DNA of 64,000 bases from Acutalibacteraceae bacterium. GTDB lineage: Bacteria; Bacillota; Clostridia; Oscillospirales; Acutalibacteraceae. Both the position numbers and the translations under genes were made by a program. Each line of letters starts with the position of its first letter. The first letter of the stretch is position 1. Where the stretch lies: assembly GCA_045648145.1 (NCBI GenBank), contig JAZRNK010000026.1, positions 9,625-73,624 of the forward strand. The letters run 5' to 3'. The notes beneath the pieces are model-generated. The model was not told where the DNA came from and searched no databases. It was given only the letters and a program-made list of their open reading frames with translations. Shown one piece after another: positions 1-64,000 of the stretch.

Positions 1-276
1 TTTATTAAAGCCGGTGTTTTTGCTACGGGTGATTGTTTTGTATGCTCTAAAGAACAGCACGACACTATAAATTCCGAATTTTCACCCATTGCTTGTGATA
101 TGGAATCTGCAGTAATTGCAAATATCGCCAACAGATATAATGTTCCTTTTGTGTCGTTAAGAATGGTATCTGACGGTGCTGACGATGATTCTGCCGAATA
201 CTACACAGATACTTTAAACGGTGACCGCGCTGACGGTTGGCTTAACTTAACGATTAATTGGATAAAGTCATTGTGA
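1..276 (+). CDS. mtnN: MTA/SAH nucleosidase, C-terminal fragment (5' end outside window)
   Basis: Frame-1 translation FIKAGVFATGDCF...ACDMESAVIANIANRYNVPFVSLRMVSDGADD ends at TGA 274-276. This resembles the conserved C-terminal block of Pfs/MtnN-type nucleosidases. Confidence 0.7.
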   Translation, partial: FIKAGVFATGDCFVCSKEQHDTINSEFSPIACDMESAVIANIANRYNVPFVSLRMVSDGADDDSAEYYTDTLNGDRADGWLNLTINWIKSL

Positions 277-283
277 GGTTTTT

Positions 284-2008
284 ATGAAAAATAAAACTTT
301 AAACAATTCTGCTTCAGCAAAACATCACGGCTTTTTGCAAGGTTCTTTTATATTAGTAATGGCTACTGCCATAGTTAAGGTTTTAGGCGCTATTTATAGA
401 ATACCGTTAACCCGTTTGCTTGATACTTCGGGTATGGGTTTTTATTCGTCCGCCTATGAGCTTTATCTTCCTATGTACTCGATTGCTATGGCAGGTTTGC
501 CTATTGCTATTTCGAAAATTGTAGCTGAGCATATGGCAGCAGGCAGGTACAAGGATGTCAAAAAGACCTTAAGCGTTGCTATGAAGGTGTTCTTGGTAAC
601 AGGCGGTTTCGGTTTTGCTTTAATGGTTGCATTAGCTTTTATTTTAACTAAAACTAATGTGTTTAATATTGGTACTTTACCGGGAATTTTATGTATAGCC
701 CCTTGTTTGCTGTTTTGTTGTGTAATGTCGGCTTACCGTGGTTATTATGAAGGTCTTCGAAATATGACGCCTACTGCTGTAAGTCAGGTTTTAGAGGCTG
801 TAGGTAAATTGATTTTCGGTTATGGTCTTGCCCTTGTAATACTTAAAATAACCGGTAACGTTTCTTATGCCGCCGCAGGGGCTTTGCTTGGTATAACTAT
901 CGGAACTGTGTTTAGTGCAGGTTATCTTGTAATTAAGTATAAATTGACCGATAAACACACCTTTACTGCCGATCAGTTGGCTTCTGCAGCCGTTGCATCA
1001 AGCGGTAAGGAAACCTTAAATAAGCTTATTGTTATCGCTATACCTATTGTTTTGGGCTCACTTGTTAATAACGTTACAAGCTTAATTGACGTTGCTATGG
1101 TACAGAGTCAGCTTGCACGTGCGATTTCAAAGGCCCCCGAATACTTTAACAGTGTATATTCTGAGCTTATAGCGGCAGAAACCGTAATTAGCCCTGATTT
1201 TAATTATATTGTTGATTTACCCAACTCATTATATGGTTGTCATAGAGGTTATGCATTTTCTATCTACAACCTTGTTCCTGTTTTAACCTCTGTTTTAGGC
1301 GTCAGCGCTATTCCTGTTTTGGCGACTGCCTGGACAAAAGGGGATAGAGCAGAGGTTAAATCGAACGTTCAGACAATGATTAAAACAACTGCAATTATTG
1401 CTATACCTGCAGGCTTTGGTATTATGGCCTTAGCGCCGAATATTTTGAGTCTTTTGTACGACAATAAAAATGCCATTGCCATTGCGGCGCCCAACCTTCG
1501 TATTTTAGGCTTGTGCGCTATTTTCGCAGGCATTAACGCACCGCTTGTAAATATGCTGCAGGCTATAGGCAGACAGATTGTGCCTTTGCGCAATATTGCG
1601 GTCGGCGCTGTTTTAAAAATTGTTGTTAATTTCATTTTAGTCGGAACACCTGAAATCAATATTCTTGGTGTACCGATAGGCACTACCGTTTGCTATGCTT
1701 ACATTTGTTTAGCTAACTTTATTTGCTTTGTAAAGTATTCAAAGGTGTTCCCGAATTTAGTTTCTACCGTTATAAAACCGCTCGTTTCGGGCGCTTTCTG
1801 TGGTGGAACAGCTCTTTTAACGGCTATTTTACTCCAAAAATTAGGTATGTCTAATCTTGTCGTTACGATTGTTTCTATCGTGTTAGCTGTCATAATTTAT
1901 CTGTTAATGGTATCAATTTTGAAAGTTATCACAAAAGATGACGTAATTTCTTTGCCAAAAGGTAAAAAAATTGCAAAAGTACTTGAAAAATTAAAGGTAA
2001 TAAGGTAG
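284..2008 (+). CDS. MOP-superfamily polysaccharide/lipid II flippase, SpoVB/YabM-like
   Basis: 574 aa with many TM segments, typical of the MurJ/SpoVB family. It sits directly upstream of mazG-yabO-yabP-yabQ-divIC-yabR, as yabM does in Bacillus. Confidence 0.8.
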   Translation: MKNKTLNNSASAKHHGFLQGSFILVMATAIVKVLGAIYRIPLTRLLDTSGMGFYSSAYELYLPMYSIAMAGLPIAISKIVAEHMAAGRYKDVKKTLSVAMKVFLVTGGFGFALMVALAFILTKTNVFNIGTLPGILCIAPCLLFCCVMSAYRGYYEGLRNMTPTAVSQVLEAVGKLIFGYGLALVILKITGNVSYAAAGALLGITIGTVFSAGYLVIKYKLTDKHTFTADQLASAAVASSGKETLNKLIVIAIPIVLGSLVNNVTSLIDVAMVQSQLARAISKAPEYFNSVYSELIAAETVISPDFNYIVDLPNSLYGCHRGYAFSIYNLVPVLTSVLGVSAIPVLATAWTKGDRAEVKSNVQTMIKTTAIIAIPAGFGIMALAPNILSLLYDNKNAIAIAAPNLRILGLCAIFAGINAPLVNMLQAIGRQIVPLRNIAVGAVLKIVVNFILVGTPEINILGVPIGTTVCYAYICLANFICFVKYSKVFPNLVSTVIKPLVSGAFCGGTALLTAILLQKLGMSNLVVTIVSIVLAVIIYLLMVSILKVITKDDVISLPKGKKIAKVLEKLKVIR

Positions 2009-2079
2009 AATGTTCTTGTAGGTGCGATTGCGCCTATCAACAATATGTTGTGGATTTCTCTTTTTACTGAGGCGTGACA

Positions 2080-2880
2080 ATGTTATCTAAAAACAATTAT
2101 GTAAAAGATAAATACGGGTTTTCCGATTTAATTGATATTCTTAATATTTTAAGACAACCCGACGGTTGCCCTTGGGACAGAGAACAAACTCATAAATCTA
2201 TCCGTAACGACCTTTTGGAAGAGGCGTATGAAACGGCCGATGCTATCGATACTGACGACAGTACTGCCCTTTGCGAAGAGCTTGGCGATTTACTGTTACA
2301 GGTAGTTTTCCATTCTGATATTGCAAAGGAAAATGGCGAGTTTGATATTACCGATGTAACTGACGGTATTTGTAAAAAACTTATTTTGCGTCATCCGCAC
2401 GTTTTCGGGAACGTTAAGGCAGATACCTCTGCCCAAGTCCTTGAGAATTGGGATGCAATTAAGCGTGTTGAAAAAAGTCAGTCAACCTATACCGATACTT
2501 TAACCAGTGTACCAAAAGCGTTTCCTGCACTAATGAGAGCTGCTAAGGTACAAAAAAGAGCTGCTAAAGCCGGTTTTGATTGGGATAATATTGATGATGC
2601 TTTCAAAAAAATCCCCGAAGAAGCCTCTGAGTTAAAGACGGCTATCAATAACGGTGACAATGCTTTAATTGATGAAGAGTTTGGCGATTTACTTTTTGCC
2701 GCTGTTAATGTATCACGTTTTTGCGGTGTTAATGCAGAGGAGTCGTTAGCCAAAGCAACCGATAAATTTATCACTCGTTTTAAAAAAGTCGAAGATGTAG
2801 TTATAGCTATGGGCAAGGATGTGAAGGATTGCTCACTTAATGAGTTAGATGCTATTTGGGACGAAATTAAACATAAATAG
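2080..2880 (+). CDS. mazG: MazG nucleoside triphosphate pyrophosphohydrolase (tandem MazG domains)
   Basis: Contains CPWDREQTHKSIRNDLLEEAYE and a second EEFGDLLF motif. ATG 2080 has GAGG 7 nt upstream; the GTG at 2074 in the ORF track is too close to the SD. Confidence 0.85.
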   Translation: MLSKNNYVKDKYGFSDLIDILNILRQPDGCPWDREQTHKSIRNDLLEEAYETADAIDTDDSTALCEELGDLLLQVVFHSDIAKENGEFDITDVTDGICKKLILRHPHVFGNVKADTSAQVLENWDAIKRVEKSQSTYTDTLTSVPKAFPALMRAAKVQKRAAKAGFDWDNIDDAFKKIPEEASELKTAINNGDNALIDEEFGDLLFAAVNVSRFCGVNAEESLAKATDKFITRFKKVEDVVIAMGKDVKDCSLNELDAIWDEIKHK

Positions 2881-2941
2881 TAGGATGTGTCAAATTCAGG
2901 TTTTTACCTGTTTGAATATTAAAACTTAGGAGGAAATTTTC

Positions 2942-3217
2942 ATGAACAAGACAGAATTTGTTGCAGCAGTTGCCGAGAAGGCAGGTTTAAGCAAAAAGGA
3001 TGCCGATAAAGCAGTAGCAGCTTTTATTGAGACTGTTACCGATGCTCTTAAGGCAGGCGAGAAGGTTCAGTTTGTTGGTTTTGGTACTTTCGAGGTACGT
3101 CAGCGTCCTGAAAGAACCGGTAGAAATCCTCAGACAAAGCAGACAATCAAAATTGCAGCATGCAAAGCTCCCGCTTTCAAAGCTGGTAACGCTCTTAAAG
3201 CTGAAGTTAATAAATAA
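2942..3217 (+). CDS. hup: DNA-binding protein HU
   Basis: 91 aa: MNKTEFVAAVAEKAGLSKKDA...FGTFEVRQRPERTGRNPQT. Strong AGGAGG SD, with a terminator downstream. Confidence 0.95.
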   Translation: MNKTEFVAAVAEKAGLSKKDADKAVAAFIETVTDALKAGEKVQFVGFGTFEVRQRPERTGRNPQTKQTIKIAACKAPAFKAGNALKAEVNK

Positions 3218-3227
3218 TTTGTCTGAT

Positions 3228-3260
3228 AAAGACCGCTTAGTTTTAAGCGGTCTTTAGTTT
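3228..3260 (+). terminator. rho-independent terminator after hup
   Basis: AAAGACCGCTTA-gttt-TAAGCGGTCTTT stem followed by a T-rich tail. Confidence 0.8.
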
Positions 3261-3272
3261 TAAAGGTGTATT

Positions 3273-3515
3273 ATGAGGTTAGATAAATATTTAAAAGTAT
3301 CAAGAATTATAAAAAGAAGAACCGTTGCCAATGAGGCCTGCGATGCAGGACGTGTGCTTGTAAACGGTAAGGTCGCAAGAGCGTCTTATGACGTTAAAAT
3401 CAATGATGTTTTAGAAATTGCTTTCGGAACAAAAACAGTTAAAGCTCAGGTTTTAGACGTTGCTGAAACCGTCAGAAAAGAGTCGGCAGCATTAATGTAT
3501 AAAATTATTGATTAG
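3273..3515 (+). CDS. yabO: S4-domain RNA-binding protein (YabO/HslR-like)
   Basis: 80 aa starting MRLDKYLKVSRIIKRRTVA, an S4 motif. It sits in the conserved yabO position. Confidence 0.8.
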   Translation: MRLDKYLKVSRIIKRRTVANEACDAGRVLVNGKVARASYDVKINDVLEIAFGTKTVKAQVLDVAETVRKESAALMYKIID

Positions 3516-3577
3516 TAATTTAACTTTTTTCACGCTCATATAAATTAAGTGTATTATTTTTCTAAAGGGTGTTTTAT

Positions 3578-3853
3578 ATGGGCGAACAAAATAAGGTAGT
3601 ATCCAACCACTGTATCTACATAGATAATCGTTCAAAGCTGACCGTTTCAGGCGTATGCGACGTTGACAGCTTTGATGAACAGACCGTTGTTCTAAAAACC
3701 GTTATGGGTGAGCTGACCGTTAAGGGCGAAAGCCTTAAGGTAAACAGTTTTGCAGTAGAAACCGGAAATTTAACTGTTGAGGGCAATATTATTGCTTTTG
3801 CCTACACAAGCCAACCTCAAAAGAAAAACGTGTTAAATAGGTTGTTCGGTTAA
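3578..3853 (+). CDS. yabP: sporulation protein YabP
   Basis: Size and sequence (LTVSGV..VDSFDEQTVVLKT.MGELTVKGE.L.V) fit YabP. ATG 3578 follows an AAGGGTG SD, and synteny with yabQ supports the call. Confidence 0.85.
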   Translation: MGEQNKVVSNHCIYIDNRSKLTVSGVCDVDSFDEQTVVLKTVMGELTVKGESLKVNSFAVETGNLTVEGNIIAFAYTSQPQKKNVLNRLFG

Positions 3854-4350
3854 TGGGATATATTGATGTTAATTTTCAAATAGTAACCTTTTTACTGTCA
3901 ATATCTTTAGGTGTTGTACTTTGCCTTTTCTATGATATTGTCAGGGTGATGCACAAATTGTTCGCCAAAGGTTTTTTCGAAGTGTTTATTATTGATTTAT
4001 TGTTTTGGGTTTTAGCGTCTTTTTTAACCTTTTGTTTTCTTATAATAAGATGTCAGGGAACAGTAAGGGGTTACGTGCTTTTTGGTGCTTTAATCGGTTT
4101 TATCGCAGTAAGATTAACAATTTCGAAGATTTTTTTAATTGTTTTTGAAAAATTTTATTGTTTTTCAAGAAAAATAATCAACTTATTCGTATTGCTTTTC
4201 AAGTTTTTAGTATCGCCATTATGTAAAATAGTTAAAAAAATACAAATACTTACTAAAAAAGTCTTGCAAGATAAAGTGATACTGTTGTATAATCATTTTA
4301 AATTAATAATTGTAAACGTAAGGAGAAGTAAGAATGGCTGTTCAGACTAA
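3853..4350 (+). CDS. yabQ: spore cortex biosynthesis protein YabQ
   Basis: Multi-TM 165-aa protein with a TAATG overlap onto yabP. The position is conserved. Confidence 0.7.
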   Translation: MGYIDVNFQIVTFLLSISLGVVLCLFYDIVRVMHKLFAKGFFEVFIIDLLFWVLASFLTFCFLIIRCQGTVRGYVLFGALIGFIAVRLTISKIFLIVFEKFYCFSRKIINLFVLLFKFLVSPLCKIVKKIQILTKKVLQDKVILLYNHFKLIIVNVRRSKNGCSD

Positions 4351-4624
4351 CAAGCGCGGCAGTATAATAATACGTGTTGTACTTTTACTGTTTGCTGTTT
4401 GGATGATCTACTATTTAGGCTCACTTATAAAAGATTATAATTCATTACAGTCTGAGCTTGCGGCTACCATTGCCAGACGTGATGAGCTTACTCTTGAAGT
4501 TGCCGAAAAAGCCAAGCTTCTCGAAACCGGTAACGATGCCGATTTTATTGAAAAAGCTGCCCGTGAGAAATTAGGCTTTGTTTATTCTAACGAGCACGTT
4601 TATATCGACATTTCCGGCGAATAG
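4334..4624 (+). CDS. divIC: septum formation initiator family protein (DivIC/FtsB)
   Basis: 96 aa with an N-terminal TM, a coiled coil and the C-terminal motif EKAAREKLGFV. Confidence 0.75.
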   Translation: MAVQTNKRGSIIIRVVLLLFAVWMIYYLGSLIKDYNSLQSELAATIARRDELTLEVAEKAKLLETGNDADFIEKAAREKLGFVYSNEHVYIDISGE

Positions 4625-4666
4625 CATTTATAATTTTAAAAGGTTTTTGGGGGATAGGACTTTCTT

Positions 4667-5134
4667 ATGCAAATTGAAGTTGGACAGATTGTTGAAGGTA
4701 AAGTAACAGGAATTACAAGCTTTGGTGTTTTTGTTGATTTAGGTGACGGAAAATCCGGTCTTGTACATATTTCCGAAATAGCTCAGACCTATGTTAACGA
4801 TGTCAGAGAGCACGTTAAAGAGAACGACGTTGTTAAAATGAAGGTTCTCACCGTTTCTGATGACGGAAAGATTAGTTTAAGTATCAAAAAAGCGATGGAA
4901 ACAGAGCAACCTGCACAGCGTAAGCCTAAATTTAACGGTCAACGCTCGGTAAGACCTCCTAAAAATGATTTTGATCCGTCAACTCCTGCACCCGTTTGGA
5001 TGCCGAAAAAGAGTGAGTCTGCTTCTTTTGAGGATATGATGGCAAAATTCAAACAAACAAGTGATGAAAAGTTCTCGGACCTTAAAAGGAAAAATCCTGA
5101 TACAAGACGTCCTAAAAGAGCAACTATGAAATAA
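4667..5134 (+). CDS. yabR: S1 RNA-binding domain protein (YabR-like)
   Basis: S1 motif GQIVEGKVTGITSFGVFVDLGDGKSGLVHISE followed by a basic tail. Confidence 0.8.
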   Translation: MQIEVGQIVEGKVTGITSFGVFVDLGDGKSGLVHISEIAQTYVNDVREHVKENDVVKMKVLTVSDDGKISLSIKKAMETEQPAQRKPKFNGQRSVRPPKNDFDPSTPAPVWMPKKSESASFEDMMAKFKQTSDEKFSDLKRKNPDTRRPKRATMK

Positions 5135-5139
5135 ATATT

Positions 5140-5165
5140 CGGCAGACTTTTTAGTCTGCCGTTTT
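5140..5165 (+). terminator. terminator after yabR
   Basis: CGGCAGACT-tttt-AGTCTGCCG followed by TTTT. It overlaps the TTG start suggested in the ORF track for the next gene, which favours ATG 5179. Confidence 0.8.
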
Positions 5166-5178
5166 GTTTGGAGAAAAT

Positions 5179-6024
5179 ATGAAAACTATTGACGTGTCTA
5201 AAATTGAGACTGCGGTCGCAGATTTGTGCATTAAAGCAAATAAGACGTTGCCTTGTAGCCTTGTTGATTGCTTAAAGAACTCAGTTAATACCGAAACCTT
5301 TGAGCTTGGCAAGGATATTTTGTCTGATATATGCATCAATATCACAGCAGCAAATGAGCTTGATATTCCTATTTGTCAGGATACAGGTATGGCAGTTGTG
5401 TTTATTGAGTTAGGTCAGGACGTTCACCTTGTTGGCGGCTCTCTTGAAACTGCTATTAATAACGGTGTCAAAATCGGTTACGAAAAGGGATTGTTGCGCA
5501 AATCTGTTGTTACTGATCCTCTTAATCGAGTTAATACTAACGATAATACACCGGCAATCATTCACACAAGGATTGTTGACGGTGATACGATTAAGTTGAC
5601 TGTTGCTCCAAAAGGCTTTGGTAGCGAAAATATGAGCGAAATTAAGATGCTTACTCCTGCCGCAGGTAAAGACGGTGTTATAAAGGCGGTGCTTGACATT
5701 GTCAAAAATGCAGGTAGCAATCCTTGTCCGCCTATGGTTATAGGTGTTGGCATTGGCGGTGATTTTGAACAGGCCGCTTTACTTTCAAAAGTTGCATTAT
5801 GTCGTGATTTAAACGTTAAAAATGAAAATCCTTATTATGCGGCACTCGAGAGTGAGCTTTTAACACTTATTAACGAAACTAATATCGGTCCTCAAGGCTT
5901 TGGCGGTATAACTACCGCTTTAGGTGTGAACATAGAATATGCACCCACGCATATTGCAGGTTTGCCGGTTGCTGTAAATATTGGTTGCCACGTGACTCGT
6001 CACGAATCCGTTATTATTGATTAG
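5179..6024 (+). CDS. Fe-S type hydro-lyase (class I fumarate hydratase / tartrate dehydratase) alpha subunit
   Basis: Contains ICQDTGMAVVFIELGQD, TVAPKGFGSENMS and GVGIGG, which are typical of FumA-N/TtdA. The start follows a GGAGAA SD. Confidence 0.85.
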   Translation: MKTIDVSKIETAVADLCIKANKTLPCSLVDCLKNSVNTETFELGKDILSDICINITAANELDIPICQDTGMAVVFIELGQDVHLVGGSLETAINNGVKIGYEKGLLRKSVVTDPLNRVNTNDNTPAIIHTRIVDGDTIKLTVAPKGFGSENMSEIKMLTPAAGKDGVIKAVLDIVKNAGSNPCPPMVIGVGIGGDFEQAALLSKVALCRDLNVKNENPYYAALESELLTLINETNIGPQGFGGITTALGVNIEYAPTHIAGLPVAVNIGCHVTRHESVIID

Positions 6025-6035
6025 CAGGTGAAAAG

Positions 6036-7154
6036 ATGTCAAAATATTTATTAGTTGCCCCTTGTCTTTTTGGAGTTGAAGGCATTTTAGCCGACGAGTT
6101 AAGAAGATTAGGCGCAGAAAATGTTAACGCAGAAAACGGACGTGTTTTATTTAGTGGCGATGATTATATGGTTGCGCGCGCTAACATTAATTCACGTTTC
6201 GCTGAAAGGATTTTAATCGTTCTCGGTCAATTCAAAGCTACATCATTTACTGAATTATTTGATAACGTAAAGGTTTTACCTCTAGAGGAATTTATCTCTA
6301 AAGAGGATGCTTTTCCTGTTAAGGGATGGAGCTTAAATTCACAGCTACACAGTATTCCTGATTGTCAGTCAATTATTAAAAAAGCTATTGTTGAGCGCTT
6401 AAAAACAACCTATAAAACCGACTGGTTTAATGAAACGGGTCCTGTTCATCAAATACAGTTTTCGATTTTGAAAGATAACGTAACTATTATGCTTGATACC
6501 TCTGGTCACGGACTGCACAAAAGAGGATATAGAGCCAATTCAAATGCCGCACCTATAAAAGAAACCTTGGCGGCTGCCATGTGTGATATTGCTCGTATTT
6601 ATCCGGACACTAAAATTTACGATCCTTTTTGCGGTAGCGGTACGATATTGATTGAAGCAGCTTTAATGGCTAAAAAACAAGCCCCCGGATTAAGACAAGC
6701 CTTTGCTGCAGAAAGATTCGGGTTTGTTGATAAAAACGCTTGGCGCGACGAGAGAAACGCAGCTATGGAACGCATTTTACCTAATATCGAATTTGAGGCT
6801 CATGGCTTTGATATCGACCCAGAAGCAGTTAAATTAACACTTGAAAACGCCAAAAAAGCAGGTGTCGAAAAATACGTTAAGGCAACAGTAGCCGATGTTA
6901 AAGATTTTAAATTACCTGAAGGCAGGACGCTTGTTATAACCAACCCACCTTATGGTGAGAGGTTGTTAGATATTCGTGCTGCAGAAGGGCTTTATAAAAC
7001 GATGGGTGAGGTCTTTGTTAAAGAAAAAGGTAAGAAATATTACGTAATAAGCCCACACGACGAATTCGAAAAGTTTTACGGTACCCTTGCTGATAAAAAG
7101 CGAAAGCTTTACAACGGAATGATTAAGTGTAATTTGAATATGTATTTTAAATAA
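6036..7154 (+). CDS. THUMP-domain class I SAM-dependent RNA methyltransferase (RlmL/YpsC-like)
   Basis: Contains LHKRGYR, DPFCGSGTILIEAA and the NPPYGERL motif. Confidence 0.85.
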   Translation: MSKYLLVAPCLFGVEGILADELRRLGAENVNAENGRVLFSGDDYMVARANINSRFAERILIVLGQFKATSFTELFDNVKVLPLEEFISKEDAFPVKGWSLNSQLHSIPDCQSIIKKAIVERLKTTYKTDWFNETGPVHQIQFSILKDNVTIMLDTSGHGLHKRGYRANSNAAPIKETLAAAMCDIARIYPDTKIYDPFCGSGTILIEAALMAKKQAPGLRQAFAAERFGFVDKNAWRDERNAAMERILPNIEFEAHGFDIDPEAVKLTLENAKKAGVEKYVKATVADVKDFKLPEGRTLVITNPPYGERLLDIRAAEGLYKTMGEVFVKEKGKKYYVISPHDEFEKFYGTLADKKRKLYNGMIKCNLNMYFK

Positions 7155-7169
7155 TAGGAGGCAATATTT

Positions 7170-7952
7170 ATGGATATGGGAATGTTTTTACCGGTTGAAA
7201 ATGAAAAACCGCTTGACAGAATAGCTATTAACGGTGGCTATTGCGGTATTTTCAGAACGATAGCCTGTGTTGGTGACAGCTTATCATCGGGTGAGTTTGA
7301 GTCAATTAAAGAAGACGGCACACACGGCTATCACGACCATTTTGAGTATTCCTGGGGTCAGTATATCGCCCGTATGTGCGGAAGTAAGGTTTTAAACTTC
7401 TCGCGTGGCGGTATGACAGCAAAGGAATATTGCAACTCTTTTGCTGATGCTAAAGATTTTTGGAACCCCGACAAAAAATGTCAGGCTTATATTATTGCAC
7501 TCGGCGTTAACGATTTTTATTGGCAAAAGCACGAAGTTGGTTCGATTGATGATATTGATTTGAATGATTATAACAACAACAAGCAGACAATTTACGGCAA
7601 TTATGCAAAAATTATTCAGAGATATAAAGAAATTCAACCCGATGCAAAGTTTTTTCTGATGACCGTTGCCGACGAATACGAGGACAATCCTGAGTTGCGT
7701 GAAAAGGTACTTCAGCAGGTACAGATGATTTATGACCTTAATAAAGTTTTCTCTAACACCTATGTTATTGATTTGTTTAAATATGCTCCTAAATATGACG
7801 ATGCGTTCAAAAAAGAGTTCTATCTACTTGGTCATATGAATCCTTGCGGATATGTGTTTACTGCTAATATTGTTGCTTCTTACATTGACTATATTATTCG
7901 CCACAATATGCAAGATTTTAAGGTAGTTGGTTTTATGCCTACCGAATTATAA
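7170..7952 (+). CDS. SGNH/GDSL-family hydrolase
   Basis: Block I is GDSLSSGEF, followed by GVND and a C-terminal H motif. Confidence 0.7.
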   Translation: MDMGMFLPVENEKPLDRIAINGGYCGIFRTIACVGDSLSSGEFESIKEDGTHGYHDHFEYSWGQYIARMCGSKVLNFSRGGMTAKEYCNSFADAKDFWNPDKKCQAYIIALGVNDFYWQKHEVGSIDDIDLNDYNNNKQTIYGNYAKIIQRYKEIQPDAKFFLMTVADEYEDNPELREKVLQQVQMIYDLNKVFSNTYVIDLFKYAPKYDDAFKKEFYLLGHMNPCGYVFTANIVASYIDYIIRHNMQDFKVVGFMPTEL

Positions 7953-7986
7953 AATTAACCCCTCTGCAGTAAAGCAGAGGGGTTTT
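7951..7986. terminator. bidirectional terminator between convergent SGNH hydrolase and pgm genes
   Basis: CCCCTCTGC-agtaaa-GCAGAGGGG flanked by an A-run and a T-run. Confidence 0.8.
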
Positions 7987-7988
7987 AA

Positions 7989-9704
7989 CTACTTATTCAT
8001 CATAATATCGCCAAAGGCTTTTAGCTTTTCACTAATAGCAATAGAATCTTGTTTTGTTTTACCTACAGCAGAAATATAAACCTTGATTTTAGGTTCTGTA
8101 CCTGACGGACGTACAATAAAAGAGCATCCGTTCTCCAATTTAAACTCAATAACATTTGATTTCGGCAAATCTATAGTGGCCACTAAACCGGTCACTAAAT
8201 CTTTATCCTCAGAAGTGTTATAGTTCAGCATTCTGACAACCTTAATATCATTGATGTGGACAGGCGGATTAGAAGATAAATCACTCATTATTGAACTCAT
8301 TTTCTTCATACCTTGCTGTCCTTCAAAGGTGTAGCTAGACTGCTTATTAGTATAAAATCCGTGTTCCTGCTCGATATCAGACAAAGCATCAAAAAGAGTT
8401 TTACCTTGTAATTTATAGTAACAAGCCATTTCGCAAATGAGCATTGAAGCAGTAACTGCGTCTTTATCTCTTACGAAAGTACCGCTAAGGTAACCGTAGC
8501 TTTCCTCAAAACCGAATATATAACGTTCTTCCTGGCCTTTTTCTTCTAATGCCAATATCTGCTCACCGATAAACTTAAAGCCTGTAAGAACATTTATAAG
8601 CTGACAACCGTATTTCTCTGCAATTTTATTGCAAAGCTCGGTTGTAACTATTGTTTTTACAGCTATAGCATTTTCGGGCATTTTATTAAGCTCAGTGCGG
8701 CGCTTTAAAATATAATCAAGTAAAAGTGCGCCAACCTGATTACCGGTCATAAGCTCGTAAATATCGTTTGTTTTAACTGCGATACCGACTCGGTCACAAT
8801 CAGGGTCTGTTGCAAGAAGAATGTCGGGCTTGATTTCATCTGCAAGCTTCAGTGCACATTCAAACGGCTGACTAAGCTCGGGGTTTGGATATGGAGCGGT
8901 AGGGAAGTTACCGTCAGGCAGTTCCTGCTCTTTGACAACCGTAACGTTTTTGGCGCCAATACGGTCTAAAATCGCGCGTACAGGCTTATTTCCTGTTCCA
9001 TGAAGCGGAGTATAAATAACCGAAAAATCGCTGTTACGGATAATATCGGGGGACAATGACTGCTTTTGAACATTATCAAGAAAGGCCTCGATTACAGAAT
9101 TGTCAATGTATTTGATTTTTCCGTTATTTATGCCTTCATCAAAGTCGATAGTTTTAATTCCTGTAAAGAAATCGGTCTTTTCAATATACGAGAACACAAG
9201 GTTACTTGCTTCCAAATTCAACTGACAACCGTCAGGACCATATGCTTTATAGCCGTTATATTTTGCAGGGTTATGGCTTGCGGTAATAACAACACCTGCG
9301 TCACATCCCAAATGTCTTACGGCAAAGGACAACATAGGGGTAGGCATAAGTTCATCATAAATATATGCAGTAATGCCGTTTGCTGCAAAAACAGAGGCTG
9401 CAGTTTTCGCAAAAAGTGTTGATTTTATACGGCTATCGTATGCTATAGCAATTTTACCGTTATCGGTCACACTGTTAACGTAATCGGCAATACCTTGCGA
9501 GGCACGACCAACGGTATAAACGTTCATACGGTTGGTACCTGCACCAATAACACCTCTTAAGCCGGCGGTACCAAACTCTAACTCTTTATAAAAACGGTCG
9601 CTTATGGCTTCCTCGTCATTTTCAACAGACAATAATTCAGGTATAAGGTCAGGGTCAGCGGTGGCTTTTTTTGACCATTCCAAATACAAATCAGCACAAT
9701 TCAT
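7989..9704 (-). CDS. pgcA: phosphoglucomutase/phosphomannomutase (PgcA-like)
   Basis: 571 aa with the active-site loop TASHNPAKYNGYK, the metal loop DPDCDR and GFEESYGY. Confidence 0.9.
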   Translation of the reverse strand: MNCADLYLEWSKKATADPDLIPELLSVENDEEAISDRFYKELEFGTAGLRGVIGAGTNRMNVYTVGRASQGIADYVNSVTDNGKIAIAYDSRIKSTLFAKTAASVFAANGITAYIYDELMPTPMLSFAVRHLGCDAGVVITASHNPAKYNGYKAYGPDGCQLNLEASNLVFSYIEKTDFFTGIKTIDFDEGINNGKIKYIDNSVIEAFLDNVQKQSLSPDIIRNSDFSVIYTPLHGTGNKPVRAILDRIGAKNVTVVKEQELPDGNFPTAPYPNPELSQPFECALKLADEIKPDILLATDPDCDRVGIAVKTNDIYELMTGNQVGALLLDYILKRRTELNKMPENAIAVKTIVTTELCNKIAEKYGCQLINVLTGFKFIGEQILALEEKGQEERYIFGFEESYGYLSGTFVRDKDAVTASMLICEMACYYKLQGKTLFDALSDIEQEHGFYTNKQSSYTFEGQQGMKKMSSIMSDLSSNPPVHINDIKVVRMLNYNTSEDKDLVTGLVATIDLPKSNVIEFKLENGCSFIVRPSGTEPKIKVYISAVGKTKQDSIAISEKLKAFGDIMMNK

Positions 9705-9915
9705 AAAATCTTCCTCTCAAGATAACTATATATTAATTTAATACAAAATTTAAAATATGTCAATTAATATTAACTTTATTTTAAAAAATATTCTAATTTA
9801 CGCGTTATATTTATCTATTTTGTTGTAAGTATTCTTGACAAATTAATAAAAATAGTGTAAAATGCTTAAAAATAGATAAGTGTGTGCTTATAAGGGAAGT
9901 AGTAAGGAGATTAAC

Positions 9916-10458
9916 TTGTTTTCTTTAAGTGACAACTACGACAACCGTTGTAATTTGACTGACGGTTACTCATCTTTAGTTAAGGTTTTATCTGAATATG
10001 CACCGCTTGTTAAATCACGCGCTTCGTCCTTTTGCTTTGACGGTTGTGAACTTGACGATCTTATTCAAGAAGGTAACATAGGTTTGATTTTGGCTTATTT
10101 TAAATACAATAGTGAGCTTTCTTCGTTTTCAACCTTTGCCCGTAAGTGTATTGATTCTGCTATCATTGACTATCTTCGCAAAAACAACAGACTGACAAGT
10201 GTACCAAAAAAACTTCTTGTTGATATAAGTGAGATTGAGGTTGCTGATTCAGCACCGTCGCCTGAGCACTACGTTTTTGTCAGTGACGAATACAACAATT
10301 TAGTCACCAAGGCGGAAACAACATTATCAAAGTTTGAATTTTCGGTTTTTTCAGATATAATCAACGGTTTTTCGGTTGCAGAAATTGCTGATAAAAACGA
10401 AGTAGCCGTTAAATCTATTAGAAATGCCGTTAATAGAATTCGTGCAAAATTGAAATAG
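9916..10458 (+). CDS. sigma-70 family RNA polymerase sigma factor (small, regions 2 and 4)
   Basis: Region 2 is DDLIQEGNIGLILAY...F.TFA and the region 4 HTH is FSVAEIADKNEVAVKSIRNAVNRIRAKL. The TTG at 9916 follows AAGGAGA by 5 nt. Confidence 0.7.
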   Translation: MFSLSDNYDNRCNLTDGYSSLVKVLSEYAPLVKSRASSFCFDGCELDDLIQEGNIGLILAYFKYNSELSSFSTFARKCIDSAIIDYLRKNNRLTSVPKKLLVDISEIEVADSAPSPEHYVFVSDEYNNLVTKAETTLSKFEFSVFSDIINGFSVAEIADKNEVAVKSIRNAVNRIRAKLK

Positions 10459-10563
10459 TTTAATATGCCCAAGTAGCTTAAAAAAGCAGAGCGTTGTATT
10501 CAAAGATGTCGGTGCGATTCCGTCCGGGGCTAATAAAATACTCAATTGAGAGAGGTAAAAAAC

Positions 10564-10842
10564 ATGTTCGAAGACAAGACCCTTAAGTGCAAAGATTGCG
10601 GAGAAGAATTTGTTTTCACTGCCGGCGAACAGGAGTTTTACGAGTCTAAAGGCTTCGTAAACGAGCCGCAGCGTTGCAAAAAGTGCCGCGATGCACGTAA
10701 AAATGCAGGTAGAGCACCTAAAGAAATGCATGAAGCTGTATGTGCTACTTGTGGTAAGCCTGCTATGGTTCCTTTCGTTCCGCGTGACGACCGTCCTGTT
10801 TACTGCAGCGAGTGTTTCGCCAAAATGAAGGAACAAGCTTAA
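10564..10842 (+). CDS. zinc-ribbon domain protein (two CxxC...CxxC pairs)
   Basis: MFEDKTLKCKDCGEEFVFTAGEQEFY...CKKCR and CATCG...YCSECF. ATG 10564 follows a GAGAGG SD. Confidence 0.7.
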   Translation: MFEDKTLKCKDCGEEFVFTAGEQEFYESKGFVNEPQRCKKCRDARKNAGRAPKEMHEAVCATCGKPAMVPFVPRDDRPVYCSECFAKMKEQA

Positions 10843-10857
10843 TATTAGCTTCGACTG

Positions 10858-10886
10858 GCCGTTTCAGGTTTACTGAAACGGCTTTT
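10858..10886 (+). terminator. terminator after zinc-ribbon gene
   Basis: GCCGTTTCAG-gttta-CTGAAACGGC followed by TTTT. Confidence 0.85.
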
Positions 10887-11017
10887 GTTGTTATATCATC
10901 AACTATTACTCATTTTTTTATCTTTCAACACATTTATTTAATACATTGTTCATATAATTTGATTTTATTTGATTTAAAATACTATTTGTAGTAAAATTTA
11001 CAGTAGGAGGAGTTAAT

Positions 11018-11710
11018 ATGCCTAATAAAAAAGTTTTGATTGTCGATGATGACAGCAATATTTGCGAATTATTAAGACTTTATTTAGAAAAGGACGGTTT
11101 TGATACCGTTATCGCAAACGACGGTGAGTCGGCAATAGTTAAATATAATTTAGAAGAACCTGACATTATTTTATTGGATATTATGCTACCCAAGCTTGAT
11201 GGATGGCAGGTATGCAGAACTATAAGGAAAAATTCCCAAGTGCCGATTATTATGCTGACCGCTAAAGGCGAGACATTCGATAAAATTTTAGGTCTTGATT
11301 TAGGCGCAGATGACTATGTCACAAAGCCTTTTGACACCAAAGAAATTGTTGCACGTGTTAAAGCGGTTTTGAGACGTTCTTCAAATTCCGATGAAAACAA
11401 TGAAAAGATTGTAAAATACGATAAGCTTATTATTAATTTAACTAACTATGAGCTTATTGTTGACGGCAAGCAGGTTGATGCTCCGCCAAAGGAATTAGAG
11501 CTTATATATCATCTTGCAAGTAATCCAAACCGCGTGTATTCCCGTGATCAGCTTTTAGATGAGGTATGGGGTTTTGAATATTACGGTGATTCGAGAACCG
11601 TTGACGTACACGTAAAACGCCTACGCGAAAAATTAGAAGGTGTTTCGGATAAATGGAGCATTAAAACGGTGTGGAGTGTTGGATATAAATTTGAATCCAA
11701 ACAAAATTAA
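11018..11710 (+). CDS. OmpR/PhoB-family response regulator
   Basis: Receiver domain (VDDD..., DIILLDIMLP, TAKG) plus a winged-helix output domain (RTVDVHVKRLREKL). Confidence 0.9.
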   Translation: MPNKKVLIVDDDSNICELLRLYLEKDGFDTVIANDGESAIVKYNLEEPDIILLDIMLPKLDGWQVCRTIRKNSQVPIIMLTAKGETFDKILGLDLGADDYVTKPFDTKEIVARVKAVLRRSSNSDENNEKIVKYDKLIINLTNYELIVDGKQVDAPPKELELIYHLASNPNRVYSRDQLLDEVWGFEYYGDSRTVDVHVKRLREKLEGVSDKWSIKTVWSVGYKFESKQN

Positions 11711-11712
11711 TT

Positions 11713-13146
11713 ATGAAAAACAGGTTGTTTAAAAAATTCTTCCTATCTACAACTGCTGCTATTGTTGTCAGTCTTGTTATTATAATGTCATTTTTAAGTG
11801 TTTTTGTGAGTTCGTATTTCGTTAACGAAAAAGAAAAACTGCTTATTAATAATTGCAAGACTATTACAAACGTTTTGTCTAACGAAACTGATAATGCTAC
11901 TAACTTTCACGTTAGTCTGAACGGTATCTTGAATGTTGTTTCAAACGCTATTTCAGGTGAGGTATATGTTTGTGATGAAACAGGCAGGGTTTTTATTTGC
12001 AGTTGTTCTGAATGGAAAAATGAGAAAAGCTGTGAGCATTCCAAAACACAACTTTCAAACACAATAATTGATAACGCTTCCGACGGCAAGTTTTTTGAAA
12101 TTGGCCATCTTGATGGTAGATTTAGGAATATTTACTATACTGCAGCAATGCCGTTTTTTACTGAAAGCAATGAAATTGCAGGGTATGTATTTATTTCATC
12201 TGCCGCATCACTCATTAAGGATATGTGGTCGGAATTATGGGACATTTATCTTATTTGTAATCTTGTTCCCATAACCTTAATGTTCATCTTTATCTATATA
12301 ATGACCAAGAAAATCACCAAGCCGTTGAACTTGATGTCTCAAGCAGCCATCAGTATGTCTAAGGGCGATTTTTCAAAGCGTATTCCTATAGCCGGTGATG
12401 ATGAAATTTCTGATTTAGCAAAAACCTTTAACAGTATGTCAAATTCATTATCTCAGCTTGAGTCAATGCGTCGAAGCTTTGTTGCTAACGTGTCGCATGA
12501 GTTAAGAACACCTATGACAACTATCGGCGGTTTTATAGACGGCATTTTAGACGGTACTATACCTAAAGACAAGCACGAGTATTATTTGAATATTGTATCG
12601 GCTGAAACAAAGCGCCTTTCACGGCTTGTTCAGTCTATGTTGAGCTTGGCAAGACTTGAATCGGGTGAGCAAAAGGTAAACTTAACAGAATTTGCCTTGA
12701 CAGACCTTATATGTGAGGTTTTAGTATCTCAAGAGCAAAGAATCACCGATAAAAACATTGATATTACAGGACTTGACGTGGGTAACGATATTAAAATCAC
12801 TGCCGACAGAGACCTGATATATCAAGCTGTATTTAACCTTGTTGATAATGCAATAAAATTCTCACCTGAAAGCAAAACAATTTCTTTTGATATTTCTAAA
12901 CAAGGCAATATAGTTTTGTTTAAAATTAAAAACGAGGGCAAAGGAATTAACCCTGAGGAATTACAGTATATATTTGACAGATTTTACAAAACCGATAAAG
13001 CCCGTTCGGCTAACAAGGACGGAACAGGATTAGGATTATATATAACTAAAACAATTATTGATATTCATAAAGGTAATATTTCTGTTAGCAGCAAACCCGA
13101 TGCTTATACTGAATTCATCGTTGAATTTCATCCAATAATTAATTAA
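11713..13146 (+). CDS. sensor histidine kinase (TM-sensor-TM-HAMP-HisKA-HATPase)
   Basis: H-box FVANVSHELRTPMT, N-box DNAIKF and G-box DGTGLGLYI. The gene starts 2 nt after the RR stop. Confidence 0.9.
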   Translation: MKNRLFKKFFLSTTAAIVVSLVIIMSFLSVFVSSYFVNEKEKLLINNCKTITNVLSNETDNATNFHVSLNGILNVVSNAISGEVYVCDETGRVFICSCSEWKNEKSCEHSKTQLSNTIIDNASDGKFFEIGHLDGRFRNIYYTAAMPFFTESNEIAGYVFISSAASLIKDMWSELWDIYLICNLVPITLMFIFIYIMTKKITKPLNLMSQAAISMSKGDFSKRIPIAGDDEISDLAKTFNSMSNSLSQLESMRRSFVANVSHELRTPMTTIGGFIDGILDGTIPKDKHEYYLNIVSAETKRLSRLVQSMLSLARLESGEQKVNLTEFALTDLICEVLVSQEQRITDKNIDITGLDVGNDIKITADRDLIYQAVFNLVDNAIKFSPESKTISFDISKQGNIVLFKIKNEGKGINPEELQYIFDRFYKTDKARSANKDGTGLGLYITKTIIDIHKGNISVSSKPDAYTEFIVEFHPIIN

Positions 13147-13164
13147 AACAATAGGGGACTATGT

Positions 13165-14457
13165 ATGGAAAACGAAAACTTAAACTTTGAGCAACAGGAT
13201 TTTAATGAAAATCAACAATTAAACGTTGAAGAACAAGTAGAAAACGAGCCTACTGTTTCATTTGATACGGTAAACGTTGTACCTAATCAGTCGTCATCTA
13301 AAGGCCTTAAGGTGTTCTTCTCGTTAATTGCTGTTATAGTTTTGCTAATATGCGCGCTTTCTGTAGGTTTTATTTTCGGAAAAAACTCTAATATCAGCAA
13401 TAAACCAACTTCAGCAACCAATTTGGTTAATAAAAATGAAAATCAGAAAGAAAACAGTTATACAAACGTTTACAACAATACTGCTCAATCGGTTGTAAGT
13501 ATTACTGTTTACAACGATGCTGAAGGTGTTTTATCGTATGCCAGCGGAGTTGTTTATACATCGGACGGATATATAGTTACAAACGACCATATTTATTCCG
13601 AAGTTTCTTCTCCTAAGTTTATGGTGACTATGCTGGACGGTACTGAATATAAAGCAAAATTTATAGCCGGTGATACAAGAAGCGATCTTGCAGTTTTAAA
13701 AATTGATGTAAATAATCTTAAGCCTGCAACCTTTGGCAATTCACAAGAAATTGTTTTAGGCGAAGAGGTGATTGCAATCGGTTATCCGTCGGGTGCAAGT
13801 GGCAGCGCAATTTTAACCGGCGGTATGATATCTTCAAAAGGTATAAGAGTTTCAACCTCGTCGTCATACACAATGAATATGCTTCAAACCGATACCGCAA
13901 TCAACCCCGGCAGCTCGGGCGGCGCACTTGTTAATATGTATTCTCAGGTTGTTGGTATTACTTCAGCAAAGCTTGTTGGAACTGCTTATGACAGCGTAGG
14001 CTATGCAATTCCCTCGGCAACGGTTGTTAAGGTCGTTAATTCCCTCATTGAACACGGCTATGTTACCGATAGGGGCAGACTCGGTATAACATATAAAGAA
14101 ATTGATTCTATTTATTCTGAAATAAACGGTATACCTTGCGGTCTTTTGATTGATTCTGTATCAACCGACAGTGAGCTTTACGGTAAAAACATATCTAAAA
14201 ACGATATTATTACTCATATTAACGATGTAGAAATCACAAACAGTAATATTGCTTTAGATATTATTGAGAACACTTTGCCCGGGAAAACTATGTCTTTTAC
14301 AGTTTATCATCCTTCGACCAAATCGTCTGAGGTTATTTACGGAGCGCTAATATCCGATCAGGGTTCATCAAGCTATTCGAATAATATTATAGAAAACGAT
14401 AGCAACAACGATAACCCTTTTGATAACAACAGTTCTGATTTCTATTCTGACCACTAA
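13165..14457 (+). CDS. htrA: HtrA/DegP-family serine protease with PDZ domain
   Basis: Contains TNDHI, DLAVLKI and the GSSGGALVN catalytic Ser motif, with a C-terminal PDZ-like region and an N-terminal TM. Confidence 0.85.
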   Translation: MENENLNFEQQDFNENQQLNVEEQVENEPTVSFDTVNVVPNQSSSKGLKVFFSLIAVIVLLICALSVGFIFGKNSNISNKPTSATNLVNKNENQKENSYTNVYNNTAQSVVSITVYNDAEGVLSYASGVVYTSDGYIVTNDHIYSEVSSPKFMVTMLDGTEYKAKFIAGDTRSDLAVLKIDVNNLKPATFGNSQEIVLGEEVIAIGYPSGASGSAILTGGMISSKGIRVSTSSSYTMNMLQTDTAINPGSSGGALVNMYSQVVGITSAKLVGTAYDSVGYAIPSATVVKVVNSLIEHGYVTDRGRLGITYKEIDSIYSEINGIPCGLLIDSVSTDSELYGKNISKNDIITHINDVEITNSNIALDIIENTLPGKTMSFTVYHPSTKSSEVIYGALISDQGSSSYSNNIIENDSNNDNPFDNNSSDFYSDH

Positions 14458-14464
14458 TTTATAA

Positions 14465-14498
14465 AAGCGCACAAACAACCTTTGTGCGCTTTATTTTT
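14465..14498 (+). terminator. terminator after htrA
   Basis: AAGCGCACAAA-caacc-TTTGTGCGCTT followed by a T-run. Confidence 0.85.
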
Positions 14499-14598
14499 AC
14501 AAAATACTGTAAATTAATATTGAAATATTATGTAAATATTGTATAATAGCCTTGTAGACTTATGTGTCATTTATTACACTTTTAGGAGAATGATTTTT

Positions 14599-16806
14599 AT
14601 GAGTAATACAACACCTTTGCAAAATATTGACTTTGCTAAAAAACCTATTGTGCGTTATGACCTTGAATGGAAAATCGGAGATTGCGGAACCGAAAAAAAC
14701 ACTCCCGAAACCATGATTCCCGCCACCGTTCCGGGTAACATTCAGTGTGATTACGCAAAATATTATAATTATCCCGATCATAATTACGCTGATAATTTTA
14801 AGCAATTTGACTGGATGGAGAAAAACTATTTTCTTTACGAAGCCAAATTACCTGAGATTGAAAATGGTAAAACTGTTTATATTTGGGCTGACGGAATTGA
14901 TTATGAATATGATATTTTAATCAATGATGAAGTTATATATCACCACGAAGGTATGTTTACAAAGCTTCGACTTGACATTACCGAATATTTAAAGGGTAAC
15001 GATAAATTAAATGTTTTAATTTATCCCGTTCCTTTAAACGAGAAAGTTACTATGGAGCGTGACCACGCAAACCAAACCTGTAAGCCTGCCGTAAGCTACG
15101 GATGGGATTTTCATCCAAGGGTAGTGCCGAGAGGCATTTGGGAGCCATTCCAAATTGTCACAACCGACGGTTACTGTATTACCGATTGGGACATTAACAC
15201 AGTAATGTCTAATGAGCTTGATTTTGTAACGGGAGAATTCAAGGCTGATTTAGACGTAATAGGCGATTATGAGCTTTCGCTTACTATAACTACACCCGAC
15301 GGCGAAGAGGTTTTTGCCAATACGGTTGAAAACGACGATATTATTTATTTCTCCGTTACCGAGCCTGAGCTTTGGTGGCCAAGCGGTTACGGAAAGCAGT
15401 ATCTTTATAACTTTGAGGTTGCTTTATCTAAAAACGGCGTTGCTATGCAGATTATCAACTTCCGTCGTGGCTTCAGAGATATAAAATTAAAGCAATATGA
15501 AGGTATTTGGCTTGAGCAGTTGGGCTATCCTAAGCGTTGCAACTCACAGCCTATAACATTCTATGTAAATAACAAACCGATTTTTGCACAGGGTACTAAC
15601 TGGGTTTGTCCTGAAATATTCTATGCAAATTTGAACCGCGAGAGATACGAAGAAGTTCTTTTACTTATCAAAAATGCCAATATGAACATTATTCGTTGTT
15701 GGGGTGGCGCAATTGTTAATAAAGATTCCTTCTTTGAGCTTTGCGATGAGTTAGGCTTACTTGTATGGCAAGAGTTCCCGCTTTCGTGCAACTTCTATCA
15801 CGGTACTCCTAAATACCTTAAAACCCTTGATGAAGAATCAAAATCAATCATTAAAAGGGTTAAAAAATTCACCTGTCTTGCTCTTTGGTGTGGCGGTAAC
15901 GAACTCTTTAACGAGTGGTCAGGTATGAATATGCAGGAGCCTGCAATAAGACTTATTGACAGCAATTGCTTTAAATACGACCCAAAAACACCTTTTATTC
16001 CGACTTCACCGATTTATGAAATGATGCACGGTCATTACAGCTTCTATGACCGAAAATGGAAGGTTGAAGTTTTTGAGATGTTTAACACTCGCCGTGCAAC
16101 AGGCTATTGTGAGGCTGGTATAAACGCAACATCCAGAATGGAAACTTTGAAAAAATATTTACCTGAAGAATCTCTCAATAAATTTCGCCCTGAGGATAAG
16201 GATGTTTATTGGGATTTACATCACATTGAGCATCTTGACCTTGATAACATAGAACGTTATTTTGGTAAACAGGATAAAATTGAAGACGTTGTTAAGCTTT
16301 CAGGTATGCTTCAGCAAATAGGTTATAAGTATATTTATGAGGAATCGCGTAGACAATCTCCTAAATGTTCACTTGTTATGAACTGGTGCTTTAATGAGCC
16401 TTGGCCGTGCGCTGCCAACGACAGTATTGTTGAATACGACAACACACCTAAGCCCGGTTATTACGCTATTTGCGAGGCTTTGAGAAATAGTATGCCAAGT
16501 ATGAGATATGATAAGTTTGAATACACAACCGGTGAAGTGCTCAAAATGGAAATTTGGTGGCTTACTAAGTTTTCGACCCAGCTTGACGGTAAAATCAACG
16601 TTTATCTCAACACCGACGAGGGTAGGGTACTTATTGGCTCAAGTGATAACCTATCAAAACAGTTAGAACACAACGAAAAGATTTTTGATTTATCGTGCAC
16701 TCTTAATATGAAAAACACTCAGATGTTCAGTATTGACGTTGAGGGTGAATTGGCTAACGGTGAATGTATAAAATCTGATTATAAGTTCCACTATAAAGCA
16801 CAATAA
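14599..16806 (+). CDS. glycoside hydrolase family 2 protein (beta-mannosidase/beta-galactosidase-like)
   Basis: About 735 aa with GH2-like blocks (NWV.PE, IRCWGG, WQEFP, CGGNE). ATG 14599 is 9 nt after AGGAGA. Confidence 0.7.
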   Translation: MSNTTPLQNIDFAKKPIVRYDLEWKIGDCGTEKNTPETMIPATVPGNIQCDYAKYYNYPDHNYADNFKQFDWMEKNYFLYEAKLPEIENGKTVYIWADGIDYEYDILINDEVIYHHEGMFTKLRLDITEYLKGNDKLNVLIYPVPLNEKVTMERDHANQTCKPAVSYGWDFHPRVVPRGIWEPFQIVTTDGYCITDWDINTVMSNELDFVTGEFKADLDVIGDYELSLTITTPDGEEVFANTVENDDIIYFSVTEPELWWPSGYGKQYLYNFEVALSKNGVAMQIINFRRGFRDIKLKQYEGIWLEQLGYPKRCNSQPITFYVNNKPIFAQGTNWVCPEIFYANLNRERYEEVLLLIKNANMNIIRCWGGAIVNKDSFFELCDELGLLVWQEFPLSCNFYHGTPKYLKTLDEESKSIIKRVKKFTCLALWCGGNELFNEWSGMNMQEPAIRLIDSNCFKYDPKTPFIPTSPIYEMMHGHYSFYDRKWKVEVFEMFNTRRATGYCEAGINATSRMETLKKYLPEESLNKFRPEDKDVYWDLHHIEHLDLDNIERYFGKQDKIEDVVKLSGMLQQIGYKYIYEESRRQSPKCSLVMNWCFNEPWPCAANDSIVEYDNTPKPGYYAICEALRNSMPSMRYDKFEYTTGEVLKMEIWWLTKFSTQLDGKINVYLNTDEGRVLIGSSDNLSKQLEHNEKIFDLSCTLNMKNTQMFSIDVEGELANGECIKSDYKFHYKAQ

Positions 16807-16898
16807 GTTGTTTCTACCAATCAATTTAGGTACTGTTTTTGGTAACATTAACAAAAAAGTGATATATTTAATTAGAGTTATGTATATTTTATAGAAAA

Positions 16899-16952
16899 TT
16901 TGCATTTAATCTTGCATAAATATAAACTTTATGATATAGTTTATGCATAAAT
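16899..16952 (+). promoter_or_regulatory. argG promoter (TTGCAT-17-TATAGT) overlapped by three TGCATWAAT repeats; candidate ArgR/AhrC operator
   Basis: The -35 is at 16912-16917 and the -10 at 16935-16940. TGCATTTAA is at 16901, and TGCATAAAT is at 16913 and 16944. An argR gene is present in the window. Confidence 0.45.
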
Positions 16953-16983
16953 TCATTATAAATATACATTTGGAGGCAAAATC

Positions 16984-18213
16984 ATGAATAAAGATAAAAT
17001 TAAAAAGGTTGTACTCGCTTATTCCGGCGGCCTTGATACTTCAATTATTATTCCTTGGCTTAAGGAAAACTACAACAACCCTGAAATCATTGCTGTTTCG
17101 GGTAACGTTGGTCAGGCAAGTGAGCTTGAGGGCTTGGAAGAAAAGGCTATTAAAACCGGCGCTTCTAAAATTTACATAGAAGACCTTACTAAAGATTTTC
17201 TTGATAACTACGTTTTCCCGTGCGTTCAGGCAGGCGCTCTGTACGAGGATTATATGTTAGGTACTGCATTTGCACGTCCGCCTATCGCTAAAAGAATTGC
17301 AGAGATTGCATTAGCCGAAGGCGCTGACGCTATCTGTCACGGTTGCACAGGTAAAGGTAACGACCAGGTCCGTTTCGAGCTTGCTATCAAGGCTTTCGCG
17401 CCTGATATGCCTATTATCGCACCTTGGCGTGAATGGGATATTAAATCTCGTGAGGAAGAAATTGATTACGCAGAGGCACATAACGTTCCTTTGAAAATCA
17501 ACCGTGAGACCAATTATTCAAAAGACAAAAACATTTGGCACCTTTCACATGAAGGTCTTGATTTGGAAGACCCCAAAAATGAGCCGCTTTACAACAAGGA
17601 AGGCTTTCTTGAAATGGGCGTTTCACCCGAAATGGCTCCCGATAAGCCTACATACGTTACAATTCATTTTGAACAGGGTATTCCTACCGCAGTTGACGGT
17701 GTTGAAATGGATTCAGTTGAGCTTGTAACTAAGCTTAACGAGCTTGGCGGCGCTAACGGTATCGGTTTGCTTGATATCGTTGAAAACCGTCTTGTAGGTA
17801 TGAAGTGCCGTGGTGTTTATGAAACTCCCGGCGGCGCTATTCTTTACAAAGCACATAATGTTCTCGAAACCATTTGTCTTGATAAAGAAACTGCTCATTA
17901 CAAATCACTTGTTGCTCAGAAGTTGGCAGAGCTTGTATATAACGCACAGTGGTTTACTCCTTTAACCGAGGCTATTCTTTCTTTTGTTAAGACCACACAG
18001 AAAACTGTTACAGGTGATGTTATACTCAAGCTTTACAAAGGTAATATGATAAATGCAGGTGTTTCTTCACCGTACTCGCTGTACGATTCTGAGATTGCAA
18101 CCTTTGACGAGGATGACGTTTACGATCAAAAGGATTCTGCAGGATTTATCAACCTCTACGGCTTGCCGACCAAGGTTTATGCCAAAATGAAGGCTAAAAA
18201 CAATTTAAAATAA
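16984..18213 (+). CDS. argG: argininosuccinate synthase
   Basis: Contains AYSGGLDTS and [13 protein letters not shown]; 409 aa. Confidence 0.95.
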
Positions 18214-18287
18214 TTTATTAAAGAAAAGACGGAAAGCTGCCTTTTTAGGCGGCCTTCCGCCTGATTGTTTAATTGAAGGTGAAATTT

Positions 18288-19664
18288 ATGGATAAAATGT
18301 GGGCAGGAAGATTTTCTAAAGCTCTCGATAAGGAAGCGGACGACTTTAATTCTTCGGTTCATTTTGACAGCAGAATGTATAAGCAGGATATTACTGGCTC
18401 AATGGCTCACGCTGTTATGTTGGCTGCAAAGGGCATTATTTCCCAGTCTGACAGTAACGTTATTATCGAAACTTTAGAAACAATTTTGAACGATATTGAA
18501 AGCGGAAACCTTGAAATAGATATGAACGCCGAGGATATACATATGTTTGTTGAGTCTGAACTTACCAAGCGTATCGGCGAAATCGGCAAAAGATTGCATA
18601 CAGCCCGTAGCCGTAACGATCAGGTTGCTGTTGATATCCGTCTTTATCTGCGTGATGAAATTAATAGTATTATTGATTTATTAAAAGAGCTTTTGAAGAC
18701 CATAACCAAGCAAGCCGTCGAACATAAAACCACCATTATGCCCGGCTACACGCATCTTCAAAGAGCTCAACCCGTAACCTTTGCCCACCACATTTTAGCC
18801 TACGGTATGATGTTTACAAGAGATATTGAGCGATTAAAAAACACCGCCAAATTAATGAACGTTTCACCTTTAGGCTCCTGCGCTTTAGCCGGAACTACCT
18901 ATGATACCGACCGCTATATGACAGCCGAAAAGCTAATGTTTGACGGCATAACTCTTAACAGTATTGACGGCGTTTCCGACCGTGATTTTTGTGTTGAATT
19001 ATTAAGTGATATATCAATTGTAATGATGCATCTGTCTCGTTTTTCCGAGGAAATAATTATGTGGTCATCTTGGGAGTTTAAATTCATTGAACTTGACGAC
19101 AGCTACACAACAGGCTCAAGCATTATGCCGCAAAAGAAAAATCCCGATATGGCTGAATTAGTAAGAGGTAAAACGGGTAGGGTATATGGTGATTTATTTA
19201 CCATGCTGACCGTTTTAAAGGGTATTCCGCTCGCATATAACAAGGATATGCAGGAAGATAAAGAGGCTATATTTGATGCAATAGACACCGTTAAAAAGTG
19301 CTTAAATGTCTTCACACCTATGATAAGCACAATGACCGTATTAAAAGATAATATGTATAAGGCCGCTCAAAAAGGCTTTATTAATGCTACCGACCTTGCT
19401 GATTACCTTGTTAAAAAGGGTATACCTTTCAGAACTGCATACAAGGAAGTTGGTCAGATTGTAGCACACTGCATCGCCAACGACTGTGTTTTAGATACTT
19501 TACCCATCGAAAAATATAAAGAGTTTGATGATAATTTCGAAGCAGACCTCTTTAATGAAATTTCACTTGAAACCTGCGTTAGCAAACGTATTTCTGCAGG
19601 CGGTACTTCGTTAGACTCGATAAACAAGCAAATAGATTATATTGATAACTTTTTAAAATTGTAA
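18288..19664 (+). CDS. argH: argininosuccinate lyase
   Basis: Contains MWAGRF, TARSRNDQVA and the GSSIMPQKKNPD signature. ATG 18288 is preferred over the upstream TTG. Confidence 0.95.
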   Translation: MDKMWAGRFSKALDKEADDFNSSVHFDSRMYKQDITGSMAHAVMLAAKGIISQSDSNVIIETLETILNDIESGNLEIDMNAEDIHMFVESELTKRIGEIGKRLHTARSRNDQVAVDIRLYLRDEINSIIDLLKELLKTITKQAVEHKTTIMPGYTHLQRAQPVTFAHHILAYGMMFTRDIERLKNTAKLMNVSPLGSCALAGTTYDTDRYMTAEKLMFDGITLNSIDGVSDRDFCVELLSDISIVMMHLSRFSEEIIMWSSWEFKFIELDDSYTTGSSIMPQKKNPDMAELVRGKTGRVYGDLFTMLTVLKGIPLAYNKDMQEDKEAIFDAIDTVKKCLNVFTPMISTMTVLKDNMYKAAQKGFINATDLADYLVKKGIPFRTAYKEVGQIVAHCIANDCVLDTLPIEKYKEFDDNFEADLFNEISLETCVSKRISAGGTSLDSINKQIDYIDNFLKL

Positions 19665-19698
19665 ATTTGTTTATTATTTTGTCGTAGGAGGTGTTTTT

Positions 19699-20487
19699 GT
19701 GGATAAGCGGAGCACACGTTCGGCTTTTTATGAAAAAGAGGCTGACGCTAATAATTACCTGTATTTAAGAAAGCTCACTTCGGATAAGTATGTCGGTAGA
19801 TTGCCTCATTATCACGATAGCGTAGAGCTTGTTTTAACCATTAAAGGTCAATGCGTTGTGTTTATAAACGGTAACAAATACATTTTAAACGAGGGCGAGC
19901 TTGCTTTTATTGACCGTTTTGACGTTCATTATTATGAATATATTCAAGACAGTGAATATTACGTTATGCTTATCAACAAAAAACTTTTGAACGATTTTAA
20001 CGGCTTCGACAAACAAAAATTACCCGTTTTTCTGCAAAAATGCGACAAATTTGATGAGTTTAAGCAATTATTCGACAGCGTTTATAATCTTTGGCATGAA
20101 GCAAACTATGTTTTCAGAAGCGGTTTTGTCAATATAGTTTTGGGAATGTTATCCGACCAATATACACTTGTTGAGCGTGAGCTTAAAGGTGATGTAAAAG
20201 CTTTGGTTCACGCACTTATGTATTTAGACGAAAATTATTCTCAAAACATCACTCTTGAGTTTTTAAGCAATAAATTCGGTTACTCTAAAAACTATTTTTC
20301 AAGCCTTTTCAACAAATTCACAGGCATGAGTCTTCGTGAATATTTAAACAGACGACGTATTTATGAGTTTGAAAACCTTAAAAAACAAAATCCGTCGGAG
20401 CCTACATATTTAATTGCTCAAAAATGTGGTTTTGAAAGTATTAAAACTTTTTACAGAGCTTATAATTGCTACTGTCAAACTAAATAA
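19699..20487 (+). CDS. AraC-family transcriptional regulator (cupin plus HTH)
   Basis: N-terminal cupin-like region (HYHDSVEL) and a C-terminal AraC HTH (FGYSKNYFSSLFNKFTGMSLREY). GTG start 7 nt after AGGAGG. Confidence 0.85.
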   Translation: MDKRSTRSAFYEKEADANNYLYLRKLTSDKYVGRLPHYHDSVELVLTIKGQCVVFINGNKYILNEGELAFIDRFDVHYYEYIQDSEYYVMLINKKLLNDFNGFDKQKLPVFLQKCDKFDEFKQLFDSVYNLWHEANYVFRSGFVNIVLGMLSDQYTLVERELKGDVKALVHALMYLDENYSQNITLEFLSNKFGYSKNYFSSLFNKFTGMSLREYLNRRRIYEFENLKKQNPSEPTYLIAQKCGFESIKTFYRAYNCYCQTK

Positions 20488-20586
20488 ATCGTAATTTTTG
20501 ACACAAATTCATTAAAAAACGCCATTGTAACCAACAAATTAACCGTTATAATTAAGACATACTCTAAGTATTTGAGGTGTTTAATT

Positions 20587-21861
20587 ATGGAAAAAATCAA
20601 GGTTATTCTTATTGGCGCAGGTAACAGAGGTTTGACCTATACAACCTATATGAAGGGCGAAAAATTTCAAGTTGTTGCAGTAGCAGAGCCTAACGACATT
20701 AGAAGAAACAGAATAAAGGATACTCATGGTTTATCTGAGGATATGTGCTTTACTTCATGGGAAGATTTACTTAGTAAACCTAAATTTGCAGACGTTGTAG
20801 TTATTGCTACCGGTGACAGACAACATTATGAGCCGGCTATGAAGGCTATTGAAAAGGGATACAACCTTCTTTTAGAAAAACCCATTGCACCTACATACCA
20901 AGAATGCGTTGATATTGCTAATTTTGCCAAGGAAAAAGGCGTTAAAATTTTAGTCTGTCACGTTTTACGTTATACTAAATTTTTCAGAAAAATCAAAGAT
21001 ATGATTAACAACAATGATTTGGGTGATATCATTTCAATTCATCACAATGAAGCTGTTGGTCATATTCACCACAGCCACAGCTACGTAAGAGGTAACTGGG
21101 GTAATACTGAAAAGAGTGCGCCTATGCTTTTGGCAAAGTCCTGCCACGATATTGATATTATTCAGTGGCTTATGGATTCTAAATGTAAGAAAGTACAATC
21201 CTTTGGCTCGCTTACGTATTTCAAAAGAGAAAACGCTCCAGAAGGTTCGCCTGAACGTTGTATTGACGGGTGTCCTTATAGTGAAAGCTGTGTTTACGAT
21301 GCAACAAAGATTTATTGCACCAAAAACAAAGGCTGGTACAAGTGGCACGCATTACAAAAGCATAATGCTACTGACGAGGATTATGCCGAGTTAATGAGAA
21401 CAACTCAGTACGGTAAGTGTGTTTTCAAGTGCAACAATGACGTTGTTGACCATCAGGTAGTTAATATGGAATTTGAAAACGGTGGTGTTGCCTCGTTTAA
21501 TATGTCTTCCTTTAACGAGGGTGGCAGATTTATCAGAGTTATGGGTACCGCCGGTGAAATTTACGGTAATATGCACACTAACACTCTTGATTACTACAAT
21601 TTCAAGACGGGGGAGCATACTATCATTAACCCCAACGAACAAGATCTTGATGATTCTATTGTAAGTGGTCACGGAGGCGGCGACGAAGGTATTGTTCGAA
21701 TTTTACATAAATATCTCACCGAAGATTACAATGGTGATATGTTGAGTGAAATCGGTATTTCTACCGAAAATCATTTAATTGTTTTTGCTGCCGAAAAATC
21801 AAGAGCAGAAAGCACTGTTGTCTGCCTTGATGAATTTAAAAAAGAAATTGGTCTTAAATAA
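20587..21861 (+). CDS. Gfo/Idh/MocA-family oxidoreductase
   Basis: Rossmann motif KVILIGAGNRG and EKP motif LLLEKPIA. Confidence 0.85.
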   Translation: MEKIKVILIGAGNRGLTYTTYMKGEKFQVVAVAEPNDIRRNRIKDTHGLSEDMCFTSWEDLLSKPKFADVVVIATGDRQHYEPAMKAIEKGYNLLLEKPIAPTYQECVDIANFAKEKGVKILVCHVLRYTKFFRKIKDMINNNDLGDIISIHHNEAVGHIHHSHSYVRGNWGNTEKSAPMLLAKSCHDIDIIQWLMDSKCKKVQSFGSLTYFKRENAPEGSPERCIDGCPYSESCVYDATKIYCTKNKGWYKWHALQKHNATDEDYAELMRTTQYGKCVFKCNNDVVDHQVVNMEFENGGVASFNMSSFNEGGRFIRVMGTAGEIYGNMHTNTLDYYNFKTGEHTIINPNEQDLDDSIVSGHGGGDEGIVRILHKYLTEDYNGDMLSEIGISTENHLIVFAAEKSRAESTVVCLDEFKKEIGLK

Positions 21862-21864
21862 GTT

Positions 21865-21894
21865 AAAAAAGCAGGATTTTTTCCTGCTTTTTTT
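21865..21894 (+). terminator. terminator after oxidoreductase gene
   Basis: AAAAAAGCAGGA-tttt-TCCTGCTTTTTTT. Confidence 0.85.
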
Positions 21895-21951
21895 ATTGCC
21901 AATTATTGCATATTGGTTTATAATGTTTAAAGAAAATAAGAGGTGATAATT

Positions 21952-22560
21952 ATGAAATTCGACGTGTTTTCCAACAAGACAAACGCTATAATTGTATGGA
22001 TATTTTTAATGGCCATACCTTCTTTAATTTTGATACCTTCAAATTTTGAAGCAATACGTAACTGTAGCTTGCCTTTACTTTCTGATTATGAAGGTTTTTC
22101 CGGTTTTTTGTTGTGGGCTTCGAATACATTTAGCAAAATTTCAAACTATCTTTTACTGATTGTATTTGCTGTTATCACTTTTCTTAAACCTTGGCTATCG
22201 AAATACAGAAAAACCTCTAACGTATTTGATATTGTATCAATAATAATTATTGTGTTAAGCATTGTTTCAAGCGTTATTATACTTTGTATTAACGGTGATT
22301 TCACTACCAACGGCGTTTATGTATCGCTTGAAATGATTATGTATATTTTATTGCTTATTTTATTTATCGGCAAAAGCTTCAGTCGAAAAGTTAAGTGGAC
22401 TTTAGTAATTATTTCAACAGTTTGTTTCTTCTGTTCACTTGCAACCTTAAACGTTGATTTTTCTTTTTCATATGCATTCTTTTCGTCATTAATTAACAAT
22501 ATTTATGCCATTTTTGTAAAGCTTTGCGTTTTCTTCTTTGCTATTGTACCTAAAAAATGA
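21952..22560 (+). CDS. hypothetical multi-pass membrane protein
   Basis: About 200 aa with 5-6 hydrophobic segments. ATG follows a GAGGTG SD. No recognisable motif. Confidence 0.5.
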   Translation: MKFDVFSNKTNAIIVWIFLMAIPSLILIPSNFEAIRNCSLPLLSDYEGFSGFLLWASNTFSKISNYLLLIVFAVITFLKPWLSKYRKTSNVFDIVSIIIIVLSIVSSVIILCINGDFTTNGVYVSLEMIMYILLLILFIGKSFSRKVKWTLVIISTVCFFCSLATLNVDFSFSYAFFSSLINNIYAIFVKLCVFFFAIVPKK

Positions 22561-22716
22561 TATTGTCTAAAACGACTGCGGTGAATTACTAAAAATTTTA
22601 AATAATAAAAAATTAACCAACCAATTAAACGGTTGGTTTTTATTTTACTAAAAAGACTTGACAAAATTGATTTAAAGTGTTAAAGTGTTAAAGTAAAATA
22701 TGGAAGGGTGATATTT

Positions 22717-24297
22717 ATGAATTTAGTAACACTTGCTGCTAACACTTCAGCCGTTTGGTTTTCTATACCGATGCTTGTGTGTTTCTTTGCACTTATGATT
22801 GGTGTCGGTCTTTATTGCCGCAAGCATTCAAAAAGTGTTGACAGCTTTGTTTTAGGCGGCAGGGCAGTAGGTCCTTGGTTGACCGCGTTTGCTTTCGGCA
22901 CTTCTTACTTTTCTGCAGTTATTTTCGTTGGTTATGCAGGACAGTTTGGTTGGAACTTCGGTCTTTCTTCAACCTGGATTGGTCTTGGTAATGCATTTAT
23001 AGGATCGTTATTAGCATGGATTGTTTTAGGTAAGAGAACTCGAGTCATGACTCAGCATTTAGGCTCAAAGACAATGCCTGATTTCTTTGAAAAAAGATAT
23101 GATTCAAAAACCTTAAAAATAATTGCTTCTATTATTGTTTTCGTCTTCCTTATTCCTTACACCGCTTCGCTCTACAACGGTTTATCTTCATTATTTAATA
23201 ATGTTTTTGATATTCCTTACTGGGCGGTAGTTTTAATGATGGCAGTTTTAACCGGTATTTACGTTATTTTTGGCGGTTATATGGCAACTGCTGTTAACGA
23301 TTTCATTCAAGGCATTATAATGCTTGTTGGTATCATTGCCGTTGTTATTGCCGTTTTAAACCAAAACGGCGGTTTACTTAATGCTGTAGAAGCTTTAAAG
23401 AATAGCGAACACGCAGGTCCCGAGTTCACTTCAACCTTTGGACCTAATCCCATTTTCTTGTTTTTTGTCGTTATGCTGACCTCACTTGGTACTTGGGGAC
23501 TTCCTCAGATGGTTGGAAAATTCTATTCTATTAAGGATGAAGCATCAGTTAAGAAGGGAACCATTATTTCCACAATTTTTGCCGTTATTGTTGCTGGCGG
23601 TTGTTACTTCCTTGGAGGATTTGGTAAGCTCTACTACAACGAGATGCTAAGCGGTGGTTACATAAAGTCAAACGGTGCAGTTTTGTTTGATAAGGTTGTT
23701 CCTACAATGCTGGCAAATCTTGCTCCTGTTATCGTTGCTTTAATTATTGTTTTGGTTCTTGCAGCTTCAATGTCGACTCTTTCATCGCTTGTTTTAACCT
23801 CATCTTCAACACTAACTTTGGACGTTATCAAGCCAGCTCTTTCAAAACGTAAAGAAGTTGACGATAAGAAAAGCGTATTTATTATGCGTGCATTCATCGT
23901 TTTCTTCATTGCTGTATCAGCAGTTATTGCCATATTAAAAGACTCTATCTGGCAAAACTCCGTATTTATTGCGCAGATGATGGGCGTTTCATGGGGAGCA
24001 CTTGCAGGCGCATTCTTAGCACCGTTTATATACGGCCTATACTCCAAAAAGACAACAAAAGCCTCGGTTGTTGCTTGCTTTATTTACGGCACCGGCTTAG
24101 AAATCATTCAGTTGTGTATCAGCGTAGGTTGGATAACTATTGACGGCGGTGTCTTAGGTTTTGTATTCAAGAATTCGCTTTACTCGGGCGTTTTTGCAAT
24201 GATTGGCGGTTTAATTTTAATACCAATAGTAAACTTGTTTACACAAAAGACCTTGCCAAAGAACATTGATGAAAAATTCAGTTGTTTTAATAAATAA
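22717..24297 (+). CDS. sodium:solute symporter family (SSF) transporter
   Basis: About 13 TM segments with SSF-like blocks (GGR..G.WL...A...S, GLPQM). Promoter TTGACA-17-TAAAGT at 22658-22686. Confidence 0.8.
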   Translation: MNLVTLAANTSAVWFSIPMLVCFFALMIGVGLYCRKHSKSVDSFVLGGRAVGPWLTAFAFGTSYFSAVIFVGYAGQFGWNFGLSSTWIGLGNAFIGSLLAWIVLGKRTRVMTQHLGSKTMPDFFEKRYDSKTLKIIASIIVFVFLIPYTASLYNGLSSLFNNVFDIPYWAVVLMMAVLTGIYVIFGGYMATAVNDFIQGIIMLVGIIAVVIAVLNQNGGLLNAVEALKNSEHAGPEFTSTFGPNPIFLFFVVMLTSLGTWGLPQMVGKFYSIKDEASVKKGTIISTIFAVIVAGGCYFLGGFGKLYYNEMLSGGYIKSNGAVLFDKVVPTMLANLAPVIVALIIVLVLAASMSTLSSLVLTSSSTLTLDVIKPALSKRKEVDDKKSVFIMRAFIVFFIAVSAVIAILKDSIWQNSVFIAQMMGVSWGALAGAFLAPFIYGLYSKKTTKASVVACFIYGTGLEIIQLCISVGWITIDGGVLGFVFKNSLYSGVFAMIGGLILIPIVNLFTQKTLPKNIDEKFSCFNK

Positions 24298-24299
24298 TA

Positions 24300-24336
24300 A
24301 AAAAAGGTAGAACGAGACACGTTCTACCTTTTTTTA
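24300..24336 (+). terminator. terminator after symporter gene
   Basis: GGTAGAACG-agaca-CGTTCTACC followed by T7. Confidence 0.9.
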
Positions 24337-24617
24337 TTTTAAAAACGAATTAACAAAGGTTATTACTGACATAATGTTATTTGCACAAAGCTGTTTAAAT
24401 GCTCTGTATACGCTTGAACTATCACAAGCAATCAAGCACGACAAACCACATAAAGACGCTGTATCCTCAAATTTTGAAGGATTTATGCCATAAAACAAAA
24501 GACGATAGATATAAAATTTTAAGTAAAATCAATACTTTACAAATAAGTTTACAGAAGTTCATAGCAAACATAACATACAAAATCGAAAAAGTAAAAGTAA
24601 ATTGCGAAGTCTATGTT

Positions 24618-25709
24618 TCAAAATGGTTTCTGTGGAAATATAAGGAAATATTCACTTTGTTCAATAATTTGTTTTTTTATTTGTAAAAAATTTTCAAAAG
24701 CATTTCTTGCAGGTGAAGAGATAAGATCTATTTTATTTTTGTTTTTTAAATAAAGTTCTTTGATTGAATTTCCACAATACTTACATCTATTATCTCGATT
24801 AAAATAATATTCAAGATAATGTAAAGTACTATTATTATCCATTACAATAGGTATGTGATAAGGATTTATGAACATAGATAATACTTCCATCTCTCTAATT
24901 TTACTATTAAATTTATACTCGCAAAAAACACTATGCAAAAGTGCAGCAAAACTATTTTCCATTTTTTTATAGACATTTTCAAATATTTTTTGATAATTAT
25001 CAAAAGAAGTCAGAAGTGCATTTAGTAGTTCATTTTTCGAGAGCCAAAAATGATTTGATAATAAAAGGGATACTTTTTCTTTAAGTTCATCATTCCCATA
25101 ATGAGAAAATGAGTGTAAGTAGTTAAATGTTGAATAACCATACTCTAAATAATTTAAGAAATTACAAAGATCACTTTTTAAAATCGATTTTTTTAATTGT
25201 GGATTATCACGATATTGCCACTGTTCTGTTATTGTAGCAATCTGATTAAAACCAAAAAATGCCGGAAGAAAAGTAGATAAATAATACCATTCTTTTTCAG
25301 CAAGAACTTTCAAATCACAGGTCTCTATCACAACCATTTTCACATCATCAATTGTGCAGTTGTGATCAATTAGATATTTAAAAATTTTACATGGGCGATA
25401 TTTTCCTTCAAAAGCTTTTTTATTGGTTACAGCACTTAAAAGAAGTTTGTTTTGATATTCAACACAACTATGCTGCATTAAACCTTTGATATCTTTCAAA
25501 TGCATTTGAAAACGTTTTTGAAAATCATTTGTTTTTCCAATATAAAAAGGAATTACTTTTTTATCACTAAAATCATCTACATATAATAAGTAAATTCCAG
25601 ATTTATGAATTGAGGTATCTGATTTAATTCTTTGAGAAGAATTTGCAATCAAATTCAAAACGGATTGTTTTAGTTCGTTAAATTCCCATTTTTTCAGTGG
25701 AGTGCACAT
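24618..25709 (-). CDS. orphan GIY-YIG nuclease-domain protein with uncharacterised C-terminal region of about 200 aa
   Basis: GIYLLY...PFYIGKTNDFQKRFQMH...AEKEWYY match the GIY, YIG, Arg and Glu positions of the GIY-YIG fold. The gene is much more AT-rich than its neighbours. Confidence 0.7.
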   Translation of the reverse strand: MCTPLKKWEFNELKQSVLNLIANSSQRIKSDTSIHKSGIYLLYVDDFSDKKVIPFYIGKTNDFQKRFQMHLKDIKGLMQHSCVEYQNKLLLSAVTNKKAFEGKYRPCKIFKYLIDHNCTIDDVKMVVIETCDLKVLAEKEWYYLSTFLPAFFGFNQIATITEQWQYRDNPQLKKSILKSDLCNFLNYLEYGYSTFNYLHSFSHYGNDELKEKVSLLLSNHFWLSKNELLNALLTSFDNYQKIFENVYKKMENSFAALLHSVFCEYKFNSKIREMEVLSMFINPYHIPIVMDNNSTLHYLEYYFNRDNRCKYCGNSIKELYLKNKNKIDLISSPARNAFENFLQIKKQIIEQSEYFLIFPQKPF

Positions 25710-25830
25710 TTGTGATTACTCCTTTCTTTATATATAAACTTATATGAATATATCACATAACAAAAAAACTTTCAATATGTAGACCATCTAAAAAAACAAA
25801 CTCCCAAGCTATATAGCTTTAGGAGTTTGT

Positions 25831-25917
25831 TGGTGCCGGAAGCGGGGGTCGAACCCGCACGGTATCGCTACCACTGGATTTTGAGTCCAGCACGTCTGCC
25901 AATTCCATCATTCCGGC
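25831..25917 (-). tRNA. tRNA-Leu (anticodon CAA), class II with long variable arm, CCA encoded
   Basis: The reverse complement GCCGGAATGATGGAATTGGCAGACGTGCTGGACTCAAAATCCAGTGGTAGCGATACCGTGCGGGTTCGACCCCCGCTTCCGGCACCA folds as a cloverleaf. The anticodon loop is CT-CAA-AA. Confidence 0.9.
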
Positions 25918-26067
25918 GACTTATGTATTATAATACATCTAAAACACAAATTCAAGTCTTTTTTTACATATTATTTTATAATTTAAATTATAAGTATAAA
26001 TACATACTTTACTTTTTAAAATATAAGTGTTAGAATATAAAAAAATTAATTACTAAGGGGGATTATA

Positions 26068-28026
26068 ATGTTTGAGTTTTTAAGAGTTACGAGTGCCGTT
26101 CCTAACGTTTCTGTTGCTAACGTTGATTATAACGTATCGCAGATTTGCGAAAAGATTGCAGAAGCTTCAGACGCACAGTCAAATATTGTTGTTTTCCCTG
26201 AGCTTGCGGTTACAGGGTATACCTGTGGCGACCTGTTTTTCCAAGATACACTTATCAATAGCTCAAATAAAGGTGTTGAGCAAATTATCGAAACAAGCAG
26301 TAAATATGCAATACCTGTCATTGTCGGCGCACCGATAAAAATTTTTGGTCAATTATATAACTGCGCTTTGGTTATTGCCTGCGGTAAGATTTGCGGCATT
26401 GTGCCTAAAACCTTTATTCCAAACCATAGCGAATTTTTTGAAAAACGTATTTTTTCTTCTGCCGAGGATTTAAAGTTAAGTGAAGTAAATATTACAGACA
26501 TAGGTATTTTAAAATACGGTCCATACAGTATTCCTATAGGTAACAATATTGTTTTCAACGTAAACAACAAGTATAAATTCGGTATCGAGGTCTGCGAAGA
26601 TTTGTGGACTGCTTTGCCACCGAGTACGTTTTTATCTCTTGCAGGCGCAGAGGTTATTTTTAACATTTCTGCAAGTAATGAGGTTGTTTCAAAACGTAAG
26701 TATAGGGAAGAACTTATAAAGCAACAATCTGCAAGAACTTTTTCTAACTATGTTTATACATCTGCCGGTAGCGGTGAGTCGACCTCTGATTTAATATTCT
26801 CAGGAAATACCATTATTGCTGAAAACGGTAAAATAACCGCCGAAAACGATAAAATAATCGATAATAATTATTGTTTATCGGCAGACTTTGATTTAGGCAA
26901 AATCAGAGCGGACCGATTAAAAACCAAGACGTTTAAGGATGCAAACAGAATCTACGGCGATTTTGTTGATGTTAGAACAGTCAATATCGTTGATAACAGT
27001 TTATCGACTTTTTCTAACGGCGCATTGCTTAATATATCCAAACATCCGTTTATACCAACCTGTACTTCAGACAGAATTACTGCCTGCAAAGAAATATTTG
27101 CAATGCAGGTAGCAGGCTTGAAGAAAAGAGTAGAAATCACCAACAGTAAGCTTGTTGTTGGTGTTTCGGGAGGTTTAGATTCCACTTTAGCATTACTTGT
27201 AGCGGTTAAGGTGATGAGCGAGCTTAACAGACCGCTTGAGGATGTCCACGGTATTACAATGCCATGCTTTGGCACATCAGGCAGAACATATAACAACTCG
27301 ATTATTTTAATGCAAACGCTTGGTGTAACAGCTAAGGAAATTAACATAAAAGACGCTTGTTTAAAGCATTTTGATGATATTGGCCATGATGCCGACATTC
27401 ATGACATAACCTACGAAAACAGTCAAGCAAGAGAAAGAACACAGGTTCTTATGGATTATGCAGGTAAAATCGGTGGTTTTGTTGTTGGTACCGGTGATTT
27501 GAGCGAGTTAGCTCTCGGTTGGTGCACCTACAACGGCGACCATATGAGTATGTATAGCGTTAACTGTGATATTCCTAAAACGCTGATAAAGTGGATTATT
27601 GATACTGTCAAAAATAAAGTTATTTTCCAAAACAGCGCTACTGTTTTAGAAGACATTATCAATACACCTATCAGTCCCGAATTACTTCCACCGGACGAAG
27701 CAGGGAAGATAGCACAGAAAACCGAAGATATTGTAGGGCCTTATGAGCTGCATGACTTCTTTATGTATTACATTCTGCGCTACGGCTTTGCACCAAGCAA
27801 AATTTATCATTTAGCTTTAACGGCTTTTGCAGATGTTTACAGTAAAGAAACCATATTAAAGTGGTTAAAAAATTTTTACCGAAGATTCTTTACACAACAG
27901 TTTAAACGCAACTGCGTTCCTGACGGTGTTAAGGTTGGCAGTATTGGTTTGTCACCACGAGGTGACTGGAAAATGCCGAGCGATGCTTCGTTTAAAATTT
28001 GGTTAGATGAGCTTGAAACTATATAA
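26068..28026 (+). CDS. nadE: glutamine-dependent NAD+ synthetase (CN-hydrolase plus NAD synthase domains)
   Basis: 652 aa with an N-terminal nitrilase-like domain (FPELAVTGY, EVCEDLW) and a C-terminal PP-loop (GVSGGLDST). Confidence 0.95.
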   Translation: MFEFLRVTSAVPNVSVANVDYNVSQICEKIAEASDAQSNIVVFPELAVTGYTCGDLFFQDTLINSSNKGVEQIIETSSKYAIPVIVGAPIKIFGQLYNCALVIACGKICGIVPKTFIPNHSEFFEKRIFSSAEDLKLSEVNITDIGILKYGPYSIPIGNNIVFNVNNKYKFGIEVCEDLWTALPPSTFLSLAGAEVIFNISASNEVVSKRKYREELIKQQSARTFSNYVYTSAGSGESTSDLIFSGNTIIAENGKITAENDKIIDNNYCLSADFDLGKIRADRLKTKTFKDANRIYGDFVDVRTVNIVDNSLSTFSNGALLNISKHPFIPTCTSDRITACKEIFAMQVAGLKKRVEITNSKLVVGVSGGLDSTLALLVAVKVMSELNRPLEDVHGITMPCFGTSGRTYNNSIILMQTLGVTAKEINIKDACLKHFDDIGHDADIHDITYENSQARERTQVLMDYAGKIGGFVVGTGDLSELALGWCTYNGDHMSMYSVNCDIPKTLIKWIIDTVKNKVIFQNSATVLEDIINTPISPELLPPDEAGKIAQKTEDIVGPYELHDFFMYYILRYGFAPSKIYHLALTAFADVYSKETILKWLKNFYRRFFTQQFKRNCVPDGVKVGSIGLSPRGDWKMPSDASFKIWLDELETI

Positions 28027-28031
28027 TAATT

Positions 28032-28072
28032 AAAAGATGCATTTACGACTTGAACGTATTTGCATCTTTTTT
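28032..28072 (+). terminator. terminator after nadE
   Basis: AAAAGATGCA...TGCATCTTTTTT with inner TACG/CGTA pairing. Confidence 0.8.
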
Positions 28073-28123
28073 AGTTATGGTGTTAGGGAAGGCACTGATT
28101 TTAGCCCTCTAAATTTTTGATAA

Positions 28124-28141
28124 AATTATACAAAATGAATA
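28124..28141 (+). repeat. left copy of 18-bp direct repeat (attL core)
   Basis: AATTATACAAAATGAATA is identical to 34437-34454. The upstream GATAA is also shared, apart from a 1-nt indel. Confidence 0.85.
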
Positions 28142-28315
28142 AAATTTTACTAATATTAAAAATGACAGGGCAGGCTCTAAATTATGAGCCAGCCCTTTTT
28201 CCTTGTCAACTTTTTTGCCCCCGCAAGGAAATCCGCTCGTGATACCGTTGCAGTCCGAAACACCGAGCGAGAGCAACGCTCGAAGGCTCGGAAAAGACGG
28301 CTTCTGTCAATGAAA

Positions 28316-28352
28316 TGTGCAGTTCACTATCCGCGTCACAGTGAACTGCACA
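28316..28352 (+). repeat. perfect 13-bp-stem hairpin (TGTGCAGTTCACT / AGTGAACTGCACA, 11-nt loop); candidate Rep nick site or replication origin
   Basis: Read directly from the sequence. It lies in a GC-richer, ORF-poor stretch (28150-28360) that holds two further hairpins, and is immediately followed by the first TTGGGTAA repeat. Confidence 0.5.
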
Positions 28353-28354
28353 AG

Positions 28355-28457
28355 TTGGGTAATTTTTAAAATAAAAGGCTCTGTTAAGCCATTCTTGACA
28401 AAAAACTTTTACCCACTAAAGTGAAAAAAGTTGGGTAATTGGGTAATTTTTGGGTAA
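28355..28457 (+). repeat. iteron-like TTGGGTAA repeats (4 direct copies plus 1 inverted TTACCCA)
   Basis: TTGGGTAA at 28355, 28431, 28439 and 28450; TTACCCA at 28409. The same TTACCC core recurs in two internal intergenic modules. Confidence 0.6.
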
Positions 28458-28465
28458 ATAAGCGT

Positions 28466-28490
28466 CCTATCGTAAAGGTGTTACGATAGG
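28466..28490 (+). repeat. perfect 10-bp inverted repeat CCTATCGTAA-aggtg-TTACGATAGG
   Basis: Read directly from the sequence. No adjacent T-run on either strand, so it is not a canonical terminator. Confidence 0.6.
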
Positions 28491-28492
28491 TA

Positions 28493-28605
28493 GCGGGGAA
28501 ATATAAAGGAACGAAGTTTTTTTAATTAAAATTCGTTTAGAAAATTTAGGTATTCCTAAATTTTTAGAATTTTTGTTAAAAAAACAAGTGGTTATATTTC
28601 CCCGC
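28493..28605 (+). repeat. long imperfect hairpin of about 113 nt (outer arms GCGGGGAAATATAA / TTATATTTCCCCGC, apex AAAATTTAGG-tatt-CCTAAATTTT); candidate packaging signal
   Basis: The outer 14-bp arms and the apical 10-bp arms are perfect and share one symmetry centre. The internal arms are partly complementary. Confidence 0.5.
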
Positions 28606-28621
28606 GTAAAGCGTAAGTATT

Positions 28622-28840
28622 TTATCTTTTTGGATATGGTAGGTCTGGTAAACCTAAAATATAGTCTGCTGATATTCTTAAATATAAGCAAATATTTTTT
28701 AAGTGTGTTATTGGTATTAGGTTTATTCCTTTTTCATATCTTGCATATTGTTGTTGTTTTATGTTTAGATATTCTGCCATTTGTTTTTGAGTTATATTTT
28801 GTGTTTCTCTTTCAAATTGTATTATTTCATTGTAGTACAT
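28622..28840 (-). CDS. XRE-family HTH repressor (prophage cI-like)
   Basis: 72 aa containing ITQKQMAEYLNIKQQQYARYEKGINLIPI. It is divergent from the rightward phage operon. Confidence 0.85.
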   Translation of the reverse strand: MYYNEIIQFERETQNITQKQMAEYLNIKQQQYARYEKGINLIPITHLKNICLYLRISADYILGLPDLPYPKR

Positions 28841-28861
28841 AAAATCACCTCAAAAAATTAA

Positions 28862-28939
28862 TACCATAATTTACAACAAATGTGTTGACAAATGAACACA
28901 AGTGTTGTAATATATATTTACAACAGTAGTGTTGTAAAT
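28862..28939. promoter_or_regulatory. divergent promoter/operator switch: TTTACAACA-N4-TGTTGTAAA palindromes overlapping P(right) TTGACA-17-TAATAT and P(left) TTGTCA-17-TATGGT
   Basis: O3 at 28916-28939 has perfect 10-bp arms. O1 at 28870-28891 has 2 mismatches and contains the -35. A degenerate O2 at 28890-28911 contains the -10. Confidence 0.65.
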
Positions 28940-28959
28940 TAATTTTTAGGAGCGATTTT

Positions 28960-29313
28960 ATGTTACATGAATTAAAATTATCTACTGAATTTTTTGATGA
29001 TGTTTCTAATTTTAAAAAATCTTTTGAAATTAGAAAAAACGACCGAAATTATAAAATAGGTGATATACTTGGTTTTAATGAGTATGACCTTGATAATTCT
29101 GTTTATACAGGTCGTTCTTGTTTTTGTTATGTTGAATATGTTTTTAATCATTCAGATTATGTTATTGATGATTATGTTATTTTAGGTATTCGTCCTTGTA
29201 GTGTTAATGCTTTAGGTTTAGAAGTTGATTTTGAGTCTACTATTTTGCATGATACTGATATTACTTATAATCCAAAACATATTTGGTGTAAAGGTGATTG
29301 CAATGAAATTTAA
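28960..29313 (+). CDS. ASCH/DUF3850-like domain protein
   Basis: The N-terminus HELKLSTEFFDDVSNFKKSFEIRKNDRNYKIGD resembles the DUF3850 signature (HELK...FE.RKNDR.....GD). Confidence 0.6.
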   Translation: MLHELKLSTEFFDDVSNFKKSFEIRKNDRNYKIGDILGFNEYDLDNSVYTGRSCFCYVEYVFNHSDYVIDDYVILGIRPCSVNALGLEVDFESTILHDTDITYNPKHIWCKGDCNEI

Positions 29314-29434
29314 ACGTATTACTGTAGATTTACACCCTATAATTATTGAAAAATTAGAAGATTATGCAAAATTAAATGATATTTCTTTTAATTCTGCTTT
29401 AAATTTTCTTTTATATAATTTGCTTGTTTTATAA
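29303..29434 (+). CDS. 43-aa ribbon-helix-helix-like protein
   Basis: MKFKRITVDLHPIIIEKLEDYAKLNDISFNSALNFLL shows a beta-alpha-alpha pattern. AAAGGTGA SD. This internal ATG of the 69-aa track ORF overlaps the previous gene's end. Confidence 0.5.
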   Translation: MKFKRITVDLHPIIIEKLEDYAKLNDISFNSALNFLLYNLLVL

Positions 29435-29446
29435 AGGTGAATAGAT

Positions 29447-30088
29447 ATGAGTAATGAAAATAGTACAATTAATAAACCCCGGTCACTTCATGTTAGTTCC
29501 CGGTGCCGTAAATTTTCTTGTATCACTTATTTATCTGAATTGCAATTAAAAACTGTGCTATGTAAACATCACGAACAAATTCGGTGTTATGCTTATGCTT
29601 TTCATGATAAGGACGCAAGGGAAGATGGTACACTTAAAGAACCTCATTTTCACATTGTTTTAGTTACATACAATACTTGCACTATTTCTGCTATACGTCG
29701 TTGGTTTTGTGGTTTTGTTGATAGTAATGGTGATATTACTACTACTGCACAAAAATGTACTGATGTATTCGAAATGTATGATTATTTAACGCATAGCACG
29801 TTTCAAGCAAGGGCGCAAGGAAAATATCAATATGATAAAAGTATTGTTGTAACGAACGATACCGAGTATTTTAAGGCTAATGTTGAAAGTGAATTCGATA
29901 GTATTACGTTATCTGCAGAAATGCTTTTGAATGGTGCTTCTGTTCGTGAGTGTGGTAGAAAATTTGGACGCGATTTTATACTGCATTATCCTGCAATCAA
30001 AAAGTATTTAACTGATGTGTTTTTACTTAATCAAAGAGCCGATATTAATAATATTAACGATTTAATTATTTTAGATTTATCAAAATAA
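29447..30088 (+). CDS. HUH-superfamily rolling-circle replication initiator (Rep)
   Basis: Motif 1 is FSCITY, motif 2 is PHFHIVLV (HUH), and motif 3 is FEMYDYLTH with the E-x3-Y spacing seen in pC194-type Reps. Confidence 0.75.
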   Translation: MSNENSTINKPRSLHVSSRCRKFSCITYLSELQLKTVLCKHHEQIRCYAYAFHDKDAREDGTLKEPHFHIVLVTYNTCTISAIRRWFCGFVDSNGDITTTAQKCTDVFEMYDYLTHSTFQARAQGKYQYDKSIVVTNDTEYFKANVESEFDSITLSAEMLLNGASVRECGRKFGRDFILHYPAIKKYLTDVFLLNQRADINNINDLIILDLSK

Positions 30089-30108
30089 ATTTTAAGGAGT
30101 TTTTAAAA

Positions 30109-30258
30109 ATGAAAACTGAAATTGTTCAAGGAATTAGCAAAAAAACAAATAGGGAATATGTTCGTTTAGATATTTATTTAACTGATACTTATGTAAAATC
30201 TGTTTTTTTAGATAGGGCAGAGGCTGAATTAATTAAAGTATCTCAAAATAACCTTTAA
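30109..30258 (+). CDS. 49-aa hypothetical protein in the gV (ssDNA-binding protein) position
   Basis: Hand-translated as MKTEIVQGISKKTNREYVRLDIYLTDTYVKSVFLDRAEAELIKVSQNNL. AAGGAG lies 8 nt upstream. It is too short to appear in the ORF track. Confidence 0.45.
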   Translation: MKTEIVQGISKKTNREYVRLDIYLTDTYVKSVFLDRAEAELIKVSQNNL

Positions 30259-30277
30259 TCTCTAAAGGAGTTTTCGT

Positions 30278-31825
30278 ATGTGGAAGAAGCTTATAATCAC
30301 AATTCCTCTCATAATATGTTTAATCGTTCCTACCTTGGTTATAAGCTCTTCTGCTGCGAGCTTAACTGTAGTTGACGATATGGTTGTTAATAATTTCAAA
30401 TCTCGTATTGGTTATGAAATTAATGATAATACTTATTGGTCACCTGATGAAAATACTTTAATGCGTGTTCATTATCCGGAACGTCGACAAATGCAATTTA
30501 TGTTGAATACTAATGACGATAGTATTTTAAACGGTAATACAACACGCATTTTTAGTTTTGAAATTAATCTTGCTATGTTTGTTATGACAAATCAACGTGT
30601 TGATTTTGAATTAACATATAGAGGTGAAGAGGGCTATTATATAGGTTTAGGTTCCGAAATATACTCTAAAAATACGTCTGCTGGTTTAGTATCTTCTTCG
30701 AATTTAATTAATTATGGCTCATGTATACTTAAGGATGATGGTAAAACATTAGAATTTCAAATTTTGAATGTTACATCTACTGATACTATTTATGTGTCTT
30801 TTGGCTTTCAACAAGTTTTTGATAGTCCTGCATTAATTTTTGATTGCAATTTTGTTCCTGGTATGACGTTTTTATCACAAGATAATCCAGATGAACATTT
30901 AATAACTACGTCAAGTTCTTTTTCTGGTCTTTTTTATTCTGACGATATAACTGGTTATTTTAATTTCCCCGGTACTTCTGGTAACGGTGTAGGGTCTATT
31001 CCTCGAAAATATGACCTTGTTCCTGAAATTAATGGTACTGGTATTATTTTTAGAGCTTTAGTTGATGGAGAAGTTACTGGTAAACAAAAAGTTGATTTTG
31101 CTACTGTTACTTTTAATCCTTATTGGGTTAGATATAAAGACTCACCATCTTTAAAATATAAAATTGATGATACAAGAGTTTATCGTGTTGGTTTTATCTT
31201 GCAGTTAGGTAATCAAGGGCAAATTTGTTATGCTGAATTTTTAAAAAATTTAAAGTTAAGTGCTACTACTTTTGAGGGCACATTTAACATTCCTGCTTCT
31301 AATCTTTGGTCAGAAGAAACTGCAGATGGTACTAAAAAATCGTTTGCATTGTTTGATTTTGATATACGAGGTAGTATTTTAAATAATGCTAAATGGACAT
31401 TTGAGTTTAATACAGATGGTATTACCTCTGTTAATAAATATAGTTATTTGAATTTTTATTTTGTTGGACCTTTTTTTATTATTGCTCGGTCGGTAGAATA
31501 TACTGAACAAATGAATGAGGCAGATTTTATATTAAATGCTGGTATAAATGTTGGTGTCGGTGATTTTGGCTCGTCTAATATACAAGTTTTGCAACAGTCT
31601 TTAGTTAATTTAGAGTCGAGTTATACTATATCAAGTGCTGATATTTCTAAATTAAATCAACATGCTACAAATCTTTTATCAAATGGTAATTTTAAATCTG
31701 CTTCAACTGTTATTACTGGTTTTATTGATAGATTTAGCGTTGAAAATAGTATTTATTGGGGTTTGATGTTGGCTTGTTTAACTTTAGGAATAGTATTTTA
31801 TTTTATAGGTCGTGGTAAAGGTTGA
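30278..31825 (+). CDS. 515-aa secreted, C-terminally membrane-anchored protein (pIII-like adsorption/minor coat architecture)
   Basis: N-terminal signal peptide (LVISSSAAS) and C-terminal TM plus basic tail (LMLACLTLGIVFYFIGRGKG). No recognisable homology. Confidence 0.55.
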   Translation: MWKKLIITIPLIICLIVPTLVISSSAASLTVVDDMVVNNFKSRIGYEINDNTYWSPDENTLMRVHYPERRQMQFMLNTNDDSILNGNTTRIFSFEINLAMFVMTNQRVDFELTYRGEEGYYIGLGSEIYSKNTSAGLVSSSNLINYGSCILKDDGKTLEFQILNVTSTDTIYVSFGFQQVFDSPALIFDCNFVPGMTFLSQDNPDEHLITTSSSFSGLFYSDDITGYFNFPGTSGNGVGSIPRKYDLVPEINGTGIIFRALVDGEVTGKQKVDFATVTFNPYWVRYKDSPSLKYKIDDTRVYRVGFILQLGNQGQICYAEFLKNLKLSATTFEGTFNIPASNLWSEETADGTKKSFALFDFDIRGSILNNAKWTFEFNTDGITSVNKYSYLNFYFVGPFFIIARSVEYTEQMNEADFILNAGINVGVGDFGSSNIQVLQQSLVNLESSYTISSADISKLNQHATNLLSNGNFKSASTVITGFIDRFSVENSIYWGLMLACLTLGIVFYFIGRGKG

Positions 31826-32055
31826 ATAAAATAATTGAATTTTTTGAAAGCTTTGCTGAAGGTGTAGATTCTATTGTTGATTTTGTAGTCACTTTATTTA
31901 CGTCTTTTGTTCGTTTTTTAACGTCATTACCTGCTTTTATTCAAATACTTAATAATACTTTATTTACAATACCATCTACATTAGTTATTTTTGTATCTTT
32001 ATCTATTACAATATCCATTATATTTTTAATAATTAATCGAGGTAGTTCAAAATGA
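31822..32055 (+). CDS. 77-aa two-TM protein
   Basis: The TTG start overlaps the upstream TGA (TTGA). It is strongly hydrophobic. Confidence 0.5.
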   Translation: MNKIIEFFESFAEGVDSIVDFVVTLFTSFVRFLTSLPAFIQILNNTLFTIPSTLVIFVSLSITISIIFLIINRGSSK

Positions 32056-32264
32056 TTGAGAAGTCAATAGATTTCTTTTTTAATACAATTAAATGGGTTT
32101 TCAATGATTTTTTACAAAGAATTAGAATTTTTGGTGTACCTTTAATTTATTATTTTTTAGTTTTAACTATTGTTGCTATTGTGTTTATGGGTCTTATTAA
32201 TTCTGCTAAAATATCTCGTTTACCGTTTTCACGTAAAAAGGGGAGAGGACCTAATAAAAAGTAA
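32052..32264 (+). CDS. 70-aa single-TM protein with basic C-terminus (coat-protein-like)
   Basis: ATGA overlap with the upstream ORF. TM segment LIYYFLVLTIVAIVFMGLI followed by SRKKGRGPNKK. Confidence 0.5.
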   Translation: MIEKSIDFFFNTIKWVFNDFLQRIRIFGVPLIYYFLVLTIVAIVFMGLINSAKISRLPFSRKKGRGPNKK

Positions 32265-32328
32265 GGTTTACCCTTTAATTAAGGTTTCCGAGCTTAATTA
32301 AGGTTTACCCAATTTGGAGTTATAATTT

Positions 32329-32829
32329 ATGAAAAAAATATTTTGTTTGTTAATTGTTGTTATAACGTTGTTTGTTTCATGTTGTTGTGTTTCAGCTGCT
32401 GAAATTTCACCTGGTAGTATTAATCAAGAGGCTTTAGATTATTTAACTGGTTGTGTCAAAAAACTTGAGCCTAACACTGATTATTTTTTATATCGTGTTA
32501 ATGATACAGACGCATGTTTAATTTATTCAAATGATTTATATTTTGACTCTACTGAAAATGTAGTAGGGGGTAGTAATGTAACAAAGATTTCTTATACATT
32601 TGATACTTTAAAGAATTGTTATGTTACTACTTTTGAAGATAATTTATCTTCATTTCAATTAAATTCTGTTATATATTCTGTTGCTTATTCTTCTTTAGGA
32701 CATTGGTCTACAGTTGAAGATAAGAACACATCAATTTTAACTTATATTTTATGGACTTTAGTTTTATTACTTTTATTATTTGTTGGTTTTAAATTTTTCC
32801 GCAATCGAAGGAGTTATATTAAGTTATGA
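32329..32829 (+). CDS. 166-aa secreted protein with C-terminal membrane anchor (minor coat-like)
   Basis: Signal peptide ending VSAAE and a C-terminal TM ILWTLVLLLLLFVGFKFF followed by a basic tail. Confidence 0.55.
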   Translation: MKKIFCLLIVVITLFVSCCCVSAAEISPGSINQEALDYLTGCVKKLEPNTDYFLYRVNDTDACLIYSNDLYFDSTENVVGGSNVTKISYTFDTLKNCYVTTFEDNLSSFQLNSVIYSVAYSSLGHWSTVEDKNTSILTYILWTLVLLLLLFVGFKFFRNRRSYIKL

Positions 32830-32990
32830 TAACATCTTTAATTGAATTTATAAACGGTGTTATAGATTATCCACCTCAATTTGAATTTCTTTTATATTTG
32901 GGCGCCACAGCTTTAATGCTGTTACTTATAGTATTATCTGTCGATTTTTTTGCTGGCATATTTTTTGCAATATTTCAACGTAAACGATAG
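32826..32990 (+). CDS. 54-aa single-TM protein
   Basis: Hand-translated as MITSLIEFINGVIDYPPQFEFLLYLGATALMLLLIVLSVDFFAGIFFAIFQRKR. ATGA overlap with the previous gene. Confidence 0.4.
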   Translation: MITSLIEFINGVIDYPPQFEFLLYLGATALMLLLIVLSVDFFAGIFFAIFQRKR

Positions 32991-33008
32991 AGGAAAGGAG
33001 AAAATATA

Positions 33009-33179
33009 ATGGAGAATATTACAAGCTTAGAAAATTTGACTACAGCGTTTACCTTTGTTACTACTTGTATGACTTCTATGGTCACAATTATTCTTGGTAA
33101 TCCTGTATTTCTTATTCCGGTTGGCATTTATGTTGCCGGTGCTGCTATTGGTCTTTGTGGCCGTCTTATTGGCAGATAA
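33009..33179 (+). CDS. 56-aa hydrophobic protein; best major-coat (pVIII-like) candidate
   Basis: Hand-translated as MENITSLENLTTAFTFVTTCMTSMVTIILGNPVFLIPVGIYVAGAAIGLCGRLIGR. It has the strongest SD in the element (AGGAAAGGAG) and is followed by a hairpin. Confidence 0.45.
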   Translation: MENITSLENLTTAFTFVTTCMTSMVTIILGNPVFLIPVGIYVAGAAIGLCGRLIGR

Positions 33180-33191
33180 TTTAACTTTTCT

Positions 33192-33226
33192 GCACCTTTG
33201 GCGAGCTTGCTCGCCAGGGTGCTTTT
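33192..33226 (+). terminator. hairpin plus T-run after the coat-candidate ORF (possible attenuator)
   Basis: GCACCTTTGGCGAG-cttg-CTCGCCAGGGTGC followed by TTTT. The stem is imperfect with one bulge. Confidence 0.5.
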
Positions 33227-33237
33227 AAGGTGATTTT

Positions 33238-33360
33238 ATGTTAAAGATTTTTATTGATTTTTTGGTTTATTTAATTACATATTATGAATTTTTAATTATT
33301 TTGGCTTTAATCGTTGCCTTATGTGTTATTTTACTTATTAATAAAATATTTAGTTTTTAG
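33238..33360 (+). CDS. 40-aa single-TM protein
   Basis: Hand-translated as MLKIFIDFLVYLITYYEFLIILALIVALCVILLINKIFSF. AAGGTGA SD. Confidence 0.35.
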   Translation: MLKIFIDFLVYLITYYEFLIILALIVALCVILLINKIFSF

Positions 33361-33371
33361 GAGTTTTAAAA

Positions 33372-33566
33372 ATGAAAGCTTTAATACCTTTGTTGTTAAT
33401 GATTGTTATGTGCTTGTTGGCTGGTAAGCCTGGATTAATTCTTTTGGCATATATTTTTTGTTTCTTTGTTTTTGGTATATGTATATTCTTTTTATTCAGA
33501 TATCTTTCGTCAAAGTTTCCAAAATTGCTTGAACTGTTTAAACGTCAAAATAAAGGTGATAAATAA
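33372..33566 (+). CDS. 64-aa two-TM protein, translationally coupled to the Zot-like gene
   Basis: TAATG stop/start overlap with the next gene. AGGAG SD upstream. Confidence 0.5.
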   Translation: MKALIPLLLMIVMCLLAGKPGLILLAYIFCFFVFGICIFFLFRYLSSKFPKLLELFKRQNKGDK

Positions 33567-34174
33567 TGGTTACAGGTTATTTTGGTCTTCCCGGTAGTGG
33601 TAAGACTACTTTTTTAACTATGTTAGCTCAAAAAGAGTTAAAACTCATAGCAAAAGGGAAGAGCAAGTATAAATACGTTTATACAAATTTTTATTGTCAA
33701 GGTTGTTATAAGTTTGAGTATGAAAATTTAGGTAGATTTTTATTTACTGATGCATTAATTTTGATTGACGAAATTACTCTTGAGGCTGATTCGCGTGACT
33801 TTAAACAGTTTTCTCGTGAAAAGAAATATTTTTTCTTAATGCATAGGCATTATAATTGTGATATTATTTATTTTAGTCAACATTATGATAACGTTGATAA
33901 AAAGATACGTGATATTACTTATGATTTATTTTTTGTTCGTGCATGTAGGTTTCAATGGTTGCCATTTTCTACGGCTACTCGTATATTCAGAACGTTGGAT
34001 ATATGTGAGCAGACACATGAAATAGTTAATGGTTATCGTTTTCCTAATATTTTTGATACTTTGTTTGGTAGCGTAAAGCAAATTTGTTTTAGACCACGTT
34101 GGTATAAATATTTTGATACTTATGAGGCTAATCGTAATTTATCGACGTTTTGTAATTTCTTATGGAATGAATAA
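33566..34174 (+). CDS. Zot/pI-family P-loop NTPase (filamentous-phage assembly ATPase), short form
   Basis: Walker A is at the extreme N-terminus (GYFGLPGSGKTT) and Walker B is ALILIDEIT. 202 aa with no TM segment. Confidence 0.7.
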   Translation: MVTGYFGLPGSGKTTFLTMLAQKELKLIAKGKSKYKYVYTNFYCQGCYKFEYENLGRFLFTDALILIDEITLEADSRDFKQFSREKKYFFLMHRHYNCDIIYFSQHYDNVDKKIRDITYDLFFVRACRFQWLPFSTATRIFRTLDICEQTHEIVNGYRFPNIFDTLFGSVKQICFRPRWYKYFDTYEANRNLSTFCNFLWNE

Positions 34175-34226
34175 TTAAGGTATCCGAACTTAACTAACGT
34201 TTACCCATTAATTGAGGTGTTATACT

Positions 34227-34451
34227 ATGACAACTAAAGATAGAATTATTTTGTATGTTTACAACAAAACAAATACTCTTGAAAAAGAAAAGGAAGAAAT
34301 GCGTAATACTTTAAGGTATAAGCCTATCGATAGTCTTGATATGTATGAGATTATGAGGGAAGATATACGTTTGCAATGTTGGAATGAATTTCTTGAAGAA
34401 CTTGTTGCTTTAGTAGTACATTGTAAAAACGATAACAATTATACAAAATGA
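34227..34451 (+). CDS. 74-aa hypothetical protein whose last six codons lie in the att repeat
   Basis: GAGGTG SD. The stop TGA at 34449-34451 is inside the 18-bp repeat. Confidence 0.45.
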   Translation: MTTKDRIILYVYNKTNTLEKEKEEMRNTLRYKPIDSLDMYEIMREDIRLQCWNEFLEELVALVVHCKNDNNYTK

Positions 34452-34466
34452 ATATTTTGTATAATT
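34437..34466 (+). repeat. right copy of the direct repeat, forming a perfect palindrome AATTATACAAAAT-gaat-ATTTTGTATAATT (recombinase core-site architecture)
   Basis: Read directly from the sequence. It can be read as 13-4-13 or 11-8-11. Confidence 0.85.
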
Positions 34467-34924
34467 TAGGGAGGGGCAAAAACCTAATGATTACGCTAAC
34501 AAGCGATTTTTACCTAATATTAGCCATTTAACAATATGTATTTAACTTACTATTAATTGTCATCCATTATTTATAAATACAGCTTAATTATCAACACATA
34601 ATTTTGTAATTCAAATTTTTAAACATAAAATTTATAATAACTATCATTGTTTTTGTCTCCTTTATATTTTTATAATGTTTTTTCGGTATTTAATTTGTTT
34701 TTCAAAAAATTTCATCTTACCAGTTTTTTTCAGTAATACCTTAGGTCATTTAAAAAATTTCTATTCGATAGGATTTTAGTCCGTAATTTGTATTTTACGA
34801 GAATTTATTGTATTAACAATAAATCACTTAATTTTTATACGTTTAGAAGCTTTATAGAATCATCAAAACAATATTACCTATTTTATAATTTGTAATTGTT
34901 TTTTTAACCAATATATATTATAAT

Positions 34925-34937
34925 AATTATACAAAAT
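34925..34937 (+). repeat. third, partial copy (AATTATACAAAAT) 44 bp upstream of the recombinase start
   Basis: It matches the left arm of the palindrome exactly. The adjacent right arm is degenerate (ATTTGATTTTTGT). Confidence 0.6.
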
Positions 34938-34980
34938 ATTTGATTTTTGTTTGTGAAACTGTTTCACGGAGGTGCGTTTT

Positions 34981-35988
34981 ATGAAACGTGAAGTTTTATT
35001 ATCAGTTTCTCCTGTATTGCGAGAGTTTTTAACTTATAGCGAAACCATTAAAGGAAAATCAGAAAAAACGGTTGAACAATACTACTTGGATTTAACGCTA
35101 TTCTTCAAATATTTAAAACTTGACAGAGGTTTGACTGACAGCTCTATCCCCTTTTCAGACATAAAAGTTGACGATGTAGGTGTTTCGCTTTTAGAAACGG
35201 TTACTATATCTGATTTATATTCCTTTTTAGTATACTGCAAAACCGAGCGTAACAACGGCGCTGCCGCCAGAGCGCGAAAGGTTTCGGCATTACGTGTGTT
35301 TTTTAAATACCTATGTAACACAACCCACGCCATAAAGGTTAATCCTGCATCTGAATTAGATGCACCAAAGCTAAAAAAGACGTTGCCAGTACACCTCAGT
35401 TTAGAGCAAAGTATTGATCTATTAAAATCTATCGACGGACCGCATAAGGAACGTGATTTTTGTATTATTACCTTATTTTTAAATTGCGGTATGCGATTAT
35501 CTGAACTTTGTTCCTTAAATTATACCGATATTAAATCTGACGGTTCGTTAAAAATAACCGGTAAAGGTAATAAAGAACGTATCGTTTATCTAAATGACGC
35601 ATGTATGTTGGCGGTTGAAAATTATATGAAGGTACGACCGACCGACGGTATTCCCGTAAAGGATAAAAATGCTTTATTTATAAGCGCTCACCGTAAGCGT
35701 ATCAGTAATAAAACCGTGCAGCACATTGTATATTCTATGCTTGATAAAGCAGGTCTTAGCGGCCAGGGCTTTTCGACACATAAGTTAAGACACACAGCAG
35801 CCACATTAATGTATCAGCTTGGCGGTGTTGATATTCGAGTTTTAAAGGATATTTTGGGTCACGAAAACCTCGGCACAACACAGATATATACCCACGTTGC
35901 AAATAAACAGATTGCCGATGCCTTTGACGCCAACCCACTTTCTCAATTCAAACAAAAACCTTCTAAAAATGAAGATGACGAAAATTAA
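34981..35988 (+). CDS. Xer-family tyrosine site-specific recombinase
   Basis: N-terminal SAM-like core-binding domain. Catalytic residues are present in GMRLSEL, GKGNKER, HKLRHTAAT and LGHENLGTTQIYTH. ATG 34981 follows GGAGG. Confidence 0.85.
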   Translation: MKREVLLSVSPVLREFLTYSETIKGKSEKTVEQYYLDLTLFFKYLKLDRGLTDSSIPFSDIKVDDVGVSLLETVTISDLYSFLVYCKTERNNGAAARARKVSALRVFFKYLCNTTHAIKVNPASELDAPKLKKTLPVHLSLEQSIDLLKSIDGPHKERDFCIITLFLNCGMRLSELCSLNYTDIKSDGSLKITGKGNKERIVYLNDACMLAVENYMKVRPTDGIPVKDKNALFISAHRKRISNKTVQHIVYSMLDKAGLSGQGFSTHKLRHTAATLMYQLGGVDIRVLKDILGHENLGTTQIYTHVANKQIADAFDANPLSQFKQKPSKNEDDEN

Positions 35989-36086
35989 CGGTAGGACATT
36001 TTGTCTTACCGTTTTTTTGTACAAACTATGTCAAATTTTAAATTAAATCATAGTATATAAAAGAAACAATGAACTGAGGAATAAAT

Positions 36087-36530
36087 ATGCCCTTTGATGC
36101 AAGAGAACTATTAGCAAGAATAATTCAATGTGAGGCCGGAGGCGAAGGAGAAATCGGTATGGCGGCGGTAGCTACCGTTGTTATGAACCGTGTTCACGTT
36201 GCCGGTGGCGAGTATTTAAGAACCGGTGGCGGTAACCTAAGAAACGTTATATTTCAAGAATACCAGTTTGACTGTGCAAGAACGCAAATTGGCGGTCAAT
36301 ACAACGCTCAAAACATATATAATATGTCACCCGAACCTATTAATTATCAAATAGCAGATTGGGCTTTAGGCGGTAATGTATTAGGCGCTGTCGGTGACTG
36401 CTTATGGTATTATAATCCTTTTTCTCCAAACTGCGAATACTATTTCCCACGAAACGGCTCAGGAGTTTATCACACAAGAATTAATCAGCATTGCTTTTAC
36501 AGACCTACATCTAAATACTGGGAAACCTAA
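36087..36530 (+). CDS. cwlJ: cell wall hydrolase, SleB/CwlJ (Hydrolase_2) family
   Basis: LLARIIQCEAGGEGEIGMAAVATVVMNRV is the family signature. 147 aa, like CwlJ. Confidence 0.8.
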   Translation: MPFDARELLARIIQCEAGGEGEIGMAAVATVVMNRVHVAGGEYLRTGGGNLRNVIFQEYQFDCARTQIGGQYNAQNIYNMSPEPINYQIADWALGGNVLGAVGDCLWYYNPFSPNCEYYFPRNGSGVYHTRINQHCFYRPTSKYWET

Positions 36531-36557
36531 ACTCAAATTATGAAAGGTTAGATTTTT

Positions 36558-37100
36558 ATGAATAACATGTGCGGACGAAACAATATGAACGGTAATATGT
36601 ACAACGCACAAAATTATGCGTATCAGCCTGCAGGAAACGCTTCACTCACACCACAAAACACTACTACAAACACTTCCGGAATGACCGGAAGTATGATGAA
36701 TAACTGGTCAGATACAGACTCAGGTTATGTAACACAACCTAATATGCCATCACAATGGCATGACGGCCCAACAACACAGCGAATAAATCAAATACGAAAT
36801 ATGCCAATGAACGATATGAGTATCGGTAGCAACCAAACAATAAGCTTAACACCCGAAACTTTAACAAATACCGACTTTTTACCCGCATACCTAAGCAAAC
36901 ACGTCGGAAAATGGATCAGAGCAGAGTTTTTAATTGGCGGTTTTCTTGAGCAACGTGTCGGCGTATTATTTGAAGTGGGCGCAAGCTATATTATTATTAA
37001 ATCAATAGAACCCGAAACCTTGGTAGTTTGCGATCTGTTTTCTATCAGATTCGTAACGGTTGTATTAGATAACGACTTTCCTAAATTGATGTCATTTTAA
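36558..37100 (+). CDS. gerQ: GerQ-like spore coat protein
   Basis: N/Q/T-rich N-terminus and a conserved-looking C-terminal domain (GKWIRAEFLIGG...GVLFEVGASYIIIK). It lies immediately downstream of cwlJ, as in Bacillus. Confidence 0.55.
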   Translation: MNNMCGRNNMNGNMYNAQNYAYQPAGNASLTPQNTTTNTSGMTGSMMNNWSDTDSGYVTQPNMPSQWHDGPTTQRINQIRNMPMNDMSIGSNQTISLTPETLTNTDFLPAYLSKHVGKWIRAEFLIGGFLEQRVGVLFEVGASYIIIKSIEPETLVVCDLFSIRFVTVVLDNDFPKLMSF

Positions 37101-37105
37101 AGAGA

Positions 37106-37133
37106 AAACCCGTAAGAAACATCTTACGGGTTT
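37106..37133. terminator. bidirectional terminator at the convergence point gerQ -> <- recN
   Basis: AAACCCGTAAGA-aaca-TCTTACGGGTTT. Confidence 0.9.
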
Positions 37134-37135
37134 AA

Positions 37136-38800
37136 TTATTTATGACTATCTATCATTTCCTTAGCAGAAACAAACAGATTATCGGTAATATCTGTACCTG
37201 ACATAATACGGGCAATTTCGTTAACACGCTCATCACCGACAACATTTACTACATCAGTAAATGTATTACCGTTTGAAACAGACTTGCTGATAAGTAAATG
37301 ACTGTCTGCCGCACTCGCTATCTGTGCAAGATGCGTTACGCAAATTACTTGATATGTTTCAGATAAGCTTTTCATTTGCCTTCCGACTTTATCAGCCGCC
37401 TTACCGCTTATACCAGTATCAATTTCGTCAAAAATCAGCGTTTTTGCGTCGTTTATATTCGACATAACACTCTTAATTGCCAACATTATTCGTGAAAGTT
37501 CGCCGCCCGACGCAATTTTAGACAAAGGTTTTGACTCTTGGCCAATATTAGCTGAAATTAAAAATTCAACATTATCGCAACCGTTCAAGGTATAAATACC
37601 TTCTTGAAAATCTGCCATAAAGGTAACCTTGGGCATTTCCAAATACTTTAAAACATCACAAATTTTTTCGGAAAATTGTTTAGCAGTTTGTTTTCTACAT
37701 TCGGTTAAAACTGCTGCTTTTTCGATAAGTTCATCCTCTAAAGCATCTGATTTTTCCTCAAGCTCTAAAACAAGAGTATCACAGTTGATTATATTTTCAA
37801 TTTCCGTCTTGGCTGATTGTAGATATTCAAGTATTTTCTCTTCACTTCCGCCGTATTTACGCACAAGAGAATTTAACACATCAATCCTCTGTTCGCACTT
37901 GTCTAACTCTCCAACGTCAAATGAAACACTATCACAATATTCTCTTATCTGCATGGCAATATCATCAAGCTCTGATGACAGCTCAGTCATTTTTTCAGAA
38001 ACCTTTGTACCGTTGGGTAAAACGCTTGATATAGGCCCGAACAAATTAAAAGCTTGAGCCGCAAGTGTTATTGAACCTGAATTTTCATCATCACCTGCAA
38101 GTAAATCATAACAGCCTTGCAAAGCAACCTTTAGTTTTTCTGAATTTTTGATAATTTCTCTGCGTTTAATAAGCTCATCAAGTTCACCAACAGTAACATT
38201 CGCTGCTTCAATTTCATTAATTTGAAACTTTAAAAGCTCAGTTCTTCTTTGCTTTTCGTTTTCGTCGGTTTTTAAAGATTTCAACTTCTTTTTTACATCT
38301 TTTAATCTACTGTAGCAATCCTTATATACGGAAATTTTATCGTTATAATTTCCGAAGCTATCAATAAAACCGCAATGATTTTCAGGATTAAGCAAGGCCT
38401 GATTATCGTGTTGACCGTGGATGTTTACAAGCTTAAAACCGATTTCCTTCAAAACCGAAACGTTAACACTCACACCATTGATTTTACATACATTTTTACC
38501 GTCAGCATTAATAACACGTGTGATAATGAGTGTATCATCATCAAAAGAAACACCATACTCTGACAACAATTCTTTAACACTAATATCAACATCGTCAAAC
38601 AAAGCGGTAACAGTAGCTTTTGAGCAACCCGACCTAATGAGCTCTTTTGAGGTTCTTTGGCCTGTTACGGCATTTATTGCATCAATTATAATTGACTTAC
38701 CGGCTCCTGTTTCACCGGTCAAAACATTAAAGCCGCTGTCAAATTCAATATTACATTTTTCAATTATTGCTATATTTTCAATGTTCAGTGACTTTAGCAT
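37136..38800 (-). CDS. recN: DNA repair protein RecN
   Basis: 554 aa with Walker A GETGAGKS, a long coiled coil and the C-terminal SGGELSR signature plus FDEID. Confidence 0.95.
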   Translation of the reverse strand: MLKSLNIENIAIIEKCNIEFDSGFNVLTGETGAGKSIIIDAINAVTGQRTSKELIRSGCSKATVTALFDDVDISVKELLSEYGVSFDDDTLIITRVINADGKNVCKINGVSVNVSVLKEIGFKLVNIHGQHDNQALLNPENHCGFIDSFGNYNDKISVYKDCYSRLKDVKKKLKSLKTDENEKQRRTELLKFQINEIEAANVTVGELDELIKRREIIKNSEKLKVALQGCYDLLAGDDENSGSITLAAQAFNLFGPISSVLPNGTKVSEKMTELSSELDDIAMQIREYCDSVSFDVGELDKCEQRIDVLNSLVRKYGGSEEKILEYLQSAKTEIENIINCDTLVLELEEKSDALEDELIEKAAVLTECRKQTAKQFSEKICDVLKYLEMPKVTFMADFQEGIYTLNGCDNVEFLISANIGQESKPLSKIASGGELSRIMLAIKSVMSNINDAKTLIFDEIDTGISGKAADKVGRQMKSLSETYQVICVTHLAQIASAADSHLLISKSVSNGNTFTDVVNVVGDERVNEIARIMSGTDITDNLFVSAKEMIDSHK

Positions 38801-38809
38801 AATTTACCT

Positions 38810-39262
38810 CTATTTGATTAATTCTTTAATCATTTTAGTAAGCTCGGCGGCATCACCCTCGGAACGTACTATCACTAATATGGTATCGTCACCGGCTAAG
38901 GTTCCCAACACATTAGAACATTCCATCATATCAAGCGATGCACAAGCACCCTGTGCCATACCGGAATGACACTTTATGACAACATTATTAATAGCAAAAT
39001 CAACCGAAATAACCGAATGTGCAAAAATATCACGATATTGAAAATTTCTACCAGAAGAAGTGTTTTTGTTACTTGCGGCGTAACGGTAAATACCGTTTGC
39101 ATCTAAGACCTTAACAATTCTTAATTCCTTAATATCACGCGAAACAGTTGCCTGTGTGACATCAAAGCCTGATGAAACTAATGCCTTCTGCAGCTCATCC
39201 TGCGTTTCTATAGCGTTCTTTTCAATAAGCTCTAAAAGTTTGTTTTGGCGTTCTTTTTTCAT
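38810..39262 (-). CDS. argR: arginine repressor ArgR/AhrC
   Basis: Contains RQNKLLELI....I.TQDEL...L...G..VTQATVSRDIKEL and the C-terminal GTLAGDDTILV. Confidence 0.9.
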   Translation of the reverse strand: MKKERQNKLLELIEKNAIETQDELQKALVSSGFDVTQATVSRDIKELRIVKVLDANGIYRYAASNKNTSSGRNFQYRDIFAHSVISVDFAINNVVIKCHSGMAQGACASLDMMECSNVLGTLAGDDTILVIVRSEGDAAELTKMIKELIK

Positions 39263-39274
39263 ATTTTCAACCCC

Positions 39275-40105
39275 TTATTCGTTGCACATTTTCTTTGAAA
39301 AAACTTTATATACAGACATTTTATTTAACTTAATAAACTTTGCCTTAACATTAGCTATACTTAATTTTACAACACAATTATTGTCAAAAGTAAAACCGTT
39401 TCTACCATCTGCCGAAAGATTAACACTGTCATTTTTATCGTTAAAAAGCGTAATGGTTACGGATGTGCCATCATTGATTACCATAGACCTGTTAAGCAAA
39501 GTATGTGGACAAACGGGTGTCAAAATCATACAGTTTAATGAAGGGTCGATTATCGGCCCGCCTGCAGACATTGAATATGCAGTAGAACCCGTCGGCGTTG
39601 CCGCAATCAAACCGTCAGCTTTATAAGAAATAACATCATTATCAATAGAAAGCTTAAAGTTAATCATATTAATATGCATTGATTTTGCTAAAACAAAATC
39701 ATTTAAGCACAAAACCGAGTCACACAAGCTGCCGTCAACAAACTTTTCAGCTTTTAGCATTATGCGGTTTTCAACAATATAATCACCTGAAAATAATTTA
39801 TATAAATCATCTAAATTTCCAGCATCAATACTTGTCAAATATCCAAGCTTACCTGCATTAATACCAAGTACAGGTAGATTAAACATAGCCGCAATTTTTG
39901 CGACCTTTATCATAGTACCGTCGCCACCAACCGAAATAACTACATCAACATTCTTAAAATACTCATCAAGATTATCATTATTTAGGATAAATTCAAAATC
40001 AAGTTGTGTTACTGCAGCAGACTTTTTTTCTAAAATCTTAACAGCACGGTCGACAGTATTTTTACCGGTTAAATTTTCAGAGTTATAAACAATTAAAATG
40101 TTCAT
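39275..40105 (-). CDS. nadK: NAD+ kinase
   Basis: Contains the GGDGT motif (VISVGGDGTM) and TPTGSTAYSMSAGGP. Confidence 0.9.
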   Translation of the reverse strand: MNILIVYNSENLTGKNTVDRAVKILEKKSAAVTQLDFEFILNNDNLDEYFKNVDVVISVGGDGTMIKVAKIAAMFNLPVLGINAGKLGYLTSIDAGNLDDLYKLFSGDYIVENRIMLKAEKFVDGSLCDSVLCLNDFVLAKSMHINMINFKLSIDNDVISYKADGLIAATPTGSTAYSMSAGGPIIDPSLNCMILTPVCPHTLLNRSMVINDGTSVTITLFNDKNDSVNLSADGRNGFTFDNNCVVKLSIANVKAKFIKLNKMSVYKVFSKKMCNE

Positions 40106-40122
40106 AAATTCACCTCCGATAA

Positions 40123-40932
40123 TTATTTATCAAGCTCCAAATGTGATTTATTAACTATATTTTCAGCCGTTTCGCCCGATAAATTTTCTGAAATTTCACT
40201 TTTTTGTATGTAAATCAAATATTCAATATTACCCTCAGGACCTTTAATGGGTGAAAAGTCAAGACCTAATACAGAAAAACCGTTAAATAAAACCATATCT
40301 ATAATTTTTTGAACGGTTTCGATATGGATTTTTTTATCTCGTACAACGCCTTTTTTACCAACGTTTTCTTTACCTGCTTCGAACTGTGGTTTTATTAAGC
40401 AAACCGCTCTTCCCTCTTCTGACAACAAAGTTTTCATAACAGGAACTATTAACGATAAAGAGATAAAAGAAACATCCACCGAAGCAAAATCTAATTCATC
40501 AGGAACTTGTTCTTTGGTAACGTATCTGAAATTTGTCCTTTCAAGATTTACAACTCTTTCATCAGTACGCAGCTTCCAAGCAAGTTGACCGTAACCGACG
40601 TCAATAGCATAAACCTTTTTAGCTCCATTTTGAAGCATACAGTCAGAAAAACCGCCGGTTGAGGCACCAATATCGGCGCAAATATAACCGTCAAGCTTTA
40701 AATCAAAGGAACTTATAGCTTTTTCAAGCTTTAAGCCTCCCCTGCTGACATATTTTAACGGATTACTCCTAACCTCAATAACGTCGTCGGCTTTAACCGT
40801 CATACCGGCCTTATCAGCCTTCTGATTATTAACATAAACAACGCCTGCCATTATTAAGGTTTTGGCTTTTTCCCTGCTTTCGCAAAAACCTTGTTCAAAA
40901 ACGGCACTATCTAACCTTTTTTTATCTGTCAA
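40123..40932 (-). CDS. tlyA: TlyA-family rRNA (cytidine-2'-O)-methyltransferase
   Basis: N-terminal S4 domain and an FtsJ-like SAM motif (DIGASTGGFSDC). Confidence 0.9.
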   Translation of the reverse strand: MTDKKRLDSAVFEQGFCESREKAKTLIMAGVVYVNNQKADKAGMTVKADDVIEVRSNPLKYVSRGGLKLEKAISSFDLKLDGYICADIGASTGGFSDCMLQNGAKKVYAIDVGYGQLAWKLRTDERVVNLERTNFRYVTKEQVPDELDFASVDVSFISLSLIVPVMKTLLSEEGRAVCLIKPQFEAGKENVGKKGVVRDKKIHIETVQKIIDMVLFNGFSVLGLDFSPIKGPEGNIEYLIYIQKSEISENLSGETAENIVNKSHLELDK

Positions 40933-42777
40933 TTAAATTACCTCTTTGATTAATTTAACAATCGATTCAGTATCCAAAGAATACACTTTTCTTTGATTTT
41001 GAACCTTTGCGTGTTTAACAAAACCGTCAATAGCGTGTGGATAATAGTTACCTTTATAGCCTTTAGACAGCAAACAAAAGCCAACACGCTCGGCAACACC
41101 GCCGTTTTTAACACCTTCCTCGAAGAAGAAAATATTATCGTATTTTACAAGTGTTTCAAACAAAGTATCAGATAAAGGATTTAAAACATTAAGTTTGACT
41201 ACTGTTATCTCTTTACCCTGTTTATCAAGTATTGTTTTAGCGTTAAAAGCTTCAGCAAAGGTCGTACCGTAAGTAACCACAGCAGTTTTGGATGAACCGA
41301 AAACCGAAAATTCACCACTAAAATCGAAATTGCTAATCACTTCATACTCGCAGCCTTTAGGATAACGGATAACGGCTACTCCCTGCGGATTTTCAAGTCT
41401 GTTTTTCAAAATGGTACACAGTTCATTATAGGTTGAAGGTGAATATATTTTTACGTTGGGAACAGTTGACAAAAAAGCCACATCAAAAAGACCTTGATGT
41501 GTTTCACCATCATCACCAACAAAGCCTGCACGGTCAACAGCAAAAGTAACAGGCAAATTAGCAATGGCGACATCGTGTATAATCTGGTCATATCCTCGCT
41601 GTAAAAAGGTAGAATAAACCGCAAATACAGGCTTAAATCCTTTTTGTGCCAATCCTGCCGCAAAGGTAACAGCATGTTCCTCCGCAATTCCAACATCGAA
41701 AAAGCGTGACTTGAACTGTTGCGAAAAGCCATAAAGACCGGTACCCATAGTCATAGCCGCTGTAATAGCGCAAATTTTATCATCGTTAGCGGCTAATTTG
41801 CAAAGTTCTTCACCAAAAACATGAGAAAAATCGGTTTTATTTGTTTTAGTAACACCGTTTTCAACATCAAAGCTGCCAACACCATGGTACAGTCCCGGAT
41901 TAGTTTCGGCAGGCTTATATCCCTTTCCTTTAACGGTCTTAACATGTATAAGCACCGGTCTGTTCTGCTCTTTAGCTATATTTAAAACATCGGTAAGACT
42001 GTCTATATTATGACCGTCAATCGGTCCCATATAGTAAAAGCCTAACGACTCAAAAATGTTACTATCGTAGATAGCATTTTTGAGCATAGCCTTAATTTTA
42101 AACACAAAAGAACGCAGTTTTTTACCAATAAACGGTATTTTTAAGAGAAAATTTTCAACGCCTGATTTAAACTTAAAATAACGGCGGCGTGTACGAATTT
42201 TACTTAAATGCTTTGATAAAGCTCCACGGTTAGCCGATATTGACATTTTGTTATCGTTTAAAATAACGATAAAATTTTTATCTTTCTTATTTACATTGTT
42301 AAAGGCTTCATAAGCCATACCGCCCGTAAGCGCACCATCACCAACAACGGCAACAGAATAATGATTGTTGTTTAACAGTTCGTTAGCTTTAACAACACCA
42401 TATGCCGACGAAACTGAAGTACTGCTGTGTCCCGAAACAAAAGAATCGTGTTGGCTCTCATCAGGACGCATAAAGCCGGACAAACCGCCTTCGGTACGGA
42501 TAGAACAAAAATCATTATATCGTCCTGTAAGCAGTTTATGGGTATAACACTGATGACCGACATCAAACAAAATAAGGTCATCAGGCGAATTGAACACCTT
42601 GTGTAATGCAACGGTAAGTTCAACCGTTCCTAAGTTTGCAGCCAAATGACCACCGTTTTTAGAAACCGTGTTAATTATACAGTCGCGTATTTCATCACAT
42701 AAAACAAGCGTTTCTTCATTATTCAGTTTTTTAACATCTAAAGGACCTTCAATCCTATTTAAAAAACTATAATTCAT
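40933..42777 (-). CDS. dxs: 1-deoxy-D-xylulose-5-phosphate synthase
   Basis: Contains GGHLAANLGTVELT, GHSSTS, GDGALTGGMA and ITAAM. ATG 42777 is preferred over the upstream TTG. Confidence 0.95.
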   Translation of the reverse strand: MNYSFLNRIEGPLDVKKLNNEETLVLCDEIRDCIINTVSKNGGHLAANLGTVELTVALHKVFNSPDDLILFDVGHQCYTHKLLTGRYNDFCSIRTEGGLSGFMRPDESQHDSFVSGHSSTSVSSAYGVVKANELLNNNHYSVAVVGDGALTGGMAYEAFNNVNKKDKNFIVILNDNKMSISANRGALSKHLSKIRTRRRYFKFKSGVENFLLKIPFIGKKLRSFVFKIKAMLKNAIYDSNIFESLGFYYMGPIDGHNIDSLTDVLNIAKEQNRPVLIHVKTVKGKGYKPAETNPGLYHGVGSFDVENGVTKTNKTDFSHVFGEELCKLAANDDKICAITAAMTMGTGLYGFSQQFKSRFFDVGIAEEHAVTFAAGLAQKGFKPVFAVYSTFLQRGYDQIIHDVAIANLPVTFAVDRAGFVGDDGETHQGLFDVAFLSTVPNVKIYSPSTYNELCTILKNRLENPQGVAVIRYPKGCEYEVISNFDFSGEFSVFGSSKTAVVTYGTTFAEAFNAKTILDKQGKEITVVKLNVLNPLSDTLFETLVKYDNIFFFEEGVKNGGVAERVGFCLLSKGYKGNYYPHAIDGFVKHAKVQNQRKVYSLDTESIVKLIKEVI

Positions 42778-42793
42778 AAACAATCCCTAACAA

Positions 42794-43660
42794 TTATTTT
42801 TTTCGTTGTGCTAACTCCAACGCGAAGTTTTTAAGTCCTTCGGCAGACTCTCCAAAGCAATCAAGACATTTTATTGCCTCAGCAGTTAATCTATCAACCT
42901 CTGCTTGTGCTTTTTCAAGCCCAACATAAGATACATAGGTGGATTTATTTGCTTCACTGTCACTGCCTATCGGTTTTCCTAAAACCTCACTTGTGCTTGT
43001 AATATCAAGAATATCGTCCATTATCTGAAATGCTAAGCCTAAATTTTCGGCAAATTTAGCAGCAGCATTGATTTGGTCATCATCAGCTTTGCCGATAATA
43101 CAACCGATTTTAGCAGCCGCAACCAACAACGCACCTGTTTTTAACCTATACATTTCTAAAACTGACGGAAGGGGTGCTTTAATATTTTCATATTTTAAAT
43201 CAATGACCTGACCGCCTATCATGCCGTTAATTCCCGCGCATTCAGCTAAAACCTTTGCAGCCTTTAAAACGGCATTTGCATCGACATCTTTGGTAGATAA
43301 TGCGATATTAAACGCTTCGGTAAGTAATGCATCACCGGCAAGCAAAGCCGTCGACTCACCAAACGCTATATGGCAGGATGGCTTACCTCGGCGAAAATCG
43401 TCGTTATCCATACACGGAAGGTCGTCATGTATCAAAGAGTACGTGTGTATCATTTCGAGCGCACAGGCAAAATTTAAAGCCTTTTCAGGCACATTGCCGC
43501 TTACTCTCGTAAACTCCATCATCAAGCACGGTCTGATTCTTTTACCACCTGCAGACAAGCTATATAAAACTGCATCATTAAGACTACTGTATTCGCTATT
43601 TTTATTTGCAAAAATGTCTGCAAACGAATTTTCAATTAAAGGAATATAATTTTCAAACAT
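42794..43660 (-). CDS. ispA: polyprenyl (farnesyl/geranylgeranyl) diphosphate synthase
   Basis: The FARM motif is LIHDDLPCMDNDDFRRGKP and the SARM motif is FQIMDDILD. Confidence 0.9.
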   Translation of the reverse strand: MFENYIPLIENSFADIFANKNSEYSSLNDAVLYSLSAGGKRIRPCLMMEFTRVSGNVPEKALNFACALEMIHTYSLIHDDLPCMDNDDFRRGKPSCHIAFGESTALLAGDALLTEAFNIALSTKDVDANAVLKAAKVLAECAGINGMIGGQVIDLKYENIKAPLPSVLEMYRLKTGALLVAAAKIGCIIGKADDDQINAAAKFAENLGLAFQIMDDILDITSTSEVLGKPIGSDSEANKSTYVSYVGLEKAQAEVDRLTAEAIKCLDCFGESAEGLKNFALELAQRKK

Positions 43661-43671
43661 TTACACACCTA

Positions 43672-43860
43672 TTATTCACTATAATCAGAAAGTTTTTCAA
43701 TTTTTTGTTTGGCATCCTCAAGCTGTTTTTTACACTTTGCCGAAAGCTCGGTGCCTTTTGAAAAAAGCTCAATAGATTCGTCTAAACTGCAATCACCGGA
43801 TTCAAGCTTTTGAACAATCTTTTCAAGCTCTGCTAAATTATTTTCAAATGAATTACTCAT
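43672..43860 (-). CDS. xseB: exodeoxyribonuclease VII small subunit
   Basis: Contains FENNLAELEKIVQKLESGDCSLDESIELF. ATG 43860 sits 1 nt after the xseA stop. The longer track ORF would overlap xseA. Confidence 0.85.
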   Translation of the reverse strand: MSNSFENNLAELEKIVQKLESGDCSLDESIELFSKGTELSAKCKKQLEDAKQKIEKLSDYSE

Positions 43861-43861
43861 A

Positions 43862-45073
43862 TCAAGCATTCCTTTCAACACTTTTAACAACACATTCTGC
43901 TTTGCCATCTGACAAAATCAAGTCTAATGAATCGTTCTCTGATAAGCTATCAACAGTTTTAACTGCTTTGCCGTCTTTTTCGGCAATAGCGTAACCTCTT
44001 AACAAAGTCTTAGCAGGATTTAAAGCATCCAATTTAGAAGTAAAATTGATTAATTTAACTGAGGTTTCAGAATAAACATTTGAAAAACTGTTGGTAAGCT
44101 TTGAATAGAGGTTATCAAGCCTTATCGACAGCATTTCGGTAAAGTAATTCTTATCACATATAACCTTACTTTTCGATAAAATGTTGTAGACCTCAACGCC
44201 GCGATTATATTTAGAAAACATAGCGTTATATGCTCTGTCGTTCAACGATTTAATGTTTAAAACAAATTCGTTAATATCTGGCACAGCCAATTCTGCCGCA
44301 GCAGACGGTGTAGGAGCACGAAGGTCTGCTGCAAAGTCACAAATCGTAAAATCTGTTTCGTGGCCTACAGCCGAAATTACAGGGATATTAGAGGCATATA
44401 TGTTACGTGCAAGTTGTTCATCATTAAAACACCACAAATCCTCAACCGAGCCACCACCGCGACCGACAATTATCAAATCACAATCGGTACAGTTGTTTAC
44501 GTCATTTATTGCCTTGATAATCTGATTTGCGGCCAAATCACCCTGAACGGAAACAGGACACAAAACAACCGACGCTATCGGCCATCTACGTTCCAAAATC
44601 GTTAGCATATCGTGAACAGCAGCACCCGTTGCAGACGTAATAACAGCAATTTTTTTAGGGAACTTTGGTAAAGGACGATTGTTGTTAAAAACACCTTCTT
44701 TTAAAAGCTTTTCCTTTAACTGTTGAAAAGCCAAAGCAATACTACCGGCACCATCAGGTTGAAGCTCGGTAATATAAAGCTGATACTGTCCCTCTTTCTC
44801 GTAAACGCTTATATATCCACGACATATTACCTTCATACCGTCTTGTGGCAAAAACTTTAAATTTACGGCGTTGCTTTTGAACATTACCGAACGAACAGCA
44901 GCGCCCTCATCTTTTAAAGAAAAATAAATATGACCGCTAAACGAATTGATTTTCAGATTTGAAATTTCACCACTGACAAAAACGTTTTTAAGGTTATTAT
45001 CATCGTCTAATATCGAACGGATGTACTTATTAAGTTGTGAAACAGTAATCAAAGTACCGTTCAAATAAATCAC
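43862..45073 (-). CDS. xseA: exodeoxyribonuclease VII large subunit
   Basis: Has an OB-fold N-terminus and GRGGGSVEDLW. The true start may be the TTG at 45064. Confidence 0.9.
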   Translation of the reverse strand: MIYLNGTLITVSQLNKYIRSILDDDNNLKNVFVSGEISNLKINSFSGHIYFSLKDEGAAVRSVMFKSNAVNLKFLPQDGMKVICRGYISVYEKEGQYQLYITELQPDGAGSIALAFQQLKEKLLKEGVFNNNRPLPKFPKKIAVITSATGAAVHDMLTILERRWPIASVVLCPVSVQGDLAANQIIKAINDVNNCTDCDLIIVGRGGGSVEDLWCFNDEQLARNIYASNIPVISAVGHETDFTICDFAADLRAPTPSAAAELAVPDINEFVLNIKSLNDRAYNAMFSKYNRGVEVYNILSKSKVICDKNYFTEMLSIRLDNLYSKLTNSFSNVYSETSVKLINFTSKLDALNPAKTLLRGYAIAEKDGKAVKTVDSLSENDSLDLILSDGKAECVVKSVERNA

Positions 45074-45081
45074 ACCTTAAA

Positions 45082-45480
45082 TCAAATTGTTTTGACTATT
45101 GTACCAAGAACACCATTTACAAAGGATGCATCATCCTTGGTTGAATACTTTTTGCAAAGCTCGACCGCCTCGTCGATAGAAACCGCAGTAGGAATGTCAT
45201 CAATATAAAGAATTTCAAAAACGGCAAGGCGCAACAACGATAACGAAACCTTAGAAATTCTGCTAATAGTCCATCCGGTAAGGTTTTTAGAGATTAACTC
45301 GTCAATCTTCTCAATATTATCAAAAGTACCTGCAACGGCTGAAACCACATAACCGTCACCGTCTTCTAAAAAATCTCTGCTTTCCTTTGCAAGCGAAATC
45401 AACTCATCAACATCATATTGATTAAAGTTTTTTTCAAAAATCAAAATAAATGCCTGTTCTCTTGCTTCTTTTCTTGTCAT
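45082..45480 (-). CDS. nusB: transcription antitermination factor NusB
   Basis: Contains MTRKEAREQAF..IF and the C-terminal FVNGVLG. ATG 45480 follows GGTGGTG. Confidence 0.9.
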   Translation of the reverse strand: MTRKEAREQAFILIFEKNFNQYDVDELISLAKESRDFLEDGDGYVVSAVAGTFDNIEKIDELISKNLTGWTISRISKVSLSLLRLAVFEILYIDDIPTAVSIDEAVELCKKYSTKDDASFVNGVLGTIVKTI

Positions 45481-45639
45481 AGCTAACACCACCAACAAAT
45501 ATTCATTTGTATGTATTTTTATTCATTTTATATAATACTACAATATAATCTATATTTCAAGATTATAATTGACGATTACTTGACAAAAAGATTAAATTAA
45601 TGTATATTTTTCATATAAAATTTGTGGAGTTGAAAACAA

Positions 45640-46209
45640 GTGTCTACTAAATTCAGAAACAGTTTTTTCGGTTTTAATAAAGAAGACGTACTCACCTACG
45701 TTGTTTCTACCAGAGAAAAAGAAAATACTCTCTCAACAAAAAACGAGGCTTTGTCTAAAGAATTAGATAAAGTCAAGACACTCTATGCAGAGCTTTTAGA
45801 TAACTTTAACGAACTTAACGATAAATACAATTTAGCTCAAGATGAGTTAACCGATTACAGAAACCGTGAAGAATCGCTTACAAGAATAAGTGAAGGTATC
45901 GGCAAGCTATACTTGGTTGCTCAAACTAACGCTAAAACTATTATAAATTCCGCAAAAGAAAACGTCGAAATTTCCTCAAAAGCTGTTGACAATAATTTGG
46001 AAATGGCAAGCGCAGCTCAGACAGATTTTGACGAAATTAATGCATCTTTAAACGAAAAAGCTAAGGCATTCACGGAAGAAATCAATATGCTTCGTGCAAG
46101 ACTTGATGAAACTAAAGCTACTATTGAAAAAAACACCTCGGTTATAGAAAAATCCGAGACTCAACTTGATACACTTATTGAAACCGTTGAAATGGAAGTT
46201 TCTAAATGA
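45640..46209 (+). CDS. DivIVA-domain coiled-coil protein
   Basis: The N-terminal F..SFFGFNKEDVLTYV resembles the DivIVA F.R.FRGY..EEV motif. The remainder is coiled coil. Confidence 0.55.
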   Translation: MSTKFRNSFFGFNKEDVLTYVVSTREKENTLSTKNEALSKELDKVKTLYAELLDNFNELNDKYNLAQDELTDYRNREESLTRISEGIGKLYLVAQTNAKTIINSAKENVEISSKAVDNNLEMASAAQTDFDEINASLNEKAKAFTEEINMLRARLDETKATIEKNTSVIEKSETQLDTLIETVEMEVSK

Positions 46210-46739
46210 AAGCCTTATACATAAACACCTCTGACTTCCCTGCTGCAGCTAACGACATAAATGCAGGTGATAAAGTTTATCTTTCGGGCACTGTGTATAC
46301 CGCACGTGATGCTGCACATAAAAGAATAATCGAATGTATAAATAATAATTCTTCCTTGCCATTTGATTTGAACGGCGCAACCATTTACTATGCAGGACCT
46401 ACGCCTACACCTGAAGGCTTGACCATCGGTAGTTGCGGTCCAACCACTTCCGGCAGAATGGACTGTTTTACTCCTACCCTGCTTGATTTAGGTCTTGCTT
46501 GTATGATCGGTAAAGGCGAACGAAATGTGGCGGTTTGTAATTCTATAATAAAAAATAAGGCCGTTTACCTGTGTGCCATCGGCGGCGCAGGTGCGTTAGC
46601 TTCAAAGTGCATCACAGCTTGTGAGGTAATAGCTTTTAATGACCTTGGATGTGAATCGGTCAAAAAACTTGAATTTAAGGATTTTCCCCTAATTGCAGCT
46701 ATTGACTGCCATGGCGGTAATCTTTTTAAAACAGAATAA
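46206..46739 (+). CDS. Fe-S type hydro-lyase (class I fumarate hydratase / tartrate dehydratase) beta subunit
   Basis: Contains GTVYTARDAAHKR, YYAGPTP, GPTTSGRMD and GKGER. ATGA overlap with the upstream gene. Confidence 0.85.
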   Translation: MKALYINTSDFPAAANDINAGDKVYLSGTVYTARDAAHKRIIECINNNSSLPFDLNGATIYYAGPTPTPEGLTIGSCGPTTSGRMDCFTPTLLDLGLACMIGKGERNVAVCNSIIKNKAVYLCAIGGAGALASKCITACEVIAFNDLGCESVKKLEFKDFPLIAAIDCHGGNLFKTE

Positions 46740-46747
46740 AAAATAAC

Positions 46748-46776
46748 TTGACATATTGAAGTTTTAAATCTATAAT
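46748..46776 (+). promoter_or_regulatory. consensus sigma-A promoter TTGACA-17-TATAAT driving tRNA-Ser with a leader of about 115 nt
   Basis: Both hexamers match the consensus exactly, with a 17-nt spacer. Confidence 0.7.
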
Positions 46777-46897
46777 ATTTCGTGTTGTGTGATGTGAATT
46801 TTTACGGTCACATTAACGAAAGACATATCGAATCGGGGCGCCTCGTTCGGTAAAATTTTAATATTACGTTATACTCCTTCGGGAGTTTAACATATAC

Positions 46898-46986
46898 GGA
46901 GACGTATCGAAGTGGTCATAACGGGGCTGACTCGAAATCAGTTAGGGAGCAATCCCCCGCGAGTTCGAATCTCGCCGTCTCCGCCA
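46898..46986 (+). tRNA. tRNA-Ser (anticodon CGA), class II, CCA encoded
   Basis: GGAGACG...CGTCTCC acceptor stem, anticodon loop CT-CGA-AA, long variable arm and T-loop GTTCGAATC. Confidence 0.9.
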
Positions 46987-47025
46987 AATAAACGGAAATC
47001 ATGACGTAAGGTATGGTTTCCGTTT
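46966..47025 (+). repeat. direct repeat copy 1: tRNA-Ser 3' end plus its terminator hairpin
   Basis: CGAATCTCGCCGTCTCCGCCAAATAAACGGAAATCATGACGTAAGGTATGGTTTCCGTTT. Confidence 0.9.
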
Positions 47026-47136
47026 ATTCTTTTAGTATAGCGAGATTCGAAAAGACCGGTTTGGCGTATGTCAAATTGCGACCTTTCGGTGAACGGTCGC
47101 AAAGGTCGGGTGCGTGCCACAGCGACAGCGAGTGGG

Positions 47137-47196
47137 CGAATCTCGCCGTCTCCGCCAAATAAACGGAAATCGTGTCGTAAGGTATGGTTTCCGTTT
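47137..47196 (+). repeat. direct repeat copy 2 (58/60 identical): orphan tRNA-Ser 3' fragment plus terminator
   Basis: The same 60-mer with 2 substitutions. The T-loop upstream is degenerate and there is no matching 5' acceptor strand, so it is a pseudo-tRNA fragment. Confidence 0.85.
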
Positions 47197-47250
47197 TTAT
47201 TTAACAGAATTCTACCTAACAAATATTTTTATTAATGTAAAAAGTAATCA

Positions 47251-47284
47251 AAAAAAGCAGTAGGGGTTTCCCCTACTGCTTTTA
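47251..47284. terminator. terminator downstream of the APC permease gene
   Basis: GCAGTAGGGG-ttt-CCCCTACTGC flanked by A/T runs. Confidence 0.85.
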
Positions 47285-47292
47285 ATATTTAA

Positions 47293-48708
47293 TTATTCTT
47301 CAACTATATCGTCAGGAGTAAGAGTGACAAGCTGATTGCCTTCGGGATTTTTCTTTCTGTAAAGTGCCATACTGATATACAAAAAAGCACCAACAGCACA
47401 GAAAATAACAAACGCAATCCAACCGCCCATATCCATCATCATACAAGAGCCGATAATTACCCAAAGAGAAATCAACATTCCCAATATAAAGAGTAATGTA
47501 CCACAAGGAACCTTATAAGGACGTTTCCACTCAGGATGCTTAACACGCAAAACCAAAGCAGAAAGACAGCACATGAAATAAACTATACCTGCGGCTACGT
47601 TAGACATAGCATATACAAATGATACCCAGCTGTCACCGCTTCCTGCAGTAAAGATACAGAAAAATACAGTAAAGAGGAAAACGATTGTATTGGCTAATAC
47701 AGGCTGTCCGTGTTTGTTAACCTTTGCAAAAGCACGAGGCAACTGATTCATTTCGGCAGCACCGTAAAGGACACGGGCAGATGAGGTCCAGAAGCCCATC
47801 AATGTTGTAAAAGCGTGGAGAACACCAGAAATAACGGCTATGTAGCCAAAAATAGGCATCATTTTATACATTGCAATAAGTTCAGGCTCGGGCATACTCA
47901 TTTTAGCAATTACGTCATACGGAGCCATACCACCGATTGCAAGAACTACAACTAAATACAATGCAGCAGGAACTATCAAAGCAGAAAGAATAACCTTCCA
48001 CATTTTTGAACGTGGGAAATTGGTTTCCTCAATCATAGTGGGAGTCATCTCAAAACCAATGAATTTCAAAGAGAAAGCTGCCATTGCCAAGAAGATACCA
48101 CCAAAGCCTGCGGGGAATAATCCGCCTTTAAGTCCTTCTTTAGCACCGTCTTCTGAAACGGCAGTAAGATTTGCTATATCCCAATGACCACTCAAGAATA
48201 AAGCGGCAGAAACAAGCAATGACATAACAATCATCGCAAAAAAGAATATGTTAGCAAGCTTGCCGAGAATATCAATGTTAAAGTTAGAAATAATGTACCA
48301 AATAAGAGCAGTACCGATAGCAACCAAAGCCTTAGCAACAGGCGGAATTACTAAATTCGGGAAGAAATGACCAGCTGCTGTAATGAAAATAAAAGCCATC
48401 ATAGCAGGTTCAACAACCTGTACTAAAAACATCATCCATTGAGTAACAAATCCTACCTTATGGTTAAAAGCATTGGTAGTCCATACGTCAACAGAACCTG
48501 CAAAAGGAAGCATACCGGTCAGCTCTGCAAAGGTTAAACCAACAGGAATTAAAAACAATGCTAAAATCGGGAAAATAAATGCTGCACCAGCACCGGTCAA
48601 ACCAAACCAGGTCGGAGCTTCTGCTAACCAGCCGCCTATAACGGCACCTGAAGCAATAGCAATCATTGAAATAAAACTAAGATTTCTTTTTAATTTATTT
48701 TGTGACAT
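47293..48708 (-). CDS. APC-superfamily amino acid permease
   Basis: 471 aa with about 12 TM segments and APC-like N-terminal blocks (ISMIAIASGAVIGGW). Confidence 0.8.
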   Translation of the reverse strand: MSQNKLKRNLSFISMIAIASGAVIGGWLAEAPTWFGLTGAGAAFIFPILALFLIPVGLTFAELTGMLPFAGSVDVWTTNAFNHKVGFVTQWMMFLVQVVEPAMMAFIFITAAGHFFPNLVIPPVAKALVAIGTALIWYIISNFNIDILGKLANIFFFAMIVMSLLVSAALFLSGHWDIANLTAVSEDGAKEGLKGGLFPAGFGGIFLAMAAFSLKFIGFEMTPTMIEETNFPRSKMWKVILSALIVPAALYLVVVLAIGGMAPYDVIAKMSMPEPELIAMYKMMPIFGYIAVISGVLHAFTTLMGFWTSSARVLYGAAEMNQLPRAFAKVNKHGQPVLANTIVFLFTVFFCIFTAGSGDSWVSFVYAMSNVAAGIVYFMCCLSALVLRVKHPEWKRPYKVPCGTLLFILGMLISLWVIIGSCMMMDMGGWIAFVIFCAVGAFLYISMALYRKKNPEGNQLVTLTPDDIVEE

Positions 48709-48725
48709 ACCATTTTTCCTCTCTG

Positions 48726-49415
48726 TTATTTAATTGCATTAAGCAATTCTTCGGTATTAATAACGTGACAATAAATATTGTTAAGAATTTCAAGCTCGTT
48801 GTCTTGAATTTTTTGTGTAGATGCCATACAAGCATCTTCAATAAGCCAAACCTTAAAGCTCTCGTCAGCAAGGCTTCTTACAGTGCCTGAAACACACTGG
48901 TCAGTAAGAACACCGGTGCATACAACGGTATCAATACCCATATTTTGAAACCAAAGACGAAGCGGAGTACCTGCAAGAGCACTGTCCGTAGTTTTCGTAA
49001 CTACAATTTCATCATCAAGCGGTGCAAGTTCGGGCACTATTTCGGCAGACGGAGTACCGGGTGGAAGCAAAAGCTCATTATAACCGGTTGCTTTCTGGTC
49101 GAGTGAACGGTCAGCACCGTTTTTCTTTTGACATTGAATTTTAGCAAAGGCTACCTCTATACCCTTCTCACGAAAGGCTTTAAGTATCTTTTGGTTGTTG
49201 GGCACTACAACATCATCAATTTTTTTGTAGAAAGGCTCCCAACGTTCGATTTCTTTCTTCTCTGCTTCTGTAGGATTAACATAACTGGGACGTGTAATAA
49301 ACACGTGCTGCATATCAATTACCAACAGAGCAGTTTTTTTGGGGTCAATAATAATTTCACCCATGTCCATATCATTCTCATAATAGAATGATACGTGGCG
49401 GTCATTAACGCGCAT
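48726..49415 (-). CDS. isochorismatase-family cysteine hydrolase
   Basis: Contains TALLVIDMQ and VVCTGVLTDQCV (catalytic Cys). AGGAGG SD 6 nt before the ATG. Confidence 0.8.
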   Translation of the reverse strand: MRVNDRHVSFYYENDMDMGEIIIDPKKTALLVIDMQHVFITRPSYVNPTEAEKKEIERWEPFYKKIDDVVVPNNQKILKAFREKGIEVAFAKIQCQKKNGADRSLDQKATGYNELLLPPGTPSAEIVPELAPLDDEIVVTKTTDSALAGTPLRLWFQNMGIDTVVCTGVLTDQCVSGTVRSLADESFKVWLIEDACMASTQKIQDNELEILNNIYCHVINTEELLNAIK

Positions 49416-49441
49416 AACTATCCTCCTAAAATTTTTTTGTC

Positions 49442-49560
49442 AAAAATAAAAGAGTCGGTTAAAAAGCCGACTCTCAAAAGCAACAAAAAAATAATCCTTT
49501 GTCCTTTTGCCTGAGAGAGTTTAGCCCCTTCGGCACTCAATTCAATGAGATTCTCCAAAG
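49442..49560 (-). promoter_or_regulatory. glycine riboswitch (single aptamer) with intrinsic terminator
   Basis: The minus strand reads CTTTGGAGAA...GTGCCGAAGGGGCTAAACTCTCTCAGGCAAAAGGACAAAG (P1 CTTTG/CAAAG). It is followed by GAGAGTCGG-ctttttaa-CCGACTCTT and a T-run. Confidence 0.7.
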
Positions 49561-49579
49561 TTTATCAATTGACATTGCT

Positions 49580-49608
49580 ATTATATTATAATTTGCAACA
49601 AATTACAA
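49580..49608 (-). promoter_or_regulatory. promoter TTGTAA-17-TATAAT for the riboswitch-controlled operon
   Basis: The hexamers were read on the minus strand, with a 17-nt spacer. Confidence 0.55.
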
Positions 49609-49683
49609 GTACTTTGTGAAAAAATTAGCAAAAAACTCGTAAAAAAACACCAAGTTATGCTAAAACTTGGTGTTTTTACGCAA

Positions 49684-51930
49684 TTATTCAGTAAAAATTG
49701 TAGCAGTTAAAGGTAAATTAGGATTAGAGCCAACGAAAATATCAACCTGACCTTTTTCAACCACATACTGTTCGTCTACGTTGTAAACCTTAAGCTCATT
49801 AAAGCCAAGGTTGAAAGTAACAGTTTTAGTTTCGTGCGGTGCGATAAGCACTTTTCTAAAGCCTTTAAGCTCCATACAACGACGGCGGACACTGTTACCG
49901 CTACCATGAATATAAAGCTGAACAACCTCTTTGCCTGCTATATCCGATGTGTTTTCAACGGTTACTTTAACTTCGAAATTATTTTTCTCTATTTTAGTCA
50001 CTTCAATATTTTTATATTCAAAAGTAGAATATGACAAACCGTAGCCAAACGGATATAAAACACGTTCTAAATCGTCTTGATAAGTGCCGTTATACGCGCC
50101 GGGTTTTGCATTTTTAATATTACGGGCATATCTGTTATAATAACAAGGTAAACTTGTATCTTTATACGGAAACGACACCGAAAGTTTACCCGACGGATTA
50201 ACCTTACCGGTGATAACGTCAAACACCGCATCAGCACCTCTAAGACCGGGATAAAAGCAGGTTAATACCGCGTCACATATACTGTCAATTTCAGTCAACT
50301 CGTAGGGTCTTCCGCCGACCAATAATGCAATTACAGGTTTACCGGTTTCTTTGAGCATTTTAATAAACTCAACCTGATTACCGGGCAGCTTAATACTTGA
50401 AACGTCTCTTCCCTCTCCACAGTCACTAAAATTACGCATGGAAAGTGCGGCACCGGTATTTTTGTCAAACTCAACACCCGCAATGGCACTCGCAGAAGTA
50501 CCACCAACAGTAACTACAGCCACATCACTGTTTAAAAGAGTTTCTTTTGCTTTCTCAAAGCCGTCAGTACGACGGTTGAACTCCCAACCGTTTGCAAACT
50601 GAACGCTCTCAAATCCATTTTCAAATACGTTTTTCAACGTCTTACATTCTTCGGTTTTTTGTAAAGCAGTATAATCGCCCAACAAATGATAAATGTTATC
50701 AGCATGGCAACCAAAGAGCGCGACCTTTGATTTAGCTTTTAACGGCAAAATACCATTATTTTTAAGTAAAACTATTGATTCGGTAGCGGCCTCATATGAC
50801 AGCTTTGCCTGTTCGCCACTCTTTAAATATGCGGCAATTTCGCCATTATCCTCAACATAAGGATTATCAAATAAACCTAACTGGTATTTCTTTTCTAAAA
50901 TTCTTAAAACCGCTTCGTCAATAAAAGATATGTCAACCTTACCCTTTTCGCAAGCCTCAATTAAGTTAAGGTAGGTGCCGTTATCGGCAAGACTTAAATC
51001 AACACCTGCTTTCAAGATGGTGGTAACACCATCAAGCACTTCAAGTCCCAAATTATCGATAGCACGAGGAACACCCCAACCGTCTGATAACACAATACCG
51101 TCGAAGCCCAGTTCATCCCTCAAAACATCACGCAAGAGATACTTATTTGCGTGAGCAGGTATGCCGTCAACGGTGTTATATGCCGCCATAAAGACGTCAG
51201 CTCCTGCATCAACGGCAGCTTTTGCGCCTGTTAAATGAATATCGTGAAGCTCACGCTTACCAACATTAACCTCGGCAGTGTTTAAACCGCCAAAACCGTC
51301 GCCTGTTGCACAAAAATGCTTACAGCAAACAAGCGCATTATACTTTTTAAAGCCTTTGACACCGCTTTTGGTATATTCAGCGCAAAGATACGGGTCTTCA
51401 GAAAAAAACTCCTCAGTCCTTCCCCATCTTGGGTCTCTTGCCATATCAAGCATTGTCACGAAAGCCATTTGGTTTGCCGATAGCTGAGTTTCTTTGCCGA
51501 CCGTTTCCAAAACCTTGCCATAAAGTTCACTATTGAACATACAGCCCATGCCAAGATTGGTAGGAAACATTTCACTTCCCAATGCTTGTAAACCGTGGTT
51601 AGCTTCAACCTCTATCAAGGTTGGAATTGCAAGTCTTGAGTTGTCCAATATATATTTTTGCATCTGATTTGCAACTTTTACTCTGTGCTGAGGCTCGATA
51701 CCCACGCCCCAACCCTTTTTAGTAAATTCATCAGCGCGTAAAATATTACTGATAGCGCCCATCGGACCGTAATTGACAATAAAGTTTTTGAAATCATTAT
51801 TGAATTCAAAATCATCACCGTTACGCGTAAAGCAACGGTAGCCCGCTACAGTTTGAGACAACTGTGCAACCTTTTCTTTTAAGGTCATTTTGTTCAGTAA
51901 TTCTTTAGCAAAAACAGTATACTTACTCAC
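49684..51930 (-). CDS. glycoside hydrolase family 3 (beta-glucosidase/BglX-like)
   Basis: 748 aa with GH3 blocks (RDPRWGR..E.F.EDP, KHF...G, VLSDW-like GIVLSDGWG) and a C-terminal FnIII-like domain. Confidence 0.85.
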   Translation of the reverse strand: MSKYTVFAKELLNKMTLKEKVAQLSQTVAGYRCFTRNGDDFEFNNDFKNFIVNYGPMGAISNILRADEFTKKGWGVGIEPQHRVKVANQMQKYILDNSRLAIPTLIEVEANHGLQALGSEMFPTNLGMGCMFNSELYGKVLETVGKETQLSANQMAFVTMLDMARDPRWGRTEEFFSEDPYLCAEYTKSGVKGFKKYNALVCCKHFCATGDGFGGLNTAEVNVGKRELHDIHLTGAKAAVDAGADVFMAAYNTVDGIPAHANKYLLRDVLRDELGFDGIVLSDGWGVPRAIDNLGLEVLDGVTTILKAGVDLSLADNGTYLNLIEACEKGKVDISFIDEAVLRILEKKYQLGLFDNPYVEDNGEIAAYLKSGEQAKLSYEAATESIVLLKNNGILPLKAKSKVALFGCHADNIYHLLGDYTALQKTEECKTLKNVFENGFESVQFANGWEFNRRTDGFEKAKETLLNSDVAVVTVGGTSASAIAGVEFDKNTGAALSMRNFSDCGEGRDVSSIKLPGNQVEFIKMLKETGKPVIALLVGGRPYELTEIDSICDAVLTCFYPGLRGADAVFDVITGKVNPSGKLSVSFPYKDTSLPCYYNRYARNIKNAKPGAYNGTYQDDLERVLYPFGYGLSYSTFEYKNIEVTKIEKNNFEVKVTVENTSDIAGKEVVQLYIHGSGNSVRRRCMELKGFRKVLIAPHETKTVTFNLGFNELKVYNVDEQYVVEKGQVDIFVGSNPNLPLTATIFTE

Positions 51931-51950
51931 AACGCAAAACCTCCTAAAAA

Positions 51951-52700
51951 TTATTCGTAATCAACAACATCAACCCAAGAAAGCAAGAATTCTCTTTCTT
52001 CGGGTTTACCCTTTACCGATTGCGAAGCTGCAACAATAGGCAACCACTTTTGAACATACTGCTTTGCAGTATCACTCTTTTTACAGAATATATCAAGGTA
52101 CTTATTTGCAATATCTTTATCTCCTGAAAGGCAGAACAAAAGATAAGTTCTTGCAACGTCAGCCGAAGCATTACCCTGGGTAACGTGAGCCCAATCGATA
52201 ATAAACGGCGTTCCGTCATCTCTGATAATAATATTGGAAGGGTTAAAGTCACCATGACAAACCTTGTTGTGCTTGGGCATACCCTCAAGGCGCGTATGAA
52301 GCTCATAGCGTGTTGTTGCATCTAAATCCGCAGAGCTTATTTTTCTGTTCATTTTATCCTTTAAACGATTTAATAACGGAGCTTTTTTGGAATGAACATC
52401 TAATTGAATATCAACAAAAAGGTTGAGATACTCATCAATTTTTTCAGGATTTTCCTTCATCAGCTGCTCTAATGTTTTACCGGGAATATAGTCAAAAACA
52501 ATGGCCCACTTACCGTCAATAGTAGTTACTGAATGAATTTTAGGAATGTTTAACCCAATATCCTCAATTCGTGCCTGATTAAGTGCCTCGTTTAAAACGT
52601 CGGCTTTGGAATAATCGCTGTCAAAAACCTTGATTACAAGGTCACCGTCACGATAAATGGTCTTGGAAACTCTGTTGGCTATAATATTATCAAATTTCAT
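51951..52700 (-). CDS. aminoglycoside/choline-kinase-like phosphotransferase (APH family)
   Basis: Contains the Brenner motif CHGDFNPSNIII and IDW. ATG 52700 follows GGAGG, which avoids overlap with adhE. Confidence 0.75.
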   Translation of the reverse strand: MKFDNIIANRVSKTIYRDGDLVIKVFDSDYSKADVLNEALNQARIEDIGLNIPKIHSVTTIDGKWAIVFDYIPGKTLEQLMKENPEKIDEYLNLFVDIQLDVHSKKAPLLNRLKDKMNRKISSADLDATTRYELHTRLEGMPKHNKVCHGDFNPSNIIIRDDGTPFIIDWAHVTQGNASADVARTYLLFCLSGDKDIANKYLDIFCKKSDTAKQYVQKWLPIVAASQSVKGKPEEREFLLSWVDVVDYE

Positions 52701-52713
52701 AAAACAACCTCCA

Positions 52714-55320
52714 TTATTTGCCGTAATATGCATTTAAATACATTTGTTTAATTTCGCTCATTAACGGATAACGCGGATTTGCTCCAGTACACTGGTCATC
52801 AAAGGCTTGTTCGGTCATCTCGTCTAATCTTGTAAGGAAATCGTTTTCATCAACGTTATAGTCCTTAATAGTTGCCTTAATACCAACCCTTGCCTTTAAA
52901 TCATTAATAGCTTTAATTAAATTCTCTAATTTTTCCTCGTTTGTTGTACCACCCAAACCAAGATAATCGGCAACCTCTGCATAGCGAGCCAAAGTATGCG
53001 GATGATCATACTGCGAGAAGGTACCCATTTTAGCAGGTGCTTCTGAAGCGTTAAAACGCAAAACTTCTTCAATCATAAGTGCGTTGGCAACACCGTGAGG
53101 CAAGTGATGGAAAGCTCCAAGCTTATGGGCCATTGAATGACATACGCCCAAGAAAGCATTAGCAAATGCCATACCTGCAATAGTAGCGGCGTTGGCCATT
53201 TTCTCACGAGCTTCAATATCAGTTTGGCCGTTTTCGTAAGCACGCGGTAAATACTCAAAAATAATCTTTAACGCCTTTAAAGCTAAACCATCAGTATAGT
53301 CGGTTGCTAACATAGAAGCATAAGCCTCTAATGCGTGAGTAACAGCATCAATACCGGAAGCTGCCGTCAGACCTTTAGGAGCGCTCATATGGAAATCTGT
53401 ATCAATAATAGCCATATCCGGCAACAGCTCGTAATCGGCAAGAGGATATTTCACACCTGTGTTTTCATCGGTAATAACAGCAAAAGGTGTAACCTCTGAG
53501 CCTGTACCTGCAGATGTGGGAATTGCTATAAAATATGCCTTCTCACCCATTTTGGGGAAAGTGTATACGCGCTTTCTTATATCAATAAAGCGCATTGCCA
53601 TATCCATAAAGTCAACCTCGGGGTGCTCATACATTACCCACATAATTTTTGCAGCGTCCATTGCAGAGCCGCCGCCCAAGGCAATAATACAATCAGGCTT
53701 GAATGCCGACATCTGTGCGGCACCCTCTTTTGCGTTGCCTAAGGTCGGATCAGGTTGAACGTTAAAGAAGGTTGTATGCATAATGCCCATTTCATCAAGC
53801 TTATCGGTAATAGGCTTGGTATATCCGTTTTCATAAAGGAAGGTGTCGGTTACTATAAATGCCTTCTTTTTACCCATTACGTTCTTTAATTCATCCAATG
53901 CAACAGGCAAACATCCCTTTTTAATATAGACCTTTTCAGGTGCACGGAACCAAAGCATATTTTCCCTTCTTTCAGCAACAGTTTTAATATTAATCAGATG
54001 CTTTACACCTACGTTTTCGGAAACACTGTTTCCACCCCAAGAGCCGCAGCCTAACGTTAAGGACGGTGCCAACTTAAAGTTATAAAGGTCACCAATACCA
54101 CCGTGTGATGACGGAGTATTAACAAGAATACGGCAGGTTTTCATTCTATCGGCAAACTGATTTATTTTGTCTTTTTCAGTAACAGCATTAAGATATACGG
54201 AAGACGTATGTCCGTAACCGCCATCAGCCACAAGATGCTCAGCCTTTTCAAGTGCTTCATTAAATGAAGCGGCTTTATACATAGCAAGTACGGGTGAAAG
54301 CTTTTCGTGAGCAAACTCCTCACTCAATTCAACGCTTTCAACCTCACCGATAAGCACCTTTGTCGTTTCGGGAACCTCAACGCCCGAAAGTGCAGCAATT
54401 TTATATGCCGATTGACCAACAATTTTAGCATTTAATGCGCCGTTGATAATAATGGTTTTACGAACCTTATCAAGCTCATCACCTTTAAGGAAATAACAAC
54501 CTCTGTCGGCAAACTCTTTTTTTACAACATCGTAAATACTATCAAGAACGATAACCGACTGTTCAGATGCGCAAATCATACCGTTATCGAAGGTTTTTGA
54601 ATGAATAATAGAGTTGACAGCCAACAAAATATCAGCCGAATCGTCAATAATTGCAGGAGTGTTACCGGCACCGACGCCCAAGGCCGGCTTACCACTTGAA
54701 TATGCAGCTTTAACCATACCGGGACCACCGGTTGCAAGGATAATATCGGCTTCCTTCATTATCATATTAGTCATATCAAGACTAGGAACATCAATCCAAT
54801 CAATGATACCTTCGGGAGCACCGGCTTTAACGGCTGCCTCTAAAACCAGCTTAGCCGCAGCTATTGTACTGTTCTTTGCTCTCGGATGAGGAGAAATAAC
54901 GATAGCATTACGTGTTTTAAGCGCTAACAAGCATTTAAAAATAGCGGTTGACGTAGGGTTAGTGGTAGGGATAACCGCGGCGATAACACCTATCGGCTCT
55001 GCAATTTTCTTCATGCCAAATGCAGTATCCTCTTCAACAACACCGCAGGTTTTAGTGTCCTTATAAGCGTTATATATGTATTCCGATGCATAGTGGTTTT
55101 TAATAACCTTATCTTCAACCACACCCATACCTGTTTCTTCAACAGCAAGCTTTGCTAATTCAATTCTTGCTTTGTTTGCAGCAGATGCGGCAGCTAAAAA
55201 GATTTTATCAACCTGAATTTGAGAAAATGTTGCAAACTCTTTCTGCGCAGCTCTAACCTTTGTTAAAGCTTTAGCTAAAGCATCTACATTATCAATAATG
55301 TCATAATTTTTGGTACTCAT
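52714..55320 (-). CDS. adhE: bifunctional acetaldehyde-CoA/alcohol dehydrogenase
   Basis: 868 aa with an N-terminal ALDH domain and a C-terminal iron-ADH domain (GGGSAMDAAK, H..HG). Confidence 0.95.
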   Translation of the reverse strand: MSTKNYDIIDNVDALAKALTKVRAAQKEFATFSQIQVDKIFLAAASAANKARIELAKLAVEETGMGVVEDKVIKNHYASEYIYNAYKDTKTCGVVEEDTAFGMKKIAEPIGVIAAVIPTTNPTSTAIFKCLLALKTRNAIVISPHPRAKNSTIAAAKLVLEAAVKAGAPEGIIDWIDVPSLDMTNMIMKEADIILATGGPGMVKAAYSSGKPALGVGAGNTPAIIDDSADILLAVNSIIHSKTFDNGMICASEQSVIVLDSIYDVVKKEFADRGCYFLKGDELDKVRKTIIINGALNAKIVGQSAYKIAALSGVEVPETTKVLIGEVESVELSEEFAHEKLSPVLAMYKAASFNEALEKAEHLVADGGYGHTSSVYLNAVTEKDKINQFADRMKTCRILVNTPSSHGGIGDLYNFKLAPSLTLGCGSWGGNSVSENVGVKHLINIKTVAERRENMLWFRAPEKVYIKKGCLPVALDELKNVMGKKKAFIVTDTFLYENGYTKPITDKLDEMGIMHTTFFNVQPDPTLGNAKEGAAQMSAFKPDCIIALGGGSAMDAAKIMWVMYEHPEVDFMDMAMRFIDIRKRVYTFPKMGEKAYFIAIPTSAGTGSEVTPFAVITDENTGVKYPLADYELLPDMAIIDTDFHMSAPKGLTAASGIDAVTHALEAYASMLATDYTDGLALKALKIIFEYLPRAYENGQTDIEAREKMANAATIAGMAFANAFLGVCHSMAHKLGAFHHLPHGVANALMIEEVLRFNASEAPAKMGTFSQYDHPHTLARYAEVADYLGLGGTTNEEKLENLIKAINDLKARVGIKATIKDYNVDENDFLTRLDEMTEQAFDDQCTGANPRYPLMSEIKQMYLNAYYGK

Positions 55321-55354
55321 GACCTATCTCCTTTGCTGAAGTTTGTTTGATAAC

Positions 55355-55383
55355 ATTATACTAATTTAAAAACGTTTTGTAAA
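55355..55383 (-). promoter_or_regulatory. adhE promoter TTTACA-17-TATAAT
   Basis: The hexamers were read on the minus strand, about 30 nt upstream of the SD. Confidence 0.5.
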
Positions 55384-55430
55384 GACAAATACAACAAATA
55401 GTTAAAAAATTAACATTCTGACTTATAAAG

Positions 55431-55461
55431 AAAAGTCTGCCACTAAAAGCGACAGACTTTA
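55431..55461 (-). terminator. terminator after rplT
   Basis: AAAGTCTGTCG-ctttta-GTGGCAGACTTT on the minus strand (one mismatch) followed by T-rich sequence. Confidence 0.7.
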
Positions 55462-55472
55462 TGTTTTGAAAA

Positions 55473-55829
55473 TTACTTAAGAGCAGCTTTTGCTTTCTCT
55501 GTAAGTGCTGTAAATGCAGCAGCATCTTCAACTGCAAGCTCTGCAAGCATTTTACGGTTAAGCTCAATACCTGCCTTCTTAAGACCATTCATAAATGTAG
55601 AGTAGTTCATACCGTTCATTTTTGCAGCAGCAGAAATTCTGGTGATCCAAAGACGACGGAAATCTCTCTTCTTAAGTCTACGTCCAATATAAGCGTAGTT
55701 GCCTGACTTCATAACCGCTTCTTTGGCGGTTTTAAAAAGCTTGGACTTTGCGCCAAAATAACCTTTGGCAAGCTTTAATACTTTCTTTCTTCTTTTGCGC
55801 GTCATAGTAGCGCCTTTAATACGTGCCAT
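55473..55829 (-). CDS. rplT: 50S ribosomal protein L20
   Basis: [26 protein letters not shown]; 118 aa. Confidence 0.97.
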
Positions 55830-55865
55830 TTCAACAACCTCCGTATAATAATTTAGCGGTTATCC

Positions 55866-56063
55866 TTATTTATAAGGAATCATCTTTTTGATCTTTGCTA
55901 CATTTGTTGCATCAGCAACGGTAGTCTTGCGAAGATTTCTCTTACGCTTTGTGGTTTTCTTGTTAAGAATGTGAGATTTGAATGCGTGTGCGCGCTTTAC
56001 CTTTCCAAGCTTTGTAAGTTTAAAACGCTTTTTAGCACCGCTGTGAGTTTTCATCTTAGGCAT
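55866..56063 (-). CDS. rpmI: 50S ribosomal protein L35
   Basis: [17 protein letters not shown]; 65 aa. Confidence 0.97.
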
Positions 56064-56091
56064 GTTTTCTTCCTCCTTAGAAATTTAAAAA

Positions 56092-56610
56092 CTATTTTGC
56101 AGGTTTTGGTGCAAGGAACATAAACATATTGCGGCCTTCCATTTTGGCAGGCTTTTCAACAACTGCAAGTTCAGAGCAATACTCGGCAAATCGTGCCATA
56201 ATTTCAGTACCGATTTCCGGATGACCAAGCTCACGTCCACGAAAACGGATAGATACCTTAACCTTATCTCCGCTTTTGAGGAATTTCTTAGCGTGGTTGC
56301 CCTTTGTTTCGAAATCGTGAGTATCAATGCTAAGGCCTAAACGAATTTCCTTAACATCAACAACCTTTTGATTTTTTCTTGCTTCCTTCTCACGCTTTGC
56401 CTGTTCAAAGCAATACTTACCGTAGTCCATAATCTTACAGACAGGCGGTGTTGCGTTAGGAGCAATCAAAACCAAATCGAGATCCTTCTCAACAGCTTTG
56501 GCAAGAGCATCCTTTGATGTCATAAGACCAAGCTGAGAGCCGTCCGAATCTATAACACGGACTTCTTTTTCTCTGATTTCTTCATTTATTGTAAGTTCCT
56601 TATTACTGAT
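56092..56610 (-). CDS. infC: translation initiation factor IF-3, predicted non-canonical (ATC) start
   Basis: (M)SNKELTINEEIREKEVRVIDSDGSQLG aligns with IF-3 N-termini. GGAGGTG lies 7 nt upstream of the ATC. No ATG/GTG/TTG sits at usable spacing, and the track ORF extends into the leader. Confidence 0.85.
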   Translation of the reverse strand: MSNKELTINEEIREKEVRVIDSDGSQLGLMTSKDALAKAVEKDLDLVLIAPNATPPVCKIMDYGKYCFEQAKREKEARKNQKVVDVKEIRLGLSIDTHDFETKGNHAKKFLKSGDKVKVSIRFRGRELGHPEIGTEIMARFAEYCSELAVVEKPAKMEGRNMFMFLAPKPAK

Positions 56611-56624
56611 GGTCAAACACCTCC

Positions 56625-56791
56625 GACCTAAAATAACAAATGCACGGACAGAAAAACCATCCGTGCACAATAAGCAAAACCCAACAAGGCTTTATAACCT
56701 ATTGACCTCTTAAGACGAAACTTTGAGGTGAGGACGGACTGCCCTTCTTTGTTGTCTTGAAGATTATAATACTAAATTACAAATTTGTCAA
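56625..56791 (-). promoter_or_regulatory. infC operon promoter (TTGACA-17-TATAAT) plus L20-leader-like attenuator
   Basis: The -35 is at 56786-56791 and the -10 at 56763-56768. The leader of about 130 nt ends in GCACGGATGG-ttttt-CTGTCCGTGC followed by a T-rich tract (56642-56666). Confidence 0.55.
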
Positions 56792-56805
56792 TAGATTTTT
56801 TAAAA

Positions 56806-57687
56806 TTATTTTGTTTTTAAATACTCAACGTATTCTTCCATACACATATCAAGTCTAAGCATTTCTTTGGCATGTTCAACACCTACGTAACGGTAATGCC
56901 AAGGCTCGTATATGATTTTTGTAATATGTTGCTTATCCTTGGGATAACGCATAATAAAACCATAATCTGCGGCGTTTTGCTGCAGCCATTTGAAAGCATT
57001 AGTGTTTTCAAACGATTCTTCAACAGAGTTAATATCAACAGCTAATCCTAAATGATGCTCACTTGTTCCGGGTACTGCAACTATAGTTGCGGCAACCTTT
57101 TTGGCTTCTTCCCTGCTTAAACTACTATCCTCGTTCATACAACGATTAACACGATTGTTATAAAGTGTATTCTGATAAGAATAGGTTCTGTAAGCAGAAA
57201 CCGAAACCAAAGAAATCTCATCATCCAAAGCAGCCTGACACATCTCATTGAATTTATCAACAATTCGACTATCGAGGTATTTACTCGAATCGGCACCACT
57301 GGTAAACCTTGAGTTAATTTTTGCTTTGTCAACACTGTTTATAAAATTGTTATCAACACTATTATCAGGATTTACAAGCTTTAAATACCATTTATTCAAT
57401 TCTTCGGCAGCGGAATTAGACTGAACCTGAGAAGAACTGTTAACTGAAGTCGTTGACGAAGCAGTGTTCTCTTGAGAAGAAACACTGTTGTTCTGTGACG
57501 ATGTATTGTCAGAAGAAACGTCATTACCGTCAAGCAGCTTATTGTATTTAATGCTTGTTACAATCAAAGCAATAATCAAAGCGAGTATTATAAACCATTG
57601 AACTAAAATGATTATACTTTTAACCAAACCTTTTTTACTGCGCCTTGATTTTCTGGGAGTATAACGTCTATTTCCGTTACCGTCCAT
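56806..57687 (-). CDS. D-alanyl-D-alanine carboxypeptidase, VanY/M15B family, membrane anchored
   Basis: Contains SAYRTYSYQ, GTSEHHLGLAVDI and EPWHYRYVG, with an N-terminal TM. Confidence 0.85.
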   Translation of the reverse strand: MDGNGNRRYTPRKSRRSKKGLVKSIIILVQWFIILALIIALIVTSIKYNKLLDGNDVSSDNTSSQNNSVSSQENTASSTTSVNSSSQVQSNSAAEELNKWYLKLVNPDNSVDNNFINSVDKAKINSRFTSGADSSKYLDSRIVDKFNEMCQAALDDEISLVSVSAYRTYSYQNTLYNNRVNRCMNEDSSLSREEAKKVAATIVAVPGTSEHHLGLAVDINSVEESFENTNAFKWLQQNAADYGFIMRYPKDKQHITKIIYEPWHYRYVGVEHAKEMLRLDMCMEEYVEYLKTK

Positions 57688-58859
57688 TAAATCACCCTGA
57701 CTCTGATGGTTTCATCCATATCTGCTATTGCCTTTGCGATAGCGTCAACTTTAGCAGCATCCTTTTCATCAATATCCAGCATAGTATATGCGTTGTCTTT
57801 TTTAGATTTGTTAAGCATATGAGTAATATTGATATTAGCATCCGAAACAATGCTGGAAATTTTAGAAATAACTGCGGGAACATTTTTGTGAATTACACAG
57901 ATACGTGCGTCGCCGCTCTTAGGCATAGAAACGTTAGGCATATTAACCGAGTTAACGATATTACCATTCTCGATGTAGTCAATAAGCTCTGCGGCAGCCA
58001 TCTTAGCACAGTTATCCTCAGATTCAGGAGTAGATGCGCCAAGGTGAGGAATGCAAACAACACCGTCAGCGCCAATAATATCATCCGACGGGAAATCGGT
58101 TACGTAAGCCGACATTTTGCCTTCATCCAATGCAGCAAGAACATCTGCAGAGTTGACGAGGTCACCTCTTGCAAAGTTAAGGATACGAACGCCGTCCTTC
58201 ATCTTTGCAATAGTTTCCTTGTTAATAAAGCCTTTAGTGTCGGGAGTAAGCGGAACGTGGAGAGAAATGTAATCACACTTTTCGTAGATTTCATTCAACT
58301 CAATAGCGTGAATAGCATTATGTGTCAAATTCCAAGCAGAGTTTACAGACAAGAACGGATCGTAGCCGTAAACCTTCATTCCAAGAGCGTTAGCGGCGTT
58401 TGCAACAAGAACACCTATTGCACCAAGACCAATAATACCAATGCTCTTACCCTTAATTTCGGGACCTACAAAAGCGCCCTTGCCTTTTTCTACCATTTTA
58501 CCGACTTCATCGCCGTTACCCTTAAGGCTCTCTGCCCATTTAATAGCAGGAATAACACGACGTGAACAAAGAAGTAAACCGGCAATAACTAGCTCTTTAA
58601 CTGCGTTAGCATTTGCACCGGGAGTGTTAAATACAACGATACCTTCATCAGCACAACGGTCAACAGGAATATTGTTGGTACCTGCACCGGCACGTGCAAT
58701 GGCAAGTAAGGTTTCAGGGAATTGGACATCGTGTAATGCAGCAGAACGAACAATAGCGCCAACGGGGTTTTCTACCTCGTCTCCACAGGTATACATAGTT
58801 GCGTCAAACTCATCGAGACCGATTTTAGAAATTTTGTTGTAAGTTTTAATATTATACAT
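57687..58859 (-). CDS. serA: D-3-phosphoglycerate dehydrogenase with C-terminal ACT domain
   Basis: NAD motif GIIGLGAIG, then HVPLT, then an ACT-like tail. ATG 58859 is about 9 nt after GGAGG. TAATG overlap with the downstream gene. Confidence 0.9.
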   Translation of the reverse strand: MYNIKTYNKISKIGLDEFDATMYTCGDEVENPVGAIVRSAALHDVQFPETLLAIARAGAGTNNIPVDRCADEGIVVFNTPGANANAVKELVIAGLLLCSRRVIPAIKWAESLKGNGDEVGKMVEKGKGAFVGPEIKGKSIGIIGLGAIGVLVANAANALGMKVYGYDPFLSVNSAWNLTHNAIHAIELNEIYEKCDYISLHVPLTPDTKGFINKETIAKMKDGVRILNFARGDLVNSADVLAALDEGKMSAYVTDFPSDDIIGADGVVCIPHLGASTPESEDNCAKMAAAELIDYIENGNIVNSVNMPNVSMPKSGDARICVIHKNVPAVISKISSIVSDANINITHMLNKSKKDNAYTMLDIDEKDAAKVDAIAKAIADMDETIRVRVI

Positions 58860-58999
58860 AATAATCATCCTCCAAATGAAAACTTTAACTCTTATTATAT
58901 ATTATATGATTGTTTTGTCAAGGGGTTTGTTAAATTTTAAACAATATTTTATTTAAAAACATTTAATTTTACAAAATTATTGTTAAAAAAATATCAATA

Positions 59000-59575
59000 T
59001 TATATTTGTCCTTTGAGCAACTCAAAATATTCAAAAACTTCAGAAATCATTTTTTCTAAAGTTGCATCAATATCTTCGACACGTTTTTCGGTTACAACAG
59101 AAAGCACTTCAGACTTAAAAACCTCTGTCCTACCCAAAGAAAGATTAACCAAATCTTTTGAGTTGATATTGTCTAATAATGCGAACTCCTCGCACAAGTC
59201 AGCGCATTTAAGTACTACCTTACCTATTGCGGCAGCAGCTTTATCAACATCCGAACCGTAATTTGTAACTTTGTTTGTGGTCTTAATTTGAGTTTCTTGA
59301 ACAGGTATAAATTCTTCATTTACAAAGGTTTCCAAGGCTTCCTGTTCTATAACATCAATCGATTTGACAACAGTCACCTCATTATTATTAACACTATTAA
59401 TCTGAGCCTTTAGATTTTCAATTTCTATATTCAAAGCAGCAACCTTAAAATTAAGTTCTTCAATAGTTGCATCTTTGCGGCTTATGCATTCAGACAAGGT
59501 TTTGTTATCATTATACAATTCATCATTTATACTCAGTAGTTTTTTGGTTTCTTCAATTAAATGTTTTTTTCTCAT
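59000..59575 (-). CDS. hypothetical coiled-coil protein
   Basis: 191 aa with heptad-rich N-terminal half. No recognisable motif. Confidence 0.5.
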   Translation of the reverse strand: MRKKHLIEETKKLLSINDELYNDNKTLSECISRKDATIEELNFKVAALNIEIENLKAQINSVNNNEVTVVKSIDVIEQEALETFVNEEFIPVQETQIKTTNKVTNYGSDVDKAAAAIGKVVLKCADLCEEFALLDNINSKDLVNLSLGRTEVFKSEVLSVVTEKRVEDIDATLEKMISEVFEYFELLKGQI

Positions 59576-59692
59576 ACGCTAACCCCCTAATATATGAATT
59601 ATATAATAAAAAACTCGTTAATTCAATACATAAATAACTTGTTTATTTCAAACGGGTGTAGTATAATGTAAAAAAATAAAGGAGGTAATGTT

Positions 59693-60256
59693 ATGGAATT
59701 TGATGCTATGAACGCAGGAGTTAACCCAGGAGGACTGCAAAGCCGTCTTGAAATCAGAGTTCTTATTTGCTACATTTTAGATAACACTACCTCACCCGTT
59801 CCTCTAAAACCGGTTATTGAGCGTTTACATTTTGAAGGTATAGCCAATTACTTCGAAACCGCTTTTGCTATTTCTGAATTAGAGGAAAACGGTTGTATTT
59901 GTTCTCCTGATACCGATTCTGAAAAGAAAGCCTATGTTTTAACCGCCGACGGCAAAAGTATTAGTTCTAATCTCGGCAAAAACGTTCCCTTCTCCGTCAG
60001 AGAGCGCTCATTGGAAATTGCTAACGAGGTAATTCAAAGAAAGCGTAACGAACGTGAGCATATTGTTACAAAAGAAAAAGTAAGTAACGGTATTTATGTC
60101 ACCTGCAAGGTAATGGAAAAAGATTGGGAGCTTGTTTCAGTTAAGCTTCTTGTTCCTGATGAAACCACTGCCGAAACCGTTAAAACGAACTTTTTAAACA
60201 ACCCAATGGAAGTACTTATTAGTGCAACTTCTTCATTGACCGGCACAAAAATATAA
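59693..60256 (+). CDS. DUF4364-like putative regulator
   Basis: 187 aa. The N-terminus LEIRVLICYIL....PV......ERLHFEGIANYFE resembles Clostridial DUF4364 proteins (from memory, not searched). Confidence 0.45.
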   Translation: MEFDAMNAGVNPGGLQSRLEIRVLICYILDNTTSPVPLKPVIERLHFEGIANYFETAFAISELEENGCICSPDTDSEKKAYVLTADGKSISSNLGKNVPFSVRERSLEIANEVIQRKRNEREHIVTKEKVSNGIYVTCKVMEKDWELVSVKLLVPDETTAETVKTNFLNNPMEVLISATSSLTGTKI

Positions 60257-60286
60257 AAAGACAGGCAAACTTCACCTGTCTTTTTT
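60256..60286. terminator. bidirectional terminator shared by the DUF4364 gene and tRNA-Thr
   Basis: AAAAGACAGG-caaacttca-CCTGTCTTTT. Confidence 0.8.
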
Positions 60287-60361
60287 GGAGCTGAAGATGG
60301 GACTTGAACCCACGACCTGCTGATTACGAATCAGCTGCTCTACCAACTGAGCCACTTCAGC
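60286..60361 (-). tRNA. tRNA-Thr (anticodon CGT), CCA encoded
   Basis: The reverse complement is GCTGAAGTGGCTCAGTTGGTAGAGCAGCTGATTCGTAATCAGCAGGTCGTGGGTTCAAGTCCCATCTTCAGCTCCA. The anticodon loop is TT-CGT-AA. Confidence 0.9.
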
Positions 60362-60462
60362 AAACACACTTTATAAATTTGACTGTAATTATATCAATTT
60401 TTACTTATCAAGTCAAGTCTTAATTTAGCGACCTCTAACTTAAACAACTAAGGAGTGATACC

Positions 60463-60903
60463 ATGGGTAAGTCGGTTAAACGTACCACTGTTGGAGACAA
60501 TATCGAAAAACTTAGAAATAGCTTGCATTTAAATCAGGAAGAAATGGCAGAAAAGCTCGGTATCACACGCAGCAGCTACGCTAAATACGAAACTAAAATC
60601 ACCCCTCCTCTTAATGTGATTTTAAAAATTTCAAAGGTATTTAACATAAGCGTTGATGAACTAATAGGTAATAATTATAACGATGATAACAACAATGCAC
60701 CGATTGACTATAACAATCTACTCAACGGTACAAGCTTTAGAAAAGTAAAGTTTGGAAACTATACAAATTATAAAGTAGGCGAAGAAGACGCGATATTTAT
60801 AACAGAAGATGAATACGATATTATTTTACGTTTACGAGATTTAAGCATCAACCAGCGTGACACATTTGTTGATATGCTAAAAAATGTGAAAAAAGAGCTT
60901 TAA
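60463..60903 (+). CDS. XRE-family HTH transcriptional regulator
   Basis: The N-terminal HTH is IEKLRNSLHLNQEEMAEKLGITRSSYAKYE. Confidence 0.8.
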   Translation: MGKSVKRTTVGDNIEKLRNSLHLNQEEMAEKLGITRSSYAKYETKITPPLNVILKISKVFNISVDELIGNNYNDDNNNAPIDYNNLLNGTSFRKVKFGNYTNYKVGEEDAIFITEDEYDIILRLRDLSINQRDTFVDMLKNVKKEL

Positions 60904-60933
60904 AAAACACCCGATAACTTCGGGTGTTTTTTT
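60902..60933. terminator. bidirectional terminator between the XRE and TetR genes
   Basis: AACACCCG-ataactt-CGGGTGTT flanked by A/T runs. Confidence 0.85.
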
Positions 60934-61516
60934 ATGATCTTAATTTATTCAAAAGCATTGGCATTGTCTTTTCACCATAACCTTTTAATGAATACTCACC
61001 CTTACACAAGCACCAGTCATACATAAGCGCGCGTTCACACATAGCATAAAATCTTGCAATTTCATTAACGGTTAAAGAATCGGTTATCTCACCCTTTTCC
61101 TGACCCTTTTTAACAAGTTTTTTAATAAGCTTATAATAAACACGGTTATGGTCTAACAGCGACTGCTCGCCCTTTGTGGTAAGCTGTGTTGAAAACAGTT
61201 TTGTCAACAAATCAATGTCGATTTGGTTTTCTATCATAGAAAATAGTTCGACATTCAAAAACAACAAAGCATCAATGGTGTTCATATCATCGCTTATTTG
61301 CTGTGACAATTCTTCGTACTTTTCATCAAAAAGATAAGACAAAGAGCCTAATAAAGCATCCTTACTGTCAAAATAATGATAAAACGAGCCTTTTGATGTG
61401 CCCGATTCCCATACTATATCCTCTACTGTTGTATCATCGTAACCGTTGTCATAAAACAATTTCCATGCGGCCGATATTATTCTGCCTTTAGTATTTCGGT
61501 TGTTTTTTCTTTTCAT
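60932..61516 (-). CDS. TetR/AcrR-family transcriptional regulator
   Basis: The N-terminal HTH is GRIISAAWKLFYDNGYDDTTVEDIVWESGTSKGSFYHYF. Confidence 0.85.
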   Translation of the reverse strand: MKRKNNRNTKGRIISAAWKLFYDNGYDDTTVEDIVWESGTSKGSFYHYFDSKDALLGSLSYLFDEKYEELSQQISDDMNTIDALLFLNVELFSMIENQIDIDLLTKLFSTQLTTKGEQSLLDHNRVYYKLIKKLVKKGQEKGEITDSLTVNEIARFYAMCERALMYDWCLCKGEYSLKGYGEKTMPMLLNKLRS

Positions 61517-61576
61517 ATTTTCTCCTGTTTATAATAAACGGCTTAAACCAAACAAAATGATTTAAGCCATTTATAT

Positions 61577-62464
61577 TTATCGTGCTAAAGGATGGTATTT
61601 TTTATAGCTTTGAGCATATCTGTTACGCATAAGCTGAGCATAAATCTGTGTTGAGGAAACGTCAGAATGTCCCAAAATCTCCTGAATATCCTTCAAAGGT
61701 GCGCCGTTCTCAAGCAAATGAGCGGCAAAAGAATGACGAATCGTATGCGGAGTAATATCCTTTTTGATTTTTGCTTTATCAGCGTAATATTTGATGATCT
61801 TCCATAAGCCTTGTCTTGTCAAGGGTTGTCCATTCATATTCGTAAACAGCTCTTCAGTGTCATCATCTGCAACTAGCATACCGCGAACCTTACTGCAATA
61901 ATTAAGTACAGCCTTAATGGCTTCGGGGTACATAGGAATAATTCTTTCATTTTTTCCGCTATGTAAATGTAAAATGCCGACCTGCAAGTTTATATCTGAC
62001 ATTTTTACATTAATAATTTCGGAAACCTTAATACCGGTCGCATATAAAACCTCGAGCATAGCTTTATCGCGGCAGCCCTTCAAATCACTGCTGTCAGGTT
62101 GAGCTAAAAGTTGAGAAATTTCTTTAGCTGTTAAAATTTCAGGAAGCTTTTTATCAACCTTATTTAATTTAATGCCTATAGCGGGATTATTTTTAGCGGC
62201 ACCCACAGATACCAAAAAAGTAAAATAACATCTAAGTGATGCAGTAACACGTGTAGCCGTTGCATTGGATTTACCAGATTTTATTAAGGAATCAATATAT
62301 TTTACAATATCGTCCTGTTTTATAGATGATACGCTCTTAATTTTAATATCATCACAGTAAGAAGCAAATTGATTAACATCACGCAAATAAGACTCCAGTG
62401 TATTGCTGGAGCTTTTTTTGGTCTCTTTTAAATAGATTTCAAATTCTCTTACGAATGTTTTCAT
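61577..62464 (-). CDS. xerD: site-specific tyrosine recombinase XerD
   Basis: 295 aa with ATGIKVSE, HTIRHSFAAHLL and LGHSDVSSTQIYA. It is adjacent to spoIIM, as in Bacillus. Confidence 0.85.
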   Translation of the reverse strand: MKTFVREFEIYLKETKKSSSNTLESYLRDVNQFASYCDDIKIKSVSSIKQDDIVKYIDSLIKSGKSNATATRVTASLRCYFTFLVSVGAAKNNPAIGIKLNKVDKKLPEILTAKEISQLLAQPDSSDLKGCRDKAMLEVLYATGIKVSEIINVKMSDINLQVGILHLHSGKNERIIPMYPEAIKAVLNYCSKVRGMLVADDDTEELFTNMNGQPLTRQGLWKIIKYYADKAKIKKDITPHTIRHSFAAHLLENGAPLKDIQEILGHSDVSSTQIYAQLMRNRYAQSYKKYHPLAR

Positions 62465-62489
62465 TTATACTTCCCACTTCAAATTCAAT

Positions 62490-63122
62490 TTAAAAAACGA
62501 AAAATTTTACGAAACTAACCGAAAAAACTGATTCAATCACCGAAACAACTACTACCGCCAATAGACAAAAAAGACACTTTTTTAAAAGCAACACACAATT
62601 AGGTCTGATAGCGATACCACGTGAAGAAACATCCCTCAAAACGTCAATAAACCGCCACGATAATTTCAATGCTTCACTGCATATATACAGCAACAAAAAG
62701 TCAACAGCTATACAAAAAGGCAGTAAAATCAGATTAGAAAACGCAATTCCCTGCAAGGAAAAATTTCGGTAAAGAATACCGGATATTGCGCAGGTACCAA
62801 ACCCTCTAAAAAGCATAACTATCGGCAAAAGTACAACACCGCCAACACCAAAGGCCAAAACAGAAATAACGGCGATATAAAGAGTTGAAGAAAGAAAAAC
62901 TCTGAAAAAAATTTCAACAAAGCCCTTTTGAGTACGGAAAGAAATGTATACGGAAAACCATTTTTCGATCACACTTATATAATTACTACCCATATATCTT
63001 ACGGATAACGCTCCAAAAAGCATACCTAATATAAGAAATATGACACAAATTATATAAAATTTATTGTCCTTTAGAGAATTAAACACCTTGCCAATATTAA
63101 ACGTTTTAGACTCAAGTTGCAT
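62490..63122 (-). CDS. spoIIM: stage II sporulation protein M
   Basis: Multi-TM protein of about 210 aa. ATG 63122 follows GAGGTGG. Synteny with xerD supports the call. Confidence 0.75.
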   Translation of the reverse strand: MQLESKTFNIGKVFNSLKDNKFYIICVIFLILGMLFGALSVRYMGSNYISVIEKWFSVYISFRTQKGFVEIFFRVFLSSTLYIAVISVLAFGVGGVVLLPIVMLFRGFGTCAISGILYRNFSLQGIAFSNLILLPFCIAVDFLLLYICSEALKLSWRFIDVLRDVSSRGIAIRPNCVLLLKKCLFCLLAVVVVSVIESVFSVSFVKFFVF

Positions 63123-63561
63123 AATGACCACCTCTCACATATTACATTAAATAATATGAGACAAGCTTAATTTAAATTACAAAAGAGTAAAACGCAATAT
63201 GTTGAAGGTGTAAAACAAAAGTAAGCATTAAAACATAATGTTGTTATGTAACCTTCTCATAAAAGGACAAAAATAAAACGCCTATGTTTTACATAAGTTT
63301 AGATCAGTCAACAACAGTCAACATCAGTAAAACTAGCGTTTATATTATTTATACACTATTTAAATTATTATGTCAACAACTTTTTTCAACCCAAAATCCA
63401 TTTTATGTAAACTTTTTATGTTAACCACTTTATATTGGGGTTGACCTGTTGTTATGTAAACCAAAATTATTGTTTTTTACTATTTATTTTTTTATAAATT
63501 TATGTTATAATCTATTAAGAAAATTATTAGGTATTTAATTATTATATGTTAGGTGATTTTT

Positions 63562-64000
63562 ATGAATAAAACTGTTGTTGTCACTGGTGGTAGCAGAGGT
63601 ATTGGAAAAGCATTATCCTCCCTATTTGCTGAAAACGGCTATAACGTTGTAATCAACTATAATAAATCTGAAAACTTAGCAATTCAACTCGCAGAACACC
63701 TTAAAGCAAGCGGTTACAACGTTGAGGTTTTTAAAGCTGATGTCAGCAAAAGCTGTGAAGCAAAAGAGTTAATGGCTTTTGCCCATAAAACCTTTGGCAG
63801 TGTTGACGTTCTTATAAATAACGCAGGTGTTGCGCAGCAAAAACTTTTAACAGACATTACAGATGAAGACTTCGCAAACATGATTACCATCAATTTAGCC
63901 TCGCAGTTTTATTGTTGCCGAGAGGCTGCTAAATATATGATAAATAAAAAATACGGTAATATTATCAATATTTCATCTATGTGGGGTATTTCGGGAGCCT
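63562..64000 (+). CDS. fabG: short-chain dehydrogenase/reductase, FabG-like (3' end outside window)
   Basis: Hand-translated as MNKTVVVTGGSRGIGKA...VLINNAGV...NISSMWGISGA. AGGTGA SD. Confidence 0.8.
   Translation, partial: MNKTVVVTGGSRGIGKALSSLFAENGYNVVINYNKSENLAIQLAEHLKASGYNVEVFKADVSKSCEAKELMAFAHKTFGSVDVLINNAGVAQQKLLTDITDEDFANMITINLASQFYCCREAAKYMINKKYGNIINISSMWGISGA

What the first reader, a model, noticed from the sequence alone, without database searches (positions are those of the whole stretch)
28116..34966. Integrase-less prophage inserted in a perfect palindromic site next to a chromosomal Xer-family recombinase gene (IMEX-like, candidate dif-type site)
The element is bounded by identical 18-bp repeats (AATTATACAAAATGAATA at 28124 and 34437) and encodes no recombinase.

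Joining the host flanks reconstructs an empty site AATTATACAAAAT-GAAT-ATTTTGTATAATT. This is a perfect 13-4-13 (or 11-8-11) palindrome, the architecture of a tyrosine-recombinase core site. The phage-side partner (core plus AAAATTTTACTAAT) is only half palindromic.

The site lies about 0.5 kb upstream of a 335-aa Xer-family recombinase gene. A third copy of the left arm sits 44 bp before that gene's ATG, next to a GTGAAAC-tg-GTTTCAC palindrome.

Two known precedents fit this picture. CTXphi-type phages integrate by hijacking host Xer at dif. Single-recombinase systems (XerS/difSL, XerH/difH) keep dif immediately beside the recombinase gene.

A canonical XerD (61577-62464) also exists in the window, so this would be an additional or alternative Xer system.
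Basis: partly seen in the sequence, partly recalled or inferred. Interest (0 to 1): 0.85.

Follow-up and report, generated by a model that had tools for sequence, protein, structure and literature searches.

The report
Filamentous prophage inserted at chromosomal dif
A 6.3-kb filamentous phage with no integrase of its own sits in the site where this gut Clostridia-type bacterium most likely untangles its replicated chromosomes, and following it up exposes what appears to be an undescribed version of that site-plus-recombinase system shared by dozens of related species.

Summary

- **The element.** Window 28142-34436 is an inovirus-type prophage. It has an HTH repressor, an RCR Rep, small membrane coat-like proteins and a Zot/pI ATPase, and no recombinase. 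It is bounded by an 18-bp repeat.
- **The site.** The right-hand copy completes a perfect 30-bp palindrome, AATTATACAAAA-TGAATA-TTTTGTATAATT.
- **Position.** The site lies at the GC-skew and gene-strand switch of the window.
- **Conservation.** The same site lies upstream of the orthologous 335-aa Xer-family gene in at least 52 of 80 related species, usually 40-200 bp away and with no phage present. In nearly all loci with enough flank it again sits at the skew switch.
- **Arm symmetry.** The two arms co-vary and stay symmetric. The central 6 bp vary.
- **Flank motif.** One flank carries AGGGGAG, which is also the most strand-polarised 7-mer around these termini (108 on the leading strand, 0 on the lagging strand).
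- **Recurrence.** At least eight other loci carry RCR phages or plasmid-like elements at the same site.

Best reading: this is the chromosomal dif, and the phage is an IMEX that borrows the host Xer machinery. It is unresolved whether the adjacent recombinase acts alone or together with XerD. I found no description of this system in the literature I searched.

The parts
28124..28141 (.). attL core: left arm (AATTATACAAAA) plus the 6-bp central region (TGAATA), identical to the left part of the intact site
28142..28154 (.). Phage-derived right side of attL (AAATTTTACTAAT). There is no arm at the canonical spacing; a degenerate arm-like TTTTACTAAT is displaced by 3 bp, giving a 9-bp spacer
   Evidence: perfect or near-perfect arms displaced by +3 occur at hybrid junctions in L026 and L156
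28142..28420 (+). Phage intergenic region with G+C-rich hairpins; putative origin and packaging signal
   Evidence: Folded as ssDNA: -51.5 kcal/mol, z = -6.3, 0 of 200 shuffles as stable. The function is inferred
28622..28840 (-). Cro/C1-type HTH protein; putative phage repressor
   Evidence: HTH_3 E = 2.5e-12; PHROG transcriptional regulator or repressor; homologues occupy the same position in related prophages
28960..29313 (+). DUF3850 protein (ASCH-like; PHROGs call it RNA-binding)
29447..30088 (+). Rolling-circle replication initiator (Rep_OBD)
   Evidence: PF01719 E = 3e-14
30278..31825 (+). 515-aa protein with an N-terminal signal-like segment and a C-terminal hydrophobic segment; putative adsorption or minor coat protein
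   Evidence: Read from the translation; no family hit; the role is inferred from position and topology
31822..32264 (+). Two small hydrophobic proteins (77 and 70 aa); putative minor coat or assembly proteins
   Evidence: the 77-aa protein has homologues in L072, L081 and gut inoviruses
32329..32829 (+). 166-aa protein with a signal-like N-terminus and a C-terminal hydrophobic segment
   Evidence: homologue in the L006 prophage
33009..33179 (+). 56-aa hydrophobic protein with a basic C-terminus; putative major coat protein, followed by a terminator-like hairpin at 33196-33219
   Evidence: 43-73% identical to small ORFs of L006, L072, L081 and free gut inoviruses; terminator-like site
33566..34174 (+). 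Zot/pI-type morphogenesis ATPase, the inovirus hallmark gene
   Evidence: PF05707 E = 1.6e-6; PHROG Zot-like and M13 protein I; 774 homologues; 33-48% identical to Zot of the listed circular Inoviridae genomes
34212..34451 (+). 79-aa phage ORF whose last codons and TGA stop lie in the arm and central region of attP/attR
34437..34466 (.). Intact site (attR = candidate chromosomal dif): AATTATACAAAA-TGAATA-TTTTGTATAATT
34468..34476 (+). One-sided G-rich flank (AGGGAGGGG), the local version of the AGGG(G/A)AG motif that accompanies the site in relatives
   Evidence: the same 7-mer is fully strand-polarised around the termini
34477..34924 (.). A+T-rich non-coding filler between the site and the recombinase gene. 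A filler of similar length and A+T-richness, ending in the same half-site and palindrome, is present in the 88%-identity relative L151. The filler is not alignable with those of more distant species
34925..34937 (+). Solitary third copy of the arm, 43 nt upstream of the ATG, immediately after a TATAAT. It is a possible autoregulatory half-site or a relic of the ancestral gene-proximal site
   Evidence: extra arm copies lie next to the gene in L001, L002, L003, L019, L075 and L162; the function is inferred
34953..34967 (.). GTGAAAC-T-GTTTCAC palindrome just before the RBS; function unknown
   Evidence: Found in the window, L151, L026, L034, L036, L037 and L073, where the site is displaced 0.4-0.7 kb from the gene, and in L032, where no site was found
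34981..35988 (+). 335-aa Xer-family tyrosine recombinase, a conserved chromosomal gene
61577..62464 (-). Near-canonical XerD in an operon with spoIIM (62490-63131); a possible partner recombinase

Best explanation
The 30-bp palindrome at 34437-34466 is the chromosomal dimer-resolution site (dif) of an uncultured Oscillospirales (Acutalibacteraceae-like) bacterium. It lies at the replication terminus, directly upstream of a dedicated Xer-family recombinase gene.

The 6.3-kb element to its left is a temperate filamentous phage (inovirus) with no integrase. Its attP consists of one perfect arm, the identical 6-bp central region, and a displaced, degenerate second arm.

**Proposed mechanism.**
1. 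The host recombinase pairs attP with dif.
2. It exchanges strands within the shared 18 bp.
3. The phage is inserted, an intact dif (with its G-rich flank) is regenerated at the gene-proximal junction, and a crippled hybrid site is left at the other junction.
4. Dimer resolution is therefore preserved and the prophage is stable.

This makes the phage an IMEX.

**Shown here:** the anatomy, the absence of a recombinase, the position of the site at the terminus signals, its conservation with arm covariation across species, and recurrent independent insertions at it.

**Inferred:** that the 335-aa protein binds and cleaves the site, whether alone (slightly favoured) or with XerD; that FtsK controls the reaction; and the order of strand exchange.
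For: **Anatomy.**

**Terminus signals in the window.**
- Cumulative GC skew peaks at 35-36 kb.
- Genes are mostly on the + strand up to 37100 and mostly on the - strand afterwards.
- AGGGGA occurs on the + strand only to the left of the site and on the - strand only to the right, 7 of 7 occurrences.

**Conservation.**
- 51 of 80 species carry ATTATACAAAA-N6-TTTTGTATAAT upstream of the orthologue, 40 of them within 200 bp. L076 has a further covarying variant.
- In nearly all loci with usable flanks, skew is positive to the left of the site and negative to the right.

**Arm covariation.**
- 5 of 12 arm positions show changes on both arms, in 16 cells; 0 of 500 shuffles reach this.
- Examples: ATTGCGCAAAA/TTTTGCGCAAT, CTTGCACAAAA/TTTTGTGCAAG, AACTTCGCAAAA/TTTTGCGAAGTT.
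- The central 6 bp vary, as in dif sites.

**Recombinase.**
- The catalytic R, K, H-x-x-R, H and Y positions are invariant in 16 orthologues.
- The closest solved relatives are E. coli XerD (1e-31) and archaeal XerA.

**Polar motif.**
- AGGGGAG occurs 108 times on the leading strand and 0 on the lagging strand across 0.9 Mb, mostly inside genes. Shine-Dalgarno-like words are only about 2:1.
- In loci where the gene is not at the skew switch the count is 0:13.

**Recurrent insertions at the site.** L006, L072, L075, L026, L156/157, L158/159, L160/161 and L162, carrying three different Rep families.

**Unintegrated junction.** The IMG/VR contig L081 is 96-99% identical to the L158/159 prophage and carries the joined attP junction.

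**No alternative dif.** No canonical dif is found elsewhere in the window.
Against: - No experiment, and no whole-genome view. I could not confirm that the site is unique per chromosome or lies opposite the origin.
- I found no phage-free copy of the same species and no circular copy of this particular phage.
- In about 20 of 80 species the orthologue is not at a skew switch and has no adjacent site, so the linkage is common but not universal.
- The protein scores below the NCBIfam cut-offs for XerC and XerD (214.5 against 335 bits; 194.7 against 330 bits).
- xerD is the convergent neighbour in at least 12 species, which weakens the single-recombinase version.
- The terminal repeat of L081 could reflect repeats flanking a prophage rather than a circular molecule.
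Confidence: 0.8

Rival explanations
1. The site and the IMEX reading are the same, but the reaction is a conventional two-recombinase one. The 335-aa protein acts as a divergent XerC and pairs with the XerD encoded at 61577-62464. Each protein occupies one of the two identical arms. The central region and the flank decide which protein goes where.
For: - A near-canonical XerD with intact catalytic motifs is present (309 bits against a 329.6-bit cut-off).
- xerD lies within 1-3 kb of the site in 12 related loci: convergent with the 335-aa gene in most, on the far side of the site in L001 and L162.
- NCBI names the orthologues XerC.
- Each arm matches 8 of 11 positions of the Bacillus and E. coli XerD arm (my own comparison, using reference dif sequences recalled from memory).
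Against: - The arms are identical and co-vary to remain identical. That is not expected if two proteins only 25% identical read them.
- In L158/159 spoIIM lies next to the 342-aa gene with no xerD at its usual place.
- The spoIIM-xerD linkage looks like an old Firmicute synteny unrelated to dif (from my knowledge of B. subtilis; not tested here).
Confidence: 0.35
2. The 335-aa gene is the integrase of a mobile element or of the phage, and the palindrome is merely its attachment site rather than a chromosome-maintenance site.
For: - The gene lies directly beside the prophage in every case.
- The inovirus survey PMC6813254 accepted a direct repeat 'next to an integrase' as a canonical att site.
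- The protein misses the Xer equivalog cut-offs.
Against: - The gene lies outside the repeats.
- The compact site-plus-gene arrangement, with no phage genes, is present in dozens of species.
- Host synteny is conserved on the far side of the gene.
- The site coincides with the switch in skew and in the polar motif.
- Unrelated replicons with Rep_OBD, Rep_1 and REP_ORF2-G2P initiators use the same site.
Confidence: 0.05
3. Integration is carried out by the phage's own HUH rolling-circle Rep nicking and joining at the palindrome, and the neighbouring recombinase is a bystander.
For: The element encodes an RCR Rep, and the site can form a hairpin as single-stranded DNA.
Against: - The shared sequence has the layout of a tyrosine-recombinase core (arm plus 6-bp central region). 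It is matched to each host's own central-region variant: TGAATA here, TAAATG in L158/L081, TATTGA in L072.
- Three unrelated Rep families target the same site.
- The site exists and is conserved where no phage is present.
Confidence: 0.04

Closest known systems
IMEX phages of Vibrio cholerae (CTXphi, VGJphi, TLCphi) that integrate at dif using host XerCD
   Same: A filamentous phage with no integrase, whose attP mimics dif. It is inserted at dif so that a functional dif is kept on one side. One arm of attP is degenerate, as in the TLCphi and CTXphi attP. The locus accumulates further elements and relics.
   Different: The host is a Gram-positive-type anaerobe (Oscillospirales). The host dif is a perfect palindrome with co-varying arms. 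Either arm can be the one the phage copies (window versus L072). I found no evidence for a folded single-stranded attP: the only inverted arm-like sequence, 189 nt from the core, has two mismatches and is not used in the predicted fold. The recombinase is not a canonical XerC or XerD.
XerS/difSL of streptococci and lactococci (PMC1914069, PMC2965235)
   Same: A Firmicute system in which the recombinase gene lies immediately beside its dif at the terminus, the protein is longer than XerC/D, and a separate XerD-like gene also exists in the genome.
   Different: The protein is not XerS (139 bits against a 267-bit cut-off on NF003462). difSL is 31 bp and asymmetric, whereas this site is a symmetric 12-6-12.
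XerH/difH of Helicobacter and Campylobacter (PMC3325230, PMC5241119)
   Same: A single recombinase acting on a largely palindromic dif that is genetically linked to the gene.
   Different: Only distant sequence similarity (E = 4e-13 to 5JJV, against 1e-31 to E. coli XerD), and a different phylum.
XerL/dif of Legionellales, discovered through the integrated element LME-1 (PMC9765430)
   Same: The same route to discovery: the attachment site of a mobile element turns out to be an overlooked, palindromic, terminus-located dif served by a divergent recombinase.
   Different: XerL is not encoded beside dif, the element is not an inovirus, and that system has been validated experimentally.
Archaeal XerA/dif
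   Same: A single recombinase with near-palindromic 11-6-11 arms. The XerA model and XerA structures are among the best matches (187 bits against a 220-bit cut-off; E = 1e-29).
   Different: This is a bacterial host, the score is below the XerA cut-off, and the site appears tied to an FtsK-type polar motif.

Membership tests
IMEX (integrative mobile element exploiting Xer) | The element encodes no recombinase of its own | tested here: met
   No ORF between the repeats that was scanned, including every ORF of 110 aa or more, has an integrase, serine-recombinase or transposase domain
IMEX (integrative mobile element exploiting Xer) | The element is integrated at the chromosomal dif and an intact dif is retained | tested here: met
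   An intact palindrome is at attR. The site is at the skew, strand and polar-motif switch and is conserved across species. The identity of the site as dif is inferred, not assayed
IMEX (integrative mobile element exploiting Xer) | attP mimics dif (arm plus central region) | tested here: met
   18 bp are identical here. Related phages match their own host's central-region variant
IMEX (integrative mobile element exploiting Xer) | Integration depends on host Xer proteins | not testable with these tools
   Needs genetics or biochemistry
Inoviridae / Tubulavirales | pI/Zot morphogenesis ATPase, RCR Rep, a run of small hydrophobic coat proteins, and a 5-8 kb genome transcribed mostly in one direction | tested here: met
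Inoviridae / Tubulavirales | Filamentous virions with circular ssDNA | not testable with these tools
   Indirect evidence only: the structured intergenic region
dif/Xer chromosome dimer resolution site | About 28-30 bp with two inverted 11-bp arms around a 6-8-bp central region | tested here: met
dif/Xer chromosome dimer resolution site | Located at the replication terminus (GC-skew switch) | tested here: met
   The window and nearly all related loci with usable flanks. These are local views only, not whole genomes
dif/Xer chromosome dimer resolution site | A single functional copy per chromosome | not testable with these tools
   There is one intact copy in the 64-kb window.
dif/Xer chromosome dimer resolution site | Convergence of FtsK-orienting polar sequences on the site | tested here: met
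   AGGGGAG 108:0 with its polarity switching at the site. That FtsK reads this word is inferred
Canonical XerC/XerD-dif | Two different arms, each read by its own recombinase | tested here: not met
   The arms are identical and co-vary
Canonical XerC (TIGR02224) or XerD (TIGR02225) | Score above the equivalog cut-off | tested here: not met
   214.5 against 335.15 bits, and 194.7 against 329.6 bits
XerS | Score above the NF003462 cut-off, and a 31-bp asymmetric difSL | tested here: not met
   139.4 against 267 bits; the site is symmetric
XerH | Close sequence relationship to H. pylori XerH | tested here: not met
   E = 3.8e-13, far weaker than the match to XerD or XerA
Tyrosine recombinase (catalytically competent) | The catalytic residues R, K, H-x-x-R, H/W and Y | tested here: met
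   R172, K195/K198, H267, R270, H294 and Y303 are invariant in 16 orthologues

The most novel reading that the evidence does not exclude
Oscillospirales (a major group of gut Clostridia) may use a so-far undescribed dif/Xer module with these features:

- a perfectly symmetric 12-6-12 dif whose arms co-evolve;
- a divergent 335-aa Xer that probably acts alone and whose gene usually abuts the site;
- a single FtsK-type polar motif (AGGGGAG) built into one flank of the site. Its side is tied to the orientation of the central region. It may dock FtsK-gamma and so tell an otherwise symmetric complex which pair of strands to exchange first.

Filamentous phages and small RCR plasmid-like elements exploit this module as IMEXs.
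Probability: 0.35. Interest if true: 0.8.

Novelty: new variant of a known kind. Interest (0 to 1): 0.68.

Why it matters
- **IMEX host range.** As far as I know, IMEXs have been demonstrated almost entirely in Proteobacteria. Here the same strategy appears in filamentous phages of strictly anaerobic gut Firmicutes, and it recurs across species.
- **A probable gap in Xer biology.** The phage points to a dif/Xer module for a large and medically relevant clade that I did not find described. It has two unusual features: co-evolving identical arms, and a one-sided polar motif. Together these make a long-standing question directly testable: how does a symmetric, possibly single-recombinase site impose an order of strand exchange and FtsK control?
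- **Annotation practice.** Inovirus prophages lying next to this gene may be scored as carrying their own integrase. The gene itself is annotated as XerC even though it falls below the XerC model's cut-off.

Tried and rejected
- **Empty site or attP of the same species.** The same pattern in viral contigs gave none.
- **17-mer in viral contigs.** A scan for ATTATACAAAATGAATA gave 64 loci, mostly chance matches in large viruses. Only L145, L096 and L101 were relevant, and none was decisive.
- **Free gut inoviruses.** The three fetched records that lack an integrase (Bajarodino viruses 78, 38 and 57; Zot 39-42% identical) do not carry this arm. The two closest, Dulem virus 71 and Bajarodino virus 55, encode their own integrase and were not scanned for it. 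None is informative about attP.
- **Source contig.** Looking up the window's own recombinase to find its contig failed.
- **The 88%-identity relative.** Its contig (L151) begins inside the site, so it cannot show whether the phage is absent there.
- **Known RNA families.** Rfam found nothing credible across 27900-36100.
- **Promoter scan.** It found no more sites than shuffled sequence gives.
- **Fillers.** The stretches between the site and the gene are not alignable across species, so they are not one shared mobile element.
- **Folded single-stranded attP (CTXphi-type).** The only inverted arm-like sequence (34249) has two mismatches, is 189 nt from the core, and is not used in the predicted fold.
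- **G-rich flank as the gene's ribosome-binding site.** Rejected, because in half of the species the motif lies on the side away from the gene and follows the orientation of the central region instead.
- **Literature.** Six searches found no description of a dif/Xer system in Oscillospirales or Ruminococcaceae. The library is incomplete, so this is not proof that none exists.

Full report
**1.

The 18-mer AATTATACAAAATGAATA is at 28124-28141 and at 34437-34454. The second copy continues as TTTTGTATAATT, so 34437-34466 is a perfect 30-bp palindrome.

The 13-nt arm occurs exactly four times in the window: twice as the direct repeat, once as the inverted arm, and once alone at 34925-34937. Allowing one mismatch there are six matches against 0.9 expected, and no shuffle reaches that number.

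The solitary arm ends 43 nt before the ATG of a 335-aa gene (34981-35988). It is followed by GTGAAAC-T-GTTTCAC (34953-34967) and a GGAGG ribosome-binding site. xerD is at 61577-62464, on the minus strand.

**2. What lies between the repeats**

The 6.3-kb insert carries, in order:
- a divergently transcribed Cro/C1-type HTH gene;
- a DUF3850 gene;
- a Rep_OBD rolling-circle initiator;
- a 515-aa protein with a signal-like start and a hydrophobic tail;
- a run of small hydrophobic proteins;
- a Zot/pI ATPase.

The scanned ORFs, which include every ORF of 110 aa or more, show no recombinase domain.

The 56-aa hydrophobic ORF is conserved in other gut inoviruses and is followed by a terminator-like hairpin. 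That is the usual place of the major coat gene.

The first 280 nt after attL fold into strong hairpins as single-stranded DNA (z = -6.3). This fits an inovirus origin and packaging region.

Zot is 33-48% identical to Zot of the listed circular Inoviridae genomes from animal faeces. It has 774 homologues in the protein collection. The element is therefore a filamentous prophage.

**3. The site is at the terminus**

- Cumulative GC skew across the window rises to 35-36 kb and then falls.
- Long ORFs lie almost all on the + strand up to 37100 and almost all on the - strand afterwards.
- The window contains no Bacillus- or E. coli-type dif.

**4. The recombinase is a conserved host gene with the site in front of it**

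The protein has Phage_integrase and SAM_1 domains. Its best NCBIfam matches are XerC, XerD and archaeal XerA, all below cut-off. It is only 25% identical to the window's XerD. Its closest solved relatives are E. coli XerD and archaeal XerA. The catalytic residues are invariant in 16 orthologues.

Thousands of homologues exist, and the 120 best are 64-88% identical, mostly from Clostridia, Oscillospiraceae and Ruminococcaceae metagenome genomes.

A scan of one genome per species returned 80 loci.
- In 51 of them ATTATACAAAA-N6-TTTTGTATAAT lies upstream of the orthologue, and in 40 of these it is within 200 bp. One more species carries a co-varied variant.
- Phage genes are absent from nearly all of these loci.
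- In nearly every locus with enough flank, the 8 kb to the left have positive skew and the 8 kb to the right have negative skew.
- About 20 species have the gene away from any skew switch and with no site beside it. The linkage is therefore frequent but not obligatory.

**5. Architecture of the site**

Aligned across 52 sequences, the arms are nearly invariant and the central 6 bp vary. Where the arms do change, both change together. Five of 12 arm positions show double changes, in 16 cells, and 0 of 500 shuffles reach this. Selecting sites partly for symmetry biases this count. However, the variant sites lie at the expected position in front of the gene, so they are not artefacts of the search.

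Symmetry maintained by selection argues that one protein species reads both arms.

The site is nevertheless asymmetric as a whole. A G-rich word, AGGG(G/A)AG, follows one arm after two bases. Its side tracks the orientation of the central region: once sites are oriented by the flank, 38-41 of 42 sites match the consensus T-N-A-A-T-R at each fixed position. In 21 species the motif faces the gene and in 21 it faces away. It is therefore not simply the gene's ribosome-binding site.

**6. A polar motif**

I pooled 0.9 Mb around the sites, written as leading strands. AGGGGAG is the most strand-biased 7-mer: 108 on the leading strand and 0 on the lagging strand, found in 61 locus arms and mostly inside genes. 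True Shine-Dalgarno-like words are only about 2:1.

- In loci where the gene is not at the terminus, the word is 0:13 in the direction the skew predicts.
- In four further loci obtained independently, its polarity flips at the intact site rather than at the gene.
- In the window, the shorter AGGGGA is on the + strand at 1339, 13153 and 32239, and on the - strand at 35147, 40738, 46685 and 47269.

This is how FtsK-orienting sequences (KOPS) behave, as established for E. coli and L. lactis (PMC3384302). That FtsK reads this particular word is my inference.

The copy abutting the site points away from it. I can only speculate that it positions FtsK-gamma next to one arm.

**7. The site is a recurrent landing pad**

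Related inoviruses sit at the same site in:
- L006 and L072;
- L156/157, L158/159, L160/161 and L162. These came from a separate search starting from Zot, and in every case the prophage turned out to lie upstream of an orthologue of the 335-aa gene, 54-75% identical.

Two further loci hold other elements. L075 holds a RepB-type element. L026 holds a Rep_1 plasmid-like element with a truncated integrase fragment.

Each element shares one arm plus the central region with its own host's variant of the site: TGAATA here, TAAATG in L158, TAAATA in L160, TATTGA in L072. The intact site can end up on either side of the element.

At three hybrid junctions the second arm is pushed out by 3 bp: window attL, L026 at 5070 and L156 at 6169. 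That should make them poor substrates.

The IMG/VR contig L081 is 96-99% identical to the L158/159 prophage and carries the joined attP junction. It looks like the unintegrated form. However, the L159 prophage is flanked by an imperfect repeat of about 47 bp, so circularity is not proven.

**8. Mechanism and what is uncertain**

The simplest account is Xer-type recombination between a double-stranded attP and dif within the shared 18 bp. It regenerates dif and leaves a disabled hybrid site.

I found no support for a folded single-stranded attP of the CTXphi type.

Which protein acts is open.
- For the 335-aa protein acting alone: arm symmetry, and the tight linkage of its gene to the site.
- For a partnership with XerD: an intact XerD is present, and its gene lies within 1-3 kb of the site in 12 species (convergent with the 335-aa gene in most, on the far side of the site in L001 and L162).

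**9. Local peculiarities of the window**

Here the site lies 0.5 kb from the gene, separated by an A+T-rich filler. The 88%-identity relative L151 has a filler of similar length and A+T-richness that ends in the same half-site and palindrome. More distant species do not share the filler in alignable form.

The solitary arm at 34925 follows a TATAAT. In compact loci the arm itself supplies a TATAAT just before the ribosome-binding site. Autoregulation of the gene by its own product is therefore plausible, but untested.

**10. Comparison with the literature, and verdict**

IMEXs, single-recombinase Xer systems with a gene-linked dif (XerS, XerH), and the discovery of XerL through an integrated element are all established (PMC5357621, PMC1914069, PMC3325230, PMC9765430).

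I found no description of this system in Oscillospirales:
- Kono et al. predicted Firmicute dif sites from a Bacillus seed (PMC3025954).
- The inovirus survey PMC6813254 accepted a direct repeat 'next to an integrase' as a canonical att site, which could mislabel cases like this one.

I rate the prophage itself as a new member of a known kind. I rate the site-plus-recombinase module as a new variant of a known kind.

Noticed in passing
window 34468-34476; related loci L001-L080 and L156-L162: AGGGGAG is completely strand-polarised around these termini (108 leading, 0 lagging, mostly inside genes). One copy abuts the dif-like site on one side only, and its side follows the orientation of the central region. 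It looks like a KOPS-type FtsK guide word built into the site.
   Followed up: partly
window 63244-63461: Six copies of TTATGT(A/T/C)AAC, which matches the canonical Firmicute XerD-binding arm as I recall it, cluster in the intergenic region upstream of the spoIIM-xerD operon. Similar clusters lie in the corresponding position relative to xerD in L001, L162, L019, L026, L070 and L046. The function is unknown: a possible XerD autoregulatory site or an unrelated operator.
   Followed up: partly
window 34953-34967: The perfect palindrome GTGAAAC-T-GTTTCAC lies directly before the ribosome-binding site of the recombinase gene. It is found in the window, L151, L026, L034, L036, L037 and L073, where the dif-like site is displaced 0.4-0.7 kb from the gene, and in L032, where no site was found. 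It is absent from compact loci. No regulator could be assigned.
   Followed up: partly
window 34477-34924; L001 5090-5190, L002, L003, L019, L075, L162 5600-5700: Many species have non-alignable A+T-rich fillers between the site and the gene, with one to four extra arm copies next to the gene. L001 and L162 also have an arm pair separated by only 2 bp. These may be relics of past insertions or binding sites for the recombinase.
   Followed up: partly
L026 5070-9490: A 4.4-kb element with a Rep_1 (pUB110-type) initiator and a 172-aa integrase fragment lies between a site with a 9-bp spacer (arm-TGAATA-GAG-arm) and the intact site. It is a plasmid-like element using the same landing pad.
   Followed up: partly
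L159 6700-6760 and 11810-11870: This prophage is flanked by an imperfect direct repeat of about 47 bp that extends well beyond the 17-bp arm-plus-central core. This suggests the remnant of an earlier tandem copy. It makes the apparent circularity of the IMG/VR contig L081 ambiguous.
   Followed up: no
L162 4540-14082 (GCA_054266535.1): In this 75%-identity relative the inovirus lies between the 335-aa gene and the xerD-spoIIM operon, so both recombinase genes flank the site. In the window about 26 kb separate them, which implies a rearrangement or insertion near the terminus.
   Followed up: no
window 32239; L156 10753, L158 11075, L160 11118: Four related prophages each carry one AGGGGAG on the coding strand, pointing towards the intact site, that is, in the permissive orientation for their replichore. 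This may be chance, given the strong G-skew of these phages.
   Followed up: no
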